Positions 1 through 64,000 of a stretch of DNA of 64,000 bases are shown here, piece after piece. Within the stretch, counting starts at the first letter, position 1. Each line of letters starts with the position of its first letter. The position numbers and the translations under genes are program-made. Under the pieces are notes generated by a model that was given only the letters and a program-made list of their open reading frames with translations, did no database searches and was not told the origin of the DNA. The stretch lies in contig CAWCLJ010000003.1 of the NCBI GenBank assembly GCA_963796365.1, positions 654,800 through 718,799 of the forward strand, in the 5' to 3' direction. The stretch comes from an uncultured Chloroflexia bacterium (lineage in GTDB: Bacteria; Chloroflexota; Dehalococcoidia; Dehalococcoidales; RBG-16-60-22).

Positions 1-813
1 TGATGCCGGTAGTCCGCTTACCATGCGGTGCGCCGGTAAAATTACCAGGCCGGGGTCTGCCATATCTATCAGCGTCATTAACACAAAATCATATGGTTCT
101 TCTTTATCGTCCGGCCCGGAAGTGGTGCGGCGTTCCCGCTGGTAATTAAGGGCGCTTTCGTAGCGGTGGTGACCGTCTGCGATATAAAGCGGCTGGTCCG
201 CCAGATATCCGTGTATTTTATTAATCGTGTCCTCATCGGATACTGCCCAGAGCCGGTGGTTTTCCCCGTCTGCTTTTTCAACCGTGAAAAGCGGTTTTTT
301 CTTAATCTGTTGGGTAAGTACCGGCGCGATATTTTTTTGCTTGTCTTCATAAAGCACCATGATAGGGCTGGTATCCGCATGCAGTGTCCAGAGCATGTTC
401 AGCCGGTCGCTCTTGGCTTTAGCCAGTGTTCCTTCATGCGGCCGTATTACCATTTTGTCCCATTCTTCAAGTTTGACCAGCGCGTTGATGCTGCGGCGGT
501 GTCGCAGTTTGCCCTGGTGCATAAATGAATGCTCATCGATATAAATGCACGGTTTATCATCGGTCACCAGCACTTTTTTCTTCAGCCAGTTTTCCATTGC
601 GGTTGCGGCGCGGGTGTATTTGTTATCGGTATTATTATCGTGCGGCGATTCTAGTCCGTACTCGATACGTATGAAGTTATATTCAGAGCGTTCATGTAAT
701 TCATGCTGCAATTGCGGAGGAATAATGTCATAAGGAGGGCAAATGACCTTTGCCATATCTTTTATTAGGGACGTGTTGTAATGAACTCCATGGAAAGGAC
801 GGATATCAGCCAA
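1..813 (-). CDS. DUF1015 family protein (gene runs off left edge of window)
   Basis: Not in ORF track (edge-truncated, TTG start). My reverse-strand translation from TTG at 813 gives (M)ADIRPFHGVHYNTSLIKDMAKVICPPYDIIPP...LYIADGHHRYESAL...ILPAHR. This is the pattern I associate with DUF1015. GAAGGAG lies 6 nt upstream. Confidence 0.75.
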   Translation of the reverse strand, partial: MADIRPFHGVHYNTSLIKDMAKVICPPYDIIPPQLQHELHERSEYNFIRIEYGLESPHDNNTDNKYTRAATAMENWLKKKVLVTDDKPCIYIDEHSFMHQGKLRHRRSINALVKLEEWDKMVIRPHEGTLAKAKSDRLNMLWTLHADTSPIMVLYEDKQKNIAPVLTQQIKKKPLFTVEKADGENHRLWAVSDEDTINKIHGYLADQPLYIADGHHRYESALNYQRERRTTSGPDDKEEPYDFVLMTLIDMADPGLVILPAHRMVSGLPAS

Positions 814-980
814 GGTGAACTCCTTCAGAGAAAACTGATAATAAAGTTTAGCTTAAATTCTTAATACCGCGCAAGTGGCTTAAATAAATCAAAAATCAAA
901 TACTAGATCTTGACGACCGCAATCGGGATGCCGTATGACGTTAAGGAATCGACACAAAAACACGTCTCAAAAAAGGTGTT

Positions 981-1035
981 GTCATTGCGAGCCATTGAGT
1001 CCTTCCGCGGAAGGACGAAAGGCGTGGCAATCTCA
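981..1035 (+). repeat. Intergenic repeat family R1 (GTCATTGCGAGCC...GGCGTGGCAATCTCA)
   Basis: Shares both termini with copies at 9623, 23287, 43458 and the inverted copy at 23955. Variable internal hairpin. Confidence 0.8.
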
Positions 1036-1197
1036 AAGATTAATTTATATAGTTGATAAATAAAACATAAAATTAATCAAGGAGACTATCAGAATTGACT
1101 TTTGATCTGTATTTTATGATTTTGATATTTGAGATTTGATTTAACTCGAATGCAAACCTGCCGCCGTTTCCGCTATACTATTATCATAGGAATAGAA

Positions 1198-1812
1198 ATG
1201 ATTATTCGCAAGCTTACCGTCGGTCCTTACGCCAGCAATTGCTATATTGTTGGGGACGAAACCACGAAAGAAGGAATGATAATCGACCCCGGCGCCGCAC
1301 CGGAGGAAATATTGCGCGTCGTGGAAAAAGAAAAACTCAAGATAAAACTCATCGTCTTGACCCACCGCCACCCGGACCATGTCGGCGCCGCCGCCCGGGT
1401 ACAAACCGCCGTCAAAGCCCCGCTCGCCTCTCACCCGGAATGTGCCAGGTATTTACCCCACTCGCCGGACTACATCTATGAAAAACCTTTTGAAGGCGCT
1501 CCAAAACCGGAACATCTCCTTAATGACGGGGATACTATCGAGATCGGTTCTCTGCACTTTAAAGTGCTGCATACGCCAGGTCATACGCCTTGCGGTATCA
1601 GTATTTATGGAGAAGGGCATGCCTTTACGGGAGATACTCTTTTCAACTACGGCATCGGCCGCTACGACCTTATAGACGGTGATTATCACGCCTTAATAAA
1701 TGGCATTAAGACCAAACTCTTAACGCTCCCCCTGGAAACTGTCATCCACCCCGGCCATGGCCCGGATTCTACCATCGCCACGGAAAAAAGAGCTAACACG
1801 TTCTTGAGATAA
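1198..1812 (+). CDS. MBL-fold metallo-hydrolase (glyoxalase II-like)
   Basis: ORF 1129..1812. THRHPDHVGAA (HxHxDH) motif. Start moved to ATG 1198 (MIIRKLTVGPY) with AGGA upstream. Confidence 0.85.
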   Translation: MIIRKLTVGPYASNCYIVGDETTKEGMIIDPGAAPEEILRVVEKEKLKIKLIVLTHRHPDHVGAAARVQTAVKAPLASHPECARYLPHSPDYIYEKPFEGAPKPEHLLNDGDTIEIGSLHFKVLHTPGHTPCGISIYGEGHAFTGDTLFNYGIGRYDLIDGDYHALINGIKTKLLTLPLETVIHPGHGPDSTIATEKRANTFLR

Positions 1813-1823
1813 ATTCTATTTTC

Positions 1824-1896
1824 TGTCATCCTGGAGGAGCGGCATGTCCGCCGAAGCTTAAGCGCAGGCGGAAGCGACGAAGGATATCAGGGTGGG
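1824..1896 (+). repeat. Intergenic repeat family R2 (TGTCATCCTGGAG...GAAGGATATCAGGG)
   Basis: Aligns with copies at 5818, 23621 and 48409. Confidence 0.8.
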
Positions 1897-1920
1897 GAGG
1901 AGGTAATTCTCTTCCCCAGT

Positions 1921-2014
1921 CTCTCACTTTGAAAAAGAGCCTGCCCCGTTCATGGTGAACCGTTCAGGGTGATTCCGTACTTGATACCAGGGGAGTTTAA
2001 GATGGATTTTGCTC
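1921..2014 (+). repeat. Intergenic repeat family R4 (CTCTCCCTTTGAAAAAG...GCCTGCCCCGTACTTGATACGGGG...GGATTTTGCTC), copy with internal insertion
   Basis: Both ends match the 51736 copy. About 28 extra nt in the middle. Confidence 0.7.
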
Positions 2015-2050
2015 ATTTATCGAAGTTCGGCACCTGAATAACGTATTCTA

Positions 2051-2095
2051 TCGTCCCTCCTTGCCGGCGAGAAGGGATAAGAGGGTAGAGCCGGG
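2051..2095 (+). repeat. Intergenic repeat family R3 (TCGTCCCTCCTTGCC..GGGA..AAGAGGGTAG.GCCGGG)
   Basis: Diverged copy of the CTCCCTCC / GGAGGGAG hairpin element seen at 5261, 14481, 52992 and 63203. Confidence 0.7.
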
Positions 2096-2161
2096 AAGAA
2101 CTTTAACAACTCACTAAAATCGAATTATTTACTTGTAAAACAATACGTAAAATAAAGCTGG

Positions 2162-2260
2162 TTTAACATAATATTAATAAACGAACACCGCAACTTATCA
2201 GCTTCAGCTCAAAGCTGCAGCGACAAATAATTCTTAAAAAAACGAATGATTGAATAAAAA
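2162..2260. repeat. Two units related to the ~48-bp tandem arrays (TTTAACATAATA...AAAAAACGAATGA)
   Basis: TTTAACATAATA at 2162 and CTTAAAAAAACGAATGA at 2233 match the unit cores of the 24248 array. Confidence 0.45.
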
Positions 2261-2329
2261 GAAAGGGGAGCATTTCCTTATCCAGGATTCATGCTCCCCT
2301 TCTATTAACTCTTAACTATACCCTATACC

Positions 2330-4513
2330 CTAAATGAATAACGGGCACATAACCAGCGTAATGGTCGCCAGCAGCTTTATTAGAACGTGAAGAGAAGGAC
2401 CGGCTGTATCTTTAAGCGGGTCGCCCAGTGTATCGCCGACGACGGCGGCTTGGTGGGCGAATGACTTTTTGCCGAGAACGGCTCCGGTTTCATCCTTAAG
2501 CTGTCCGTCCTCGATCATCTTTTTGGCGTTATCCCAGGCGCCTCCTCCGTTGTTCATGAAGGAGGCCATCAGGATACCGCCGATAGTACCGACCATCAAT
2601 ACCGCGGCGACAACCATGGCGGCATCGATGTTCATGCTGGCGAATGACGGTATTTTCCCGATGTATTTAAAGGCTACTCCGATGACGATAGGCCCTAATA
2701 TCGGTAAAAGTCCGGGAGCGATCATTTCCTTTAGGCCGGCTCGCGTAGTGATATCCACACACTTGGCGTAATCCGGTTGATGAGGATGCTCCGGGTCCTT
2801 GGGATTTAAGATTTCCGGGTCGGCTTTGAACTGGCGGCGTACTTCTTCGATAATCTTGGAGGCTGTCCGCCCGACGGCTTTGATTGCCCAGGCGCTGAAG
2901 AGATAAACGATCATAGCAGCCAATAAAGCACCTATAAACACAGAAATATTAGCAATGTTGACGATGTTGTACTGGCCTTCCACACCGAGCTTGATAAGTG
3001 ATACTCGGTCAAGATAAGCCTGGAAAAGCAGGAAAGCTGCGAGACCGGCGGAGACCAGGGCATAACCCTTGGTCAGGGCCTTGGTGGTGTTGCCCACCGC
3101 ATCCAGCCTGTCGGTAATCTTGCGCACGTCTTCTCCGGCGCCGGCCATTTCATTGATGCCGTTGGCATTATCCGTGATCGGCCCGAAAGTATCCATGGAA
3201 AGAACGTAAGGGCAGGTCATTAACATGCCCATCGTCGCCACGGCGGTGCCGAAAGCTCCGGCGCCTTGCACGCCGCTCTGGGTACCCATCCAGTAAGCCA
3301 GTAACAGGGATACACCGATAATCAGAGCCGTGGCGAAGGTGGTGGAAAAACCAACCGACATGCCCATGATGATATTGGTTGCCGGTCCGGTCTTGGACGC
3401 CTCCGCGATATCCCTTACCGGTTTATATTTCCATTCCGTATAGTACTGGGTTACAAAAACGATAACGATGCTGGCGGCAATGCCGACAAGACCGGCGCCA
3501 AAGAGCCACCAGTTATCGAGCATAAAACGAACCGTTATGGCTAATCCTACGATGGAAAGCCCGATGGCAATAAAATAACCCCGGTTCAGGGCGTTCATCG
3601 CATTCTCGTTTTCTTTGGCACGTACGCTCAGCAGCCCTATCATGCTGGCAAACATGCCGAAACCGCGTACGCAAAGCGGGAATAAAATCCATACAATATT
3701 TTTGGTAGCCAGGTAAGCAAGCACACCGAGAATCATCGCGCCGATGTTTTCCGCCGCGGTGGATTCAAAAAGGTCGGCGCCGCGGCCGGCGCAATCGCCC
3801 ACGTTATCGCCGACAAGGTCGGCAATGACGGCCGGGTTGCGCGGGTCGTCTTCCGGAATACCAGATTCAACTTTACCTACCAGGTCGGCGCCCACGTCAG
3901 CCGCCTTGGTATAAATACCTCCGCCGAGCTGAGCGAAAAGCGCCACGAAGCTGGCGCCAAAACCAAAACCAACTATGAGTTGCGGCGCGATTTCCGGATG
4001 GCTGTAGCCGCCGTAGGCGAAGAAGATGACGGTCACGCCGATTAGGCTGAGGGTGGTGATAAGAAAGCCTGACACGGCGCCGCCCCGCAGGGCGACTTCT
4101 ACGGCTTCTTTAAGGCTTCTTTGCGCCGCTGCGGCGCAGCGGACGTTGGATTTGACTGCAATATACATGCCGATGAAGCCGGCTAGGCCGGAGCATAAAG
4201 CCCCCACGAGGAAGGCAACGCTGGTACGCCAGGCTACAGCAAAGTTGGTATAGCCGCTGTTATTCAGCCCCGTGTGGCCCAACACGCCGACCAGTACGCC
4301 GATTATAATGGCAATAGCGACGGAGTACATGGCGATAGTGCTGTACTGGCGCTTCAGGAATGCCCAAGCGCCTTTAAAGATGATATCTCCGATTTCTTTC
4401 ATCTTTGGTGTACCCGTAGGGCGTTTCATCACATTCACAATGAGGAAAGCAGCAAATATGAGTGTGATGACACCGGCTGCAGGTACTATCCAGAATAACC
4501 CGGGTAATGACAT
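2330..4513 (-). CDS. hppA: Membrane-bound pyrophosphate-energised ion pump (H+/Na+-PPase)
   Basis: 727-aa polytopic protein. Contains GDNVGDCAGRGADLFES and DNAKK...GDTLGDP motifs typical of V-PPases. Confidence 0.95.
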   Translation of the reverse strand: MSLPGLFWIVPAAGVITLIFAAFLIVNVMKRPTGTPKMKEIGDIIFKGAWAFLKRQYSTIAMYSVAIAIIIGVLVGVLGHTGLNNSGYTNFAVAWRTSVAFLVGALCSGLAGFIGMYIAVKSNVRCAAAAQRSLKEAVEVALRGGAVSGFLITTLSLIGVTVIFFAYGGYSHPEIAPQLIVGFGFGASFVALFAQLGGGIYTKAADVGADLVGKVESGIPEDDPRNPAVIADLVGDNVGDCAGRGADLFESTAAENIGAMILGVLAYLATKNIVWILFPLCVRGFGMFASMIGLLSVRAKENENAMNALNRGYFIAIGLSIVGLAITVRFMLDNWWLFGAGLVGIAASIVIVFVTQYYTEWKYKPVRDIAEASKTGPATNIIMGMSVGFSTTFATALIIGVSLLLAYWMGTQSGVQGAGAFGTAVATMGMLMTCPYVLSMDTFGPITDNANGINEMAGAGEDVRKITDRLDAVGNTTKALTKGYALVSAGLAAFLLFQAYLDRVSLIKLGVEGQYNIVNIANISVFIGALLAAMIVYLFSAWAIKAVGRTASKIIEEVRRQFKADPEILNPKDPEHPHQPDYAKCVDITTRAGLKEMIAPGLLPILGPIVIGVAFKYIGKIPSFASMNIDAAMVVAAVLMVGTIGGILMASFMNNGGGAWDNAKKMIEDGQLKDETGAVLGKKSFAHQAAVVGDTLGDPLKDTAGPSLHVLIKLLATITLVMCPLFI

Positions 4514-4714
4514 GTTCCTCCTTTTATTATTTTATTTCCGGATAAAAAAATAGAGCGGGTCTGTTACATCCAGCTCTACGTAGGTTAGACAATTTGTATT
4601 ACTAATATACATGGTTACCCTGATGTGAAGAAACAAATTTCTCTCTATTATACCCTAAATGTCAGTGGTTAGGCCAATGTATTTCCGATATATATCTCTG
4701 GATAGCGGTACACC

Positions 4715-5125
4715 TTATTTGTGCATGACGTACTGCGGCGTAAGTGCGATGTTCATAAAGATGACCGGCTTATCGACTGCCTTAAAGTTCAGCGGGCAGT
4801 GGATGGTATTTTTCGGGATATGAAGCACGGTGGGTTCGGTAATAATGTGTTTTTCCTGTTCCTCGCCCAGGTATATTTCCACGACCGCCCCGAACTCTTT
4901 CATATGCATCGGGTCGGCGCTGTAAAAATGGAGAAACTGTTCGAAATCATGCGCGTGGGGTTCATTGACCATCAGGAACGGCTCTGTGATACAGTTCCAA
5001 AGGACCGAGAAATTCTTCTCACCAACTTCCGGGTGCTGTCTGCTGAAAAATATCATCCTGTCGCAAAACTTTCCGGGCACTATCGGGTTTTTAAAAAAAT
5101 ACTTTCCGTATTTATCTTTCGCCAT
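4715..5125 (-). CDS. Hypothetical protein (possible cupin fold)
   Basis: 136-aa ORF with AGGAGG SD upstream. His-rich EPHAHDFEQFLHF segment. Product assignment is weak. Confidence 0.6.
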   Translation of the reverse strand: MAKDKYGKYFFKNPIVPGKFCDRMIFFSRQHPEVGEKNFSVLWNCITEPFLMVNEPHAHDFEQFLHFYSADPMHMKEFGAVVEIYLGEEQEKHIITEPTVLHIPKNTIHCPLNFKAVDKPVIFMNIALTPQYVMHK

Positions 5126-5260
5126 GTTTCCGGCCTCCTTTAAAAGAGTTCCAGTGATGGTGACCTGATATCCAGGTTTTTATTCCTGGTTGTTCTTTCA
5201 GTTCCTTTTTCCGTTGATACAGATAGAGCGATAGAAGTATTAGAAATAAAAAATATTGGT

Positions 5261-5310
5261 TTGTCTCCCTCCTTGCCAGCGGGGAGGGAGATCAAGAGGG
5301 TAGGGTCGGG
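5261..5310 (+). repeat. Intergenic repeat family R3
   Basis: TTGTCTCCCTCCTTGCCAGCGGGGAGGGAGATCAAGAGGGTAGGGTCGGG. Near-identical to the 14481 and 63203 copies. Confidence 0.9.
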
Positions 5311-5338
5311 TGATATGTGTCAAAACTTGTACATGAGG

Positions 5339-5773
5339 CTACTTTTTGCCGAATTTGATTCTGGGCAAGCTGGCTTCCTTCATGCTGTCCGCCATCGTCC
5401 AGAAATAAGCTTCTCCGGTATAAAGCTGGAAGACCGCCAGCAACGGGTTGTCCGGTGTGGTAATCCCATAATTCTTTACAAAGGGCCTTTCCGCTATGCA
5501 TTTCGCCCTTATTTGGGGGTCGGTGATTATCTTGACTTTGCCGTAAACTCTCATTATCTTTGATAAATCTTTTGATTGGAAATACACCTCGACTTTTGGG
5601 TTCTTCTCGATTTGTTTGTAGAAGGCTTTTACGGTCTGTCCCTGGAACCAGAAACCGTTCTCATCGGCATACCACATGCCTAGGCAGCGTACCCTCGGCT
5701 GGTCGCCTTCGCAGGTTGCCAGGTAACATGCTTTGTTTTCATTAGCGAATTTTATGCAGTCTTTAAAATCCAT
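5339..5773 (-). CDS. Pyridoxamine 5'-phosphate oxidase-like FMN-binding split-barrel protein
   Basis: 144 aa. N-terminal CYLATCEGDQPRVR...FWF pattern typical of the PNPOx-like family. AGGAG SD. Confidence 0.7.
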   Translation of the reverse strand: MDFKDCIKFANENKACYLATCEGDQPRVRCLGMWYADENGFWFQGQTVKAFYKQIEKNPKVEVYFQSKDLSKIMRVYGKVKIITDPQIRAKCIAERPFVKNYGITTPDNPLLAVFQLYTGEAYFWTMADSMKEASLPRIKFGKK

Positions 5774-5817
5774 TTTTTTATCTCCTTTTGAGATGGCCGG
5801 AAAACCATCTTCTATTT

Positions 5818-5917
5818 TGTCATGTTAGGGTTCCCCTGAACCTTCAGCCTTCGATCGACCTGTCCCGTATGAACGAAGTGAATCGGGAAGCGAAGGGAAG
5901 GCATCTGGTGGCGGGGA
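5818..5917 (+). repeat. Intergenic repeat family R2 (diverged copy)
   Basis: GACCTGTCCCGTATGAACGAAGTGAATCGGGAAGCGAAGG matches the 48409 copy. Confidence 0.65.
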
Positions 5918-5968
5918 TACCTTCTAAATTATAACTTTTTCGATAAACTGCTTTTACCGGATACAAAA

Positions 5969-7540
5969 TTATTTTTTAATTTTATTAATATTAACATATT
6001 TTTCTCTGATTTTTGGTTTTTCGATTTTGCCCGTCGGATTGCGCGGTACATTATCGAAATAGATATATCTCGGCCAGGCATATTTAGGTATTTGGGGCTC
6101 ATAATAGGCCCTCATCTCTTCTTCCGTTACCGTCATGCCTTCCTTCGGTTGTACGATGGCTGCCACCACTTCGCCGTATCTTTCATCCGGGATGCCGATG
6201 ATGGCAACATCTTTCACTTTAGACTGCCCGATAAGCACCGATTCGAGGTCGACCGGATAGATGTTCTCGCCGCCGCTGATTATGAGGTCTTTCTTGCGGT
6301 CGACGTAAGAGATAAACCCTTCGGCATCCTGCCTGGCCAGGTCGCCGGTAAAAAGCCAGCCGTCCTTTAATACCTCGGCGGTCTTTTGCGGGTTCTTGTA
6401 ATAGCATTTCATAATATTCCCGCCTTTAAGGATAATTTCACCGACCGTTCCTTTAGGCACATCGTTTCCTCTGTCATCGACGATCTTGGCTTCGAGATTA
6501 AGTTTAGGATAACCGAATGAGCCCAGTTTATCCAGGTTTTCCAGCCCCAGGTGCATGCATGGTCCGGCCGATTCGGTGAGGCCGTAATTTTCATCCCACT
6601 TGATATCGGTGAAATATTTCAAAAAGCGGCGCACCAGTACGGGGGGAATCGGCTGCGCGCCGGAATGGACCAGGCGCAATGACGATACATCATAATCGGA
6701 AAGCTTTAGGTCGCCCTTATCGAAAGCCGTCACTATGTCTTGCAGCCACGGTACCAGAATCATACAAAGCGTAACTTTTTCATTGCTGATAAGGTCTAGT
6801 ATGAGTTTAGCTGTTACTCTCTCGCCGCCGGTTGTTAAGACCGCCCGGCCTCCGCCCATCAGGCTGCCGAACCAGTGCATCTTGCCGCCGGTATGATAAA
6901 GCGGCGGGAGCAGCAGGAAGCAATCTTTGCGGTTTTCGTGGTGGGAAGAGACTTCGTTGACGGCTACATGCTCCAGAGAGCGGTGGCAAAGCAGCGTGGC
7001 TTTCGGGTCGCCGGTGGTGCCGGAGGTAAAATAAAGACCGGCGTCATCTTCCGCCGCAAGCTGGACCTTCGGCGCTGCCGGGGATGCTTTGGCCAGGACA
7101 TCTTGGAAAGGCTCCATACCGGCCGGTATGTTATTTCCAACGAAGATGTATTTTTTAACCGTTTTCAAGGTCGGGCGGATTTCTTCGATACGCTCGGTAA
7201 AGTCCTGGTCGAGAATCATTACTTTAGGTTCGGCGATATCCACGCAGTACTTTATCTGCCGTGCGATAAATCTGAAATTCAGCGGTGCCGCCGTGGCGCC
7301 TGACTTTAAGATGCCGAAGTAGGCGATTAGCCAGTTGATGGAATTCATCATCAAGTGCATCACCACGTCGCTCTTCTTAATTCCCCGTGCGATGAGCGCA
7401 TTGGCAACACGGTTTGCCCCGTCATCGAACTCTTTCCAGGTAATTTGTTTTCTTAGGCTCTTGCTGGGAGTTACTTCTACCAGCGCAATAGAATCTGGAA
7501 TAAGCCTGGCATTTCTGGCCAGAATTTCTGTTATCGTCAT
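5969..7540 (-). CDS. AMP-dependent acyl-CoA synthetase/ligase
   Basis: YFTSGTTGDPKA AMP-binding motif plus GWLFTGDLA...ISGGENIYP. Start set to MTITEIL (AGGAG 7 nt upstream). Confidence 0.9.
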   Translation of the reverse strand: MTITEILARNARLIPDSIALVEVTPSKSLRKQITWKEFDDGANRVANALIARGIKKSDVVMHLMMNSINWLIAYFGILKSGATAAPLNFRFIARQIKYCVDIAEPKVMILDQDFTERIEEIRPTLKTVKKYIFVGNNIPAGMEPFQDVLAKASPAAPKVQLAAEDDAGLYFTSGTTGDPKATLLCHRSLEHVAVNEVSSHHENRKDCFLLLPPLYHTGGKMHWFGSLMGGGRAVLTTGGERVTAKLILDLISNEKVTLCMILVPWLQDIVTAFDKGDLKLSDYDVSSLRLVHSGAQPIPPVLVRRFLKYFTDIKWDENYGLTESAGPCMHLGLENLDKLGSFGYPKLNLEAKIVDDRGNDVPKGTVGEIILKGGNIMKCYYKNPQKTAEVLKDGWLFTGDLARQDAEGFISYVDRKKDLIISGGENIYPVDLESVLIGQSKVKDVAIIGIPDERYGEVVAAIVQPKEGMTVTEEEMRAYYEPQIPKYAWPRYIYFDNVPRNPTGKIEKPKIREKYVNINKIKK

Positions 7541-7643
7541 AGACCGGCTCCTGAACAAATTAAGCTTAAAATATTGAATAAATATGTAATTAATTAAAAA
7601 GATTATAGTTTGATGAGAATAACTAAGTCAATTATATTCAGCT

Positions 7644-7672
7644 TTGAGAGGTATCTGGCTCTATGCTATAAT
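7644..7672 (+). promoter_or_regulatory. Sigma70-like promoter of prfA-prmC
   Basis: TTGAGA, 17 nt spacer, TATAAT. 24 nt upstream of the prfA ATG. Confidence 0.5.
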
Positions 7673-7695
7673 TTTCTTTGGAGTGTTTCTAACAA

Positions 7696-8766
7696 ATGTT
7701 TGAACAGCTGGATAAAATAGAAAAACGTTATCTTGAAATAGATGAGAAATTGGCGCAGCCGGAAATCGCCACGGATATCAATCAGGTGCAAACGCTGGCA
7801 AAAGAGCGCGCCGGGCTTGTGGATGTTGTAAGTTTATACCGCCGGTACAAAAAAGCGTTGAAAGAGCTGGAAGACGTTAAAGCGATGGGCAGCGTAGGGA
7901 CCGATGAAGATATGGCGGTCATGATAAAACAGGAGACCGCCCAGCTTCAGGGAGCTATAGAAGAACTTACGGAAGATTTAAAACAGGCGCTGATACCCAG
8001 AGACCCGAATGAAGGAAAAGACATCATCGTGGAAATTAGGGCCGGTACCGGCGGTGATGAAGCCGCGATTTTTGCCGCTGATTTGTATCGAATGTACACG
8101 CGTTATGCCCAGAACAAAAGCTGGAAAACGGATATCATCAGCCTTAGCGAAAGCGGTGGTGGCGGCTTTAAAGAAATTATCTTTGAGGTCCGCGGTAAAA
8201 GTGCTTATAGTCGGCTCAAATATGAAAGCGGCGTGCATCGCGTCCAGCGTGTCCCGGTAACCGAAGCATCCGGGCGTATTCATACGTCCACTGCCACGGT
8301 TGCCGTTCTCCCGAAAGCGGAAGAGGTGGATATCGATATTGACCCGGATGATTTAAGAATTGATATTTTCCATAGCGGCGGCGCTGGCGGCCAGAACGTT
8401 AACAAGGTCGCCTCGGCCATTCGCGTTACCCATTTTCCTACAGGTATTGTCGTCGTCTGCCAGGACGAGCGCTCCCAGCTGCAGAATAAAATCAAAGCCA
8501 TGTCTGTGCTAAGAACCCGCCTGCTTGATATGGAAAGACGCAAGCAGGAAGAAGCTATTACTTCCGCCCGCCGTTCCCAGGTAGGTACCGGCGAACGTGC
8601 CGAGAAAATCAGGACCTATAATTATCCCCAGGACCGCATATCGGACCACCGGATTGACGTTACGATTCATAACCTGCCTCGCTTCATGGACGGAGATATC
8701 GACGGTCTTGTAGACCAGCTGGCTGCCCATGAACAGTCCCTGCAGCTTGAAGGGCAGCAGGTGTGA
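7696..8766 (+). CDS. prfA: Peptide chain release factor 1
   Basis: PVTEASGRIHTS (PxT region) and SGGAGGQNVNKV (GGQ) motifs. 356 aa. Confidence 0.97.
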   Translation: MFEQLDKIEKRYLEIDEKLAQPEIATDINQVQTLAKERAGLVDVVSLYRRYKKALKELEDVKAMGSVGTDEDMAVMIKQETAQLQGAIEELTEDLKQALIPRDPNEGKDIIVEIRAGTGGDEAAIFAADLYRMYTRYAQNKSWKTDIISLSESGGGGFKEIIFEVRGKSAYSRLKYESGVHRVQRVPVTEASGRIHTSTATVAVLPKAEEVDIDIDPDDLRIDIFHSGGAGGQNVNKVASAIRVTHFPTGIVVVCQDERSQLQNKIKAMSVLRTRLLDMERRKQEEAITSARRSQVGTGERAEKIRTYNYPQDRISDHRIDVTIHNLPRFMDGDIDGLVDQLAAHEQSLQLEGQQV

Positions 8767-9593
8767 ACTGCAAACAGGCATTAGCACAGGCGCGCAAGGT
8801 GCTTGCTGACAGCTCTATTGAAGACCCCAAACTCGAAGGGGAAATTCTTGTAAGACATATCTTAAAAATGACACGCGCCGAATTATTCTCTAACCTTGAC
8901 CGCGAGTTTACCGCTGACGAAAAAGAAAAACTTCATAACTTACTGGAACGCCGTCAGACTGGCGAGCCTTCTTCTTATATCGTCGGCCACCGCGAATTTT
9001 ACGGCCTGGATTTTAAAGTCGACCGGCGTGTCCTTATCCCCCGTCCGGAAACCGAATTACTGGTCGAAAAAGCCATCGCATACATCCGGCAATATGGATT
9101 TAATTCCATCGCGGATATCGGCACTGGCAGCGGTAGTATCGCTGTCAGCCTGGCCGTCAATTTACCGGAAATAACTGTATATGCTGTTGATGCGTCGTTA
9201 CCGGCTTTGGAAGTCACCGAGGAGAATATCAGGACTTATCACGTAAAGGACCGTATTAATCTACTTTGGGGCAATCTTTTAAGCGTCCTGCCTGTCAAAG
9301 TTGATATGATTATCGCCAACCTCCCTTACGTTAAAAGCAATGAAATCACATCTTTATTTGAACCTCAAATGGCGCTGGATGGCGGGGTTGCAGGTCTTGA
9401 TAAGATCAATGAATTGTGCCGCCAGCTTCCTGGCAAATTGAAACCAAAAGGTATGTTGCTGCTGGAAATCGGGCAGGGACAGGCGCAAACTATTATTAAT
9501 AATTTACATAACACTTTTCCTTCTTCATTCATTGAAGTTATGAAAGACCTGGCAGGGATTGAACGGGTTGTAACCCTTCGTTTGACATCATAG
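8763..9593 (+). CDS. prmC: Release-factor glutamine N5-methyltransferase
   Basis: GTGA overlap with the prfA stop. DIGTGSGSIA SAM motif. Catalytic tetrad reads NLPY instead of NPPY. Confidence 0.88.
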   Translation: MNCKQALAQARKVLADSSIEDPKLEGEILVRHILKMTRAELFSNLDREFTADEKEKLHNLLERRQTGEPSSYIVGHREFYGLDFKVDRRVLIPRPETELLVEKAIAYIRQYGFNSIADIGTGSGSIAVSLAVNLPEITVYAVDASLPALEVTEENIRTYHVKDRINLLWGNLLSVLPVKVDMIIANLPYVKSNEITSLFEPQMALDGGVAGLDKINELCRQLPGKLKPKGMLLLEIGQGQAQTIINNLHNTFPSSFIEVMKDLAGIERVVTLRLTS

Positions 9594-9622
9594 ATGCTCC
9601 AATGATAAATTTGATTGAAAAT

Positions 9623-9676
9623 GTCATTGCGAGCCATCGCGTCCGACTAACCCGGACGTGAGGTGTGGCAATCTCA
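9623..9676 (+). repeat. Intergenic repeat family R1
   Basis: GTCATTGCGAGCCATCG...GGTGTGGCAATCTCA. Confidence 0.8.
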
Positions 9677-9800
9677 TTTCTGGGTCTTGTGAAGTATTTA
9701 TTTCATATTACTTTTGTAGACTTTATTGAATCTAACATGTCTTGTATCAAATAGGTGATTGACCTCTTATAAATAACGGGTGTAAAAGGTTGTGGTGCCA

Positions 9801-10598
9801 ATGAACATAATTGTGTGCGTAAAACAGGTGATAGACCCCGAAGCGCCCCCGGCTGCCTTTAAAATTGACGCTACCGGGACGAGAGCGGAAATGCGCGGCG
9901 TTCCCCCGGTTATCGACCCTTATGGCGAGTATGCTGTGGAATCCGCGTTACGTTTAAAAGAAACTTTAGGCGGTAAAATCACTGTTTTAACCCTTGGTAC
10001 CGGCCTGCTGCGCGAGGTAGTCAAGAAACCTTTGGCTATGGGCGCTGATGAGTTGGTGCTCCTTGAAGATGCCGCTTATGATGGCGGCGATAGCTACGCC
10101 AATGCTAATGCCCTGGCCATGGCCATTAAGAAAAAGGGGGATTTTGACATTGTTCTCTGCGGGCGTGAAGCTTCGGATACCAATTCCGGCCAGACCGGCC
10201 CGGCGATAGCGGAAATACTCGGGATACCGTGTGTCACGCTGGCGCGTAAAATTGAATCGCAGGACGGTAAACTGCGGATAGAACGGGTCAATTCCTTCGG
10301 CTTTGATGTTATTGAAACATCTATCCCGGCCGTTATCACCGTAAGCAATGAAGTCGGTCAGCCGCGCTACCCGACGATAAAAGGCATCATGGCCGCCAAA
10401 AAAATTGAGCCCATTGTCTGGAAACCGGCGGATATCGGCATCGATGCGAACAAGGCAGGCGTTTCCGGACGGCGTGCTAAAGTGCTGAAGCTTTTCCAGC
10501 CTGTTCATGAAAGCAAATGCGAATTTGCGACCGGTGAAACGCCGGAAGAATTAGCCGTCAACCTGGCGGTAAAACTAAGAGAAGCCAAAGTATTGTAA
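9801..10598 (+). CDS. etfB: Electron transfer flavoprotein, beta subunit
   Basis: MNIIVCVKQVIDPE N-terminus typical of EtfB. Immediately followed by etfA. Confidence 0.9.
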   Translation: MNIIVCVKQVIDPEAPPAAFKIDATGTRAEMRGVPPVIDPYGEYAVESALRLKETLGGKITVLTLGTGLLREVVKKPLAMGADELVLLEDAAYDGGDSYANANALAMAIKKKGDFDIVLCGREASDTNSGQTGPAIAEILGIPCVTLARKIESQDGKLRIERVNSFGFDVIETSIPAVITVSNEVGQPRYPTIKGIMAAKKIEPIVWKPADIGIDANKAGVSGRRAKVLKLFQPVHESKCEFATGETPEELAVNLAVKLREAKVL

Positions 10599-10647
10599 TA
10601 TTTAACGATTTTTTAACAATTGTCACTTAAGATTGGGGAGATTTATC

Positions 10648-11646
10648 ATGACTGAATACAAGGGGGTTGCCGTATACTGCGAGCTCAAAGACGGCGCTAT
10701 CGCTCCTATCGCCTTTGAAGGTCTTGGAATCGGCAGAAAACTTGCCGATACCCTGGGTCAAGAATTGTCGGCCATAATTATTGGTAGTGATATCAACACT
10801 TTGGCGCCGCAGGTAATTTCACGGGGTGCCGATAAAGTATATGTTATAAATGATCCCTCATTGAAAGATTATCAGCCGGACCGGTATTTGAATGTTTTAC
10901 AGAAAGTCGCCGGTAAAATAAATCCTCAAATCATTATTATGGGGCAGACCGATAGTGGGCGTGAACTCGCAGCCCGGCTCGCTTTCCGGTTGAATACGGA
11001 AGCAACTCTGGATTGTGTAGATTTAGCTATTGACACGGAAACCAAACGCCTTCTGCAGACAAAACCTGTTTACGGCGGCAACGCCCGGGCCATCATTGTA
11101 ACCGATACCGACCCGCAAATCGTTACCATCCGTACTAAAGCTTTTGCGGCGTCGGCGCCTGATACCGTTAGAAAAGGTGAGGTCATTGATATTCCGGCAG
11201 GTATTGACTTTGCCGCCGTGAAAACCAAAATCATTGACCGGAAAATAGAAGAGGTCTCCGGTGTCAAAGTTGAAGACGCGCGTGTCGTGGTCGCCGGCGG
11301 TCGGGGAATCGGCGGTGCCGAAGGTTTCAAGCAATTGGGAGAACTCGCCGGATTATTAAAAGGGGCTGTGGGCGCCAGCCGGCCTCCCTGTGATAATAAC
11401 TGGATTCCCGATACTGTCCAGGTAGGTCTCACCGGTAAAATCATCGCGCCTGAAGTCTATTTTGCTATCGCTATTTCGGGCTCCAGCCAGCATATGAGCG
11501 GCTGTTCCGGTTCTAAAATTGTCATCGCCATCAATAAAGATAAGGAAGCCAACATCTTCCGCCAGGCCAGGTTCGGGGCTGTAGGAGATTGGAAGAAAGT
11601 CCTCCCTGCTTTTACGCAAAAAGTTAAGGAATTGCTTAATTCATAG
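10648..11646 (+). CDS. etfA: Electron transfer flavoprotein, alpha subunit
   Basis: C-terminal FAD motif GASRPPCDNNWIP...QVGLTGKIIAPEVYFAIAISGSSQH. GGGGAG SD. Confidence 0.9.
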   Translation: MTEYKGVAVYCELKDGAIAPIAFEGLGIGRKLADTLGQELSAIIIGSDINTLAPQVISRGADKVYVINDPSLKDYQPDRYLNVLQKVAGKINPQIIIMGQTDSGRELAARLAFRLNTEATLDCVDLAIDTETKRLLQTKPVYGGNARAIIVTDTDPQIVTIRTKAFAASAPDTVRKGEVIDIPAGIDFAAVKTKIIDRKIEEVSGVKVEDARVVVAGGRGIGGAEGFKQLGELAGLLKGAVGASRPPCDNNWIPDTVQVGLTGKIIAPEVYFAIAISGSSQHMSGCSGSKIVIAINKDKEANIFRQARFGAVGDWKKVLPAFTQKVKELLNS

Positions 11647-11724
11647 GGTAATCGCTTATCGAAACGTTGCAAACGTAAATTAAGAAACGGTAAATACCGC
11701 ATAATTATTTATTCTTTCCTAACT

Positions 11725-11759
11725 TAATACCCCGACCATCGTGGTCGAGGGATGAAGTT
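11725..11759 (+). repeat. Hairpin repeat family R8 (TAAYACCCCGACC-N4-GGTCGRGGGA)
   Basis: Second copy at 11840. Confidence 0.7.
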
Positions 11760-11839
11760 CTCCCGGTAGCTGATGAACTTAGTAGTTCTTTGCCCAAGTA
11801 TTAGTTCAAGCTGCCGGGCAAACGAAGTTTGTAACGAAC

Positions 11840-11870
11840 TAACACCCCGACCTTACGGTCGGGGGAAGTT
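11840..11870 (+). repeat. Hairpin repeat family R8
   Basis: CCCCGACC TTAC GGTCGGGG perfect hairpin. Confidence 0.7.
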
Positions 11871-11877
11871 TATTTCG

Positions 11878-12141
11878 ATGGCCGACCAGAACACATTGAT
11901 AATGTATTTTTCTCCTAACTGGCTTTTCGGGCAGGCTTCATCCATGATGCTTTTCCCGGTCGTTAAGACGATGGGAACACTAACTTCCGATCAAACTCAA
12001 TATATGTTAGCTAATCCGCTCGGTCTCGGGCAAAGTCTGTTGATAGTTTGGCCGTATATCGTCGGGCTTTTCAGCTCGAGCGCGGTATGCTTCGCTATCA
12101 GTTACATCGTGTTCATGAAACAGGAAATCCGCTCCACTTAA
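11878..12141 (+). pseudogene. Probable 3' remnant of an ABC-2-type permease gene
   Basis: Only about 88 codons. Hydrophobic C-terminus ...LLIVWPYIVGLFSSSAVCFAISYIVFMKQEIRST resembles the last TM of ABC-2 permeases. No upstream body and no SD. Preceded by R8 repeats. Confidence 0.3.
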
Positions 12142-12172
12142 AAAGAAAGACGCCCCCTAAAAAGGAGGCGTC
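12141..12172 (-). terminator. Intrinsic terminator after the EF-G paralog
   Basis: GACGCC(CCC)...(GGA)GGCGTC hairpin followed by TTTCTTTT on the minus strand. Confidence 0.6.
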
Positions 12173-12198
12173 AAAATACTTGTTTACTAAAGCCTGGC

Positions 12199-14262
12199 TT
12201 ATTCTTTTTCCTTTTCGGCTTTCTCCGCCTGCCTTTGGGCGACCAGCTTTTGTGTGATGTTCGCCGGGACTTCCTCGTAATGGTCGAATTCCGTGGTGTA
12301 TGCTGCCCGGCCTTGAGTCATTGATTTCAGGTCGATGGTATAACGCTGTATTTCCGCCAGCGGCGCCTGCGCTTCAATTACGTTGGTGTTACCCTGTGGA
12401 TTCATTCCCATTACGCGGGCGCGTTTGGTATTGAGGTCGCTGATGATATCGCCGGTAAGGTCGTTAGGCACTGTTACTTTCAGGTTCATTATCGGTTCCA
12501 GCAGAATCGGACGTCCGTCTAGCATACCTTTCTTGAACGCCTGGGACCCGGCAATTTTGAAACAGATTTCTGAAGAGTCTACTTCATGATAGCTGCCGTC
12601 GTAAAGGGTGGCCCTCACCCCGATTACCGGGTAGCCGGCCAGTCCGCCCTCATTATACGCTTCCACGACGCCTTTTTCCACCGCCGGGTAAAAGTTCCTC
12701 GGGACTTTGCCGCCCACGACTCTTTCAGTGAATTCACATGGCCCGCGGTCCGGTAAAGGTGTTAGTTCCAGAATGACATGGCCGTACTGGCCGTGGCCGC
12801 CGGACTGTTTCTTGTGTTTGTGCTCCGCTTTGGCCACTGGCATTGTTATCGTTTCCCGGTACGCGACTTTAGGTATGGCAAGCTCGACGTTTACGCCGAA
12901 CTTGCGCTGCATTTTCTCCGCCGAAACGGCCAGATGGGTATCGCCCATACCGGAAAGTATCGTCTCACCGGTGCCGAGTTCGCGGTGGACTTTAAGCGTC
13001 GGGTCTTCTTCGGCGAGGCGCGCCAGTCCGGCGCCCATCTTATCGATATCCGTCTTTGTCTTGGGATATACCGCCTCCTCGAAAATAGGGGTGGGGAAGA
13101 CAATGGGTGTCAGCTTTATCTGTTTGTCCTGTGCGCCGAGCGTATCTCCCGTTGCCGTCACGTTCAATTTTGACACTGCCCCGATATCACCCGCACGTAC
13201 CTCGCTAACGGGCTCCTGGGTCTTGCCCCGCATCATATACATCTGTCCGATGCGTTCTGCCGCGCCCTGGGTGGCATTATAGACCTGGGAGTTGCTGGTA
13301 ATAACGCCGTCGAATACCCTGAAATATGTCAGCTTTCCCACATAGGGGTCGGCGGTCGTTTTGAATACCAGCGCCGCCAGCGGGCCGGTTTCTGTAGCAT
13401 CGATTTCTCCGCTCGATGTGGCTATCTTCTGTTCTTTAGGCAGCGGCGCATAATCGTAGACCGTATCCAATATCTTGGTTACCCCGATATTGGCCAAACC
13501 GGAACTTGCTAAAATTGGTACGACTTTCCCGGCTGCAATCCCGAGGCGCAGCGTTTTTATAAGCTCTTCATTGGTGATTTGTTCGCCGCCGAGGTATTTC
13601 TCGATTAATTTATCATCGACTTCCGCAATCGATTCGATTAATTTTTCACGCGCCGCATTGGCCTTATCTTTCATGTCCGCCGGTATATCGCTTTCCTTGG
13701 ATGGGGAACCGGTGAAGGCTTTCATCGAGAGCAGGTCGATGACGCCTTTGAAATTAGTATGGGAACCTATGGCTATTTGCATCGGCACGCATTTTGAACC
13801 GAGTTTCGCTTTGACATCGTCAGCCACTTTGGAGAAGTCTGCGTTCTCGCGGTCCATTTTACTTATGACCACGAACCGCGGTAATTTTGCTTCTTCGCAA
13901 TAATTCCATACCATCTCCGTCCCTACCTGGACTCCGGAAACGGCGTCTATCAAGAGTAACGCGGCATTGCTGACTCGTATCCCTGCTTTCACTTCGCCGA
14001 CAAAATCGGTGTATCCCGGAACATCGAGAATATTTATCTTTCTTTCCCGCCATGTCAGCGGCAGGATGGAAAGGTTGATGCTGATGCGCCGCTTGGCTTC
14101 TTCCGGCTCATAGTCTGACGTCGATGAACCGTCATCCACCTTACCCATGCGGCTTATCGCGCCGGCATCTAAAAGCATCGCCTCGGAGAGGGTAGTCTTG
14201 CCCGCGCCTCCGTGCGATAAAAGAACAATGTTTTGCGTATTCTCCAGTCCGTACTTTGGCAT
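12199..14262 (-). CDS. Elongation factor G family GTPase (paralog outside the str operon)
   Basis: 687 aa. G1 SHGGAGKTTL, G3 DVPGYTDF, G4 reads SKMD instead of NKxD. Five-domain EF-G length. Confidence 0.88.
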   Translation of the reverse strand: MPKYGLENTQNIVLLSHGGAGKTTLSEAMLLDAGAISRMGKVDDGSSTSDYEPEEAKRRISINLSILPLTWRERKINILDVPGYTDFVGEVKAGIRVSNAALLLIDAVSGVQVGTEMVWNYCEEAKLPRFVVISKMDRENADFSKVADDVKAKLGSKCVPMQIAIGSHTNFKGVIDLLSMKAFTGSPSKESDIPADMKDKANAAREKLIESIAEVDDKLIEKYLGGEQITNEELIKTLRLGIAAGKVVPILASSGLANIGVTKILDTVYDYAPLPKEQKIATSSGEIDATETGPLAALVFKTTADPYVGKLTYFRVFDGVITSNSQVYNATQGAAERIGQMYMMRGKTQEPVSEVRAGDIGAVSKLNVTATGDTLGAQDKQIKLTPIVFPTPIFEEAVYPKTKTDIDKMGAGLARLAEEDPTLKVHRELGTGETILSGMGDTHLAVSAEKMQRKFGVNVELAIPKVAYRETITMPVAKAEHKHKKQSGGHGQYGHVILELTPLPDRGPCEFTERVVGGKVPRNFYPAVEKGVVEAYNEGGLAGYPVIGVRATLYDGSYHEVDSSEICFKIAGSQAFKKGMLDGRPILLEPIMNLKVTVPNDLTGDIISDLNTKRARVMGMNPQGNTNVIEAQAPLAEIQRYTIDLKSMTQGRAAYTTEFDHYEEVPANITQKLVAQRQAEKAEKEKE

Positions 14263-14480
14263 AAAAACACCTGCCCTCTATATTTTTTCAAACTATATTA
14301 TACGCGTATTCGGCTGAATACGGCAAGCTAAAACGGATTTAAACTGGTTAAATACCTGTAATGGTCATTTTACAGGATATTTTTAGTCTTGGTCTCTGTA
14401 TGCGGTACTCTTTCTTTTTACCATGAGGAAAAAAATTATTGGAGAGTACAATGGGCGGATTTTTGATTAAGTAAAATGAA

Positions 14481-14530
14481 TTGTCTCCCTCCTTGCCAGC
14501 GGGGAGGGAGACCAAGAGGATGGGGTCGAG
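14481..14530 (+). repeat. Intergenic repeat family R3
   Basis: TTGTCTCCCTCCTTGCCAGCGGGGAGGGAGACCAAGAGGATGGGGTCGAG. Confidence 0.9.
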
Positions 14531-14557
14531 TAAATCTCAAATCTTTTTTTCCTTTAC

Positions 14558-15157
14558 TTATTTAAAGAACTTATCTTTAATCACGAGTTCTGATAATTCT
14601 TTGCGCGGCGGTGCTTTGCCTTCCTGGGACGGTACGCCGACCGGAAGCATTACCGCTATGCGGTATCCCTTGGGCATAGCCAAGACCTTCTCCGCTGCCT
14701 GTGGGTTAAAAGCGCCGATAATTACCGTGCCGAGTCCCTGCGCGTGTGCCGCCAGTGCCATATTCTCTGCCGCCAGCGCGGTATCGAACATGAACCAGTC
14801 GCCTTTATCCGTAATATATTCACCGCCGCCGCCGGAACCGGGTTTCGTCCCTGATTTGCCTGTTTCCGCACAGACGACGATGACGACCGGAACAGTATTC
14901 ATTGCCGCGGCTGCCGGGGTCGGGACTTCTTTCCCGTCCGGCGTCTTCATTTTATTGACCGTCTCTGCCAGTGCGGCTTTTACCTGTGTATCTCTCACCA
15001 CGATAAATCGTGAACATTGCGTATTTGCCCATGACGGTGCCCAACGTCCGGCTTCAAGGATAGCGTTTATTTTGGCATCGTCTACCGGGTCTGGTTTATA
15101 CCTTCTGATACTTCTGCGGTTCTTGATAGCTTCAAAAACATCCATCTTTAACTCCAT
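14558..15157 (-). CDS. Nitroreductase family protein
   Basis: MDVFEAIKNRRSIRRYK N-terminus and ...GRWAPSWANTQ are typical of the family. Confidence 0.85.
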   Translation of the reverse strand: MELKMDVFEAIKNRRSIRRYKPDPVDDAKINAILEAGRWAPSWANTQCSRFIVVRDTQVKAALAETVNKMKTPDGKEVPTPAAAAMNTVPVVIVVCAETGKSGTKPGSGGGGEYITDKGDWFMFDTALAAENMALAAHAQGLGTVIIGAFNPQAAEKVLAMPKGYRIAVMLPVGVPSQEGKAPPRKELSELVIKDKFFK

Positions 15158-15170
15158 ATTTGCTATTTAG

Positions 15171-15810
15171 CTAATTCTGCCATGCGTCTTTACCGATTAG
15201 AGATACAAAACGGCACCCGCCGAGTATTTGAGAATGAATGCCGTCTTCATTTTTTGTGATTTTATACAGGTCTTGAACAAAACGCGAACCTACCGGAATT
15301 ACCATTCTTCCACCGTTGGTAAGCTGCGCTAAAAGGTCGTCCGGTACCGAAGGGGCTCCGGCGGTCACCATGATTGCATCGTAAGGCATATCGTCTGACC
15401 AGCCGAGAGCTTCCTGTGCTTCATGAAACTCTACGTTGGCATAGCCCAGGGTTTCTAGCAGGGAGCATGCGGATTGAAGCAGAAATGGAATCCTTTCCAC
15501 TGTTACAACTTTCGCCGCTAATTCCGCCAGTATGGCTGTCTGGTAGCCGCTGCCGGTGCCTATTTCAAGTACCTTTTCGGTTCCGGTTAGTTCCAGGGCT
15601 TCCGTCATTAACGCAATGATAAAAGGCTGTGAAATTGTCTGCTCGCAACCCGATGGGCAGCGGGCGGTCTTCGTAAGAAAAATCACGGCTTTTTTCCGGT
15701 ACAAACAACTCGCGCGGAATTTTGGCCATTGCATCCAGAACGCGTTTATCTCTAATCTCTCTATCGAGAAGTGCCATAAGTCCGGCCCTGGCTGACTTAA
15801 AATCATTCAT
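15171..15810 (-). pseudogene. pcm: Protein-L-isoaspartate O-methyltransferase, interrupted by one +1 frameshift
   Basis: N-terminal part (ORF 15565..15810) ends ...YEDRPLPIG. It continues in another frame (ORF 15171..15806) as [16 protein letters not shown]...[10 protein letters not shown]. Total length 640 nt = 3n+1. The shift is at the C/G run near 15646-15650. Confidence 0.85.
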
Positions 15811-15827
15811 GTTAGCCCCGGGTGAGT

Positions 15828-16133
15828 TTATTTTAATACAAGCGTCAGGACTATTAGAACGACGACGATTATACCTGTGAAAAGGGCTATTTTTTTGAGT
15901 TCAGCGCCGATATGCGGTAATTGCAATGCCGCGGCGGCCGCTCTTCCCGCGGCTGTTTTTGTATTGATTACCGGTTTTGGTGCGGCGGGCTTAATGGTAT
16001 TAGCTGCCGCGGCCGCCGCTGCCGGAGCCGCAGCTTGCGCTGTTTGCATTGTCTGTGCCGGCGGCGCGGTTTGCGGGCGCGGTCTATTTCTATATTGAGC
16101 ACGTCTACCTTTACCGTGTTTGGATTTTGGCAT
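15828..16133 (-). CDS. Hypothetical small tail-anchored protein (basic N-terminus, Ala/Pro-rich linker, C-terminal TM)
   Basis: AAGGAG SD 7 nt upstream. 101 aa ending in [17 protein letters not shown]. Confidence 0.6.
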
Positions 16134-16151
16134 CCGTTTTCTCCTTAGGAA

Positions 16152-17065
16152 TTATTTCTTTGCCCTGGGGTGAGATTTATCATAGGTACGGCGTACCTGT
16201 TCCGTTGTCAAATGTGTATAGACTTGTGTCGTAGATATGTTAGCATGGCCCAGCAGTTCCTGTACAGACCTCAGGTCGGCGCCTCCGCTAAGCATATGCG
16301 TGGCAAAACTGTGCCGTAACGTATGGGGGCTGATTTGAGAGCTTAAGCCGGCGGCTTTGGCATATTCCTTCAGCTTCTGCCAGAAACCCTGCCGCGTCAG
16401 CCTGTCGCCGCGGGCGTTCAGGAATAATGCGTTATCTTTCTTGCCGTGGGCCAGCTTTGGACGGTCTTCATCGACATATTCTTTGACCGTTTTGGCAATT
16501 TGCTCGTATAGAGGTATAATGCGTTCTTTACGGCCCTTTCCCGATGCAGCGTACGAAGTGATCGCCTTCGAAATTGACATCGCCCATATTTAACGCCACC
16601 AGTTCGCTGATTCTCATGCCGCTGGCGTATAACAGTTCCAGCATGGCGCGGTCGCGCCTGGCTTCTGAGGTAGAAATCTTGGAAGGCTGTTCCAGTAATT
16701 GACGTACCTGGCTGATGGGAATCGGTTTTGGCAAAGCTTTCCCCACGCTGGGTGAGCTCATGTTTTCGGTTGGGTCGTTTTTAATTTCACCTTCGGCGAC
16801 AAGGAAAGCAAAGAACGACCTGGAAGCCGCGACTTTTCTTGCCATAGTCGTGGCAACATAGCCTCTTTCCTTTAAATGAAGCATATAGCCAAGCATATGT
16901 TGCCGGGTAAAGCCTGCCCAGGACGCCCCGGGACGCTGGGGAAGCTTCTTTTTGTGCAAATTCGGTCAGGCCGGTCAGGTCGTTTCTATATGCGGATATC
17001 GTATGTTCGGAATATCCTTTTTCGACAGAAAGATAATGAAGAAAATTCTCGATTGATTTTTGCAT
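16152..17065 (-). pseudogene. XerC/XerD-family tyrosine recombinase, interrupted by two +1 frameshifts
   Basis: Three overlapping ORFs carry, in order: MQKSIENFLHYLSVEKGYSEHTISAYRNDL; ...RDRAMLELLYASGMRISELVAL...VRCIGKG; then KERIIPL...HTLRHSFATHML...LLGHANISTTQVYTH. Length 914 nt = 3n+2. Shifts lie in G/C runs near 16926-16932 and 16534-16542. Confidence 0.85.
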
Positions 17066-17393
17066 ATTGCTCCTCAAGGCTAATTTCTGATTCCGGAAAT
17101 GTAGAATACCGTCAACTATTTTAACATAATATTTTAACATAAAAAAGTATTTGAAAGCCAAATCTTCTCTGGTGCTGCTATCTATATTAAATTACCAGGG
17201 ACTAAATGACGCGGAAATCTTTATTCTTAAAAATAAATAATCCAGCTATTTTGTAGCGGAAATTCTCTGAAAATAATTAATACTATGACCTTTGCTCCAA
17301 CCCGATGTCATGACCATAGAGCTATTGTTCATGGTGACGAAAGGCATATAAGATGAGTTAGCAAAATTAAAAACGCGAAAAAGAGGCTTTGAA

Positions 17394-18911
17394 ATGACAG
17401 TACCCGCTGAAAAAGCCGGCAAATTATTACCTGTAATGCCGCCCGACCCTGAAGCTTTAAGGCTTATCCCGGAGACGATGGCCCGGAAATATAATGTCAT
17501 CCCGGTTGCTAAAAACGGTAATATCCTGCATGTGGCAATGGTTAACCCATCGGATATCCTGGCGCTGGAAGCCTTGGCCAGCTGGAGCCAGATGCGCATT
17601 GAGTCTGAAGCCGCCACCGTTGAAGAAGTGCTTGAAGCCATTGATTTTAACTATAAAGATTATGACCGCATCGAAAAACAAATTTCAAGCATATCGGTAG
17701 AAGAAAACGGCAAAGAGGCCAGGCAGCTGACTATCGATACCCAGACGGAAGCCCCGGTTGCCCAGGCTTTGACTCTTATTATAGAGGAAGCGGTCAAGGC
17801 CAGGGCCTCCGATATCCATTTGCATCCCGGTCAGGAAAAATTGGCGGTCCGCTACCGCATCGATGGTACTTTACATGAAATGTTTTCTCTGCCTATCACC
17901 ACTTTGCCGCAGCTCATATCGAGAATCAAGATTTTGGCCGGTATGAATATCGCCGAGCATCACCGGCCCCAGGACGGCCAGTTCTCGGTGAATACCAAGG
18001 GACGCCAGATTGATATCCGCGTCGCCATTATTGCCACGGTTTGCGGCGAGATGGCGGTCATGAGACTTCTTGATAAATCGCGCGCTACTCTTAGCCTCGC
18101 TGAACTGGGTTTTTTACCGGAAAGCCTTGAGAAATATGAAAACATGCTCAAAGTTCCGTACGGCGTTATTCTCGTAAGCGGCCCGACCGGCGCCGGTAAA
18201 ACTACCACCCTTTATGCCTCCCTTAACTCCCTGGACCAATCGGAACGCAATATTATTACCGTGGAAGACCCCGTCGAGTACCGTTTTTCCAGTATTAACC
18301 AGATACAGGTCAACGCTCGCTCCGGCATTACTTTCGCTAGCGGTTTGAGGTCGATATTAAGACTCGACCCGGATGTTATTCTTATCGGTGAGATACGTGA
18401 TGCTGAAACCGCCGGGATCGCTATCCAATCGGCCTTAACCGGGCACCTGGTGTTGTCTTCTATCCATGCCAATGATGCCATTGGTGTTGTTTTACGTCTT
18501 CTCGACCTCGGTGTCGAGCCTTTCCTGGTTTCCTCGGCTCTTATCGGCGTCGTTGCCCAGCGTATGGTGCGTCGCATCTGTCCCAACTGCGGCCGCCCCA
18601 TACAAGCTTCCCTGGAAGAAAGCCTTATCTACACCCAGGAGACCGGGGAAACAAAAGAAGAGTTTTTCCACGGCGCCGGTTGCAAGTCCTGCGCTAATAG
18701 CGGCTACCGCGGCCGTACCGGTATTTTTGAAATCCTTGTTACCAGCGATGCTATCAAGTCGCTGCTTTCGAAAGGTGCTACCGCCGGTGAATTGCGTTCC
18801 CAGGCCCTTAAAGAAGGTATGACGACTTTGCTTAAAGATGGGATGAACAAGGTGAAATTGAATATGACCACCCCGTCTGAAGTATTAAGGAATGCTTATT
18901 CCGTAGCTTAG
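17394..18911 (+). CDS. pilB: Type IV pilus assembly ATPase (GspE/PilB family)
   Basis: Walker A GPTGAGKTTT, tetracysteine CPNC...CKSC, N-terminal T2SS-E_N-like domain. Confidence 0.92.
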   Translation: MTVPAEKAGKLLPVMPPDPEALRLIPETMARKYNVIPVAKNGNILHVAMVNPSDILALEALASWSQMRIESEAATVEEVLEAIDFNYKDYDRIEKQISSISVEENGKEARQLTIDTQTEAPVAQALTLIIEEAVKARASDIHLHPGQEKLAVRYRIDGTLHEMFSLPITTLPQLISRIKILAGMNIAEHHRPQDGQFSVNTKGRQIDIRVAIIATVCGEMAVMRLLDKSRATLSLAELGFLPESLEKYENMLKVPYGVILVSGPTGAGKTTTLYASLNSLDQSERNIITVEDPVEYRFSSINQIQVNARSGITFASGLRSILRLDPDVILIGEIRDAETAGIAIQSALTGHLVLSSIHANDAIGVVLRLLDLGVEPFLVSSALIGVVAQRMVRRICPNCGRPIQASLEESLIYTQETGETKEEFFHGAGCKSCANSGYRGRTGIFEILVTSDAIKSLLSKGATAGELRSQALKEGMTTLLKDGMNKVKLNMTTPSEVLRNAYSVA

Positions 18912-18927
18912 TCAAACTGGAGATAAA

Positions 18928-20136
18928 ATGCTTTATCAGTATGTTGCCTGCAGTGAATCTGGCGAAATCGTAAAAGGCAAGCTCTCGGCGGTTAAGGAAG
19001 AGTCCGTTTCCGAGACGTTGGCCTATGCCGGTTACCGCCTGATTAATCTGCGTCCTTACGTGCCTTTTATGAGCACTGGTAAATTGACGGCCGGGTTGTT
19101 CCCTGCCAAGCCGCAGGAAGTTATCATGCTTTACCGACAGCTCGCACTATTATTGGAATCCGGTGTCAATATCGCTACCGCTCTGGAGCTTTTGCAGGAG
19201 CAGATTGCCAACCGGACGTTAAAAAAGGTTGTGGTTGAATTAACTGCCGATATCCGCGCCGGCAATCAGCTGTCCGTCGCTATGAGCCGCCACCCGGAAG
19301 TATTTTCAACCATGAGTTGCCGCACCATCAGCATCGGTGAGCAGACCGGCGGCCTGGAAACCATGTTACGGCAGGTGGCGGATTACAATGAAAAAGAAAT
19401 TGTTACGAAAAAAGGCATCAAGGGAGCCTTGACTTACCCGATTATCGCCCTGGTGGTATGTGTTGGCGTTATCGGGGTGATGATGTTCTTCGTGCTGCCT
19501 TCTTTCGCCGGGCTTTACAGTGAGTTAGGCGCCAAATTGCCGGCTCTGACCGTGATGATGCTCAGCCTTTCTAAAATACTTCGCGCCTATTATATGCAGA
19601 TTTTTCTGGTCATACTGGGCATCGTTGGCGCTGCTCTCATTTATTTCCGTACTGAAGACGGCAAATTCAACATGGACAAGCTGATATTGCGAGTCCCCCA
19701 GTTAGGGCGGGTAAAGCATCTAAATGAGCTTGCCCGTTGCTCCCGGAGTATTTCTTTATTATATTCGGCTGGTCTGCCTCTTACGGAAATAATGCCGCTG
19801 GTTGTCCAGGGATGCGGTAACCGTGTCATGGCCAAGGCGTTAAATGATGTCCATGTGGATATGCTGCGCGGCGAAGGTTTATCCAAACCTATGGCGAAGA
19901 ATAAGATTTTTCTGCCGATGATGGTGCAGATGGTAAAAGTGGGCGAGGAAACCGGCAGTCTGGATGCTTCTTTAAAGGCAGTCGCTGACAATTATGAGTC
20001 TGAAGCCCAGGACAAGACCAAGACATTAATTGCTTTAATTCAGCCGATAATGACCATCGTTATCGCCGGTATCGTCGGCGTCATAGCTTTATCGATGGTA
20101 TCCGCGATGTATTCGATGTACGGGCAGTCGTTTTAA
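18928..20136 (+). CDS. pilC: Type IV pilus platform protein (GspF/PilC family)
   Basis: 402 aa, duplicated T2SS-F architecture with 3 TM segments. Directly follows pilB. Confidence 0.9.
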   Translation: MLYQYVACSESGEIVKGKLSAVKEESVSETLAYAGYRLINLRPYVPFMSTGKLTAGLFPAKPQEVIMLYRQLALLLESGVNIATALELLQEQIANRTLKKVVVELTADIRAGNQLSVAMSRHPEVFSTMSCRTISIGEQTGGLETMLRQVADYNEKEIVTKKGIKGALTYPIIALVVCVGVIGVMMFFVLPSFAGLYSELGAKLPALTVMMLSLSKILRAYYMQIFLVILGIVGAALIYFRTEDGKFNMDKLILRVPQLGRVKHLNELARCSRSISLLYSAGLPLTEIMPLVVQGCGNRVMAKALNDVHVDMLRGEGLSKPMAKNKIFLPMMVQMVKVGEETGSLDASLKAVADNYESEAQDKTKTLIALIQPIMTIVIAGIVGVIALSMVSAMYSMYGQSF

Positions 20137-20137
20137 T

Positions 20138-20686
20138 ATGAAGATTAGTAAAGCAAGCTGGATGATCCTGGCAACCGGGGTATTTATTATTGTACTGGCC
20201 GGGCTTGGCATCGCGCGTTCCGGGCAGTTAAAGGAACAGGCCCGAGTTAATCAGGAATTATCGATGGCCAGTGCGAGGCTGGGTAACTTGCAGGTCATCG
20301 AGCTTCAGGCACAAATAAATGAACTCCAGGAGCAATTAACTGAAGCGCATGACCAGTCCACTGAAGCCGTGGACAAGTTGAAGCAAAATATTATCAGCGT
20401 GGATATTGCCGATAAGTTCTATGAGATTGCAAGCTTTTATAATGTCACCGTTGATGATATAAGTACGACACCGGTTGCCCAGCAGCCTTATGCCGGTATT
20501 AATTGCGATACTATCTCACTTGATGCCGATGTCGGCGGTGGTAATGTTGATATCGTTAATTTTATTACCGGATTGAATGAAAATTTTACGACCGGCTTTG
20601 TCCGGACCATTCAATTATCCAATAGCGATAATGATTCCAGCCAGGTAAATGTGCAGATGGTCGTTTACTCTTATAAAGGAAGCTGA
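20138..20686 (+). CDS. PilO-like pilus alignment protein (TM + coiled coil + C-terminal alpha/beta domain)
   Basis: Single N-terminal TM, coiled coil QAQINELQEQLTEA. Position inside the pilus operon. Confidence 0.55.
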   Translation: MKISKASWMILATGVFIIVLAGLGIARSGQLKEQARVNQELSMASARLGNLQVIELQAQINELQEQLTEAHDQSTEAVDKLKQNIISVDIADKFYEIASFYNVTVDDISTTPVAQQPYAGINCDTISLDADVGGGNVDIVNFITGLNENFTTGFVRTIQLSNSDNDSSQVNVQMVVYSYKGS

Positions 20687-20688
20687 TA

Positions 20689-22182
20689 ATGGGAAGCAAT
20701 ACGGTTTCGGTCTATATCGATGATAGTTCCATCCGCGTGATGGTAACGCGCGGCAGGCGTATTATCAGGCTTGCCGACTTAGCCGTGGAAACACCGCTTG
20801 GCGCTATCGATTCGCCGGAAAAAGAAGCGGAATTGGCCGGTAAAATCCGGCAATTGCTGAAATTTAACAAAATCGGGCCGCGCAAAGTTATCCTGGGTCT
20901 CAGCGGCCTGCGCTGCCTCACCCGCCCTGTTGTTTTACCGGAACTGCCCAAAGCCATGGTCGGTGAAGCGGTCGTAAGAGAAGCAAAAAGAGTACTTCCC
21001 ATGCCGCTGGAGCAGTTGTATCTTTCCTGGCAGACTATCTCCGTTTCCGGTGGCAAGACAAACCTGTTCCTTGTGGCCCTGCCGCGTCAGATTGCCGATA
21101 AGGCCGTCAGGGTGATGAATAAAGCGGGCTATAAGCCGTATCTCATGGAAATAAAGCCGATGGCGCTGGCCAGGCTTTCCAGGGAAGCGACCTCTATCAT
21201 TCTTGATGTGCAGCCTAAAGAGTTCGATATCGTCATCATGATGAACGGTATTCCGCAGCCCATCCGTACCATCGCTTTTCCGGAGGAATCGCTTCCTTTG
21301 CCGGATAGGTTTAACATCGTCAGGGAAGATTTGAAGCGTACTTTGGAATTCGTTCGGTCTAAAGGGGAAGAAAACAAGATTAATCCGGATACAACCATTT
21401 TCGTCTCCGGAGAAATCAACGAGCACCCCGAGTTGTACGAGCCGTTTGGTAAGGAATTGGGATTTAAGGTAGATAAACTTGCTTCGCCGTTAAAGTATCT
21501 TAAATACCTTGAACCTTCGCCTTACTTGGTAAACGTCGGCATGGCTTTAAAGGAATATACTAAAATACCCCGGCCGATGCTGCCCAATTTTAATGCGCTG
21601 CCCGAACCTTACCAGCCCAGGCATATTTCCTTCAACAAAATGATGGCCGTACCGGCGGCCCTGGGCGCGGTAGGAATACTCGTCTTATTGATGGTAATTG
21701 TCCAGAATGCTGCCGCCAGGATCAATAATGTCCAGAATCAGCTCGATAACAGCAATTACTTGCTGGAAAAAAAACAGACGCAAAAAAAACAGATGTCGGA
21801 TAACATCACCGCGCTCCAGGCGCAGATTAATAGTGTGGAAGCTCAATATGATATATACGCCGCCGCTATTAAAGAGTTGTCCGGTACCGGAAGTAACTTT
21901 AATAAAGACCTTACAACCTCTGTAAACACCATCGAAAGCGGTATCTCTATTCATACGATGACGATTGATAATGCAACGGTGAACATTAACGGCAACGCCG
22001 ATAGTCAGGAAAATGTTTTTACCTACGTCAGGAGTTTGACGGACACCGGCCGGTTTCAATCTATTACCATAAACAACATCACGCTGCAAACGCAAACCGG
22101 AAGCAGTGATAATTCTTCGGAGAGTGATAATTCCTCTGTAACTTACAAAATAACCTGTGTGTTGAAGGCGGATAGACAATGA
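20689..22182 (+). CDS. PilM::PilN fusion (actin-like ATPase fold, TM, coiled coil, PilN-like domain)
   Basis: N-terminal ~310 aa PilM-like (VYIDDSSIRV...). TM at MAVPAALGAVGILVLLMVIV. C-terminal PilN-like domain. Confidence 0.72.
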   Translation: MGSNTVSVYIDDSSIRVMVTRGRRIIRLADLAVETPLGAIDSPEKEAELAGKIRQLLKFNKIGPRKVILGLSGLRCLTRPVVLPELPKAMVGEAVVREAKRVLPMPLEQLYLSWQTISVSGGKTNLFLVALPRQIADKAVRVMNKAGYKPYLMEIKPMALARLSREATSIILDVQPKEFDIVIMMNGIPQPIRTIAFPEESLPLPDRFNIVREDLKRTLEFVRSKGEENKINPDTTIFVSGEINEHPELYEPFGKELGFKVDKLASPLKYLKYLEPSPYLVNVGMALKEYTKIPRPMLPNFNALPEPYQPRHISFNKMMAVPAALGAVGILVLLMVIVQNAAARINNVQNQLDNSNYLLEKKQTQKKQMSDNITALQAQINSVEAQYDIYAAAIKELSGTGSNFNKDLTTSVNTIESGISIHTMTIDNATVNINGNADSQENVFTYVRSLTDTGRFQSITINNITLQTQTGSSDNSSESDNSSVTYKITCVLKADRQ

Positions 22183-23348
22183 CGGATATTGTTAATTTAT
22201 TGCAGATAGGTAAAGCCAAAAGCGCCTCTGACTTGCATATCGTGGTGGACAGGCCTCCTCTCTACCGCATCCACGGCAGCTTGATCCCGGTTGATGATAT
22301 GCCGGCGCTATCGGCTGAAGATATTGAACAGGGTTTAAAGCAGATTGCTAACGAACAGGAAATGTCTGACTTTAAAGGTACGAAGGAACTCGATTTTGGC
22401 CGCACCGTCCCGGGCGTAGGAAGAGTGCGTTTTAACGCGGCCATGCAGCGCGGTACGGTCAGCATCGTGGCTCGTCTTTTACCTTCCGTAATCCCGACTC
22501 CGGAAATGCTGGGCCTGCCCAAAGTCTGTAAAGACCTGATACAGCGCCCGCGGGGACTAATCGTTATCTCCGGTCCGACCGGCAGCGGCAAGTCCACTAC
22601 CTTGGCTTCTATGATAGATTTCATAAACCAGACGGAGAGCCGCCGTATCGTCACTCTGGAAGACCCCATCGAGTACACCTATGAGAACAAGAAGTGCACG
22701 ATTACCCAGCGTGAACTCGGCCATGATACATTGTCCTTTGCGGAAGGGCTTAGGCACGTTTTAAGGCAGGACCCGGATGTTATATTGGTCGGTGAAATGC
22801 GGGACCTGGAAACCGCCTCCGCCGCCCTTACCGTCGCCGAGACCGGCCACCTTGTCTTAACTACCGGCCATGCCCCCAGCGCCTCGCAGGCCGTGGAACG
22901 TATCGCCAACATGTTCCCGCCGCACGAACGAACTTTGGCGCAGACCCGTCTCGCCTCCTTATTACTGGGTATTCTGTGCCAGGCGCTCGTGCCGAAGGTC
23001 GATGGTAAAGGACGCGTCGCCGCTATCGAGGTCATGCTGGCAACCTCGGCCATCAGGAACCTCATCCGGGACGGCAAAACTTACCAGTTGCCCAATTCCA
23101 TCCGCATGAATACCCAGCAGGGCATGGAGTTGCTCGACCAGGCATTGGTAAGGCTTTATCAAAGCAACCAGATCACTTTGGAAAAAGTCTTCGAGTTCTG
23201 CAACGACCGTGATGAAATTACCCGCCTAACCGGTGAAAAAGAGAAACCCGGGATAACGAGCGTGAGCCTGTCCCGGCCGGTGGTCTGTCATTCTGAGCCA
23301 TTGATCCCGATCAGCTTCGCGAATTGGGAGAAAGGCGTGAGAATCTAA
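22179..23348 (+). CDS. pilT: Twitching-motility retraction ATPase PilT, with repeat-derived C-terminal tail
   Basis: Walker A GPTGSGKSTT plus the GHLVLTTGHA motif. The last ~20 codons (VCHSEPLIPISFANWEKGVRI) are encoded by an R1-type repeat. Confidence 0.92.
   Translation: MTDIVNLLQIGKAKSASDLHIVVDRPPLYRIHGSLIPVDDMPALSAEDIEQGLKQIANEQEMSDFKGTKELDFGRTVPGVGRVRFNAAMQRGTVSIVARLLPSVIPTPEMLGLPKVCKDLIQRPRGLIVISGPTGSGKSTTLASMIDFINQTESRRIVTLEDPIEYTYENKKCTITQRELGHDTLSFAEGLRHVLRQDPDVILVGEMRDLETASAALTVAETGHLVLTTGHAPSASQAVERIANMFPPHERTLAQTRLASLLLGILCQALVPKVDGKGRVAAIEVMLATSAIRNLIRDGKTYQLPNSIRMNTQQGMELLDQALVRLYQSNQITLEKVFEFCNDRDEITRLTGEKEKPGITSVSLSRPVVCHSEPLIPISFANWEKGVRI
23287..23346 (+). repeat. Repeat family R1, variant copy forming the pilT 3' end
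   Basis: GTCATTCTGAGCCATTGA...GGCGTGAGAATCTA. Confidence 0.7.
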
Positions 23349-23377
23349 ATCATCGGCGTTGCACATATTTTGAGTCT

Positions 23378-23427
23378 TGTAGGGTGAGTAAAATCTTTAC
23401 TGCCCCTTTTGCCCACCAATTTTACCC
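23378..23427 (+). repeat. Intergenic repeat family R7 (TGTAGGGTGRGYAAAATCTTTACT.CCCCTTTTGCCCACCAA)
   Basis: Second copy at 23846. Confidence 0.8.
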
Positions 23428-23620
23428 GGTAGCACCGGTGTCCCTGCCGGTGCATTCTATTTTTAAAGAGAGACCTGCCTTACCCAATCCCTTATCCGGC
23501 CATTCGTCCCAACGGAACTTTTTATTTTTCCACGATTGTTTAGCTTCAGTGACTCGTCTCCGATATTATGGCAATCTAGCTTTAATTACCCTGATTCGTT
23601 TTTCTCTTTCCTTTTTCCCT

Positions 23621-23690
23621 TGTCATCCTGAAGCGTCTTGTCCGCCGAAGCCCTCGAGCGAAGCGAAGGGGAAGGATATCAGGGTCGGGG
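23621..23690 (+). repeat. Intergenic repeat family R2
   Basis: TGTCATCCTGAAGCGTCTTGTCCGCCGAAG...GAAGGATATCAGGGTCGGGG. Confidence 0.85.
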
Positions 23691-23845
23691 CGGCGTATTC
23701 CCTTATTTCCTGCGTCGTTCTCGCAAGGGCGGGAATCCATTTCCTCCGCTGTAAAAATTATTGGGTCATAACAAATAATGCCAACGATAAGGAAATACAA
23801 CGTCCTCCCTGATAAGGGAGGAGCCGAGGAGGATTTCACCAGTCA

Positions 23846-23896
23846 TGTAGGGTGGGCAAAATCTTTACTCCCCCTTTTGCCCACCAAGTTATCCCC
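23846..23896 (+). repeat. Intergenic repeat family R7
   Basis: GGGTGGGCAAAA...TTTTGCCCACC hairpin. Confidence 0.8.
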
Positions 23897-23954
23897 CTTT
23901 TTCAACGTCACTTCTGCGAAGGCAGGAATCCATCATTGCCTTAATCCGATAATG

Positions 23955-24007
23955 GAGATTGCCGCGTCCTCCCGGGGTACAAGGGTAACGGAAGGGCTCG
24001 CCATGAC
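23955..24007 (-). repeat. Repeat family R1, the only inverted copy
   Basis: The reverse complement reads GTCATGGCGAGCCC...GCGGCAATCTC. Confidence 0.65.
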
Positions 24008-24247
24008 ACATCTTGTCCGATAAGCAACCTTTCTTTAATCTGGGAAAATCGCCTTAGTTTTAGTTAGAAACGGTTGCTGAAAGTAGGGGTGTCCAAGAGG
24101 GGCGGTCGCTCCTCTTCCATATCTTTTCCCCCTTTCAAACAAAGAATCTTCGGTTTGAATTACGCACCGTTTGAGAGGGGGCAAGGGGGTGAGTATGTAC
24201 TGTTACTCCCTCAACCCTTAACCCTCAATCCTATCCACTATTACCTA

Positions 24248-24455
24248 TTTAACATAACTACCCTAAAAAAAGCCATTGAGCCTGAATCGTATCTAAGCTT
24301 ACCATAATATGTTAAAAAAACGATTTATGCCTGGACCGAGCCTGATTTAACATAATACCCTAAAAAAATGACTCACGCGTAAGTCGAGATTGGTTTAACA
24401 TAACACCCTTAAAAAACGAATCACGCCTGGGTCGAGGCTAAGATAACATAATAGT
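24248..24455. repeat. Degenerate tandem array, about 5 units of ~48-50 bp (TTTAACATAAYACCCTAAAAAAACGAWTCAYGCCTGG.YCGAG.CT)
   Basis: Unit starts near 24248, 24302, 24346, 24394 and 24443. Confidence 0.75.
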
Positions 24456-24677
24456 GGGAACGAACTTTTCATCGCTGTCTCACGTTCACACATATCCATC
24501 TTCGTTTCTCCTGACAGCATATATTAGCACTGGTGTTCTAGTTCTGTCAATAGCATTTTGTCACAATTTGTAGCTGCTGCAGCTATGATTTTAAAATTCT
24601 TTTATTGAACCCGTATCGCACTTCGGGGTAGGCTTTTAAGCTTTAAGTTACCTCGATGTGAACCTGACCCCTGGATT

Positions 24678-24686
24678 TGTTATAAT
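24678..24686 (+). promoter_or_regulatory. Extended -10 promoter element (TGTTATAAT) for the deacetylase gene
   Basis: TGnTATAAT about 32 nt upstream of ATG 24718. The -35 is weak. Confidence 0.4.
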
Positions 24687-24717
24687 TTCTATTAAGTAAA
24701 TATTCAGGGAGTTAGAA

Positions 24718-25599
24718 ATGAAACATACCGGTGTTTTTTATCATGATGTCTGCGGAAAGGAAGCCTATTCCAGCCTTGCTATGGGTGTCGAGGACGGTTT
24801 CCTGGGTATTAAGAATGCAGGATTATTTAATTATGAAAATGTAACCTGTTTTGAATCGCGGCAGGCCAGGGAAACGGAAATTGCCCGCATCCATACCGAT
24901 GCCTGGATACAGGAGGTAAAAAGAGGCCAATACTGGAAGTGCTCTTTATACTCCATCGGCGGGGTTCTGGAAGCCACGGAAAAGATATTATCGGGCGAGC
25001 TGGACAACGCGCTGGTTATAGCCGGCGTCGGCGGCCACCATGCTCACCGCGATAGCGCTTGGGGAGGCTGTTATTTCAGCGTTACCGGCCTGGCTATTCC
25101 TCACGCCCGGGCGACCTCTAAAGCCCGCCGCTTTGCCATCGTAGACACGGACACGCACCATGCCGATGGCGTGCGGGATATCTTTAAAGACGATGATGAT
25201 GTGTTGCATATTTGTCTTTGTCGGGACTACGGCTGGGAATACGAGGCGGGCAGCCTTACGGCCAATAAGACCAAGCTCTGCTTCGCCCATGGGGGGTCCA
25301 ATGCTGAAGAAGTGGCCATCGTTGCCAAAGAAGTGCCGGATAGAGTGAAAGAGTTCAAACCGGATATGCTTTTCTGGATCATGGGCATGGATACCCATAT
25401 GGACAGCTATGGAACTCAAGCCTTGACCGAAAAAGCGTATCCCAAACTGGCGGAGGTTGTTAAAGCCACGGCGGATAAAGCGTGCGGAGGGAAACTCCTG
25501 GTCAAGACCTGCTGCAACGCCCCGCCCCATGCCACCTCCTATGCTTTACCCAGGGTTGTCAATATCCTGGCCGAGCTGAATTTATACGATAGGGAGTAG
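24718..25599 (+). CDS. Histone deacetylase / acetoin-utilisation (arginase-fold) family deacetylase
   Basis: GVGGHHAHRDSAWGGCYF and DTDTHHADG motifs. Confidence 0.82.
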   Translation: MKHTGVFYHDVCGKEAYSSLAMGVEDGFLGIKNAGLFNYENVTCFESRQARETEIARIHTDAWIQEVKRGQYWKCSLYSIGGVLEATEKILSGELDNALVIAGVGGHHAHRDSAWGGCYFSVTGLAIPHARATSKARRFAIVDTDTHHADGVRDIFKDDDDVLHICLCRDYGWEYEAGSLTANKTKLCFAHGGSNAEEVAIVAKEVPDRVKEFKPDMLFWIMGMDTHMDSYGTQALTEKAYPKLAEVVKATADKACGGKLLVKTCCNAPPHATSYALPRVVNILAELNLYDRE

Positions 25600-25670
25600 G
25601 GTATAGAGTTCTGCCATGAAGAATTAATTACTAACGGTTAATCGCTTTTAGCTGAAAGCTTTTTGGGACA

Positions 25671-25717
25671 ATAAAAAGCCTGCCGGTTTTAGGAGATTTG
25701 CCGGCAGGCTTTATTTT
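25671..25717. terminator. Bidirectional intrinsic terminator between the deacetylase and pilin genes
   Basis: AAAGCCTGCCGG, 14 nt loop, CCGGCAGGCTTT. Flanked by an A-run and a T-run. Confidence 0.75.
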
Positions 25718-25747
25718 GCAGTAATCTATTTCTTTTATATCACAATA

Positions 25748-26209
25748 TTATGGCGTCTGAACACCCTTAAAATACGTTTGGGTGACATCGCCTGTAGACG
25801 TTATGGTGTAAGTACCGGCAACATTCTCCACACCACCGGCGATATAATCGCCTACCCAATATTGCGTACCACCGACAGTCCCTACTAATAAATCACCATT
25901 ACCATGGGTATGACCTCCATAAGGTTTTTGAGTGGAGGGCGTGGTACCTATATTCCCGAATTGAAAAGGACCACCAGTACCATCGCCGGTTATATTAGCC
26001 GAAACTGCATCAGCCATTGCTGATGTTACGGCTGTTTGAATGTCGGCATACTCGGTTTGCGCGGCTTCATTTTTACCTTTGCCGATGAACTTGCCGACGT
26101 TCGGTACAGCCACCGCGGCCAGGACACCCAGAATCGCTACGACCACCAGCAATTCAATGAGGGTGAAGCCTTTCTCTCCATAACGGAATTGTTTGAATAA
26201 CTTTTTCAT
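25748..26209 (-). CDS. pilA: Type IV pilin (prepilin with class III signal peptide)
   Basis: MKKLFKQFRYGEKG|FTLIELLVVVAILGVLAAVAVP cleavage/methylation motif. AGGAGG SD. Confidence 0.9.
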   Translation of the reverse strand: MKKLFKQFRYGEKGFTLIELLVVVAILGVLAAVAVPNVGKFIGKGKNEAAQTEYADIQTAVTSAMADAVSANITGDGTGGPFQFGNIGTTPSTQKPYGGHTHGNGDLLVGTVGGTQYWVGDYIAGGVENVAGTYTITSTGDVTQTYFKGVQTP

Positions 26210-26489
26210 TTGTATGACCTCCTGCTTTTTTAGCTATTTATTTTGTGCTCATTTCCAGCTTATCACAGCCCATTTTTTCTACAATGACATAAAAGTCCCG
26301 CTTCCCGGCGGAAGAAGGTCACAGGAACATAAGTCATGTCGGGAAAGCAAATTATTATCCGGGGAACAATACTTACCCTGATATTGGTTGGAGGGATATA
26401 TACAATTCAGAATGGAGTCCTTTTCTGATTCTATAACAAGGAAATACTATTGACGCCGCTTTAAAAAACAGGCACAATGTAACCAAGAT

Positions 26490-27290
26490 ATGACATACCT
26501 GTACGCAATTTTTATAACGCTTGTCGGCCTGGCTATCGGCAGTTTCCTGAATGTCTGCATCGACCGCCTGCCGCTAAAGAAATCGATCGTTTCGCCTCCG
26601 TCCCATTGCGATAGTTGCGAGCATAAGCTTGGCGTTCTTGATAACATACCTTTATTCAGTTATATTTTCCTGGGCGGTAAATGCCGCTACTGTAAAGCCC
26701 GCATACCGTTAAGGGTGCTGCTGGTGGAGGCAATCGCCGGCGCATTGTTTTTGATAACCTATCTGCGCTTCGGTTTAAGCCTTCAGACCTTAATAACGCT
26801 TTTCTGGATATGCGTCTTTATCCTCGTTATTTTTATCGATTGGGAACGCCAGTTGATATTGAATGTCATAACTTATCCCATGGCATTAATCGCGGTAATT
26901 TTATTGGCGGTAAATTCTTTTGTGCCTGGGGTAAATTTCTATGGCGACCGGATTTTTGTACCCCAGACCAGTCTTTATAGCGGTCTTTTGAGCGGGGCTT
27001 TTCTTCTTGTGGTTTTCTTGTTAATAGCTATTTTCCGCCCCGGTTCCATGGGCATGGGTGACGCTAAACTGGTGACGCTCATCGGCCTGGTCAGCGGCTT
27101 CCCGCTGGTAATTTTTTCCATGATAATAGGAATCCTCATTGGCGGCGTAGTCGCTATCATCCTCCTGGCTACGAAGAAAAAAGGGAGGAAAGATGTTATT
27201 CCTTACGGCACCTTCCTCGCCATCGGTCCCATCGTAGCAATGCTGCTGCCGGGCGGCGTTATGAACTGGTATCTATCTTTAGGAAAATAA
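26490..27290 (+). CDS. pilD: Prepilin peptidase (A24 family)
   Basis: CDSC...CRYC zinc motif, GMGDAKL active-site motif, polytopic. Confidence 0.92.
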   Translation: MTYLYAIFITLVGLAIGSFLNVCIDRLPLKKSIVSPPSHCDSCEHKLGVLDNIPLFSYIFLGGKCRYCKARIPLRVLLVEAIAGALFLITYLRFGLSLQTLITLFWICVFILVIFIDWERQLILNVITYPMALIAVILLAVNSFVPGVNFYGDRIFVPQTSLYSGLLSGAFLLVVFLLIAIFRPGSMGMGDAKLVTLIGLVSGFPLVIFSMIIGILIGGVVAIILLATKKKGRKDVIPYGTFLAIGPIVAMLLPGGVMNWYLSLGK

Positions 27291-27328
27291 AATATAACTT
27301 CATATACTTTACTTACCCTTGGATTTTA

Positions 27329-27357
27329 TTGACAGTAGGACTTTTGGGAAGTACAAT
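27329..27357 (+). promoter_or_regulatory. Sigma70-like promoter giving an essentially leaderless wHTH mRNA
   Basis: TTGACA, 17 nt spacer, TACAAT. The ATG at 27366 lies 8 nt after the -10 element. Confidence 0.6.
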
Positions 27358-27379
27358 AGTCCTGTATGAATACAGGACT
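27358..27379. promoter_or_regulatory. 22-bp palindromic operator overlapping the wHTH start codon
   Basis: AGTCCTGTAT GA ATACAGGACT. Perfect 10-bp arms. Confidence 0.6.
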
Positions 27380-27698
27380 AAACGGCCGGCAACTTTTAGG
27401 CAACACCGATGTTTTAAAATCGACAGTGGGACGCCGGCGTTCCAATATCGAGATTATTGCCGATATGCTAAGGGTAGGCGAAAACGGGGCAGGTAAAACG
27501 GAAATCATGTATACCGCTAATATGAGTTACAGCCAGATACAAAAATACCTGGAATACCTGGTAAACCAGGGTTTCGTGAACAAAGTGAATATGGATAATA
27601 CCCTGGTGGCTTACCAGGTGACTGATTCCGGGTTTAAGCTCCTTAAAGCTATCGATACTCTCATGGCGATGCTGGAAAACAAGGACCATCAGGAATAA
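27366..27698 (+). CDS. Winged helix-turn-helix protein (archaeal-type HTH_45-like)
   Basis: RRRSNIEIIADMLRV...GKTEIMYTANMSYSQIQKYLEYLVNQGFV pattern. Confidence 0.7.
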   Translation: MNTGLNGRQLLGNTDVLKSTVGRRRSNIEIIADMLRVGENGAGKTEIMYTANMSYSQIQKYLEYLVNQGFVNKVNMDNTLVAYQVTDSGFKLLKAIDTLMAMLENKDHQE

Positions 27699-27725
27699 TA
27701 GGTTTTTCGTTCTTGAAGATAATAT

Positions 27726-27756
27726 AACCTGAAGATTTTGTACTTCAGGTTTTTTT
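27726..27756 (+). terminator. Intrinsic terminator after the wHTH gene
   Basis: AACCTGAAG, 8 nt loop, CTTCAGGTT, then TTTTT. Confidence 0.75.
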
Positions 27757-27929
27757 GTTTATATCTTCTTTTTCTTTTCAAACCGCGTCTGCATTAATGA
27801 AATATTAAGCAAAACTTTATAATTCTTTTATTTCTTTTATGAGGATATTTATGTGCTGATGATAGAGTTAGAATAATAATTTAGAAGTACCGGGGAGGGC
27901 TTTGAGCTCGACTAAACGGGGATTTAGAA

Positions 27930-28274
27930 ATGAAAAGAACTCTTTTATTGGATGAAGATGATTTAATAATGGTAGTCAAAGAGGACGTCGTCAAACAAAT
28001 TGACGAGCACCGTGGAGAGATGAACCGCACGGAATTTGTCAATTATCTCATTCAATGCCAGCTCAAAGACCAGAACATCCAGAAAAAGAGCGTTACCAAA
28101 GAAGAATTTCAGGCCTTTACCCGCCAGATGACCGATACCCTTCACAATTTCCTGCAATTTTTCGTCAGTTACGGTTTGTCGATGGGGAAAAACCAGCAGG
28201 ATGCGGACGTACAGAACCTGAACCGTCAATTGGAAAACCTGCTTAATAACGAAGACAATACCGACGAAATCTAA
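27930..28274 (+). CDS. Ribbon-helix-helix (CopG/Arc-like) domain protein with helical C-terminal extension
   Basis: IMVVKEDVVKQIDEHRGEMNRTEFVNYLIQ fits a beta-alpha-alpha RHH layout (my reading, not searched). Confidence 0.5.
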   Translation: MKRTLLLDEDDLIMVVKEDVVKQIDEHRGEMNRTEFVNYLIQCQLKDQNIQKKSVTKEEFQAFTRQMTDTLHNFLQFFVSYGLSMGKNQQDADVQNLNRQLENLLNNEDNTDEI

Positions 28275-28305
28275 AAGCACAAAAATCTCTTTTTTTACCT
28301 TCGCA

Positions 28306-28375
28306 TAGAACTATGTTCTAGAACATAGTCACTTCCAAATATTTATGTATTAGCTTAGGCTTTCCCTAGAACTAT
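28306..28375. promoter_or_regulatory. Operator cluster upstream of the GH3 gene: three TAGAAC(T/A)AT half-sites including a perfect 20-bp palindrome
   Basis: ACTATGTTCTAGAACATAGT at 28310-28329. Third half-site TAGAACTAT at 28367-28375. Confidence 0.6.
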
Positions 28376-28409
28376 CTTCTATTTGGTTGTTACGTTCCAG
28401 GAGAAATAC

Positions 28410-30062
28410 GTGCCTAAAGCTTCAGATCTGTTAAATCAGGGACGCCGTGAAGATTTGTGGCAGATGTGCTGCGGATACCTTGACCTCGATATAGACGGTT
28501 TCATGGAGATCCAGGAGCGCCTTTTATTAAAGCAGCTTGAATTATTAAACAATTGCGCTTTAGGAAAGAAGTTATTCCGCAGTAAAAAACCGGAAAACAT
28601 GGAGGAATTCCGCCGCCTGGCCCCGATAACCACGTATAAAGATTATTGTCCGGAGTTATTGGAAAAACGGGAAGAAACTTTACCGGCGAAACCGATATTC
28701 TGGGTGCACACAGCCGGCAGGACCGGCGATTACCCGTGCAAATGGGCGCCGATGACGGAAGATTATGCGCAGGAACTTAGTAAAGTACTATTCGCCCTGG
28801 GTATATATTCCGGCGCTAAAGATTGGGGAGATACATCACATCTCCCTGTTAAAAAGATTTCCATATTATATTCTGTCGCCCCGGCGCCGTATATCTCCGG
28901 CACCTTCGCCGAGCTTATCCTGCGCCAGTTCCCGATTAGTTATTTACCTTCACTCAATAAAGCGCAGGATATGTCTTTCGAAGATAGAATCAAACTCGGG
29001 TTTGAACAGGCCATGACCGAGGGGTTCGATTATTTCTTCGGGCTTTCGCTGGTCCTGATGACGGTCGGAGAAAAAATAAAAGATGCTTCCAATCAAGCCA
29101 GTCTGAAACCGTATCTGAAGAGTCCCAGAGCCTTATGGCGTTTACTCAATGGCAAGATTCGCAGCAGCCTAGAGCACCGTCCGATGTTGCCGAAAGATTT
29201 ATGGAAGATTAAGGGTATTATCGGCAGCGGCACCGATAGCTTTGTTTATAAAGACAAGATTAAAGAGCTCTGGGGCAGGAGCCCGCTCGATTTGTATGCC
29301 TGCACGGAAGGCGGCATGATTGCTTCGCAGACCTGGGATTACGAGGGGATGACGTTCGTTCCGAACATCAATTTCCTCGAATTTATTCCGGAAGAGGAAA
29401 ATTTAAAGTGGCAAATGGACCACAGCTACCAGCCCAAGACTCTTTTGCTTAACGAGGTCGAAGCCGGAGAAAATTACGAAATATTGATAACATCTTTCCA
29501 TGGCGGCGCATTTGTCAGATACAAAATCGGAGATATGATAAAGATAGAGTCATTGCGTAATGAAAAGCTGGGTATAAACATCCCGCAAATGGCTTTTGAA
29601 AGAAGAGTGGATGACTTTATCGACTTCTACGTCATCAACCTCACGGAAAGAAGTATCTGGCAGGCTATCGAAGCTACCGAAGTGCCCTATGTGGACTGGA
29701 TAGCTTATAAAGACGCGGAGAACATGACGCTTCATATCGGTATCGAGCTTAAAGAAGGTCATAACCAGGATAAAGAAAAACTGGCCAAAATGATATATAA
29801 CAAGCTGACTGAGCCGGACAATAATAAAGCGGCAGAAGTGACGCGTGAAAACGATTTAACAGATTCGAGCGATTTTAAGATAAAACTGGATATACTTCCT
29901 AAAGGAACGTTTGCGGAATATATCTCTCAAAGACGGGCGGAAGGCGCCGACCTTGCGCACCTCAAGCCGCCGCACGTTAATCCTTCGGATAAAGTCCTCT
30001 CGATACTGACCGACGATATAGAAGATGTCGTTATCGTGGATAAAAATAAAGTTAAGGTTTAA
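28410..30062 (+). CDS. GH3-family acyl-acid amido synthetase-like adenylating enzyme
   Basis: About 550 aa. Overall resemblance to the bacterial GH3 auxin-responsive-promoter family. Start set to GTG 28410 (AGGAG 7 nt upstream). Confidence 0.72.
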   Translation: MPKASDLLNQGRREDLWQMCCGYLDLDIDGFMEIQERLLLKQLELLNNCALGKKLFRSKKPENMEEFRRLAPITTYKDYCPELLEKREETLPAKPIFWVHTAGRTGDYPCKWAPMTEDYAQELSKVLFALGIYSGAKDWGDTSHLPVKKISILYSVAPAPYISGTFAELILRQFPISYLPSLNKAQDMSFEDRIKLGFEQAMTEGFDYFFGLSLVLMTVGEKIKDASNQASLKPYLKSPRALWRLLNGKIRSSLEHRPMLPKDLWKIKGIIGSGTDSFVYKDKIKELWGRSPLDLYACTEGGMIASQTWDYEGMTFVPNINFLEFIPEEENLKWQMDHSYQPKTLLLNEVEAGENYEILITSFHGGAFVRYKIGDMIKIESLRNEKLGINIPQMAFERRVDDFIDFYVINLTERSIWQAIEATEVPYVDWIAYKDAENMTLHIGIELKEGHNQDKEKLAKMIYNKLTEPDNNKAAEVTRENDLTDSSDFKIKLDILPKGTFAEYISQRRAEGADLAHLKPPHVNPSDKVLSILTDDIEDVVIVDKNKVKV

Positions 30063-30119
30063 CGGCAAAAAACAGTTCTATCTCCAACGGGTAAATTATT
30101 GAAATTCTTCGCCTCAGTA

Positions 30120-31619
30120 CTAAAAAAAACTTGCCATTTTCATCGCCGCTTGTTTTAAGAACGTGAGTGTATTTTCGTCTGAAGGGTTCATGGCGATAAT
30201 ACCGATGGCGCGGAAAAGCCCGGCGATATCCTGCGTTGAAAATCCTACCGATGATAAATAGCAGGCAAAATGTTCGCCGCCCAAAAAGCAGGTTGAATTG
30301 TTGATTTCCCTGGCAATCTTGAATTGGGCTTCATTTGCCTCTTCGCTGGTCATCGTGGCATGTTGCCATGATAGCAAGTTACCGGTTATGCCGTATTTTT
30401 CTCTTTGATCTGAAATCGTAGAGTTCGGTAATAAAGAGAACGGGCAGCAGGCATATGTATTCGGCGCTGAACGCTGGATAAGGTCGGTGGTCGCTTTTAA
30501 AGTATCCTGGGTTTCTCCCGGGAATCCTATAAGTATGTTGTAATTAATAAGGATATTAAGTTCTTTAGCGGTTTTAGCGATGTTTACTGCCATTTCAGGG
30601 TCATATTTTTTACCCATTTTTTTCAATAATTCGCGGGAAGCTGATTCCAGCCCCACATCCAGGGCCACGCACCCGGAACGCTTCATTTTCTCCAGCAAAG
30701 AAGGGCTAAGGTTTTCTATACGGGCATAGGATGACCATTTTACCGGGATCCCTATTTTTATACAATTTTCGTAAATAGCGTCACAAAGTGCAGCACACCT
30801 TTCCGGCGGCGCGGAAAAACAGGAATCAGCAAAGCGGAAAGTAACTGTTTTGTATTTAGCGGCATCTTGAATAATTTCATTGATGACCCGCTCGATAGAA
30901 TGATATCTTGCTGGCTTGCCCCAGAATGTGACATCGGAACAATAAACGCAGTGGTAAGGACAGCCGCGGCTGGTCTCGATGGGTAATACCGGTAATCTCT
31001 TGGCTGATGGTAACCCCATGAGTTCCCATGCCGGTAAAGGTAATTTTTCCATAACGACCGGTGGGCGTAGAGGTGTTTCTACGATATTATTTTTTTTATC
31101 TTTAAAAATAATACCCTTGACGGATTTAGGGTCTTTATTGCCGCTGATACAGTCAATAAGCTTTATAAATGTTTCTTCACCTTCTTGCTGTACCACATAA
31201 TCTATGCCGGGGATCAGATTGAAAACATCATTTGAAGTTTTTGCCCAGTCGTGTGGACCTCCCATGACTATGGTAGCCGTTGGATTCTGCTGCTTAATAT
31301 CAGTAATTACATGTTTGATATCCTCAATTTGCATGAAAGTAGAAGATAAACCGATGATATCGAAACCTGAACAGTGAATACCGTCAAAATAATAATCTTC
31401 AACTTTTATCTCTATATCGGGACGGTTTTGTTTGATATAACTGGCTATAGATACCGGACCAAGCGGGGGAATCGTAAAACGTAAAATTCCTTTATCAAAA
31501 AGGGTCATTAGAGTCGGCAGGGCATCGGAATTTATCCCGAGTTGATTTAAGACGGATATATTAACGGGAGGGAAACCTGTAACAATAAGTATTTTTTGAT
31601 TGTTTGATTTTTTGTTCAT
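30120..31619 (-). CDS. B12-binding-domain radical SAM enzyme
   Basis: ETSRGCPYHCVYCS (CxxxCxxC) after an N-terminal Rossmann-like cobalamin-binding domain. Confidence 0.88.
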   Translation of the reverse strand: MNKKSNNQKILIVTGFPPVNISVLNQLGINSDALPTLMTLFDKGILRFTIPPLGPVSIASYIKQNRPDIEIKVEDYYFDGIHCSGFDIIGLSSTFMQIEDIKHVITDIKQQNPTATIVMGGPHDWAKTSNDVFNLIPGIDYVVQQEGEETFIKLIDCISGNKDPKSVKGIIFKDKKNNIVETPLRPPVVMEKLPLPAWELMGLPSAKRLPVLPIETSRGCPYHCVYCSDVTFWGKPARYHSIERVINEIIQDAAKYKTVTFRFADSCFSAPPERCAALCDAIYENCIKIGIPVKWSSYARIENLSPSLLEKMKRSGCVALDVGLESASRELLKKMGKKYDPEMAVNIAKTAKELNILINYNILIGFPGETQDTLKATTDLIQRSAPNTYACCPFSLLPNSTISDQREKYGITGNLLSWQHATMTSEEANEAQFKIAREINNSTCFLGGEHFACYLSSVGFSTQDIAGLFRAIGIIAMNPSDENTLTFLKQAAMKMASFF

Positions 31620-31645
31620 AATTATTGCCGTTCCTGAAATATAGC

Positions 31646-31659
31646 ATATGTTAACATAT
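31646..31659. promoter_or_regulatory. 14-bp perfect palindrome upstream of the radical SAM gene
   Basis: ATATGTTAACATAT, 27 nt upstream of the start codon. Confidence 0.35.
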
Positions 31660-31855
31660 ATAATTCGGTTTATCCAAGTTTCTATTGCTTTTGTACAATT
31701 ACGTAAAATCGTGAATATAGTAAAATTTACCTGATTTTCTTTGATTGAGTGTAAATTTAGGGTCTAACCCCTAGTACTTTAGTCTCCCTTACGTTGGTCA
31801 AGTGACTTTAGTTACCTATTGACAGTATTTGTATTAGATATAATAATGCGTTTAT

Positions 31856-34800
31856 ATGTCAGTCTACGCTATTGCGCCACTAATTGCGACCATTGCTTAT
31901 ATACCGCTGTTGATAACTACGGCCAGCAGCCGGCCCTGGCAAAAGCGTAACTTTTGGTTTTTAACATTCCTTATATCGGGAATAATATGGAGTACTCTTG
32001 CCTTCACCCTTAGAGACCAGGTTTTTCCGTCCCATAAACTTATAATATTTAAAATAACCACGATTCTTTTTGCAGTTACAGCAGTACAATTTCATGTCTT
32101 TTCTTCATCATTTTATCCTCCGGGTAAAAGCCGCTGGTTGATATTCGCCTACGCTTCACTGGCTGCCATCACCGTATTTGTGTCCCTGGGATATGCAACA
32201 CACGAAACATACGTTGATGGTGCTATAACGACAGAATATTCAAAAGGCATATATTTTCTGGCGGTACTCCTTTTTGTTATTGCCGGCAGAAACTTGTATG
32301 TGTTTTGGAAGACACGAAAAATTGAAAATAATCCTATTGTGCATAATCAGATACTCGCTTTGATGTTAGGGATTACAATTTTTGTTATATTTGCTGCATT
32401 AAGCATACCGGCGTGGTTTAATGATTTTCCAATCATCCATTATGGCAACCTGATTAACGCATTCATCCTTACTTATTCAGTGGTAAAAGATCACTTGATC
32501 GATATCAAACTGGTCATACGCCGCGGCACGGCCTGGTTCACTATCGCGCTGGTAGGAGCCGTGGGTTACTGGTTATTGCTGATTGTCGCCCATCGGCTAT
32601 TTAATTTTAACATGGACTTATTCGCATCAATAATAGCTACATTAATTGCCGCCGGAGTCGCTTTCGGCGTTTATAAAATCCGGGACAATTTATTCAAGAT
32701 AATGAACCGGGTATTACAGGGCAATGCCTATGATTATTTCCAGAAGCTAAACGAGTTTACCAATAAAATACATAACGTCTTCAGCCTTAAAGAACAGGGC
32801 GGTGAACTGCTTTCCTTATTAATCAAGGCGCTTAACATAAAACAAGCATGCCTTTTGTTCCCGGAAGCCGGCAGCGGCGATTACAAAACACAATTCTTCG
32901 AATCGGGTAATAAACCCTCGCAAATGGCAAATTTAAGATTGAGGGCAAACAGCCCCATCATTAAATATCTGGAAAAAGAGCAGAAAGTCCTCCATCGGGA
33001 AAACTTAATGATTTTACCCGCCTTCTTAAGCCTGTGGCCCCAGGAAAAAGAGGAAATCGAAGCTAAGAACATATCTATGTTCATTCCGCTTATCAGCCGC
33101 GACCGTCTGATTGCTATCCTTGTCCTCGGGGAGAAAGTATCCGGCAGGTATTCGCTGGAAGATATTAATACTATAGAAAATGCATCCGGCCGTGTGGCGG
33201 TCAGCCTGGAAAAAGAATACCTCCGCGAGCAATTGAGGGAAAGAGAAGAAGAATTATCTGTAATTAACAATTCTCATGTTATTCTCTCTTCCAGCCTGGA
33301 TATTCAGGAAAGCTTCGGCGCTTTTATCGAGGAGCTTAAGAAAATTATCGATGTCGCCTGGGCCGGGATTGTTTTGATAGATGAAAATAAGCTTGTAGTG
33401 GTGGCCCTGTCATCATCGGAAATAGGCGCCTATCAGATCGGTGACAGGTTACCGATAGAAGGAACCGGGACGGGTTGGGTCATCACCCAGAAAAAACCGT
33501 TTATTGAATACGACCTGGCGCAGGAAAAGTATTTTAATACCAGCGAACACTGGTTATCCATAGGCATGCGGACGACGGCTTATTTCCCGCTGGTGGCCAA
33601 GGGCCGCATTATCGGCAGCTTGATTATTACCTCGAAACTGCCTAACGCCTACGGGCCGAGGCATATCAAACTTCTGGAGCAGCTTGCTTCACAGATTGCC
33701 ATGCCGCTGGAAAACTCACAACTTTACGCCAGGGCTGAAAAGAAAGCCAGAATCGATGAGCTTACCAGGCTGCTGAACCGCCGCTCCCTGGATGAAATGA
33801 TTGATAGCGAAATCAGCCGGCATTCCCGTTACGGCGGGACCTTCTCGCTGGCTATTCTTGACCTTGATTCGTTTAAATTCTATAACGATACTTACGGGCA
33901 CCTTGCCGGAGACGGGCTTTTACAGGATGTCGGCAAAGCTATAAAATCAGCTATTAGAAACGCTGATTTCGCGTTCCGTTACGGTGGCGATGAGTTCGCC
34001 ATACTCTTCCCCCAGACCACTATGGATACCGCTTTACAGGTTGTAGAACGCGTCCGGAAGACGATTGCGGAAACCGTGAAAACGGAGAAAATTCACATTA
34101 CGACGAGCATCGGGCTGGCGAGCTGGCCAGATGACGGTATCAGCCACACCGATATCATCGCCGCGGCCGACGTTACACTTTACCGGGCTAAACGCAACGG
34201 CGGTAACCAGAGCTTATGCGCCTCCGGTCCGCTCGGTATAATTCCGCAGGAAGAAATTAGCATTGACAGCGATGATAACCTTACCAGTAAGATAAACAGC
34301 CTTGTGCGTGTCTTTTCGGAGATTATCGATTCGCGTTGCTGTTATTCCAATAACCATTCCAAAAAAGTGAAGGACTACGCCTTAACGCTGGCCAACGCTC
34401 TAAAAATGGATGCGCAGGCAGTCGCCAAACTGGAAATGTGCGCTTTGCTCCACGATATTGGTAAAATAGGCATAAGCAAGGATATTTTGAGTAAGCCGGG
34501 AGAATTGACGGATGAAGAAGCGGCTATTTTTAAGACCCATCCGCAGCTCGGGGCCAATATCGTTAAACCAATTCCGCAGCTTTCGATAGCCGCCGACGCT
34601 ATATTACATCACCACGAACGGTTCGACGGTTCTGGGTATCCGGACGGTCTGAAAGGTAATGAGATACCGCTGGAAGCTCGAATTATTGGTATCGTCGAAG
34701 CATTTGTTACCATGATGTCGGACCGGTCGTATTCACGGACCAAGACACTTGAAGAGTCGGTTAAGGAGCTAAGAAAATTTTCACGCCTGCAGTTCGACCC

Positions 34801-34873
34801 GGTGCTTGTAGAGCAATTTATTTCCATTTTTGAAAAATCAAAAGATAATATTGTTAATAAGGCAAGGAGGTAA
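31856..34873 (+). CDS. Membrane sensor with GAF domains, GGDEF diguanylate cyclase and HD-GYP phosphodiesterase
   Basis: About 8 N-terminal TM segments. RNADFAFRYGGDEF (I-site RxxD plus GGDEF). LLHDIGK...HHERFDGSGYPDGL (HD-GYP). Confidence 0.9.
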   Translation: MSVYAIAPLIATIAYIPLLITTASSRPWQKRNFWFLTFLISGIIWSTLAFTLRDQVFPSHKLIIFKITTILFAVTAVQFHVFSSSFYPPGKSRWLIFAYASLAAITVFVSLGYATHETYVDGAITTEYSKGIYFLAVLLFVIAGRNLYVFWKTRKIENNPIVHNQILALMLGITIFVIFAALSIPAWFNDFPIIHYGNLINAFILTYSVVKDHLIDIKLVIRRGTAWFTIALVGAVGYWLLLIVAHRLFNFNMDLFASIIATLIAAGVAFGVYKIRDNLFKIMNRVLQGNAYDYFQKLNEFTNKIHNVFSLKEQGGELLSLLIKALNIKQACLLFPEAGSGDYKTQFFESGNKPSQMANLRLRANSPIIKYLEKEQKVLHRENLMILPAFLSLWPQEKEEIEAKNISMFIPLISRDRLIAILVLGEKVSGRYSLEDINTIENASGRVAVSLEKEYLREQLREREEELSVINNSHVILSSSLDIQESFGAFIEELKKIIDVAWAGIVLIDENKLVVVALSSSEIGAYQIGDRLPIEGTGTGWVITQKKPFIEYDLAQEKYFNTSEHWLSIGMRTTAYFPLVAKGRIIGSLIITSKLPNAYGPRHIKLLEQLASQIAMPLENSQLYARAEKKARIDELTRLLNRRSLDEMIDSEISRHSRYGGTFSLAILDLDSFKFYNDTYGHLAGDGLLQDVGKAIKSAIRNADFAFRYGGDEFAILFPQTTMDTALQVVERVRKTIAETVKTEKIHITTSIGLASWPDDGISHTDIIAAADVTLYRAKRNGGNQSLCASGPLGIIPQEEISIDSDDNLTSKINSLVRVFSEIIDSRCCYSNNHSKKVKDYALTLANALKMDAQAVAKLEMCALLHDIGKIGISKDILSKPGELTDEEAAIFKTHPQLGANIVKPIPQLSIAADAILHHHERFDGSGYPDGLKGNEIPLEARIIGIVEAFVTMMSDRSYSRTKTLEESVKELRKFSRLQFDPVLVEQFISIFEKSKDNIVNKARR

Positions 34874-34914
34874 AAGGCACAGGTTTTACCGCGTGGAGCC
34901 TGCCTTTAAAAATC

Positions 34915-35601
34915 ATGAATATAAACGGAAACAAAGTACAGGTATTTATTATCAGCCAGCAATCGCTTTTTATAGGGGCGCTGGAACATGTCTTTTCCGA
35001 TTCGCCGGATATTGTAATTCTCGGTACCACCGCTGTCAATAACGATGTTCTTAAAGCCATCGATAACCTACCGCCGGATGTGGCGCTCCTTGACCTGGAC
35101 GGGTCGTCCGAAACCGCCCTGGACCTCGCTAAAAAGATAAAAGCGCGCTCCCCGAACATCGGGGTGGTGGCTCTGACTTCCAATGCCGATGATAACCAGT
35201 TATTCGCCGCACTGAAAGCACAGGCGGTGGCCTATCTTAGCAAAGAAGTTACAGAAGACCAGATAATTGAAACCGTCAGGCGGGTAGCCAGGGGCGAACA
35301 TCCGATCAATGAAAGCCTTACCAATCGGCCCAAGCTAGCCGAGCATGTGCTGCAGCAGTTCCAGGAGCTTAGCTCAAAATCGGAGGCCGAAGCCTTTATT
35401 TCACCGCTGACTCCCAGGGAAATTGAGATATTGGAATTTATCGCCAAAGGGTATCTGAACAAACAAATCGCCGCGGAACTCGGCATCAGCGAGCAAACGA
35501 TTAAAAACCACGTTACATCGATATTACGGAAACTTAACGCTAACGCTCGTACCGAAGCGGTGGTCGTGGCCATTAAACAAGGCTTGATAAAACTTAGTTA
35601 A
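34915..35601 (+). CDS. LuxR/NarL-family response regulator with degenerate receiver domain
   Basis: C-terminal LTPREIEILEFIAKGYLNKQIAAELGISEQTIKNHV HTH. The receiver keeps D (LLDLD), T/S and K, but the acidic pair is SQ (VFIISQQS). Confidence 0.85.
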   Translation: MNINGNKVQVFIISQQSLFIGALEHVFSDSPDIVILGTTAVNNDVLKAIDNLPPDVALLDLDGSSETALDLAKKIKARSPNIGVVALTSNADDNQLFAALKAQAVAYLSKEVTEDQIIETVRRVARGEHPINESLTNRPKLAEHVLQQFQELSSKSEAEAFISPLTPREIEILEFIAKGYLNKQIAAELGISEQTIKNHVTSILRKLNANARTEAVVVAIKQGLIKLS

Positions 35602-35861
35602 ATACCATTACTATTATCGGCGTACGTATCCTGCTGGAACATCTTTCATAAATATCTATAGACATTAGGTAATTATTCCATGGCAGCGTTTTCCCTTCTG
35701 GTCATTTGACAAGAATATGGCATGTAGTTAAAATATAACAACTACTTATGTATATACAAATGGCCGTATATTATTGAACATTGTATTTGAACATTTAGTA
35801 AGATACGTTGTTATCAAGTCTTTGGCGAATATTGTGTAAATACATTCTCTGGAGGCTGGCA

Positions 35862-38522
35862 ATGAAAAAAATCGCAATTACGTTCCTTTCACTGATTGTT
35901 CTTGTCGTTCTGCTGCTTGTAACAGGCTGCGGTTTGCCGCAGGCGATTTTTAAGATGGACACCGGCAATGGTGCCGCTCCCTTAAAAGTATCGTTTACGA
36001 ACGGTACAGTTGTAAAAGCCGATAGCAAAATCGTATTTGATTGGGACTTCGGTGACGGTAAAACGCAGACCGGGACTAAGATAACCGATTCAATCAGCCA
36101 TGAATACACCAGGACCGGCATCTATACCGTGACATTAACCGAATATGCTTCGGATGCTCCGGCAAAGACGATTGTCATATCACAGAATGTCACCGTTACT
36201 CATGGGACTTTAACAAAAATTAACATCATACCTGAAAGAGTGGAATTAAATATCGACCAGAGCAAAACTTTTAATAGCGAAGCTTTTGATGATTACGGGA
36301 ACCCCATCACGGATGCCGCTTTCAGCTGGAGGCCGGGAAATGCCGGGACGGTTAGCGCCGACGGGACTTTTACGGCCGGCACGGTGGCCGGTAATTTCAC
36401 CGATGGCATTTATGCAGTTGCTGATTTGAATGGTGCTTCCGTTAATACCGCTGCTTCTATACTGATAAAACCTGACCCACTTGATTCAGCTACGCTGGAC
36501 CCAATTAGCATAGCCGCCGGTGACAGCAAACAGCTGGTCGTCGCTTATAAAGATAAATACGGCAACAAACTCACTAACCTCGATACCTCATGGTCAATGG
36601 AGGACTCAAAAGCAGGCACTATCACGGGGGATGGGCTTTTTACAGCATCAAGGCAAGCTTTGAGCTATGATAAAGCAATTAAAGTTACGGTAAAGCAGGG
36701 GGACAAAACTGTTGAGGCTACCACGCAAGTTGCCATCACGCCGGCAGCCCTGACACAATTAGCTATTGCACCTGCCCAAATAGACTTGGGTAAAGGAATG
36801 TCCCAGCAATTCGTTGCGGTAGGTGCGGATAAATACGGAAATAGGATTTCCAATGTTAACTACACCTGGAGCAGCCAGGATACAGCCGGGTCGATAACCT
36901 CTAACGGTTTATTTACTGCCAGCAATAATGTTAACGATTATAAAGAAGCGGTTACTGTAACGGCCAAAAACGGCAATGATGAGATAAACAAATCAGCTGA
37001 AGTTACTATTAATGGAGATAGCATCTTATTCATTTCGGATAGAAGCGATACTACCAACAAGGTTTATAAAATTTATTCGATGGATGTTGATGGAAATAAT
37101 ATAAAAGCAAATGATTTCAGCCTTGAAGGTGATATCGGTACTTTTGATGCATCACTCGACGGGCGCCGAATAATATACAGCGATTTTACTTTTGATAAAA
37201 ATGATAATTACACCAATGATTACACCTGGTTATCCAATGTAGACGGTACGTGGCCTATGTCGATTGTTTCCGGGGCGAATGTTTACATGCCGTCATTATC
37301 GCCTGATGGCAAAAAAATCGTTTATATGTCGCGGAAGCCCGCCAGTGTTAACCCTGATGATTGGGATATATATGTTATGGACGTCGATGGCAGCAACGCG
37401 ATTGATTTGACCAAAAATTCAAACTATGATGGTTATCCTTCTTGGTCACCTGATGGAAAACACATAGTTTTTGTGTCCACATTATATTCCAGCCAGTATG
37501 CGCCGCTGGTATGCGTCATGAACGCTGATGGTTCAAATTGTCATCAGGTCGGTACAAATGCCGGCGCCGATTATGTTCCGAGGTGGTCGCCGGATGGCCA
37601 ATATATCGCCTTCCAATCAATGGATTTTATGTCCGGTAAATATTCGATATGTGTTATGAATGCTAACGGTAACAACCGGCAAACTGTTACCGGAACAGAT
37701 TACGATGCGGAATTTCCGTACTGGTCTCCCGATAGCAGTAAACTCGTTTTTTCCTGTCTGAAAGACGGTAATCAATTCGATATCTATTCGATTAATCGCG
37801 ATGGTACCAATCTCACCAGGATTACGGATAGTACCGCTGATGAATATTGGCCCGTATGGCTCATGCCCAAACAGGGTGTTGAAGTAAATACTTCATCTGT
37901 TGACATAAATGAAGATTTCAATCAACCGGTGATGACGGCACAGGAAATCTCTAACATGGTTAAGGCGGCTATCGTACGTATTGAGTCAGTGCCCCCCGAC
38001 GGCACCGATTATGGCAGCGGATTTGCTATCAGGTCGAACGGCGTTATTTTGACGGCTAATCACGTCATCGCCGGAGCCAGCAGTATCACCGTGTATCTCC
38101 CGGATGGAACATCCCTTGCCGGGACTGTTTTAGCCAGAGATACCATCCATGACCTGGCGCTGGTCAAAGTCCAGACCAGCGATTTACCGGTAATACAAAT
38201 CGGGAGTCTTAGCGGTGTGGAAACCGGGCAGCAGGTAGTAGTCCTCGGTTATCCGTTAGGTAATAAGAACGTGTCGGTAACTTCCGGCCTCGTTTCCACC
38301 ATTGAATTCGATGACGGACTTAATACGACCTGGGTACAGACAGATTCGGCCGTCAACCCGGGCAACAGCGGCGGGCCGTTGCTCGATATGTACGGCAAAG
38401 TCATCGGCCTGATAACCAGGAAGATATTCGGCATCGGTATCGAGGGAATGGGGTACGCAATTTCCGCCGATACTTTAAATCTCTATGTAGATAAATTACT
38501 GGAAGAAGCCGGAATATCTTAA
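35862..38522 (+). CDS. Large lipoprotein: PKD domain, about 4 Big_2 Ig-like repeats, TolB-type beta-propeller, C-terminal trypsin-like (S1C) serine protease
   Basis: Lipobox LLVTGC. FDWDFGDGKTQTG (PKD). Repeated SPDGKxIVF blades. DSAVNPGNSGGPLLD protease motif. GGAGG SD. Confidence 0.82.
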   Translation: MKKIAITFLSLIVLVVLLLVTGCGLPQAIFKMDTGNGAAPLKVSFTNGTVVKADSKIVFDWDFGDGKTQTGTKITDSISHEYTRTGIYTVTLTEYASDAPAKTIVISQNVTVTHGTLTKINIIPERVELNIDQSKTFNSEAFDDYGNPITDAAFSWRPGNAGTVSADGTFTAGTVAGNFTDGIYAVADLNGASVNTAASILIKPDPLDSATLDPISIAAGDSKQLVVAYKDKYGNKLTNLDTSWSMEDSKAGTITGDGLFTASRQALSYDKAIKVTVKQGDKTVEATTQVAITPAALTQLAIAPAQIDLGKGMSQQFVAVGADKYGNRISNVNYTWSSQDTAGSITSNGLFTASNNVNDYKEAVTVTAKNGNDEINKSAEVTINGDSILFISDRSDTTNKVYKIYSMDVDGNNIKANDFSLEGDIGTFDASLDGRRIIYSDFTFDKNDNYTNDYTWLSNVDGTWPMSIVSGANVYMPSLSPDGKKIVYMSRKPASVNPDDWDIYVMDVDGSNAIDLTKNSNYDGYPSWSPDGKHIVFVSTLYSSQYAPLVCVMNADGSNCHQVGTNAGADYVPRWSPDGQYIAFQSMDFMSGKYSICVMNANGNNRQTVTGTDYDAEFPYWSPDSSKLVFSCLKDGNQFDIYSINRDGTNLTRITDSTADEYWPVWLMPKQGVEVNTSSVDINEDFNQPVMTAQEISNMVKAAIVRIESVPPDGTDYGSGFAIRSNGVILTANHVIAGASSITVYLPDGTSLAGTVLARDTIHDLALVKVQTSDLPVIQIGSLSGVETGQQVVVLGYPLGNKNVSVTSGLVSTIEFDDGLNTTWVQTDSAVNPGNSGGPLLDMYGKVIGLITRKIFGIGIEGMGYAISADTLNLYVDKLLEEAGIS

Positions 38523-38615
38523 GCACAATTTTCCCATAAATAATAAAATAAAGCTGGCTTTGCTCATTAGGACGCGTGTGCTAGAATTAGATAGAACACT
38601 GTCTTAGGAGCAAAG

Positions 38616-40451
38616 TTGGTCAACAATCTTATCGAAGCTAGAATCGAGCGACTTCCGCACCGGCCCGGCGTCTATATCATGAGGGACGCCGCCAGGAACA
38701 TTATTTACGTCGGTAAAGCCAAGGACCTTTATAACCGCGTAAGTTCTTATTTCCGCACGTCTACCGAAAGGCTGACGCCCAAGACCCAGCTTCTGGTGGA
38801 ACAGGTCGCGGATATTGATTTTTACATTGCTTCTTCGGAGCAGGAAGCTCTTATCATGGAGCTTAACTTCATCAAGCAGTACCATCCGCGTTTTAACATC
38901 AGCTTGATGGATGACAAGACTTTTCCGTATCTTAAAATCAATATCAGGGAAACCTGGCCGAGGGTTTATTCAACACGGCGTTTCGAGCAGGACGGCGGGC
39001 GCTACTTCGGCCCGTTTTCCAGCGCTTATTCGGTCAAGCAGACGTTACGTACCCTTAAACACATTTTCCCCCTCCGCTTTTGCACCGGGGAATTAAACGC
39101 GGAAAAACCCCGGCGGCCTTGCCTCGAATACCACCTGGGGCATTGTCTCGGCCCGTGCACCGGTAACGTCGCCCGCGAAGAATATGATGAGGTCATCAAA
39201 GAGGTCATTCTCTTCCTGGAAGGCAAGCAGGAAAATGTTATCCGCAAGCTGCAAGACCGGATGAATAAAGCCTCCGAAGCCATGAATTACGAAGTAGCCG
39301 CTAAAATCCGCGATCAGATACAGGCGATAAATACGGTTATCGAAGGGGAAAAGACAGCCGCCGTCATACGCGGGGAAGAAGATGTCATCGCCTTCGTGCA
39401 GGAAGGGGATAAGGCTTATATCCAGGTCTTCTTTATTAGGGCCAATAAGCTCACCGGGCGCGAAAGCTTTTTGATGAGGGGCACGAAGGATGAAGAGCCG
39501 CGTAAAATTATAACCGGCTTTATCGAGCAGTATTATTCCTCCTGCCCCCAGATACCGCCCCTTTTGCTTTTGCAATACCCGGTGGATGATAAAGAAGTCA
39601 TCGAGGGCTGGTTGAAGGATAAAAGAAGCGCTAACGTTGAAATCCGCGTGCCGAAACGCGGTTTGAAAAAACAGTTGATTGACATGGCGATGGAAAATGC
39701 CCGCCAGGGGCTGGACCAGCTTAAGATAAAAGAATTGGCCGATGCCAAATCGCTGGATAAAGCCCTTTCCGAGCTCCAGGACGAGCTGCGCCTGCCGGAG
39801 CTGCCGAAGCGTATGGAAGCCTACGATATTTCCAATATCCAGGGCACTTCGGCCGTTGGCAGCATGGTCGTTTTTGAAAACGGCCGGCCCAACCGCATCC
39901 ATTACCGCCGCTTTAGAATCAAGACTGTCGAAGGCGCCAACGATTACGCCATGCTGCAGGAAGTCCTGCGTCGCCGTTTCCGCCGCGCCGCTAAGAGTGA
40001 TGAAGAAGCGGAAAGCGATAGCTGGCAGATTAAACCTGACCTGGTGCTCATCGATGGCGGTAAAGGGCAGCTAAATTCCGCTTTGGAAGTCTTTAAAGGC
40101 AGCCCGGTAGAGATTCCCTTTATCGGCCTGGCTAAAGAAAACGAGGAGATTTTCCTGCCGCACCGTAAAGACCCTGTCGTCCTGCCGCGCTCCTCGCCGG
40201 GGCTGCAGCTTTTACAGCGCCTTCGTGATGAGGCACACCGCTTTGCCGTAAGCTATCACACTAATGTGCGGACGAAGAAAGCCTTTAAATCGGTGCTGGA
40301 CAGCGTGCCGGGCATCGGCCCCAAGCGTAAGTCGGCTTTATTACGCCGCTTCGGCAGCGTGCAGGGCATTAGAGACGCTTCCATCGAAGAAATCATTGCC
40401 GCTACTGGTATGACCGGCGACCAGGCCGGCAAGGTTAAAGAATACCTTTAG
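38616..40451 (+). CDS. uvrC: Excinuclease ABC subunit C
   Basis: GIY-YIG N-terminus (PGVYIMRD...IIYVGKA), UvrBC domain, C-terminal (HhH)2. TTG start with AGGAG. Confidence 0.96.
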   Translation: MVNNLIEARIERLPHRPGVYIMRDAARNIIYVGKAKDLYNRVSSYFRTSTERLTPKTQLLVEQVADIDFYIASSEQEALIMELNFIKQYHPRFNISLMDDKTFPYLKINIRETWPRVYSTRRFEQDGGRYFGPFSSAYSVKQTLRTLKHIFPLRFCTGELNAEKPRRPCLEYHLGHCLGPCTGNVAREEYDEVIKEVILFLEGKQENVIRKLQDRMNKASEAMNYEVAAKIRDQIQAINTVIEGEKTAAVIRGEEDVIAFVQEGDKAYIQVFFIRANKLTGRESFLMRGTKDEEPRKIITGFIEQYYSSCPQIPPLLLLQYPVDDKEVIEGWLKDKRSANVEIRVPKRGLKKQLIDMAMENARQGLDQLKIKELADAKSLDKALSELQDELRLPELPKRMEAYDISNIQGTSAVGSMVVFENGRPNRIHYRRFRIKTVEGANDYAMLQEVLRRRFRRAAKSDEEAESDSWQIKPDLVLIDGGKGQLNSALEVFKGSPVEIPFIGLAKENEEIFLPHRKDPVVLPRSSPGLQLLQRLRDEAHRFAVSYHTNVRTKKAFKSVLDSVPGIGPKRKSALLRRFGSVQGIRDASIEEIIAATGMTGDQAGKVKEYL

Positions 40452-40461
40452 AAATGACAAT

Positions 40462-40560
40462 AAAGAGAGTCCAGAGGGCGAAGCCCTTTGGCGGGAGATC
40501 CGGGAGTGTCCCCCGGCCTATCCTATCATTGGGGTGGGGAAAAGGGGAAGGTTATTTAAA
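40462..40560 (+). repeat. Intergenic repeat family R6 (AAGAGTCCAGAG...GGGAGTGTCCCCCGGCC...GGGG..GG)
   Basis: Second copy at 49031. Confidence 0.75.
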
Positions 40561-40615
40561 GTTTTCTCCTTTTTACTCCTTGTCACTTCCTCGATAATTG
40601 GCTACCTGGTATTTG

Positions 40616-42427
40616 CTACTTAAGCAATAATCCCTCCAGCCTGTCTACGTAATTTCCCAGCACCTCGAATGTTTCCTCCACCGGCTTTGGCGTCGTAAGG
40701 TCAATGCCGGCTATCTTTAAAGCGTCCAGTGGATAAACGGAGCTGCCGGCGCTCAAGAATTTCAAATAGTCCTGCGCCGCTCCTGGGACGCCGTCGAGGA
40801 TTCTTTTGGAGAGGGCGTGGGCCGCGGAAATACCGGTGGCGTATTGATAGACATAGTAGTCGTAATAAAGGTGCCCGAAGGTCGCCCAGGTTATCCCAAT
40901 TCGTTCACGGTCGATGTGCATTTCGCCACCGTAAGCTTCCTCGTAAAGCCCGGTCATCAACTCAATCATCGCGTCAGCCGTCAGGCCTTCGCCGCGTTCC
41001 ACCCGCTGGTGGACTTCCAGTTCGAATCGCGCCAGCGTCGGCATGATAAAGAAATAGCGGTGGAAGTTGGACATCGCCTCTTCCAGTATCGCTATCTGGA
41101 AACCGGGGTCGGTATTTGTCTTTAGCAAATGGCCGCGTACCATCGCCTGGTGGAAGTTAGACGCAACTTCCGCGATAAAAAGGGAATAACCGCTGTAAAT
41201 GAACGGTTGGGTCTTCCATGTCAGGTAAGAGTGCATCGAATGTCCCAGTTCATGCGCCAGCGTGCTCAACGACTCCACATCATCGGTAAAACTCATGCAG
41301 ATAAACGGGTGCGTGCCGTAGGTCCCGGAGGAAAAAGCCCCGGCCGCTTTGCCCTGGTTCGGCGGGAAGTCCACCCATCTTTCAGATAAACAGCCCTGTT
41401 TCAGCACCTTGACATAATCTTTTCCCAGCGGAGTAACGCCGTCGGCCACATAGTCTATCACCTGGCGGTATTTCAGACGTGGTTTATAGCTGGTCAGCGG
41501 CGCCCAGATATCATAGGTGTTCAATTCCTTGACACCCAGTGCTTTGCGGCGCAGCCTCCAGTATTTGTGCCAGGTCGGGAGGTTCTTTTTGAACACGTTT
41601 ATTAGGTTGTAAAAGACTTCTACCGGTATCTTGTTATCGAAAAGCGATGCTTCTAGCGTGCTGGCGTGCTTGCGTACCTGCATATCCAAAACGTCTTGTT
41701 TTACGGAAGAAGCCAGCGTGCTGGCAAGGGTATTCTTATGGTTGAGATATCCGTCCGAATAATTTTCCCATCCGGTACGGCGTAGCTCTCGGTCGGTATC
41801 ATTGAGGATGGCATCGATTGAGCTCTGGGTAACCGGCGTTTCGTGCCCGTCGGAGGAACTGGCGGGTTTGAATTTGATGTCCGCCTCGGTTAAAAAACCG
41901 TAGGTGCTGCTTGGACCGCTGAACGGGCTAGCCAGCATGCCCATGATTTCTTCGACTTCTGAAGAACGGATATGCTCTTTTTTGCGGAAAAGGTTATTGA
42001 AAAAGTGAGCGTATATTTTTAATGTGGGTTCTTCTTTCATCCATTTCTCGATTGTTTTCTGCCCGATGGAAAGCAATTCCGGCTCTAAAAAGGCGGTTGC
42101 CCCGGCCGCTTTTCCCGCCAGCATTTGCGAACGATCGTTAAGCGCGGCGGCGGTTTGGTCCTGCATATCAACCGAGTGGGACATACTGGCATAAACAATG
42201 AGGATATTTGTCCGCTTCATTATATCCTCTGTATTTTGCAGAACGTTATATAGCTCTTTCGGCCCGCTCCGCATTTTTTCTTTAGCAGGCTGTAATTGAG
42301 ACAAAATTTCTTCGACCGACTTAAATTCCTTTTCCCAGGCTTGAACGGATGGGAAAACACTCGGCGCGTTCCAGGTATTTTCCAGAGGGATTTCTTTTCT
42401 TGGGGGCACGGTTAATTCAGCCATCAC
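40616..42427 (-). CDS. pepF: Oligoendopeptidase F (M3B)
   Basis: HELGHSMH zinc motif. 603 aa. Confidence 0.9.
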   Translation of the reverse strand: MMAELTVPPRKEIPLENTWNAPSVFPSVQAWEKEFKSVEEILSQLQPAKEKMRSGPKELYNVLQNTEDIMKRTNILIVYASMSHSVDMQDQTAAALNDRSQMLAGKAAGATAFLEPELLSIGQKTIEKWMKEEPTLKIYAHFFNNLFRKKEHIRSSEVEEIMGMLASPFSGPSSTYGFLTEADIKFKPASSSDGHETPVTQSSIDAILNDTDRELRRTGWENYSDGYLNHKNTLASTLASSVKQDVLDMQVRKHASTLEASLFDNKIPVEVFYNLINVFKKNLPTWHKYWRLRRKALGVKELNTYDIWAPLTSYKPRLKYRQVIDYVADGVTPLGKDYVKVLKQGCLSERWVDFPPNQGKAAGAFSSGTYGTHPFICMSFTDDVESLSTLAHELGHSMHSYLTWKTQPFIYSGYSLFIAEVASNFHQAMVRGHLLKTNTDPGFQIAILEEAMSNFHRYFFIMPTLARFELEVHQRVERGEGLTADAMIELMTGLYEEAYGGEMHIDRERIGITWATFGHLYYDYYVYQYATGISAAHALSKRILDGVPGAAQDYLKFLSAGSSVYPLDALKIAGIDLTTPKPVEETFEVLGNYVDRLEGLLLK

Positions 42428-42579
42428 GGCACCTCCTTACGGAATAACCAATAACCAAGACTCGGTGAAAATAAATACCAATTAAAAGTTTCCAATTCCC
42501 AACCTCTTTCACCCATTTGTCAAAGGATATTTGAAATTGGATATTGGATATTAACATCTCACTGCTTATTACTTCCACA

Positions 42580-43344
42580 TCACTCGAGATATTTTTGAAG
42601 GGTTATTGCATTATCTATAGCATACCCGGCGCTATCGTTATTGAAATAAATATATACTTCTTTCAAATGTTTTGCCAGCTTGCTGATTTTCTCCGCCCAC
42701 TCTTTCATCTCTTCATCATCATATTTGCTGATATACAGGTCGTTTTTGCCGTGAAAACGTATGTAAGCAAAATCAGCCGTGGCAACCAGCGGGGAGGTTA
42801 GGCCGGGCATATCGAAGATGCAGAACCCGTCGCCGTGTTTTTTCAGGATGTCGTAAACGTCTTCGTGGTACCAGGATTTATTCCGGAACTCGAAAATATG
42901 CTTGAACTGGCGCGGCAGGATGCTTAAAAATTCTTCCAGCCTTTCATCATTGCGTTCAAAACTATCAGGGAGTTGGAAAAGCAGAGGGCCGGTCTTTTCA
43001 CTTAATGGGGCAATTCTCGACATAAAGACAGCGATGAAAGCCGCCCCGTCCTTGAGCTTTTTCATATGGGTGATATAACGGCTCACTTTAACCGCAAAGA
43101 AAAAGTCTTCCGGTGAGGCATCGTGCCATTCTCGGGACGCTTTTTCGGTGGGGAGACGGTAAAAAGTATTATTCAATTCCACGGTTCGGAAATGCTGGCC
43201 GTAAAATTCCAGCCACTTGTTCTTCGGCAGCTTCTCCGGATAAAATTTGCCGCGCCAGTCATCGTAATGCCAGCCGGAAGTACCGATATAATATTTGGCC
43301 AACGCGCATCCCTTCGGATACATTTTAGCACCAATGCAGGTCAA
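42580..43344 (-). CDS. DUF72 family protein
   Basis: YYIGTSGWHYDDWRGKFYP signature. The true start is probably downstream (ATG 43323 or TTG 43302). Confidence 0.85.
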   Translation of the reverse strand: MTCIGAKMYPKGCALAKYYIGTSGWHYDDWRGKFYPEKLPKNKWLEFYGQHFRTVELNNTFYRLPTEKASREWHDASPEDFFFAVKVSRYITHMKKLKDGAAFIAVFMSRIAPLSEKTGPLLFQLPDSFERNDERLEEFLSILPRQFKHIFEFRNKSWYHEDVYDILKKHGDGFCIFDMPGLTSPLVATADFAYIRFHGKNDLYISKYDDEEMKEWAEKISKLAKHLKEVYIYFNNDSAGYAIDNAITLQKYLE

Positions 43345-43457
43345 CTAATAATAAATAAAAAAGATAAAATAATAAACTAAAAACTTAATGATAAATACAC
43401 GATAACGTCTTTCCTGCGAAGGTTGCTCCGTATAACCTCTAAAACAGGGATTTAATT

Positions 43458-43527
43458 GTCATTGCGAGCCATCGTGGTTCGCCCCGTAAAACCTCCTATA
43501 TGCGAAGCATGAGGCGTGGCAATCTCA
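43458..43527 (+). repeat. Intergenic repeat family R1
   Basis: GTCATTGCGAGCCATCG...GGCGTGGCAATCTCA. Confidence 0.8.
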
Positions 43528-43643
43528 CACCCTGGCATTGTGAAGTGTTCTGCCTTTTCACTCTAACTAACATTGAATCGCGAAAGTCCTAATCGTGTAA
43601 TTTGTTTCGTGCTTTCCCTGGTTATTCTTGACCTGCATCAGTT

Positions 43644-44321
43644 GTGTTAGCTATGATGAAAAGTAATATGGAAAAGAAAATCGCTGTCCAGATAGATTTT
43701 GACGGCACCGTGACGATTGAAGACGTCAGCTTTTTATTATTGGATACCTTCGTTGGCCCGGCCTGGCGTAAACATCTCGATGATTATTCCTCCGGCGATA
43801 TCACTGTCGGCGCTTTCAATCAAAAAGTCTTCGGCATGATGAAAGCCAGCCGCAAAACTATGCTTGACTTTGTCATGGCCAGCCCCCACGTCAAAATCCG
43901 CCCCGGCTTTAAGGAACTAATCGATTACTGTCAAAAACGCGGCTTTAAAGTCGTCATTGTCAGCAACGGACTGATGTTTTATATTGAAGCGCTTTTAGAA
44001 AGGCTGAGTATAAAAGGCCTGGAAATCCATGCCGCGGAAAATACCTTTTACAAAGGCGGCATGGACGTGAAATACATCGGGCCGGACGGTAAAGAAGTCG
44101 ATGCCGGCTTTAAAGAAGTTTATATTAACGACCTGCGTCAACGCGGCTATAATGTTATCTATATCGGCAACGGCACCTCGGATATCTACCCGGCGCGGCA
44201 GGCGCAGCAGGTATTTGCCTGCGAGGACTTATTGAAAGCATGCAAAAAAGAAGACCTGAAGCATTATTCATTCCAGGATTTCTTCGAGGTTATCAAAGTA
44301 CTGGAATCTCTAGACCATTAA
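43644..44321 (+). CDS. HAD-IB family phosphatase (MtnX-like)
   Basis: DFDGTVT (DxDxT) motif plus GNGTSD. The start may be ATG 43668. Confidence 0.72.
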   Translation: MLAMMKSNMEKKIAVQIDFDGTVTIEDVSFLLLDTFVGPAWRKHLDDYSSGDITVGAFNQKVFGMMKASRKTMLDFVMASPHVKIRPGFKELIDYCQKRGFKVVIVSNGLMFYIEALLERLSIKGLEIHAAENTFYKGGMDVKYIGPDGKEVDAGFKEVYINDLRQRGYNVIYIGNGTSDIYPARQAQQVFACEDLLKACKKEDLKHYSFQDFFEVIKVLESLDH

Positions 44322-45086
44322 CGTAATCCCGATCGGGCAATGGTCGGAACCCATCACCTGCGGCATGATAAAAGCGCTCGTCACGGCAGGCAGCAGGTTT
44401 TCGCTCACGAAGAAATAATCGATTCTCCAGCCCACATTTCGGTATCTCGCCCCGGTTTTCAGGTCCCAGTAGGTGTACTGGTCTGGCTCTTTGTGAAAAT
44501 GCCGGAAAGTATCTACATAGCCGTGGGACTCGAATTTGTCCATCCAGGCCCGTTCCTCCGGTAAAAAGCCGGTATGGGTCACGTTATCCTTCGGTCGCGC
44601 CAGGTCGATTTCCGTATGCGCAGTATTGACATCCCCGCAGATTACCAGCTTTTTACCCGCTTTGACCAAAGAATCTGCGTATCTAAGAAAGGCGTCGTAA
44701 AATTCCATCTTGTAGGGCACGCGCACATTCCCCATGCCGCCGTTTGGGTAATATATATTAAAAAGCGTAAACGCCTGGTATTCCGCGATGATGACCCTTC
44801 CTTCTATCTCTACCTTCTCCTTACCGAATTCATATTCCAGCTTTTTGGGCTCTTCCCGTGTAAAAATGGCCGTACCGCTGTATCCTTTCTTTTCCGCCGG
44901 ATACGACCAGTAAGTAATATAGCCCTTCGTGTCTTTAATGACTTCCTTCAATTGCTCGGTTTGCGCTTTCGTCTCCTGCAGGCAAAGGATATCCGGCGCT
45001 TCTTTCACGAGCAAATCCCAGAAGCCTTTATTAACTATCGCCCGGAACCCGTTGACATTCCATGAAAGCAGTTTCAATTCTTTCAT
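44310..45086 (-). CDS. xth: Exodeoxyribonuclease III
   Basis: LLSWNVNG...LCLQETK...SDHCP motifs. 258 aa. Confidence 0.93.
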   Translation of the reverse strand: MKELKLLSWNVNGFRAIVNKGFWDLLVKEAPDILCLQETKAQTEQLKEVIKDTKGYITYWSYPAEKKGYSGTAIFTREEPKKLEYEFGKEKVEIEGRVIIAEYQAFTLFNIYYPNGGMGNVRVPYKMEFYDAFLRYADSLVKAGKKLVICGDVNTAHTEIDLARPKDNVTHTGFLPEERAWMDKFESHGYVDTFRHFHKEPDQYTYWDLKTGARYRNVGWRIDYFFVSENLLPAVTSAFIMPQVMGSDHCPIGITLMV

Positions 45087-45211
45087 TTTTGTATCTCCAA
45101 TTTGAATATAACCGGCACATTTATTATACTTTTAATAGGTCAATGATTACCACAATCGATTTCTCCGCTGCCTGATACGCTGTTTCCGTCACATAATTCT
45201 TTTTTTGAAAG

Positions 45212-47722
45212 GTGGATGTTTTGGAGAAAGTCTTTACCAATCTTACAAACGGCGGGCCGGTACTTGTTTACGTTAAGGATGATAAAATCGTCCGCATCCG
45301 CCCGCTGGTCTTTAACGATAGTGATGCTCCTTCATGGACGATTAAAGCTGGCGGACAGTGTTTTACGCCGCTGCGTAAGGCCTGCGTTTCTCCGTACACT
45401 TCGGTGGAAAAAGCCCGGATATATTCCGATATCCGCCTTAAATATCCCCTTATCCGTGAAGATTTCGACCCGGACGGGAAACGCAATCCCCAGAGCCGCG
45501 GCCGGTCCGGCTACAAGCGCATTAGCTGGGACGCGGCTTTAGACATCGTTGCCGGAGAAATAAAAAGAATCCAGAAAACCTACGGCCCGGAAGCGGTCAT
45601 GTCCCGTGCGTCTTCCCATCATAATTGGGGGAACATCGGCTACCGCACCTCGACCTGGGCGCGTTTTTTCAACCTTTTGGGTTTTACGGATATCTTAGAT
45701 AACCCCGATAGCTGGGAAGGTTGGCATTGGGGCGCCCCGCATACCTACGGCTTTTACTGGCGTCTCGGTATGCCGGAACAGTATGATCTGCTGGAAGATG
45801 CACTGAAAAATACTGAGCTAATCGTCCACTGGGGTAACGACCCCGATTCCACACGCGGCATCTACGGTGGCCAGGAAGCTGCCCAATGGCGCATATGGCT
45901 TAGAAAACTGGGTAAGAAACAGATTTTTATCGACCCGTTCTGTAACTATACGGCCACCATTATGGGTGATAAATGGATAGCGCCCCGCCCCGGCACCGAT
46001 GCCGCCCTGGCGGAAGCTATCGCTTACGTCTGGCTGTCCGAAGGCACTTACGATAAAAAATACCTCGCCACCCATTCTATTGGCTTTGAAGAATTTAAAA
46101 CGCGCATTTTGAATGAAAAACACTCGCCGGAATGGGCGGCAGAAATCTGTGATGTGCCGGAATATGTTATAAAAGGCCTCGCCCGGGAGTGGGCTTCCAA
46201 ACGTACCATGCTGGCCGGCGGTTCCCGCGGCGGCGAGTCCGGTACCTGCCGCCAGGCTTACGGCACGGAATGGGCCCGCCTGATGATTCTATTACAGGCG
46301 ATGCAGGGGCTGGGCCGGCCCGGCGTTAATATCTGGGGCACGACCATGGGCACGCCTTATAACGCCGAGTTCAACTTCCCGGGTTATGCCACTTACGGGC
46401 TGGCTTTCCTTAACCGTTTTGCCAAAAAGCAGGCATCCAACCCGGTCAAACAGCGCCTTTACCGCTTATTGCTGCCGGAAGCTATCTTAAATCCTCCCGT
46501 GCACTGGATGGGTGAGACTTTCTGCGGCCAGTCCATCGAGCAGCAATTTAAAGAATTTACCTATCCTGCTCCCGGCTATAATGAAGTGAAAATGTTCTAC
46601 CGCTACGGCGGTTCTTATCTCGGCACGATGACGGAGACCAACCGCTATGTCCGCATGTATCAGAGCCCCAAACTGGAATTCGTCGTTAACCAGGACTGCT
46701 GGTGGTGCACGGAAACTCAACTGGCGGATATTATCCTGCCGGCTTGCACCAATTTTGAACGCCCTGATATCGGCGAATGGGCCAATACCGGTGGCTATAC
46801 GCACCACGGCTCCAACGCCTGCAACCACCGCGTTATCGTTTACCAGCATAAATGTATCGAGCCGCTTTATGAGTCGAAATCAGATTATCAAATTTTTACC
46901 GGGTTAGCCGCTAAACTCGGTTTTAAAAATGACTATACCGATGGCGGCAATACGGAAGAAGACTGGGTCAAAAAAGTCTACGATGTTTCCGATTTGCCGA
47001 AATACATTTCGTTCGAGGACTTCAAGCAAAAAGGTTATTTTATCGTCCCGATGCCGAAAAACTATAAACCTACCCCCGGCCTGCGCTGGTTTTATGAAGG
47101 TCGTGACTGCGATACCCCGGACCACTTTAACCCCAAGCGCAACACCGCCAAGGGCAAAGAGCTTGGCACTTACAGCGGTAAAATCGAATTTGTCTCGGAA
47201 AGCTTGAAACAGCACCTTCCTGACGATGAAGAAAGGCCGCCACTGCCCCGCTATATTCCCAGCTGGGAGGGCTATAATTCCGGGCTGGCTAATAAATATC
47301 CCTTGCAGCTCATCACGCCCCACCCCAGGTATTCGTTCCACACGCACCACGATGCAAATGCGACGTGGTTGGGGGAGATAAAGGGCCATCGGATTCTAAA
47401 GGACGGTATTCATTGGCGCCCCGTGCGTCTTAACCCCTCCGATGCCGCCGTCCGGGGTATCGAAGAAGGTGATATCGTCAAGCTTTTTAACGACCGCGGC
47501 ATCGTGCTCTGCATCGCCGAGGTTACCGAAAGGATCCGGCCGGGTGTAGCGCATTGTTATTACGGCTCCGGCAAATACGACCCCATCGAGCCCGGCAACC
47601 CTGACAGCCCCGACCGCGGCGGCTGTGTAGCCATTTTAACGCCTTCCCGTATGTTATCTAAAAACGCCCCCGGCATGGCGCCCAACTCCTGCCTCATTGA
47701 AATAGAAAAGTGGTATAAATAA
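45212..47722 (+). CDS. Molybdopterin oxidoreductase, pyrogallol-hydroxytransferase large-subunit (AthL)-like
   Basis: 836 aa. N-terminus GGPVLVYVKDDKIVRIRP...APSWTI...FTP and PDSWEGWHWG resemble AthL as I recall it. No N-terminal Cys cluster and no twin-arginine signal. Confidence 0.8.
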   Translation: MDVLEKVFTNLTNGGPVLVYVKDDKIVRIRPLVFNDSDAPSWTIKAGGQCFTPLRKACVSPYTSVEKARIYSDIRLKYPLIREDFDPDGKRNPQSRGRSGYKRISWDAALDIVAGEIKRIQKTYGPEAVMSRASSHHNWGNIGYRTSTWARFFNLLGFTDILDNPDSWEGWHWGAPHTYGFYWRLGMPEQYDLLEDALKNTELIVHWGNDPDSTRGIYGGQEAAQWRIWLRKLGKKQIFIDPFCNYTATIMGDKWIAPRPGTDAALAEAIAYVWLSEGTYDKKYLATHSIGFEEFKTRILNEKHSPEWAAEICDVPEYVIKGLAREWASKRTMLAGGSRGGESGTCRQAYGTEWARLMILLQAMQGLGRPGVNIWGTTMGTPYNAEFNFPGYATYGLAFLNRFAKKQASNPVKQRLYRLLLPEAILNPPVHWMGETFCGQSIEQQFKEFTYPAPGYNEVKMFYRYGGSYLGTMTETNRYVRMYQSPKLEFVVNQDCWWCTETQLADIILPACTNFERPDIGEWANTGGYTHHGSNACNHRVIVYQHKCIEPLYESKSDYQIFTGLAAKLGFKNDYTDGGNTEEDWVKKVYDVSDLPKYISFEDFKQKGYFIVPMPKNYKPTPGLRWFYEGRDCDTPDHFNPKRNTAKGKELGTYSGKIEFVSESLKQHLPDDEERPPLPRYIPSWEGYNSGLANKYPLQLITPHPRYSFHTHHDANATWLGEIKGHRILKDGIHWRPVRLNPSDAAVRGIEEGDIVKLFNDRGIVLCIAEVTERIRPGVAHCYYGSGKYDPIEPGNPDSPDRGGCVAILTPSRMLSKNAPGMAPNSCLIEIEKWYK

Positions 47723-47793
47723 TTCTCCTTCTTATTCCTCCTTACTAAGGAGGGAGGATGATAGAATATAACCAGAGATAGCATGATTTGTCT

Positions 47794-47845
47794 CATCATC
47801 CTCTCCCTTTGAAAAAGGGAGAGTTAGAGAGGGATTTTAATTCGG
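47794..47845 (+). repeat. Intergenic repeat family R4 (minimal form)
   Basis: CATCATCC TCTCCCTTTGAAAAAGGGAGAG TTAGAGAGGGATTTT. Confidence 0.75.
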
Positions 47846-47855
47846 GGAGGAAAAA

Positions 47856-48401
47856 ATGGCAGCAAAAACCGTTATGGAAGTTATCAAAGCCAGGAAAAGC
47901 ATCAGGGCTTACGAGGACAAACCGCTACCTAAAGATGTCGTCAGGGATATCCTGGAAGCGGCCAAGAACGCTCCAACCGCCCGTAATATGCAGGAATTGG
48001 AATACCGTGTCATTACCAATAAGTCGCTGGTTGAAAAATGTAATGCCGGTATCGCCGCCGCCGTACAGGCTGAAGGCATCCCTCTTAAAGGACCGCCCGG
48101 AGCTAACCCCGGTTTCTTTTATGGCGCGCCGCTCGTAATCATTATCCTCGCGCCGAAAGACAACGCTTGGGCGCCGGTCGATGCCGGGCTGGCGGCACAG
48201 AATATCATGCTTTATGCCACTTCTATTGACCTGGGGTCGGTTTTTATCGGCATGGCCAGGTTCATTGAAAAAGATAAGGCGCTGGCGAAAACTCTGCATA
48301 TTGCGGATAACATGACTATTGTGGCTACCGTTATCTGCGGTTATCCGGCGGAAAACCCTGAGCCAAGAGAGAAGCACTTAAAAGCCGAGTACTTCGAATA
48401 A
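47856..48401 (+). CDS. Nitroreductase family protein
   Basis: VMEVIKARKSIRAYE...APTARNMQ. GGGGAGG SD. Confidence 0.85.
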   Translation: MAAKTVMEVIKARKSIRAYEDKPLPKDVVRDILEAAKNAPTARNMQELEYRVITNKSLVEKCNAGIAAAVQAEGIPLKGPPGANPGFFYGAPLVIIILAPKDNAWAPVDAGLAAQNIMLYATSIDLGSVFIGMARFIEKDKALAKTLHIADNMTIVATVICGYPAENPEPREKHLKAEYFE

Positions 48402-48408
48402 CTGGTCT

Positions 48409-48476
48409 TGTCATCCTGGAGCGACCTGTCCCGTATGAGCGAAGCGAATCGGGAAGCGAAGGATATCAGGGGCAGG
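48409..48476 (+). repeat. Intergenic repeat family R2
   Basis: TGTCATCCTGGAGCGACCTGTCCCG...GAAGGATATCAGGGGCAGG. Confidence 0.85.
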
Positions 48477-48530
48477 TGGATTGTCATCGCCAGCTATTGA
48501 GCAAATAATCACGTGGTAACGCACCAACTC

Positions 48531-48640
48531 GTCATCCCCGCGAAAGCGGGGATCCGCCACGAAAAAGCGATAAATGATTGAAGCCGATGTTGGATTCCTG
48601 CCCCAGTTTACCCCATACTCCGATACGGGCCAGGATTAAC
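48531..48640 (+). repeat. MITE-like element family R5 (right end degenerate)
   Basis: GTCATCCCCGCGAAAGCGGGGATCC...GGATTCCTGCCCC...GATACGGG aligns with the 49529 copy. Confidence 0.75.
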
Positions 48641-48716
48641 GATTTTTTTATTTGGTGTTTGTAATTTGTTTAGAGTTTAGATATTAGGATTTAGAGTTTT
48701 CCCTGAATAGGGGATT

Positions 48717-48791
48717 TGGAGCGGAAGACGGGATTCGAACCCGCGACTTCCTCCTTGGCAAGGAGGCATTCTACCACTGAACTACTTCCGC
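48717..48791 (-). tRNA. tRNA-Gly (GCC)
   Basis: Reverse complement GCGGAAGTAGTTCAGTGGTAGAATGCCTCCTTGCCAAGGAGGAAGTCGCGGGTTCGAATCCCGTCTTCCGCTCCA. Cloverleaf, anticodon loop TTGCCAA, encoded CCA. Confidence 0.95.
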
Positions 48792-48805
48792 TTGTGTCTT
48801 TAACA

Positions 48806-48882
48806 TGGTGCCGAGGCCCAGAATCGGACTGGGGACACCTTGATTTTCAGTCAAGTGCTCTACCTACTGAGCTACCTCGGCA
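48806..48882 (-). tRNA. tRNA-Phe (GAA)
   Basis: Reverse complement GCCGAGGTAGCTCAGTAGGTAGAGCACTTGACTGAAAATCAAGGTGTCCCCAGTCCGATTCTGGGCCTCGGCACCA. Anticodon loop CTGAAAA. Confidence 0.95.
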
Positions 48883-49030
48883 TCAGCCGTCAAGAGACAA
48901 CATGTATATTTTACTTTAGTTAGAGATAGCCGTCAAGAAATCTAAGGTAAAGTGCCGCTTTTCAGCACTTACTTGATTTCTAAATTCGCCTTTTTTTATA
49001 ATGTTCTCAAATATCTTGGAATACTTTGAA

Positions 49031-49135
49031 AAAAGAGTCCAGAGAGAATTCTCTCTGGCGGTCCGCCTGAGGCGGACGGGGGTGTCCCCCGGCCTTTCTT
49101 CTCCTCGGGGGAGGGGACAAGGAGGTTCATAAAAG
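49031..49135 (+). repeat. Intergenic repeat family R6
   Basis: AAAGAGTCCAGAGAGAATTCTCTCTGG...GGGGGTGTCCCCCGGCC... Confidence 0.75.
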
Positions 49136-49174
49136 ATTGTCCAGGAATTCTCTAATCTCATTAGAAGGAGTATC

Positions 49175-49393
49175 GTGAGCACCTTATCAGATTTAAAGAG
49201 TCAGAGAAGAACTTTATCCGGTAAAATTTCAGAAATATCCATCACTGTTACCGATGAAGACCAGAAAGGTCTGCTTCTCCATGAATTGAACGAGCAAATG
49301 GAAAAAATAGAAGCCGAAATTGAAGATATTGAGGCCGAAGAAAAAGCTTCTAAAGAAGACAAAAAACAGGCTAAGAAAAACAAGAAGAAATAG
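49175..49393 (+). CDS. Hypothetical small coiled-coil protein with Lys-rich tail
   Basis: GTG start with AAGGAG SD. 72 aa. Confidence 0.5.
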   Translation: MSTLSDLKSQRRTLSGKISEISITVTDEDQKGLLLHELNEQMEKIEAEIEDIEAEEKASKEDKKQAKKNKKK

Positions 49394-49528
49394 CCTCTTA
49401 ATGGTATTAATTTCTTAAGGAATGATTAAGGGGTTAGTAAATATGAAGCCAAATATCGAAATCCGAAACAAAGGGGAAATAACCAAGAAACCAGCACCAA
49501 ACAATATTCAATAAACAAATCTCAAATT

Positions 49529-49641
49529 TGTCATCCCCGCGAAAGCGGGGATCCATTAAAAGAAGGCAAAGAATAATTGAGCTCAACGCTGGATTCCCGA
49601 TCGAAGCCTGCCCCATACTTGATACGGAGTCGGGAATGACA
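49529..49641 (+). mobile_element. 113-bp MITE-like element family R5 with terminal inverted repeats
   Basis: TGTCATCCCCG...CGGGAATGACA termini. Internal hairpins GCGAAAGCGGGG and CCCCATACTTGATACGGAG. Confidence 0.7.
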
Positions 49642-49803
49642 AATTGAAGTTTGGTAATTGTAATTTGGAATTTGTTTGTAATTTGTATCTTGGAGCTTGG
49701 CCATTTCTTTTCGTGCTTCGGATCTAGTACTTCGAGCTTTTTCCCTTTTTCTCGTTTGCCACTTCCTTGATGCTTGCTACTTGTCATTTGATACTTTTCC
49801 TTT

Positions 49804-49846
49804 ACCTCCAATATAAGCGGGGGGAGATAAAGTACGCGGGGTCGGG
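49804..49846 (+). repeat. Degenerate R3-type repeat
   Basis: ...GCGGGGGGAGATAAAGTACGCGGGGTCGGG matches the right half of R3. Confidence 0.5.
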
Positions 49847-49908
49847 TAAAATATACTTAAACATCTGAATTTGACACCCATTCTCTCGTTGTGTCAAGAT
49901 ATGTCAAC

Positions 49909-51150
49909 ATGACGGAATTGACCGTTAACGAAGCTAAAAAAACTGGAAAAATCTGGGGCATGCACCCCAATGTTTTTTTCCTTGGAATTGTCAGCCTCCT
50001 CACCGATGTTTCCTCGGAGATGATTTTCACCCTCGTTCCGTTGGTGGTCGTCAATATCCTCGGTGGCGGGGCCATTGCCGTCGGTTTTATCGGCGGTATC
50101 ACGGAAAGCTTCGATGCTTTCTTCCGCATCTTCAGCGGCCGCATCAGCGATAAGCTCGGAAAACGCAAACCCCTGGCTGTTTTCGGTTACGGTTTTTCCA
50201 CCATCGTCAAACCCTTCATGCTGCTGACCACCGCCTGGGGCGGCGTGCTGGGCGTCCGTCTTGGCGATAGATTGGGCAAGGGCGTACGCTCCTCCCCGCG
50301 TGACGCGCTCATCGCGGATTCGGTATCGTCGGATAAACGCGGCCGGGCTTTCGGCATCCACCGCGCCCTGGACACCACCGGGGCGTTCCTCGGGCTGGTT
50401 ATCGCCGCTATCATTATCTATGTCGTCCAGGGCGATGCCACCAACCTGACCAAACATGCTTATCAGTGGATGGTCATTGTCGGCGTGATTCCGGCGGTCA
50501 TTTCCGTCATCCTGCTGCTAACCCTCGTGACGGAGAAAGGTCTGGCGCCGGTAAAAGCCAAGACTTCCACCGGGCTCCCGATTGAAACCAAAGCCGCCTT
50601 CAGCCGCCAGTTCAAACTCTTCCTTGTCGTTATGGCTATCTTTACCCTCGGTAACTCCAGCGACTTTTTCGTCATCCTGCGGGCGCAAAACCTTAAAGTG
50701 ACCGTTTTTGAAATTACCCTGATGCTGGTGCTTTTCAACCTCACTTATGTCCTGGTCTCGATACCGGCCGGCACGCTTTCGGATAAAATCGGGCGGCGCA
50801 AGCTACTCGTCGTCGGATGGTTGATTTACGCGCTCTCTTACTTCGGCTTCGCCCTCTCCAACAGCGCCTGGAACATGTGGCTGCTCTTTGCTTTTTACGG
50901 CATCTACTACGGCATTGCCGAAGGGGTAGGCAAAGCTTTTGTGGCGGACCTTGTCCCCGCCGACCGCCGCGGCACCGCTTACGGTTATTATAACGGCCTG
51001 GTAGGTCTCTTTATCCTGCCCGCCAGCGTCCTGGCCGGCCTGCTCTGGGACTACGTTAGCCCGGCTTCTACATTCTATTTCGGGGCAGGCCTTGCCTTCA
51101 TCGCCATGATTGGGATGCTGTTCCTTTTAAAAGAACAAAAACCCGCCTAG
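49909..51150 (+). CDS. MFS transporter
   Basis: 12-TM profile. GRISDKLGKRK loop motif repeated as GTLSDKIGRRK. Confidence 0.85.
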   Translation: MTELTVNEAKKTGKIWGMHPNVFFLGIVSLLTDVSSEMIFTLVPLVVVNILGGGAIAVGFIGGITESFDAFFRIFSGRISDKLGKRKPLAVFGYGFSTIVKPFMLLTTAWGGVLGVRLGDRLGKGVRSSPRDALIADSVSSDKRGRAFGIHRALDTTGAFLGLVIAAIIIYVVQGDATNLTKHAYQWMVIVGVIPAVISVILLLTLVTEKGLAPVKAKTSTGLPIETKAAFSRQFKLFLVVMAIFTLGNSSDFFVILRAQNLKVTVFEITLMLVLFNLTYVLVSIPAGTLSDKIGRRKLLVVGWLIYALSYFGFALSNSAWNMWLLFAFYGIYYGIAEGVGKAFVADLVPADRRGTAYGYYNGLVGLFILPASVLAGLLWDYVSPASTFYFGAGLAFIAMIGMLFLLKEQKPA

Positions 51151-51254
51151 TTTCTAATTATCTCCCAATTATTAATAATTCAAATTAAGCTCTTAAACAA
51201 TCTTTTTATCTTTGTCTCCAATGGCTCGTTCCCCAAATAAGATATCACCTTTAC

Positions 51255-51337
51255 ATCCTTCTTCCAATTTACCCTCTCCCCTTGCGGGAGAGGGAGACAG
51301 GGTGAGGGTTGTAAAAGGGGAATAGAAGAGGATTTGG
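51255..51337 (+). repeat. Intergenic repeat family R4 variant
   Basis: CCCTCTCCCCTTGCGGGAGAGGGAGACAGGGTGAGGG...GAAGAGGATTTGG. Confidence 0.65.
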
Positions 51338-51431
51338 TATTTGATGTTGGGGATGTTGTTCCTGTTAAAAGAATAAATGAATTGACATAATATCCAGGTA
51401 AAAAGTTTGATATTTTACTGTTCCTGTCAAT

Positions 51432-51605
51432 TTATCTATCTGCTTCATCCCTGTGGAACACCCACAGAATAAAAGCCATCCAGACAAGCCATAATAATGC
51501 GCCAATCCAATATGGCCAGCTGAATAGCCAGACAAACAAGCCGACGATAACCGCACCAAAAACGGTCAGCATTATTATCGCGCGTACGTGGACAAAATGT
51601 CTCAT
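51432..51605 (-). CDS. Possible small two-TM membrane protein (57 aa, below the ORF-track cutoff)
   Basis: My translation: MRHFVHVRAIIMLTVFGAVIVGLFVWLFSWPYWIGALLWLVWMAFILWVFHRDEADR. Preferred over the overlapping track ORF 51365..51559. Confidence 0.35.
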   Translation of the reverse strand: MRHFVHVRAIIMLTVFGAVIVGLFVWLFSWPYWIGALLWLVWMAFILWVFHRDEADR

Positions 51606-51735
51606 TTGGTATTAATTATAACAAAACAGGTTAAGCAAAGTATTTTATTTCATTCGTATCTCTAAGCTAATTTGTGACAAAACTCTATTGACAGCTTTCT
51701 CTTAGGCCGTTGTATACTTTAATTCTCTCCTCAGT

Positions 51736-51801
51736 CTCTCCCTTTGAAAAAGAGCCTGCCCCGTACTGCGATACGGGGGAGATGAAGAGGGATTTTGCTC
51801 C
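51736..51801 (+). repeat. Intergenic repeat family R4
   Basis: CTCTCCCTTTGAAAAAGAGCCTGCCCCGTACTGCGATACGGGGGAGATGAAGAGGGATTTTGCTC. Confidence 0.8.
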
Positions 51802-51943
51802 CTTATCAATGGTCGGTATCAGCACCTTAACAACTTCATAACCCTGTACGGGCAGGCACGTTTATCCGCCGTAGCCTTTGCATAGGAGGGGAGGCATGCC
51901 CTGCTAGTTTTATTTTTATTTGTCATTAAGAGCTCGCTGGATA

Positions 51944-52500
51944 CCCCCCAGCTAGGCTGGGGGGAGGAAAGCGAGTTCGCCGAAGGCGAAGCGGTTGATA
52001 GGATAGGAAAATCGTGGTATAAAGGTGGGGTGGCAATAAGAAGGACGAAACACGCGGTTTATGAGCTGAAGTATCACCTAGTCTGGGTACCGAAATACCG
52101 AGCGCATATATTGGGTGGGGAGGTAACCCAGTACTTAAAAGGAATCTTCAGGCAGATAGCCGAGGAGTATGATTTTCAAATAGAGGCGATGGAGGTAATG
52201 GCGGATCATGTACATGTATTTATCGAAGCGCCGCCATCGTACTCGCCATCAGAAATAGTGCAGGTGTTAAAGAGTATATCGGCAAAAGAAGTATTTAAGA
52301 AATACCCAAGGATGAGGAAAATAATGTGGAGTGGGAAGATGTGGAACGAGGGTTATTATGTTAGGAGTGTGGGGGATAAAGTAACGAGTGAAGTGATCAA
52401 GAAATATATCAAATATCAGAAATATGAAGATAAAGACAGTCAGTTAAGGATGTTCGAAAAGGGGTAGGGAAGGGAGAAGCCCCCCAGCTCTGCTGGGGGG
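51944..52500 (+). mobile_element. IS200-type insertion sequence (tnpA only, no tnpB)
   Basis: The Y1 transposase gene is flanked by near-identical perfect hairpins: CCCCCCAGC-TAG-GCTGGGGGG (51944-51964) and CCCCCCAGC-TCT-GCTGGGGGG (52480-52500). Confidence 0.8.
52030..52467 (+). CDS. tnpA: IS200/IS605-family Y1 (HUH) transposase
   Basis: YELKYHLVWVPKYR, HUH motif DHVHVFIEAPP, catalytic Tyr region YIKYQ. 145 aa. Confidence 0.92.
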   Translation: MAIRRTKHAVYELKYHLVWVPKYRAHILGGEVTQYLKGIFRQIAEEYDFQIEAMEVMADHVHVFIEAPPSYSPSEIVQVLKSISAKEVFKKYPRMRKIMWSGKMWNEGYYVRSVGDKVTSEVIKKYIKYQKYEDKDSQLRMFEKG

Positions 52501-52590
52501 TACGTCACTCCCGATCTAATCGGGAATCCGTTTATTCTGCTTTATGCGTCTACTTGGGTCGTAATGAATAATGTTAATTATTAAAGAATA

Positions 52591-52660
52591 CATCATCCTT
52601 CCTTTTAAGAGCCTGCCCCGTACTTGATACGGGGGAGGAGCAGAAGAGGATTTGGGTAGG
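52591..52660 (+). repeat. Intergenic repeat family R4
   Basis: CATCATCCTTCC...GAGCCTGCCCCGTACTTGATACGGGGGAGG...GAGGATTTGG. Confidence 0.75.
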
Positions 52661-52699
52661 GAGGTCAACTACTGACCGCAAATAGCTAAACAACTCCAA

Positions 52700-52990
52700 A
52701 ATAACAAAACGAACGAAGCAAAATGACTAAATAATGCAAATAAATAACAAAACCAATGAGGCTAGCAAGGCTAAAAATGTTTAAATATTGATAAAACGAA
52801 TCGAAGCTAAAACTATGAAAAATCACGAAAATGGCAAAAACCTTACAAAACCAATCGAGGCTATATCGATTTTTCCGTTAGCAAAATCACAAAACCAGGT
52901 AAATCTGAAAAATCCATCTTACAAAACGATTAGTTTCAAAGACTTGCTTATCGAAAAAATCCTTTTTACAAAACGAATTGAAGCTAAAAT
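52700..52990. repeat. Degenerate tandem array, about 7 units of 43-54 bp with core ACAAAAC(G/C)AAT(C/T)GA(A/G)GCT
   Basis: Cores near 52704, 52747, 52791, 52845, 52888, 52920 and 52967. The array abuts an R3 repeat. Confidence 0.7.
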
Positions 52991-52991
52991 A

Positions 52992-53036
52992 TCGTCCCTC
53001 CTTGTTAACGGGAGGGATAAGAGGGTAGGGTCGGGG
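52992..53036 (+). repeat. Intergenic repeat family R3
   Basis: TCGTCCCTCCTTGTTAACGGGAGGGATAAGAGGGTAGGGTCGGGG. Confidence 0.8.
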
Positions 53037-53108
53037 AAAATGGGTGGGGAAACTGTAAACTGTGAACCGTAAACTGTAGACTGTTACCTGTAAACTAAAT
53101 ACTGTAAG

Positions 53109-53939
53109 TTATTCCATCACCGTATTATCTATCAATCTCGTTTTGCCGAAATTGACCGCCATAGAAATCAAAACCGGTCTTTCTATCCGGCTGATTTCCT
53201 TAAGCGTCTCATTATCGGCCAGGCTGATATAATCGATGACCCCTATGGGCTGTGAGTTGATGATGGCGGTCATCGCCTGCTTGATTTTGCCCGCATCGCG
53301 CTCGCCGCCGCGGTACATTTCCCGCGCTTTCTGGAGGGACTTATAAAGTACCGGGGCATTCCGGCGCATTTCCGGCGTCAGGTAGGTGTTCCGGGAGCTC
53401 ATCGCCAGCCCGTCCGGCTCGCGAATTGTCTTGCAAACGACGATTTCCAGCGGCATGTCCAGGTCCTTTACCATCTTCTTGATAACTGCTGCCTGCTGCG
53501 CGTCTTTCTGCCCGAAGTAGGCTTTGTCTGGCTGAATGATGTTGAACAGCTTATTGACAACTGTTGTCACGCCTTTAAAATGTCCGGGGCGTACCGCGCC
53601 TTCCAGCATGTCGGTGATGTCTTTAACTTCGACCCAGGTATCGTAGCCGTCCGGGTACATCTCTTTATCCGGAGGGATGAAAACGATGTCCGTATGCGGC
53701 TTTAGCATCGCCAGGTCGCGGTCGATATCGCGGGGATAGGTTTTAAAGTCCTCTTTGGGGCCGAACTGCGTGGGGTTAACGAAAATACTCACGGCGGAGA
53801 TATCGTTTTCCGCCTTGGCCTGTTTGACCAGCGAAATATGGCCTTCATGGAGATAGCCCATGGTTGGCACAAATCCCACCGTGCCCTTCAGAGAAGCTCT
53901 CAATTCCCTGACCCCCGCGATGGTTTCAATTACTTTCAT
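53109..53939 (-). CDS. panC: Pantoate--beta-alanine ligase
   Basis: VGFVPTMGYLHEGHISL and GQKDAQQ motifs. Start set to MKVIETI (53939), 4 nt after the upstream stop. Confidence 0.93.
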   Translation of the reverse strand: MKVIETIAGVRELRASLKGTVGFVPTMGYLHEGHISLVKQAKAENDISAVSIFVNPTQFGPKEDFKTYPRDIDRDLAMLKPHTDIVFIPPDKEMYPDGYDTWVEVKDITDMLEGAVRPGHFKGVTTVVNKLFNIIQPDKAYFGQKDAQQAAVIKKMVKDLDMPLEIVVCKTIREPDGLAMSSRNTYLTPEMRRNAPVLYKSLQKAREMYRGGERDAGKIKQAMTAIINSQPIGVIDYISLADNETLKEISRIERPVLISMAVNFGKTRLIDNTVME

Positions 53940-53943
53940 GGGT

Positions 53944-55323
53944 TTATTTCTGGACGTCCCATTTCTTGAGATAAGCGGTCTGCCCGAGGGTTGAACCGCG
54001 CTGGATTTCTTCGCGGACGCGGTCTTCTCTTTCATGGACGTCGATGGCGCGGTTGGCCATTTCCATGGCGTGGTCTTTCGGCACCACCATCACGCCGCTT
54101 TCATCGCCGATAATCCAGTCCCCGGGTTCCACTTTCCGGTTGCAGACCTCGATGGGCGCGTTGATTTCCCCAAAGCCCTTCGGTTCACCGGCCGTCGGCG
54201 TAAAATGCCTGGCGAAAAGCGGGAATTTCATCTTGCGGATATCGTCAATGTCCCTTACCGCGCCGTCGATAACAACGCCGGCAACGCCCTTGCTGCGGCA
54301 GCTGTTAGTCGCCAGTTCGCCCCAGACTGCGATTTCTCCGGCGCATGCATCGATGACGAGGACATCTCCCGGTTTGCACTGGTCGATGGCCTGTACCGGG
54401 GCGCTCCAGTCGCCGTTATAAGTCCTGACCGTCACGGCCGGCCCCGCGAAATGCAATTCTCCCGGTTCGCCGACCCATACCGCTTTCAAGCCTCTAAGCT
54501 CGCCGGTCTTGTGCATCGCGTCACTGATGTTGGCGGTGCTGACTTTCATAAATGCTTCTACCAGGTGTGCCTGGTCGTATTTCATGAACTCTTTGGTGGC
54601 GATGGATTTGCCGGTCTTTAACGCCTGTGCGATTTTACGGGCGGACTCTTCCGGGCTCTTTGCTTTGTATAAAGACCCGCCGACAATGATAATATCCGCT
54701 CCGGCTTCATAAGCCTGCGGCGCCGTGTCGCTGTTGATGCCGCCGGCGGCGGAAATCATCGCCTTTTTCACCGTCATGGTGACCTGTTTCAGGATATCGA
54801 TGGGTTTGATGCCCATGACCTGCTGGTCCAGCCCCACGTGGATGTTAATGATGTCCACGCCCATCTTTTCCAGTTCCGCCGCGCGCTTGGCCGGGTCGGC
54901 GCAGGAAATCAGGTCGGCGCCTACCTGGACGCCGTAATTCTTGGCGGCTAACACCGCCTCGCTGATACATGTATCCGGGGAACAGCCTAGGATAAATACC
55001 ACGTTGGCGCCGGCTTTGGCTGCCATTTCGATCTCGGTCGCGCCGGCATCCATCGTTTTCATGTCCGCTACGATGGTATGGCCGGGGAATTTTTTATGGA
55101 GTTCGCGGATGGCATTCATGCCTTCCGACTTAATCAGAGGAGTGCCTGCTTCAATCCATGCTTTAGATTTATCGCCGTTGGTTTCAGTGAGAATGCCTTT
55201 GACTGCTTCTTCAGCTATTTTAATGGCCCGGGGTAGGTCGAGCAAGTCCAGGGCGACCTGCATCGGGGGGATTTCCGATTTTACAGGCGCTGTGCTTTTC
55301 TTGTTTTTTGTTGTCGTGGTCAT
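53944..55323 (-). CDS. Fusion protein: 3-hexulose-6-phosphate synthase-like (OMPDC-suprafamily) domain + RraA/HMG-CHA-aldolase-like domain
   Basis: N-terminal half: MQVALDLLDL...IEAGTPLIK...ADMKTMDAG...INIHVGLDQQ. C-terminal half: GDVLVIDA...AVWGELATNSCRSKGVAGVVIDGAVRD. Start set to MTTTTKNKK (GGGGTGG SD). Confidence 0.85.
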   Translation of the reverse strand: MTTTTKNKKSTAPVKSEIPPMQVALDLLDLPRAIKIAEEAVKGILTETNGDKSKAWIEAGTPLIKSEGMNAIRELHKKFPGHTIVADMKTMDAGATEIEMAAKAGANVVFILGCSPDTCISEAVLAAKNYGVQVGADLISCADPAKRAAELEKMGVDIINIHVGLDQQVMGIKPIDILKQVTMTVKKAMISAAGGINSDTAPQAYEAGADIIIVGGSLYKAKSPEESARKIAQALKTGKSIATKEFMKYDQAHLVEAFMKVSTANISDAMHKTGELRGLKAVWVGEPGELHFAGPAVTVRTYNGDWSAPVQAIDQCKPGDVLVIDACAGEIAVWGELATNSCRSKGVAGVVIDGAVRDIDDIRKMKFPLFARHFTPTAGEPKGFGEINAPIEVCNRKVEPGDWIIGDESGVMVVPKDHAMEMANRAIDVHEREDRVREEIQRGSTLGQTAYLKKWDVQK

Positions 55324-55342
55324 AAAACCACCCCCTGTGTTC

Positions 55343-55717
55343 TTATCTGCCGAATACTTTTTCGTCCAATTTGGTGACGATTTCATTGTTCTGGTTGACG
55401 TGTACTACTCTGGGATGGTAGTTCGGAAGTTCTTCTTCCTTCACGTCGGTATAAGTGATGATGATAACGATATCGCCTTTCACGGCCAGGCGGGCGGCGG
55501 CGCCGTTCAGGCAGATTTCGCCTTTGCCTTCTTCCCCTTCGATAGCGTAAGTGGTGAAGCGCGCCCCGTTATTAACATTCAGCACGTGCACCTGCTCGTA
55601 AGGAACGATATTGGCTGCCCTCAAGAGCTTCTTATCGATGGTGATGCTGCCCTCGTAGTTGATGTTGGCATCGGTGACATGGGCCCGGTGGATTTTGCTC
55701 TTTAACATCATTCTCAT
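55343..55717 (-). CDS. panD: Aspartate 1-decarboxylase (pyruvoyl-dependent)
   Basis: [25 protein letters not shown], including the G-S self-cleavage site. Confidence 0.95.
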
Positions 55718-55733
55718 TGGCTTCTCCCTGAAT

Positions 55734-56597
55734 TTATTTTACTTTTAATAAAGATTCCAGTTCCCTGGCTTGCGGTTCATCGATAGATTTTTTTGCGGAA
55801 GCGATGGGAATTGTTTGCATCCCCAGCGCCTTATAAGCGGTAAGTAATTCCGGAGCTTTCCGGCTTATGGTGTTAAGGTGCTTGAGGATGGTGCCGGCAT
55901 CGCCGCGGGCAATGGGCCCAGTCAGGCAGTTGGGAAGACCGATGGTTTCGATGTTATGGACGGTGCCGCGGATTAATGGCAGGAGTGCTTTGGTTGCTTT
56001 GTCAGGCGGGATGGAGAAGGTTTCCCAGAGGTCTGCGGCCATTTTTACCAGCGTTACCAGGTAGTTACTGACGAATACGGCGGCTGCATGGTAGGCTGCT
56101 TTATCTTCCGCCTCCAGAATAATCCAGCTTCCTCCCAGGTCTTCCGCCATTTTTTTGAGCGTGGTGAGCAGCGGCTCTTCGGACTCGATGGCGAAAGTAG
56201 AGCCGGGCATATTTTCCATTGCTTCTTTAGCTCCGGCGAACGTTTGAAGCGGGTGGAAGGCAGCCACTTTAGCTCCGGCTTTTCGGGCCGGTTCAAGTAC
56301 ATCGGTAGAATCGGCGCCGCTGCAATGAACCGCTGCCTGGCCCTGCCGCCATTTAAGGCTTTCCGCTATTAACTGGATGACGCTGTCCGGAGTAGTAATG
56401 AAAACCGTATTGGCTGTACTTACAGTTTGTTCCGGCATATCCGCGACATGGCAGCCGATTATTTGTACCGCCAGGTTATTGGCGGCTGCCGTGTTCTGGT
56501 CGTAAACGCTTACGACTTTATACCCCCTGCGGCTTAAAAGCACCGCCAGGGCGGTCCCCACTTTGCCGGCTCCGATAAATCCTATTGTCTCGGGCAT
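55734..56597 (-). CDS. Rossmann + DUF2520-type oxidoreductase, candidate ketopantoate reductase (PanG-like)
   Basis: [14 protein letters not shown] dinucleotide fold. C-terminal ...[14 protein letters not shown]...GPIARGD pattern. First gene of the pan operon. Start ATG 56597 (AGGTGA SD). Confidence 0.7.
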
Positions 56598-56608
56598 TTT
56601 GCTCACCT

Positions 56609-56642
56609 AAACAAAAACCCTCTCGTTTTTAACCGAGAGGGC
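56609..56642 (-). terminator. Intrinsic terminator inside the pan-operon 5' leader (attenuator / expression platform)
   Basis: The minus strand reads CCCTCTCG GTTAAAAA CGAGAGGG TTTTTG. It ends about 12 nt before the SD. Confidence 0.7.
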
Positions 56643-56666
56643 ATTTTATTAGCCTATTTCTGCCGT

Positions 56667-56745
56667 CTCGGTCGTGTTCGATCCAAGCGACTGTCTTTTT
56701 TGTTAAGGTTTTTTCTTCTGACTCACCGCCGTAAGGTCGATGGTC
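56667..56745 (-). promoter_or_regulatory. Leader RNA with two hairpins; the first is a 10-bp stem with two opposed bulged A residues (pan-motif-like)
   Basis: RNA 5'-GAC-CAUCG-A-CC UUAC GG-CGGUG-A-GUC (56745..56720). Second hairpin CUUGG-A-UCG AACA CGA-CCGAG (56687..56667). Confidence 0.55.
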
Positions 56746-56751
56746 AATTTA

Positions 56752-56780
56752 ATTCTAGTACTACTGCATACAAATGTCAA
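56752..56780 (-). promoter_or_regulatory. Sigma70-like promoter of the pan operon
   Basis: TTGACA, 17 nt spacer, TAGAAT on the minus strand. The predicted TSS coincides with the first leader hairpin. Confidence 0.65.
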
Positions 56781-56812
56781 TCGTCCATTTGAGCCTGCAA
56801 AAACGTCACAAA

Positions 56813-56841
56813 TTGTCTAAAATGTATCATCGTGCTATAAT
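56813..56841 (+). promoter_or_regulatory. Sigma70-like promoter of hisA (divergent from the pan promoter)
   Basis: TTGTCT, 17 nt spacer, TATAAT. Confidence 0.55.
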
Positions 56842-56872
56842 ATTTTATATTTTTCAGAAAAAGAGGCCGGCT

Positions 56873-57592
56873 ATAGAAATCATACCCTCTATCGACCTGC
56901 GCAATGGTAAATGCGTCCGCCTTTATAAAGGTGATTATCACCGGGAAACCGTTTTTTCCGATGACCCTCTTGATGTGGCGCTAAAGTGGCAGGCGATGGG
57001 CGCCCCGCGTTTGCACATCGTCGACCTTGACGGCGCCGCCACCGGAGAGTTATCCAATCTCGAGATAATCCACAACATTACCGGCGCGATGCTGATACCC
57101 GTCCAGCTCGGCGGGGGTATACGTCATATCGAAACGATTGAAGGCCTTCTCAAAGCCGGCATCGACCGCGTTATCCTGGGTACCGCGGCCGTTGAATCCC
57201 CGAACCTTATCGCCGAAGCCTGCAGCCGCTACCGGGAGTCTGTCATCGTCGGTATCGATGCCCGCGAAGGGCGGGTAGCTACCCGCGGCTGGGTCAAGGA
57301 AACGGAACTTACCGCCGTTGACTTCGCCAGGTCAATGGTTGAAATAGGCGTGAGGCGTTTCATTTACACGGATATCGAAAGGGACGGCACACTGACGGAG
57401 CCTAATTTCAACTCTATCGGGGAAATGGTCACTTCCCTCGGCTGTCCGGTTATCGCCGCCGGCGGCATTGCCTCGCTGGAACATTTGAAAAAACTGAAAG
57501 AGCTTGGAGTGGAGGGCGCGATTATCGGCAAAGCGTTGTATACCGGAGATATCAATCTAAAACAATCTCTCGAAGAGATAAACCCGATTTAG
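56873..57592 (+). CDS. hisA: ProFAR isomerase HisA, isolated from other his genes
   Basis: IIPSIDLRNGKCVRL...GGGIR...AAGGIASLEHL motifs. The ORF track starts at ATG 56774, but the SD AAGAGG (56861-56866) points to the in-frame ATA at 56873. Start is uncertain. Confidence 0.85.
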   Translation: MEIIPSIDLRNGKCVRLYKGDYHRETVFSDDPLDVALKWQAMGAPRLHIVDLDGAATGELSNLEIIHNITGAMLIPVQLGGGIRHIETIEGLLKAGIDRVILGTAAVESPNLIAEACSRYRESVIVGIDAREGRVATRGWVKETELTAVDFARSMVEIGVRRFIYTDIERDGTLTEPNFNSIGEMVTSLGCPVIAAGGIASLEHLKKLKELGVEGAIIGKALYTGDINLKQSLEEINPI

Positions 57593-57597
57593 TTACT

Positions 57598-58497
57598 TCA
57601 GGCTGCCGCTTGCGCGGCTTCTTCCGCTTTATCGACTTCAACGGCCTTGTTCATCGCTGCAATCGCTACTTCCAATTGTTTGTCATCCGGTTCGGCGGTG
57701 GTCATCGATTGCAGCAGCAATCCGGGCGCCAGGATAATTTTCATCAGCCGGTTGTTGGTATGTCTGGCGCCGAAGTAAATTAATTCATACCCCAGTCCCA
57801 TGATAACCGGCAGCAGCACGATACGCGTCAGCACCATTATCCATAGAGTTTGCCTGCCGGTAAAAGTAAATACGATGATGGCAATTACCAATACAAAGAA
57901 GAGGAAACTCGTGCCGCACCTTACATGGGCGCGGCTGTATTTTTTCAGGTTTTCTACCTCCATCGGTCCGCCGGCTTCATAAGCGTTGACCGCCTTATGC
58001 TCAGCGCCGTGATAAGTGAAAACCCTTTTCACGTCAGCCATCATGCCGATGATTTTCAGATACCCGATAAAAATAGCTATCCTGATAACGCCCTCGATAA
58101 CCGTAAATGTAAGGGTGTTGGGCAGATAGCTGTTGACCAGCTTTGTCAAAAAGAGCGGGGCGATAAAAAACAGTCCCACCGCCATCACCACCGAGAGTAA
58201 AATCATGCCCCAGATGGCTTTGGTGGGGATTTTTTCGTCTTCTTCTTCCATCGCGACATTGGCGGAGAACATTAAAGTTTGTATACCAAGCACCATCGCC
58301 TCGATGAGGACAACCACGCCGCGTACCAGCGGGGTGCGTCTGGCCCAGCTGGTCTGTGCCGAAGCGGCAGGCTTTACATCTACCGCGATATCTCCCTGGG
58401 GACGGCGGACCGCTGTAACCACCGAACTCCGCCCGCGTATCATCACGCCTTCGATGACCGCCTGGCCGCCATAATTATATTTCTTTTTGTCCGGCAT
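57598..58497 (-). CDS. DUF1385 family membrane protein
   Basis: YGGQAVIEGVMIRG...TYHGAEHKAVNAYE...RCGTSF motifs. Start set to MPDKKKY. Confidence 0.85.
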   Translation of the reverse strand: MPDKKKYNYGGQAVIEGVMIRGRSSVVTAVRRPQGDIAVDVKPAASAQTSWARRTPLVRGVVVLIEAMVLGIQTLMFSANVAMEEEDEKIPTKAIWGMILLSVVMAVGLFFIAPLFLTKLVNSYLPNTLTFTVIEGVIRIAIFIGYLKIIGMMADVKRVFTYHGAEHKAVNAYEAGGPMEVENLKKYSRAHVRCGTSFLFFVLVIAIIVFTFTGRQTLWIMVLTRIVLLPVIMGLGYELIYFGARHTNNRLMKIILAPGLLLQSMTTAEPDDKQLEVAIAAMNKAVEVDKAEEAAQAAA

Positions 58498-58578
58498 GTT
58501 TTTATTACCTGTTATGATTTTACGCAATGTTGACTAATTTCGCAAAATGGAGAGAGGAACCGCGAAAACTGTATCTAA

Positions 58579-58613
58579 ACAAAAAGGAGCTCCGATGTTT
58601 ACCGGGGCTCCTT
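58579..58613 (-). terminator. Intrinsic terminator after rpmE
   Basis: AAGGAGC(CCCG)...(CGGA)GCTCCTT hairpin followed by TTTTT on the minus strand. Confidence 0.7.
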
Positions 58614-58635
58614 AGCTTCTGGAATAACTTCAGAT

Positions 58636-58842
58636 TTACTCTTTAATGTTATAGCGCTTCTTGAAGCGTTCAACACGTCCCGCCGTGTCCATCATGCGCC
58701 GTTCGCCGGTGAAGAAAGGATGGCAATTACTGCAAACTTCTACCCGTAGTTCTTTTTTCGTAGAGCCGGTGGTGAACTTGTTACCGCAGGCGCATATTAC
58801 CACTGCGTCGTTATAGTATTTGGGATGAATTTTCTCTTTCAT
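58636..58842 (-). CDS. rpmE: 50S ribosomal protein L31 (zinc-binding type)
   Basis: [10 protein letters not shown]...CACGNKF...[10 protein letters not shown]. Confidence 0.95.
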
Positions 58843-58847
58843 AGCTT

Positions 58848-59102
58848 TCAGCTGTTATAAACGCTGACCTTTCTCCTGTCGTTGCTGGTTGGTTCGTATT
58901 TGACTACGCCTTCGATCTTGGAGAAAATAGTGTAGTCTTTACCGACGCCGACATTGGTGCCTGGTATAATATGTGTGCCATGCTGGCGTACCAGGATGGT
59001 GCCGGCCTGAACGGTTTGTCCGTCAAATATCTTGATGCCGAGCCGTTGCGACTGACTGTCCCGGCCGTTACGACTCTGGGCAGCTCCTTTTTTATGCGCC
59101 AT
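58848..59102 (-). CDS. rpmA: 50S ribosomal protein L27
   Basis: [24 protein letters not shown]. No N-terminal propeptide. Confidence 0.96.
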
Positions 59103-59481
59103 CTTCTGCTTTCTCCTCTGTCTTCTTGCGCCGCGTCCGCTTTACCGGCTTAGCATACTCTGCCCCGGCAGGTAGGATTTTATCAATGCTAAGACTGGTA
59201 AATTGCTGGCGGTGCCCGTTCTTGCGGCGTTCGCGAACTTTTGCTTTAAACTTAAAGACGATGATTTTCTTGTCTTTGCCGTTCTTTTTAACCGTTGCCA
59301 TCACTTTTGCGCCTTCGACTAAAGGCTTGCCGACAGTGATATTATCGCCATCGGCCAGGAAAAGGACTTTATCCAGTTGTACGGAGCCGCCCTCTTCCGC
59401 CTCCAGTTTTTCGACCTTGATTGTCTGGCCTTCGGTTACTTTGTATTGCTTTCCACCTGTTTCGATTATTGCGTAAGTCAT
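59092..59481 (-). CDS. rplU: 50S ribosomal protein L21 (with basic C-terminal extension)
   Basis: [26 protein letters not shown]. Confidence 0.95.
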
Positions 59482-59509
59482 ATGTCTCCCAAAACGTTAC
59501 CAAACATTT

Positions 59510-59538
59510 ATTATCTCATATCTATAGCTAGACGTCAA
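59510..59538 (-). promoter_or_regulatory. Sigma70-like promoter of rplU-rpmA-rpmE
   Basis: TTGACG, 17 nt spacer, GATAAT on the minus strand. Confidence 0.6.
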
Positions 59539-59578
59539 TCTTACCACTCAAGGGGTTAGGTTCTCTTTTGGTTGATAT
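59534..59578 (+). repeat. att-like site A (chromosomal arm, core ACCACTCAAGGG, element arm GGTTCTCTTTTGGTTG)
   Basis: The 12-nt core is identical to site B. The right arm is an inverted copy of the site B left arm. Confidence 0.6.
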
Positions 59579-59658
59579 TTCACCTTTTAACACTCTCTTA
59601 TTATCATACATATTTATTGTCAACCTAGCTTTACATTTTAATTTGGTCAACTAACTAA

Positions 59659-60354
59659 CTAACTAACTTCCTTCTTGTCAGAAATTGGTAAATCACTTAT
59701 AGCTAGCTTGAATACTTGTAAAAGTAAAGTGTAGGCTCTTATTACAAAAAGACATTCCTTTTTAAACTGATAACTGGTTAATGAATCATCAATAAGTACC
59801 GGATTAAAAAAATTAATAACTCTTGGTTCACTTCCCTTTCCTGTAATGGTAAAATATATACCTAAACGAATCATCTCTAAACTTATGTTATCTAATATCT
59901 CCACTAACTCTTCTTCGGATAATTCTCTATATTGGGTTGGATGAGTAGGAATACTTATGGCAGAGCCGATTGTAATTTCTTGGGGGGATTTTCTATTACG
60001 TACTACATATATCGTTCGCTTTTGCTCATCCGTCAATGTATATGCAAAATACGTACTAGAATCATCTGAACGCTTAAAAGAGAGATTTGGTATATCAACC
60101 CAATCTCGAATAGTTTTCTCTAGGTCTTTATCACTCAATTTTGTTAATCCCTTTTTATACCTTGCTCTCCAAGTATCAATTTGATTCACTATCCAGAAAG
60201 CACATCCTATTCCAAATATAATACCTAACCATATCTGCCATATTGGTAATTTTGCTAGGTGGATGACAATCGAAGTAATCACAGCAATCACCACTGCAAC
60301 GACCAATCCTGAAATGATTGGATGACTAAGGGAATCTGTAAATTTCTTCCACAT
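59659..60354 (-). CDS. Hypothetical membrane-anchored protein (2 N-terminal TM + ~160-aa soluble domain)
   Basis: 231-aa ORF in the AT-rich island. No motif I recognise with confidence. Confidence 0.6.
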   Translation of the reverse strand: MWKKFTDSLSHPIISGLVVAVVIAVITSIVIHLAKLPIWQIWLGIIFGIGCAFWIVNQIDTWRARYKKGLTKLSDKDLEKTIRDWVDIPNLSFKRSDDSSTYFAYTLTDEQKRTIYVVRNRKSPQEITIGSAISIPTHPTQYRELSEEELVEILDNISLEMIRLGIYFTITGKGSEPRVINFFNPVLIDDSLTSYQFKKECLFVIRAYTLLLQVFKLAISDLPISDKKEVS

Positions 60355-60448
60355 GCCCCTATTCTACCACTTAACCCCCAATAATTATCAAAGTGTTTGA
60401 ATAGACTTTTTACTTGACCATAACTAAATGTAAAGTAATTCATAAAAA

Positions 60449-60498
60449 ATCAACCAAATCAGAACCTGACCACTCAAGGGATACTGTTTGGTTGGGAT
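60449..60498 (+). repeat. att-like site B (complete: inverted arms CAACCAAA...TTTGGTTG around core ACCACTCAAGGG)
   Basis: ATCAACCAAATCAGAACCTGACCACTCAAGGGATACTGTTTGGTTGGGAT. Confidence 0.6.
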
Positions 60499-60548
60499 AG
60501 ACGGATGTAATTGACTGTGATATTCTTACCTCAAAAGGGGGTAAGAAT

Positions 60549-61256
60549 ATGGATGAAACACATTTAATAAAGAAGGTTTGGGATATGTGGCTAGTAAAAC
60601 ATAATTTCAAAAATCGTGATAATGCAGTTCTATTCACAAGTGGAATATTTTTTATAATTACTCTTATAAGTATATTTTTCTCAAAAGGTGTATTGAGAGA
60701 TGTTTTTATAGGACTATGCCTTCTTGCAGCTATAAATGAACTCAGAGTTTTTTTCTGGGTACTTCCTAATGATATATATCAGAAAGAAATATTTAAAATG
60801 TCCCCTGTATATGAATTAAGTCTAACACAAGAACAGCAAAGTAATAGATTTATTTCTATTGAACCATACTACATATCTATAAAGAAAAATGGCGTTAAAA
60901 TGGTTGTAGAAAGTTGCTCTATCAAAATACGTTCATGGTTATTCAAAGGATTTCATATTAATAGTGTTTCTTTAGTCATTAATGAGCCAGATATTTTTAG
61001 AACCTTGGATTTCAGTACATCTAAGAATAATGGGCACACTCAAGTTATGGGATTAACTGCTGGTGCTAGATATTATTCAGGTATATTTTTGTTTCCTAGT
61101 AAAGACATTTCAATTGGACTAAAACCATTAAACACACCAATTTATATTAAAGGTCAGGCAAGATTGCAGACTGATGTGTTTGGAGAAATCCCAGTTGATT
61201 TTGAAAGTTCGGCTATTTTATGTGAATCTGTAGATAATGGTAGTGATAAGCTTTGA
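60549..61256 (+). CDS. Hypothetical membrane-anchored protein (2 N-terminal TM + beta-rich C-terminal domain)
   Basis: 235-aa ORF in the AT-rich island, divergent from 59659..60354. Confidence 0.6.
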   Translation: MDETHLIKKVWDMWLVKHNFKNRDNAVLFTSGIFFIITLISIFFSKGVLRDVFIGLCLLAAINELRVFFWVLPNDIYQKEIFKMSPVYELSLTQEQQSNRFISIEPYYISIKKNGVKMVVESCSIKIRSWLFKGFHINSVSLVINEPDIFRTLDFSTSKNNGHTQVMGLTAGARYYSGIFLFPSKDISIGLKPLNTPIYIKGQARLQTDVFGEIPVDFESSAILCESVDNGSDKL

Positions 61257-61287
61257 TAGATTATCGTAATTATGAAAATGAATCCAA

Positions 61288-61313
61288 GCTAACCGAACAG
61301 AACCACTCCAGAG
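61288..61313 (+). repeat. att-like site C (element arm CTAACCGAACAGAACC, core ACCACTC, chromosomal arm)
   Basis: The left arm plus core aligns with the left half of site B (about 24 of 30 positions). Confidence 0.55.
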
Positions 61314-61345
61314 CCTCTCTTATTACGTAATATCATGATTTTTCT

Positions 61346-61930
61346 TCAAGTTTTATACGTCCCCATGTATTGGGTCTGGCCCAGGATATGCCCCTTCATA
61401 GCGTCTAATACATCCTGTTTACCGGCGTCGGCATTAAGGTTCAGCATCGTATCCAGGGCATAAAGCGTAAAATAATAGTGGTGCGTTCCGCTTAGCGGTG
61501 AAGGCCCGCGGTAGCCGTTTTCCCCGGCGCTGTTCCTAGCCTGGTTTATGGTATTACCCGGCTAGGTATAAAAAACCGGGACGCTTTCTCCTATTTGTCC
61601 CGCCCGGACGTCGATATTACAAATAATCCAGTGCGTATAAGTCCCTCCCGGTGCATCCGGGTCTTCCATTATCAATACCAGAAACTGCGTTCGGTCCGGC
61701 GCTCCTTCCCAGCTGAAAGGCGGGGATTGGTTTCCGGTCAGGTAAGCATATTTAGCCGGAATCGGCTGACCGTATCCAAAAGTCGGAAATGTAAGTTTGA
61801 ATCCGGCCGGTGTGCCGATGGGACTGGTTGCTGGTACGGCTGCAACCGATGAAGTTGCTGTACCGCTGCAGGCCGTCAAAATGATTGCCAAGGCTAATAA
61901 AACAATTATCAGCCCGGAGATTTTATTCAC
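61346..61930 (-). pseudogene. PEBP/YbhB-family lipoprotein gene interrupted by an in-frame TAG
   Basis: Track ORF 61562..61930 ends ...GESVPVFYT*. The same frame continues PGNTINQARNSAGENGYRGPSPLSGTHHYYFTLYALD...YKT* to 61346. This stretch carries the family signature. Lipobox LTAC. Confidence 0.8.
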
Positions 61931-61954
61931 GGCGGGTGGCTCCTCTTATCCTTT

Positions 61955-62428
61955 TTATTTATTATCTACCTGTACAAGAATATGGGTTCTAGGGAAAAAA
62001 CCAAATCTGGCGTAAAACCCGAAAACTTCTTCGTTGCCGGCTGCCACGCCAATCATTTTTCGGTTGGCTTTATGAGAATTCATCCATTGAACGGCATTTT
62101 GCATAAATATCTCGCCGATATCAAAATGGCGGCGTTCCTTTTTTACAAAAATAGACTCAATTTCACCTGTTTTCTCTCCGTAAATTGAACTGATGCAATA
62201 ACCGATCATGACTTCTTGTTCTCTGGCAATATCGACATGGATCAAACCGTTTTTTGTTTTTTCCAGCAGATCTTTCTTCCGGGCTTCCCATGTCATGTGT
62301 TCGAAATGGTCGCGGAAATGCTGCGAGCGTTCTTTGTGATGCTCATTAAGCTTCAGCCAGAGCGGCTCAACCAGGTCTAACCCTTCTACGCCCATTTGAG
62401 TAAAAGTAAATTCGTTGTTCTGATTCAT
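61955..62428 (-). CDS. GNAT-family N-acetyltransferase
   Basis: ...IESIFVKKERRHFDIGEIFM...GFYARFGF acetyl-CoA-binding pattern. Start set to MNQNNEF, just after the coaE stop. Confidence 0.78.
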   Translation of the reverse strand: MNQNNEFTFTQMGVEGLDLVEPLWLKLNEHHKERSQHFRDHFEHMTWEARKKDLLEKTKNGLIHVDIAREQEVMIGYCISSIYGEKTGEIESIFVKKERRHFDIGEIFMQNAVQWMNSHKANRKMIGVAAGNEEVFGFYARFGFFPRTHILVQVDNK

Positions 62429-62430
62429 CT

Positions 62431-63030
62431 TTAAGTCCGTTTTAGCAGCCTTTGCCATTCTGCGGTGATTTTAGCTTTTAGTTCGTCCACCGTCCCATCA
62501 TTAATGATAGTAATGTCCGCATTCTTGACGCGTTCTTCATTTGTCATTTGAGAATGAATACGGGACCTGGCGATGTCTTCATTATAATCCGGCCTGTTTT
62601 TAATTCTTTGTATAACATCTTTTTCCCGGGCGATGACTACCCAGATTTCATTCGCCTGCCAGGAGCGGTGGTTTTCCAGCATCGCCGCCGCTTCCATCAC
62701 CATCACTTTAACCCCTTGGCGCCGGTTTTTCTCTGTTTCCTCTTCCACTCTTTTATCTATCGCCGGGTGCACGATGCCGTTCAAACGCTCCAGCGCTTTA
62801 TGGTCGTTGAAAACTATTTTCCCCAGTTTAACGCGGTCTATTTCTCCGTCCGCCGCCAGTATCCCTTCCCCGAAGGCGCTTAAAATCTGTTTATACACGC
62901 CCCCGCCTTTTGTTTGAACATCATGTCCTATCTGGTCAAGGTCGATGACGACCGCCCCCAGCTCTTTTAAAAACTGCGATGTCGTGCTTTTTCCGCTCCC
63001 TATGCCGCCTGTCAGACCGATAATTTTCAT
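62431..63030 (-). CDS. coaE: Dephospho-CoA kinase
   Basis: MKIIGLTGGIGSGKST P-loop. 199 aa. Confidence 0.93.
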   Translation of the reverse strand: MKIIGLTGGIGSGKSTTSQFLKELGAVVIDLDQIGHDVQTKGGGVYKQILSAFGEGILAADGEIDRVKLGKIVFNDHKALERLNGIVHPAIDKRVEEETEKNRRQGVKVMVMEAAAMLENHRSWQANEIWVVIAREKDVIQRIKNRPDYNEDIARSRIHSQMTNEERVKNADITIINDGTVDELKAKITAEWQRLLKRT

Positions 63031-63202
63031 CTTAAAGCTTTCTTCGCTCGTAAAATCAGACCATTTATTATATTATAAAAATAGGTGCTCTAATCAACTA
63101 TTAACGTGATGAGTATGTATTTATTAGTTGAGACCTCTATTCCCGACTCTCTCTCCGTTTACAGAGAGGGTGCAATAGATATTGCTGAATCAGCACTATC
63201 GG

Positions 63203-63251
63203 TTGTCTCCCTCCTTGCCAGCGGGGAGGGAGATAAAGCAGGTGGGGTCGG
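63203..63251 (+). repeat. Intergenic repeat family R3
   Basis: TTGTCTCCCTCCTTGCCAGCGGGGAGGGAGATAAAGCAGGTGGGGTCGG. Confidence 0.9.
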
Positions 63252-63314
63252 TATAAAACTTGCACACAGGGCTCTAACTTTTAGCTTTTAATTTTTAATT
63301 TTGGACTTAATATT

Positions 63315-63875
63315 ATGCTTCTATTTGCACATACCGGTCTAACTTTAGGCGCGGCTACTATTGCGGCCGGCGTTGCGAACCGGCGCAGCGGAAAAACCCC
63401 CAGGTTTGTTTCGCTCTCTAAGTATGTTGACGTCCGCATACTCATGGTTGGTGCGATGCTCCCGGATATTATCGATAAACCGGTAGGGATGTATTTTTTC
63501 GTAAATACCTTTCACAACGGCCGGATATTTTCCCATACCCTGTTGTTTCTTCTGTTGCTGATAGGTATCGGTCTTGTTCTTTATAAGACAAAACGCCAGG
63601 TATGGATGCTTACGTTGGCCGCCGGAACATTTACGCACCTTATTTTCGACGGGATGTGGGGGGTTCCGGGTACTTTACTCTGGCCGTTGTATGGATGGAA
63701 TTTTAGTTCGATTGAGATTGAAGGGTTCTTCGGCCATATTTTTAAAGAGGTAGTTTCCGACCCGGTGATTTTTACTTCCGAAGCCATCGGTCTGGCAATA
63801 ATCATCTGGTATTGGGTATTCGCAATTCAAAGAAAGCAGCTCGGCGCCATGCTGAAAACAGGGCGGATATCCTGA
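63315..63875 (+). CDS. Membrane-bound metal-dependent hydrolase (DUF457/YdjM-like)
   Basis: MLLFAHTGLT...MLPDIIDKP...FSHTLLF...THLIFD pattern, 4-5 TM. Confidence 0.72.
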   Translation: MLLFAHTGLTLGAATIAAGVANRRSGKTPRFVSLSKYVDVRILMVGAMLPDIIDKPVGMYFFVNTFHNGRIFSHTLLFLLLLIGIGLVLYKTKRQVWMLTLAAGTFTHLIFDGMWGVPGTLLWPLYGWNFSSIEIEGFFGHIFKEVVSDPVIFTSEAIGLAIIIWYWVFAIQRKQLGAMLKTGRIS

Positions 63876-63896
63876 CACTTTTAAACAGACCTGTTT

Positions 63897-64000
63897 TTAA
63901 ATCTCTATAAGTATTTCGTTACCTTCAACTTTTACAGCATACGTTTTTACCGGACGTGGTGATTTTACAACTTCAGCCAGGGTCCTGACCGCGCTGGGCC
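63897..64000 (-). CDS. 3' end of an unidentified gene running off the right edge
   Basis: Open reverse-strand frame ...PSAVRTLAEVVKSPRPVKTYAVKVEGNEILIEI*. Too short to name. Confidence 0.3.
   Translation of the reverse strand, partial: PSAVRTLAEVVKSPRPVKTYAVKVEGNEILIEI

What the first reader, a model, noticed from the sequence alone, without database searches (positions are those of the whole stretch)
53109..56597. Pantothenate operon without panB: an HPS::RraA-aldolase fusion sits in the PanB slot (candidate folate-independent ketopantoate synthase)
Seen in sequence:
- Four minus-strand genes are separated by only 16, 19 and 4 nt and lie behind one promoter and leader.
- The order is DUF2520/PanG-like reductase, panD, a 459-aa fusion, panC.
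- The fusion joins a 3-hexulose-6-phosphate-synthase-like barrel (MQVALD, IEAGTPLIK, ADMKTMDAG) to an RraA/HMG-CHA-aldolase-like domain (GDVLVIDA...GELATNSCRSKGVAGVVIDGAVRD).

Established knowledge:
- Pantothenate synthesis needs ketopantoate hydroxymethyltransferase (PanB, methylene-THF dependent), a ketopantoate reductase (PanE, IlvC or PanG), PanD and PanC.
- HPS reversibly interconverts hexulose-6-P and ribulose-5-P plus formaldehyde.
- The RraA fold includes class II metal-dependent 2-oxoacid aldolases.

Inference:
- The only pathway step missing from the operon is C1 addition to 2-oxoisovalerate.
- The fusion could release formaldehyde from hexulose-6-P in one domain and condense it with 2-oxoisovalerate in the other, giving ketopantoate without folate.
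- I know of no description of such a route.
Basis: partly seen in the sequence, partly recalled or inferred. Interest (0 to 1): 0.85.

Follow-up and report, generated by a model that had tools for sequence, protein, structure and literature searches.

The report
Sugar-fed enzyme fusion replacing PanB
A two-domain enzyme sits exactly where the vitamin B5 gene panB normally lies, in bacterial and archaeal coenzyme A operons alike, so it probably makes the B5 precursor ketopantoate from sugar-derived formaldehyde without folate; this is untested biochemically.

Summary
The window carries a minus-strand operon: promoter-like site, pan RNA motif, terminator-like hairpin, DUF2520 (PanG-like reductase), panD, a 459-aa HPS::RraA-like fusion, then panC. 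The gaps are 16, 19 and 4 nt. There is no panB in the 64 kb.

The fusion belongs to a named but functionally unassigned family, NF005442 ("HPS/ribonuclease regulator"; HPS-MenG of M. hungatei).

New evidence:
- The closest relatives carry the same pan-motif operon with panB in that slot (about 17 complete loci). One other locus has the fusion there instead, and two carry both.
- Among 84 fusion loci, 20 have pantothenate or CoA genes within 5 kb, and 18 of those lack panB.
- Three archaeal loci hold CoA operons with the fusion beside ketopantoate reductase and no panB (for example CoaBC–PoK–fusion–KPR–PPS–decarboxylase).
- A 6-phospho-3-hexuloisomerase gene directly precedes the fusion in nine loci.
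- The closed Atabeyarchaeia-1 genome has no K00606 (panB) hit.
- The catalytic residues of both domains are invariant.

Most likely the fusion is a folate-independent ketopantoate synthase (confidence about 0.6).

Caveats: no biochemistry exists, panB co-occurs in two relatives, 64 of 84 loci show no pan context, and the window's own genome could not be searched.

The parts
56752..56780 (-). Sigma-70-like promoter, TTGACA-17-TAGAAT
   Evidence: 11 of 12 matches. This is a consensus match only; the number of such sites in the region does not exceed shuffles.
56659..56745 (-). pan RNA motif (RF01749), two tandem hairpins, cis-regulatory leader of pantothenate operons
   Evidence: 41.1 bits against a gathering score of 36.2, full model 1-92. 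The same motif lies upstream of DUF2520 in panB-type (L084, L091, L098), both-type (L001, L004) and fusion-type (L087) operons.
56617..56642 (-). Terminator-like hairpin plus T run between the pan motif and the first gene (possible attenuator)
   Evidence: 9-bp stem with 6 GC pairs, tail TTTTGTTT. Sequence read.
55734..56606 (-). DUF2520 / Rossmann-like protein, a PanG-type candidate ketopantoate reductase
   Evidence: PF10728 at 1.9e-37 and PF10727 at 4.2e-14. It is 58-65% identical to the first gene of related pan operons.
55343..55717 (-). panD, aspartate 1-decarboxylase
   Evidence: PF02261 at 5e-51; TIGR00223 at 151.5 bits against a cutoff of 106.
53944..55323 (-). HPS::RraA-like fusion gene (459 aa), in the operon position that panB holds in relatives
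   Evidence: NF005442 at 640 bits against a cutoff of 593. Searches show the in-situ swap. AF2 model: pLDDT 93.1, pTM 0.83.
54613..55266 (-). HPS domain (about aa 20-237), OMP-decarboxylase-suprafamily barrel
   Evidence: PF00215 at 1.4e-31; TIGR03128 at 201.3 bits against a cutoff of 200. Foldseek TM 0.90-0.93 to HPS structures 3ajx and 3f4w. D26, E58, D87, K89, D92 and H162 are invariant.
53947..54573 (-). RraA-fold class II aldolase-like domain (about aa 251-459)
   Evidence: PF03737 at 1.7e-47. R357-D358 align with the catalytic R123-D124 of HMG/CHA aldolase 3noj, and E336 aligns with D102. TM 0.81-0.86 to 3noj and 3k4i. R357 and D358 are invariant in 44 sequences.
53109..53939 (-). panC, pantoate--beta-alanine ligase (276 aa from ATG 53939)
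   Evidence: PF02569 at 1.4e-108; TIGR00018 at 350.9 bits against a cutoff of 212.75.

Best explanation
The 459-aa protein is a bifunctional, folate-independent ketopantoate synthase that does the job of PanB.

Proposed steps:
- Step 1 (HPS domain; activity shown for a protein of this architecture, direction inferred): D-arabino-3-hexulose-6-phosphate is cleaved to ribulose-5-phosphate plus formaldehyde. The substrate is made from fructose-6-phosphate by 6-phospho-3-hexuloisomerase.
- Step 2 (RraA-fold domain; inferred): a divalent-metal class II aldolase site built around R357, D358 and E336 enolises 3-methyl-2-oxobutanoate (2-oxoisovalerate). It adds the nascent formaldehyde to give 2-dehydropantoate (ketopantoate).
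- Step 3 (neighbouring genes; annotation-level): the DUF2520/PanG-type reductase here, or PanE in other lineages, reduces ketopantoate to pantoate. PanD supplies beta-alanine and PanC ligates the two. In archaea PoK, PPS and an MfnA-like decarboxylase fill these roles.

Why a fusion: HPS equilibrium lies far towards hexulose-6-P, so free formaldehyde is scarce and toxic. Fusing producer and consumer traps it, as in the known Fae-HPS fusion.

Regulation: in this window the whole operon lies behind a pan RNA motif and a terminator-like hairpin. Formaldehyde release would therefore be tied to pantothenate demand.
For: 1. In-situ displacement.
- The closest PanC-anchored relatives carry pan motif-DUF2520-panD-panB-panC; about 17 of the 80 loci show all four genes, and others are truncated contigs.
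- L087 and the window carry pan motif-DUF2520-panD-fusion-panC.
- The window's PanC, PanD and DUF2520 are as similar to the panB-type operons as to L087.
- The downstream tRNA pair is syntenic.
- Sources.

2. Neighbourhoods in 84 fusion loci.
- 20 loci have a pantothenate or CoA gene within 5 kb, and none lies at 5-10 kb.
- A rough binomial gives 6e-13 at an assumed 3% background, though the loci are not independent.
- 18 of the 20 have no PanB within +-10 kb by phmmer, a PanB profile and tblastn.
- Sources.

3. Two unrelated reductase families flank the fusion: DUF2520 in 10 loci and PanE/ApbA in 7, six of them directly adjacent.

4. Archaeal CoA operons carry the fusion and no panB.
- L031: CoaBC-PoK-fusion-KPR-PPS-MfnA-like decarboxylase.
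- L011: PoK-PPS-fusion-KPR-MfnA-like.
- L009: PPS-fusion-KPR-CoaBC.

5. PHI (TIGR03127, 182.6 bits against a cutoff of 160) lies directly upstream on the same strand in 9 loci. L065 reads PHI-fusion-PanE.

6. Genome-wide check in one closed genome, Atabeyarchaeia-1 (= L011, CP147779.1).
- The published KofamScan table lists PoK, PPS, KPR and MfnA around gene 1062, which is the fusion.
- It contains no K00606 entry for this genome in the stored table, which covers all of Atabeya-1 and only the start of Atabeya-2.
- Sources: PMC11291895 supplement.

7. Both active sites are intact and invariant. Both folds are confirmed.

8. M. hungatei HPS-MenG has measurable but low HPS activity, 0.21 U/mg against 6.05 for Fae-HPS in the same organism. 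That fits a low-flux vitamin route (PMC5241800).
Against: - No biochemical or genetic test of ketopantoate formation exists.
- RraA-fold aldolases are known only with pyruvate or oxaloacetate as the enolisable substrate.
- The domain falls below the cutoffs of the CHA-aldolase equivalog models.
- Two Dehalococcoidia relatives (L001, L004) have an intact panB and the fusion in the same operon. The two are therefore not strictly alternative.
- 64 of 84 loci show no pantothenate context. Thermoplasmata, Methanoregula and most Desulfobacterales loci fall in this group.
- Poribacteria, one of which has fusion-PanE, are reported to have KPHMT homologs (PMC7883664).
- The rest of the window's genome could not be searched for panB.
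Confidence: 0.6

Rival explanations
1. C1-donor helper rather than a PanB replacement. The HPS domain releases formaldehyde from hexulose-6-P. The formaldehyde condenses with tetrahydrofolate or H4MPT, or is used directly, and feeds a conventional PanB encoded elsewhere or in the same operon. The RraA-like domain does something accessory, such as oxaloacetate decarboxylation or regulation.
For: - L001 and L004 carry panB and the fusion together in one pan-motif operon.
- HPS activity has been measured for a protein of this architecture.
- E. coli PanB can use free formaldehyde, poorly (my own knowledge).
Against: - It does not explain why the RraA-type catalytic Arg-Asp pair is invariant across the family.
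- It does not explain why the fusion takes the panB position in the window and in L087.
- Archaeal operons contain every other step but not panB.
- Atabeyarchaeia-1 has no K00606 hit anywhere.
Confidence: 0.15
2. General reverse-RuMP enzyme with built-in formaldehyde scavenging. The fusion makes ribulose-5-P for pentoses from F6P, and the aldolase domain disposes of formaldehyde on pyruvate, giving 4-hydroxy-2-oxobutanoate or a similar product. The link to pantothenate genes is secondary.
For: - PHI-fusion pairs without pan genes occur in most Desulfobacterales loci.
- 64 of 84 loci lack pan context.
- Published readings place the gene in the RuMP/RHP pathway (PMC5241800; PMC11291895).
- Known RraA-fold aldolases use pyruvate.
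Against: - The association with pantoate genes is repeated and architecture-independent across at least four operon types and both domains of life, including exact substitution for panB.
- The window's copy is controlled by the pan RNA motif.
- Organisms such as M. hungatei and Atabeyarchaeia-1 already have a far more active, or separate, Fae-HPS for bulk flux.
Confidence: 0.2
3. The database name is literally correct: an HPS fused to an RraA-type protein inhibitor of RNase E ('ribonuclease regulator').
For: NCBIfam names NF005442 this way, and PF03737 covers the RraA proteins.
Against: - The domain scores far below the RraA equivalog cutoffs: NF006875 at 73 against 136, and TIGR02998 at 34 against 241.
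- It retains the aldolase catalytic R-D pair and a C-terminal extension like 3k4i/3noj.
- The family is abundant in archaea, which lack RNase E (my own knowledge).
Confidence: 0.02

Closest known systems
Ketopantoate hydroxymethyltransferase PanB (EC 2.1.2.11, PF02548)
   Same: - Proposed same product, ketopantoate from 2-oxoisovalerate plus a C1 unit.
- Same operon slot, under the same pan RNA motif.
- Both would be metal-dependent enolate (class II aldolase-type) chemistry.
   Different: - No sequence or fold relation: PanB is a PEP-mutase/ICL-type barrel, the fusion an OMPDC-type barrel plus an RraA fold.
- PanB's C1 donor is 5,10-methylene-tetrahydrofolate. Here it is proposed to be formaldehyde from hexulose-6-P.
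Fae-HPS fusion of methanogens (formaldehyde-activating enzyme fused to HPS, K13812)
   Same: HPS is fused to a partner that consumes formaldehyde. The logic is to capture formaldehyde released by reverse HPS (PMC5241800).
   Different: - The partner domain there is Fae, which condenses formaldehyde with H4MPT. Here it is an RraA-fold aldolase.
- Fae-HPS carries bulk flux (6 U/mg against 0.21 U/mg).
- The two coexist in M. hungatei and Atabeyarchaeia-1.
HPS-MenG (Mhun0647) of Methanospirillum hungatei; NCBIfam NF005442 / PRK07028
   Same: - Same two-domain architecture and family.
- The Methanospirillum stamsii member, L062, is 51% identical to the window protein.
- HPS activity was shown experimentally.
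   Different: - That work assigned it to the reductive hexulose-phosphate pathway and left the second domain's function unknown.
- No link to pantothenate was made.
- Identity of Mhun0647 with this family is inferred from its architecture and genus, not aligned here.
HMG/CHA aldolase (EC 4.1.3.17, PDB 3NOJ) and the uncharacterised PSPTO_3204 (3K4I)
   Same: - RraA fold, TM 0.81-0.86.
- Catalytic Arg-Asp pair, and the acidic residue that holds metal-bound waters, are conserved as R357, D358 and E336.
   Different: - About 25-30% identity.
- Below the equivalog cutoffs.
- Known substrates are pyruvate-derived 4-hydroxy-2-oxoacids, not 3,3-dimethyl-substituted ones.
- Not fused to HPS.
Ketopantoaldolase, EC 4.1.2.12 (2-dehydropantoate = 2-oxoisovalerate + formaldehyde)
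   Same: Exactly the reaction proposed for the RraA-like domain, and folate-independent.
   Different: It is an orphan activity from 1950s E. coli extracts with no gene assigned, and was considered non-physiological there (my own knowledge; not checked with tools).
HPS-PHI fusion (K13831; PDB 9LJ9)
   Same: - The HPS domain matches strongly (E-value 1.2e-53).
- JGI and KofamScan label the present family with this name.
   Different: The second domain there is a SIS-type isomerase, not RraA-like. The K13831 label on this family is a mis-annotation. PHI is a separate upstream gene in 9 loci.

Membership tests
NF005442 / PRK07028 (HPS fused to RraA-like domain) | Full-length match above the curated cutoff | tested here: met
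   640.2 bits against a cutoff of 593, residues 38-479 of the long ORF on model positions 2-429 of 430.
NF005442 / PRK07028 (HPS fused to RraA-like domain) | Two-domain architecture, PF00215 then PF03737 | tested here: met
   All 120 best homologs carry both domains.
3-hexulose-6-phosphate synthase (EC 4.1.2.43) | Match to TIGR03128 RuMP_HxlA at or above the cutoff | tested here: met
   201.3 bits against a cutoff of 200, which is marginal. E-value 1.2e-53 to the HPS part of 9lj9.
3-hexulose-6-phosphate synthase (EC 4.1.2.43) | OMPDC-suprafamily metal and catalytic residues (Asp, Glu, the D-x-K-x-x-D motif, His) | tested here: met
   D26, E58, D87, K89, D92 and H162 are invariant in 12 diverse family members. 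Correspondence to KGPDC E33/D62/K64/D67/H136 is by spacing and by the HMMER alignment range and is an inference.
3-hexulose-6-phosphate synthase (EC 4.1.2.43) | HPS fold | tested here: met
   Foldseek TM (target-normalised) 0.90 to 3ajx and 0.93 to 3f4w, on a model with pLDDT 93.
3-hexulose-6-phosphate synthase (EC 4.1.2.43) | Catalysis of Ru5P + HCHO <-> hexulose-6-P | not testable with these tools
   Shown for M. hungatei HPS-MenG at 0.21 U/mg (PMC5241800), not for this protein.
HMG/CHA aldolase / oxaloacetate decarboxylase (RraA-fold class II aldolase) | Equivalog model score at or above the cutoff (NF006731, TIGR02798) | tested here: not met
   122.4 against 179, and 109.7 against 304.5. 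It is a separate subfamily, not a CHA aldolase ortholog.
HMG/CHA aldolase / oxaloacetate decarboxylase (RraA-fold class II aldolase) | Catalytic Arg and metal-binding Asp (R123, D124 of 3NOJ), and the acidic residue at D102 | tested here: met
   R357-D358 align with R123-D124, and E336 with D102. R357 and D358 are invariant in 44 sequences, including standalone relatives.
HMG/CHA aldolase / oxaloacetate decarboxylase (RraA-fold class II aldolase) | Aldol cleavage or condensation via a 2-oxoacid enolate | not testable with these tools
RraA, protein inhibitor of RNase E | Match to the RraA equivalog models | tested here: not met
   NF006875 at 73.1 against 136; TIGR02998 at 33.7 against 241.
PanB / KPHMT (PF02548) | Sequence or fold similarity to Pantoate_transf | tested here: not met
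   No PF02548 hit on the fusion, and a PanB profile finds nothing in the window. The claim is 'works like', not 'is a member'.
PanB / KPHMT (functional equivalence) | Complementary distribution with panB | tested here: inconclusive
   - At operon level the swap is seen in close relatives.
- 18 of 20 pan-linked loci lack panB.
- One closed genome has no K00606 hit.
- But two operons carry both, and no genome-wide profile across species was possible.
pan RNA motif (RF01749) | Score at or above the gathering threshold, located in the 5' leader of a pantothenate operon | tested here: met
   41.1 bits against 36.2, full-length, between the promoter-like site and the first gene. The family description is in PMC2864571.
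PanG-type ketopantoate reductase (DUF2520) | PF10727 + PF10728 architecture in a pan operon | tested here: met
   It is conserved as the first gene of related pan operons. Reductase activity was not tested; the PanG assignment of DUF2520 comes from my own knowledge.

The most novel reading that the evidence does not exclude
This fusion family is the missing, pterin/folate-independent ketopantoate synthase of many archaea (Asgard, Thermoproteota, Thermoplasmata, class II methanogens) and anaerobic bacteria. It takes the hydroxymethyl carbon of coenzyme A from C-1 of a hexose phosphate, by passing formaldehyde from an HPS site to an RraA-fold aldolase site within one protein. It has repeatedly displaced panB in situ.
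Probability: 0.55. Interest if true: 0.85.

Novelty: new variant of a known kind. Interest (0 to 1): 0.78.

Why it matters
- Ketopantoate formation is the committed step of pantoate, and hence of CoA and acyl-carrier-protein cofactor synthesis. PanB is the only enzyme with an assigned gene for it.
- A sugar-phosphate-driven, folate-independent replacement would close a gap in CoA biosynthesis for panB-less archaea and anaerobes.
- It would give the first physiological substrate for a large, strongly conserved RraA-like subfamily. It would also explain why non-methylotrophs keep a second, slow HPS.
- It would correct widespread mis-annotation as 'HPS-PHI', 'OMP decarboxylase' or 'ribonuclease regulator'. 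That mis-annotation leads metabolic reconstructions to infer formaldehyde assimilation.
- It would supply a natural formaldehyde-channelling C-C bond-forming enzyme of interest for C1 biocatalysis.
- The hypothesis is directly testable with a delta-panB complementation and a simple coupled assay.

Tried and rejected
- Looked for a solved structure of the fusion and found none. The best PDB hit, 9lj9, is an HPS-PHI fusion and not this architecture.
- The first AF2 run used a shallow 34-sequence alignment and gave an unreliable RraA domain (pLDDT 40-65). It was repeated with a more diverse alignment, giving pLDDT 93. A monomer model cannot show an inter-site tunnel, because both parent folds are oligomeric.
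- Tried to identify the window's source genome by exact-protein look-up.
  - The 459-aa fusion is not on record.
  - L21 and PanD are found only on short Logan contigs of run ERR10755942. A >1 Mb contig exists but was not returned.
  - So panB could not be searched in the same genome.
- Ten literature searches found no paper linking HPS/RraA/MenG fusions to ketopantoate. Genschel 2004 is not held, so my recollection that methanogens lack panB stays unverified.
- Considered the 480-aa long ORF starting at ATG 55386. It was rejected because it overlaps panD by 44 nt, homologs begin near 'IPPxQ', and an RBS precedes ATG 55323.
- Considered the 'ribonuclease regulator' name and rejected it (see rivals).
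- BLAST-based neighbour clustering alone under-counted the CoA genes. Targeted phmmer with PoK, PPS, CoaBC and MfnA queries was needed.

Full report
**Observation**

The region holds four co-directional minus-strand genes:
- a DUF2520/Rossmann-like protein (56606 or 56597 to 55734);
- panD (55717-55343);
- a 459-aa ORF from ATG 55323 to the stop at 53944;
- panC from ATG 53939 to 53109.

Pfam and NCBIfam confirm the assignments. They show the middle protein to be PF00215 (OMPDC/HUMPS barrel) followed by PF03737 (RraA-like). It is a full-length member of NF005442/PRK07028, 'bifunctional hexulose-6-phosphate synthase/ribonuclease regulator' (640 bits, cutoff 593). So the fusion itself is a known, named family.

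Upstream lie three leader elements:
- a promoter-like TTGACA-17-TAGAAT, a consensus match only;
- a full-length Rfam pan motif, 41.1 bits against a gathering score of 36.2, at 56745-56659;
- a terminator-like hairpin with a T run at 56642-56617.

The pan motif is the cis-regulatory RNA described upstream of panB, panC and panD operons in Chloroflexi, Firmicutes and delta-proteobacteria (PMC2864571). The 64-kb window contains no panB.

**The two domains**

A 12-sequence alignment spanning 43-81% identity leaves these residues invariant:
- in the HPS half: D26, E58, D87-x-K89-x-x-D92 and H162;
- in the RraA half: R357-D358.

HMMER alignment to PDB chains places R357-D358 on the catalytic Arg123-Asp124 of Pseudomonas HMG/CHA aldolase (3NOJ). 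It places E336 on Asp102.

An AF2 model built on a diverse 44-sequence alignment is confident (pLDDT 93.1, pTM 0.83). Foldseek matches its halves to HPS structures (TM 0.90-0.93) and to 3NOJ/3K4I (TM 0.81-0.86).

The RraA-like half is below the cutoffs of the CHA-aldolase and RraA equivalog models. It is therefore its own subfamily with aldolase-type catalytic residues, not an RNase E regulator. No structure of the fusion exists; the best PDB hit, 9LJ9, is an HPS-PHI fusion.

**Family size and spread**

The best 120 all carry both domains. At 50% clustering only about ten clusters are full-length fusions, so the family is compact and slowly evolving.

Its 80 best loci are all full-length and come from:
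- archaea: Thermoplasmata, Methanoregula, Methanospirillum, Methanothrix, Methanosarcinales, Methanocella, Archaeoglobaceae, Asgard, Nitrososphaerota and Nezhaarchaeales;
- bacteria: Dehalococcoidia, Desulfobacterales, Actinomycetota, Planctomycetota, Omnitrophota and Poribacteria.

The window protein is 80-81% identical to Dehalococcoidia and Desulfobacterales members, and 74% identical to an Asgard one.

**Key test 1: is this really the 'PanB slot'?**

I anchored on PanC in metagenome contigs and annotated the 80 closest loci.
- The standard operon of this clade is DUF2520-panD-panB-panC. About 17 loci show all four genes, and others are truncated. None has a fusion within 6 kb downstream.
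- One locus (L087) has DUF2520-panD-fusion-panC, like the window.
- Two GTDB/NCBI Dehalococcoidia (L001, a closed 2.17-Mb genome, and L004) have DUF2520-panD-panB-panC-fusion.

All three operon types start with the pan motif. The panB-type loci share with the window a tRNA pair downstream of panC. The window's DUF2520, PanD and PanC are as close to panB-type operons (61-80%) as to L087 (65-82%).

This is an in-situ exchange of panB for the fusion within one conserved, identically regulated operon, with a both-genes state also sampled.

**Key test 2: neighbourhoods across the family**

In 84 loci (80 from GTDB, three from protein look-ups, and the window) I called ORFs and searched them with phmmer queries. 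Family identities were verified by Pfam and NCBIfam.

Twenty loci have a pantothenate or CoA gene within 5 kb of the fusion, and none lies at 5-10 kb. Per-gene counts:

| Gene | Loci |
|---|---|
| PanC | 10 |
| DUF2520 | 10 |
| PanE/ApbA | 7 (six directly adjacent, same strand) |
| PanD | 5 |
| PPS | 3 |
| MfnA-like decarboxylase | 3 |
| PoK | 2 |
| CoaBC | 2 |

A PanB profile and tblastn find PanB only in L001 and L004.

The architectures are independent of one another:
- Dehalococcoidia, as above.
- Actinomycetota: DUF2520-UPF0047-fusion with panC adjacent, or panC-panD-UPF0047-fusion.
- Desulfobacterota: PHI-fusion-PanE (L065), or DUF2520/PHI-fusion (L052).
- Poribacteria: fusion-PanE.
- Archaea, most strikingly:
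  - Nezhaarchaeales L031: CoaBC-PoK-fusion-KPR-PPS-MfnA-like decarboxylase, with overlapping genes;
  - Asgard Atabeyarchaeia L011: PoK-PPS-fusion-KPR-MfnA-like;
  - Hecatellales L009: PPS-fusion-KPR-CoaBC.

These archaeal operons encode every step from 2-oxoisovalerate and aspartate to 4'-phosphopantothenate and beyond, except ketopantoate formation.

A bona fide 6-phospho-3-hexuloisomerase gene (TIGR03127, 182.6 bits against a cutoff of 160) directly precedes the fusion in nine loci. That points to fructose-6-P as the ultimate source of hexulose-6-P.

**Key test 3: genome-wide panB**

The window's genome could not be retrieved, and collection scans were exhausted. However, L011 comes from the closed Atabeyarchaeia-1 chromosome (CP147779.1). 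The authors' KofamScan table for that genome is held as a supplement.
- It lists genes 1060-1064 as K06982 (PoK), K09722 (PPS), K13831 + K10218 (the fusion, labelled 'hps-phi'), K00077 (KPR) and K18933 (decarboxylase).
- It runs through gene 2707 and on into the next genome.
- It contains no K00606 and no '3-methyl-2-oxobutanoate hydroxymethyltransferase'.
- The same genome has a separate Fae-HPS and standalone PHI genes.

This is one genome and rests on Kofam thresholds.

**Prior knowledge**

Kono et al. 2017 (PMC5241800) expressed M. hungatei Mhun0647, 'HPS-MenG'. They measured HPS activity of 0.21 U/mg, against 6.05 for Fae-HPS. [quoted passage not shown]

Valentin-Alvarado et al. 2024 read the Atabeyarchaeia gene as RuMP 'HPS-PH'.

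NCBIfam (June 2026) still calls the family an HPS/'ribonuclease regulator'. JGI calls it HPS-PHI, and NCBI often calls it OMP decarboxylase.

Ten full-text searches found no paper connecting this family, or any HPS/RraA protein, with ketopantoate. The library lacks most subscription journals, so prior description cannot be excluded.

From my own knowledge, a folate-independent 'ketopantoaldolase' (EC 4.1.2.12) is an orphan activity, and PanB itself accepts free formaldehyde poorly. The chemistry therefore has precedent, even if the gene assignment does not.

**Mechanism proposed**

| Status | Claim |
|---|---|
| Shown | Architecture, conserved catalytic residues, folds, operon position, regulation by the pan motif, and gene neighbourhoods. 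|
| Shown for an architecture-equivalent protein | HPS activity. |
| Inferred | HPS runs in the cleavage direction, giving hexulose-6-P -> Ru5P + HCHO. |
| Inferred | The RraA-fold site enolises 2-oxoisovalerate on a divalent metal and adds the formaldehyde, giving ketopantoate. DUF2520/PanG or PanE then reduces it. |
| Inferred | Fusion serves to capture scarce, toxic formaldehyde, as in Fae-HPS. |

I put 0.6 on this mechanism. I put about 0.85 on the weaker statement that the family functions in pantoate/CoA precursor synthesis in at least the lineages with linked operons.

**Counter-evidence and rivals**
- panB and the fusion coexist in L001 and L004.
- Three-quarters of loci show no pan context. 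Vitamin genes are often scattered, so this is weak evidence either way.
- Poribacteria are reported to have KPHMT homologs.
- RraA-fold aldolases are only known with pyruvate-type donors.

The rivals are:
- a formaldehyde supplier for a conventional PanB (0.15);
- a general reverse-RuMP enzyme that scavenges formaldehyde onto pyruvate (0.2);
- the literal 'ribonuclease regulator' reading (0.02).

**Verdict**

The family is known, but the proposed role is not described in the literature I could search. I rate it a new variant of a known kind: an HPS fusion that couples formaldehyde release to a consuming partner, here displacing PanB. Interest is 0.78.

Noticed in passing
window 52030-52467 (+), with 49891-51150 (+) and tRNAs at 48720-48881 (-): An IS200/IS605 Y1 transposase (NF033573, 158 bits) and a 419-aa membrane-protein ORF (family not tested) lie between panC and a tRNA pair. 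In panB-type relatives the same tRNA pair lies only 1.4-2.5 kb downstream of panC, so this stretch looks like an insertion into a syntenic locus next to the rearranged operon.
   Followed up: partly
window 53050-53107: A 7-nt tandem repeat (AAACTGT, 8.3 copies, 68% matches) sits immediately after the panC stop codon. Its function is unknown. It replaces any obvious terminator at the operon's end.
   Followed up: no
L014, L019, L022, L024, L026, L032, L037, L045, L053, L058, L061, L068 (gene directly upstream of the fusion; 2.6 kb upstream in L042): A UPF0047/YjbQ-family gene (PF01894) lies on the same strand as the fusion in 13 of 84 loci (Actinomycetota, Planctomycetota, Omnitrophota), directly upstream in 12 of them. 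It often sits between DUF2520 or panD and the fusion. It may be a third component of the same pathway, and its true function is unknown.
   Followed up: partly
L013, L015, L030, L039, L041, L042, L056 (gene overlapping the fusion's 3' end): In Thermoplasmata loci a DUF362 protein with a 4Fe-4S ferredoxin insert is translationally coupled downstream of the fusion, with no pantothenate genes nearby. This is a different, unexplained conserved partnership.
   Followed up: no
L076 (labelled Bacteroidaceae) and L081 (labelled Lachnospiraceae): These gut 'bacterial' bins carry the fusion with the same neighbours (for example an M48 peptidase) as loci labelled Thermoplasmata, Euryarchaeota or Methanomethylophilaceae (L012, L016, L020, L050, L055). 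They are probably mis-binned archaeal contigs.
   Followed up: partly
fusion gene, window 53944-55323, compared with P0119 and L001: The fusion is 74% identical between this Dehalococcoidia-like window and an Asgard archaeon. The flanking PanC, PanD and DUF2520 are only 58-69% identical between Dehalococcoidia relatives. This implies unusually strong constraint, inter-domain transfer, or both.
   Followed up: partly
L011 (Atabeyarchaeia-1 gene 1062) and JGI names: KofamScan and JGI assign this family to K13831 'hps-phi', although the second domain is RraA-like and not a SIS isomerase. Published RuMP/formaldehyde-assimilation inferences for Asgard archaea and others partly rest on this mislabel.
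   Followed up: yes
window 56774-57592 (+) and 57598-59481 (-): hisA lies divergent from the pan operon. Beyond it are a 309-aa membrane-protein ORF (family not tested) and three small ORFs that I read as ribosomal protein genes L31, L27 and L21; only L21 was confirmed, by PF00829. This is ordinary housekeeping context with no sign of a mobile island around the operon other than the IS200.
   Followed up: no
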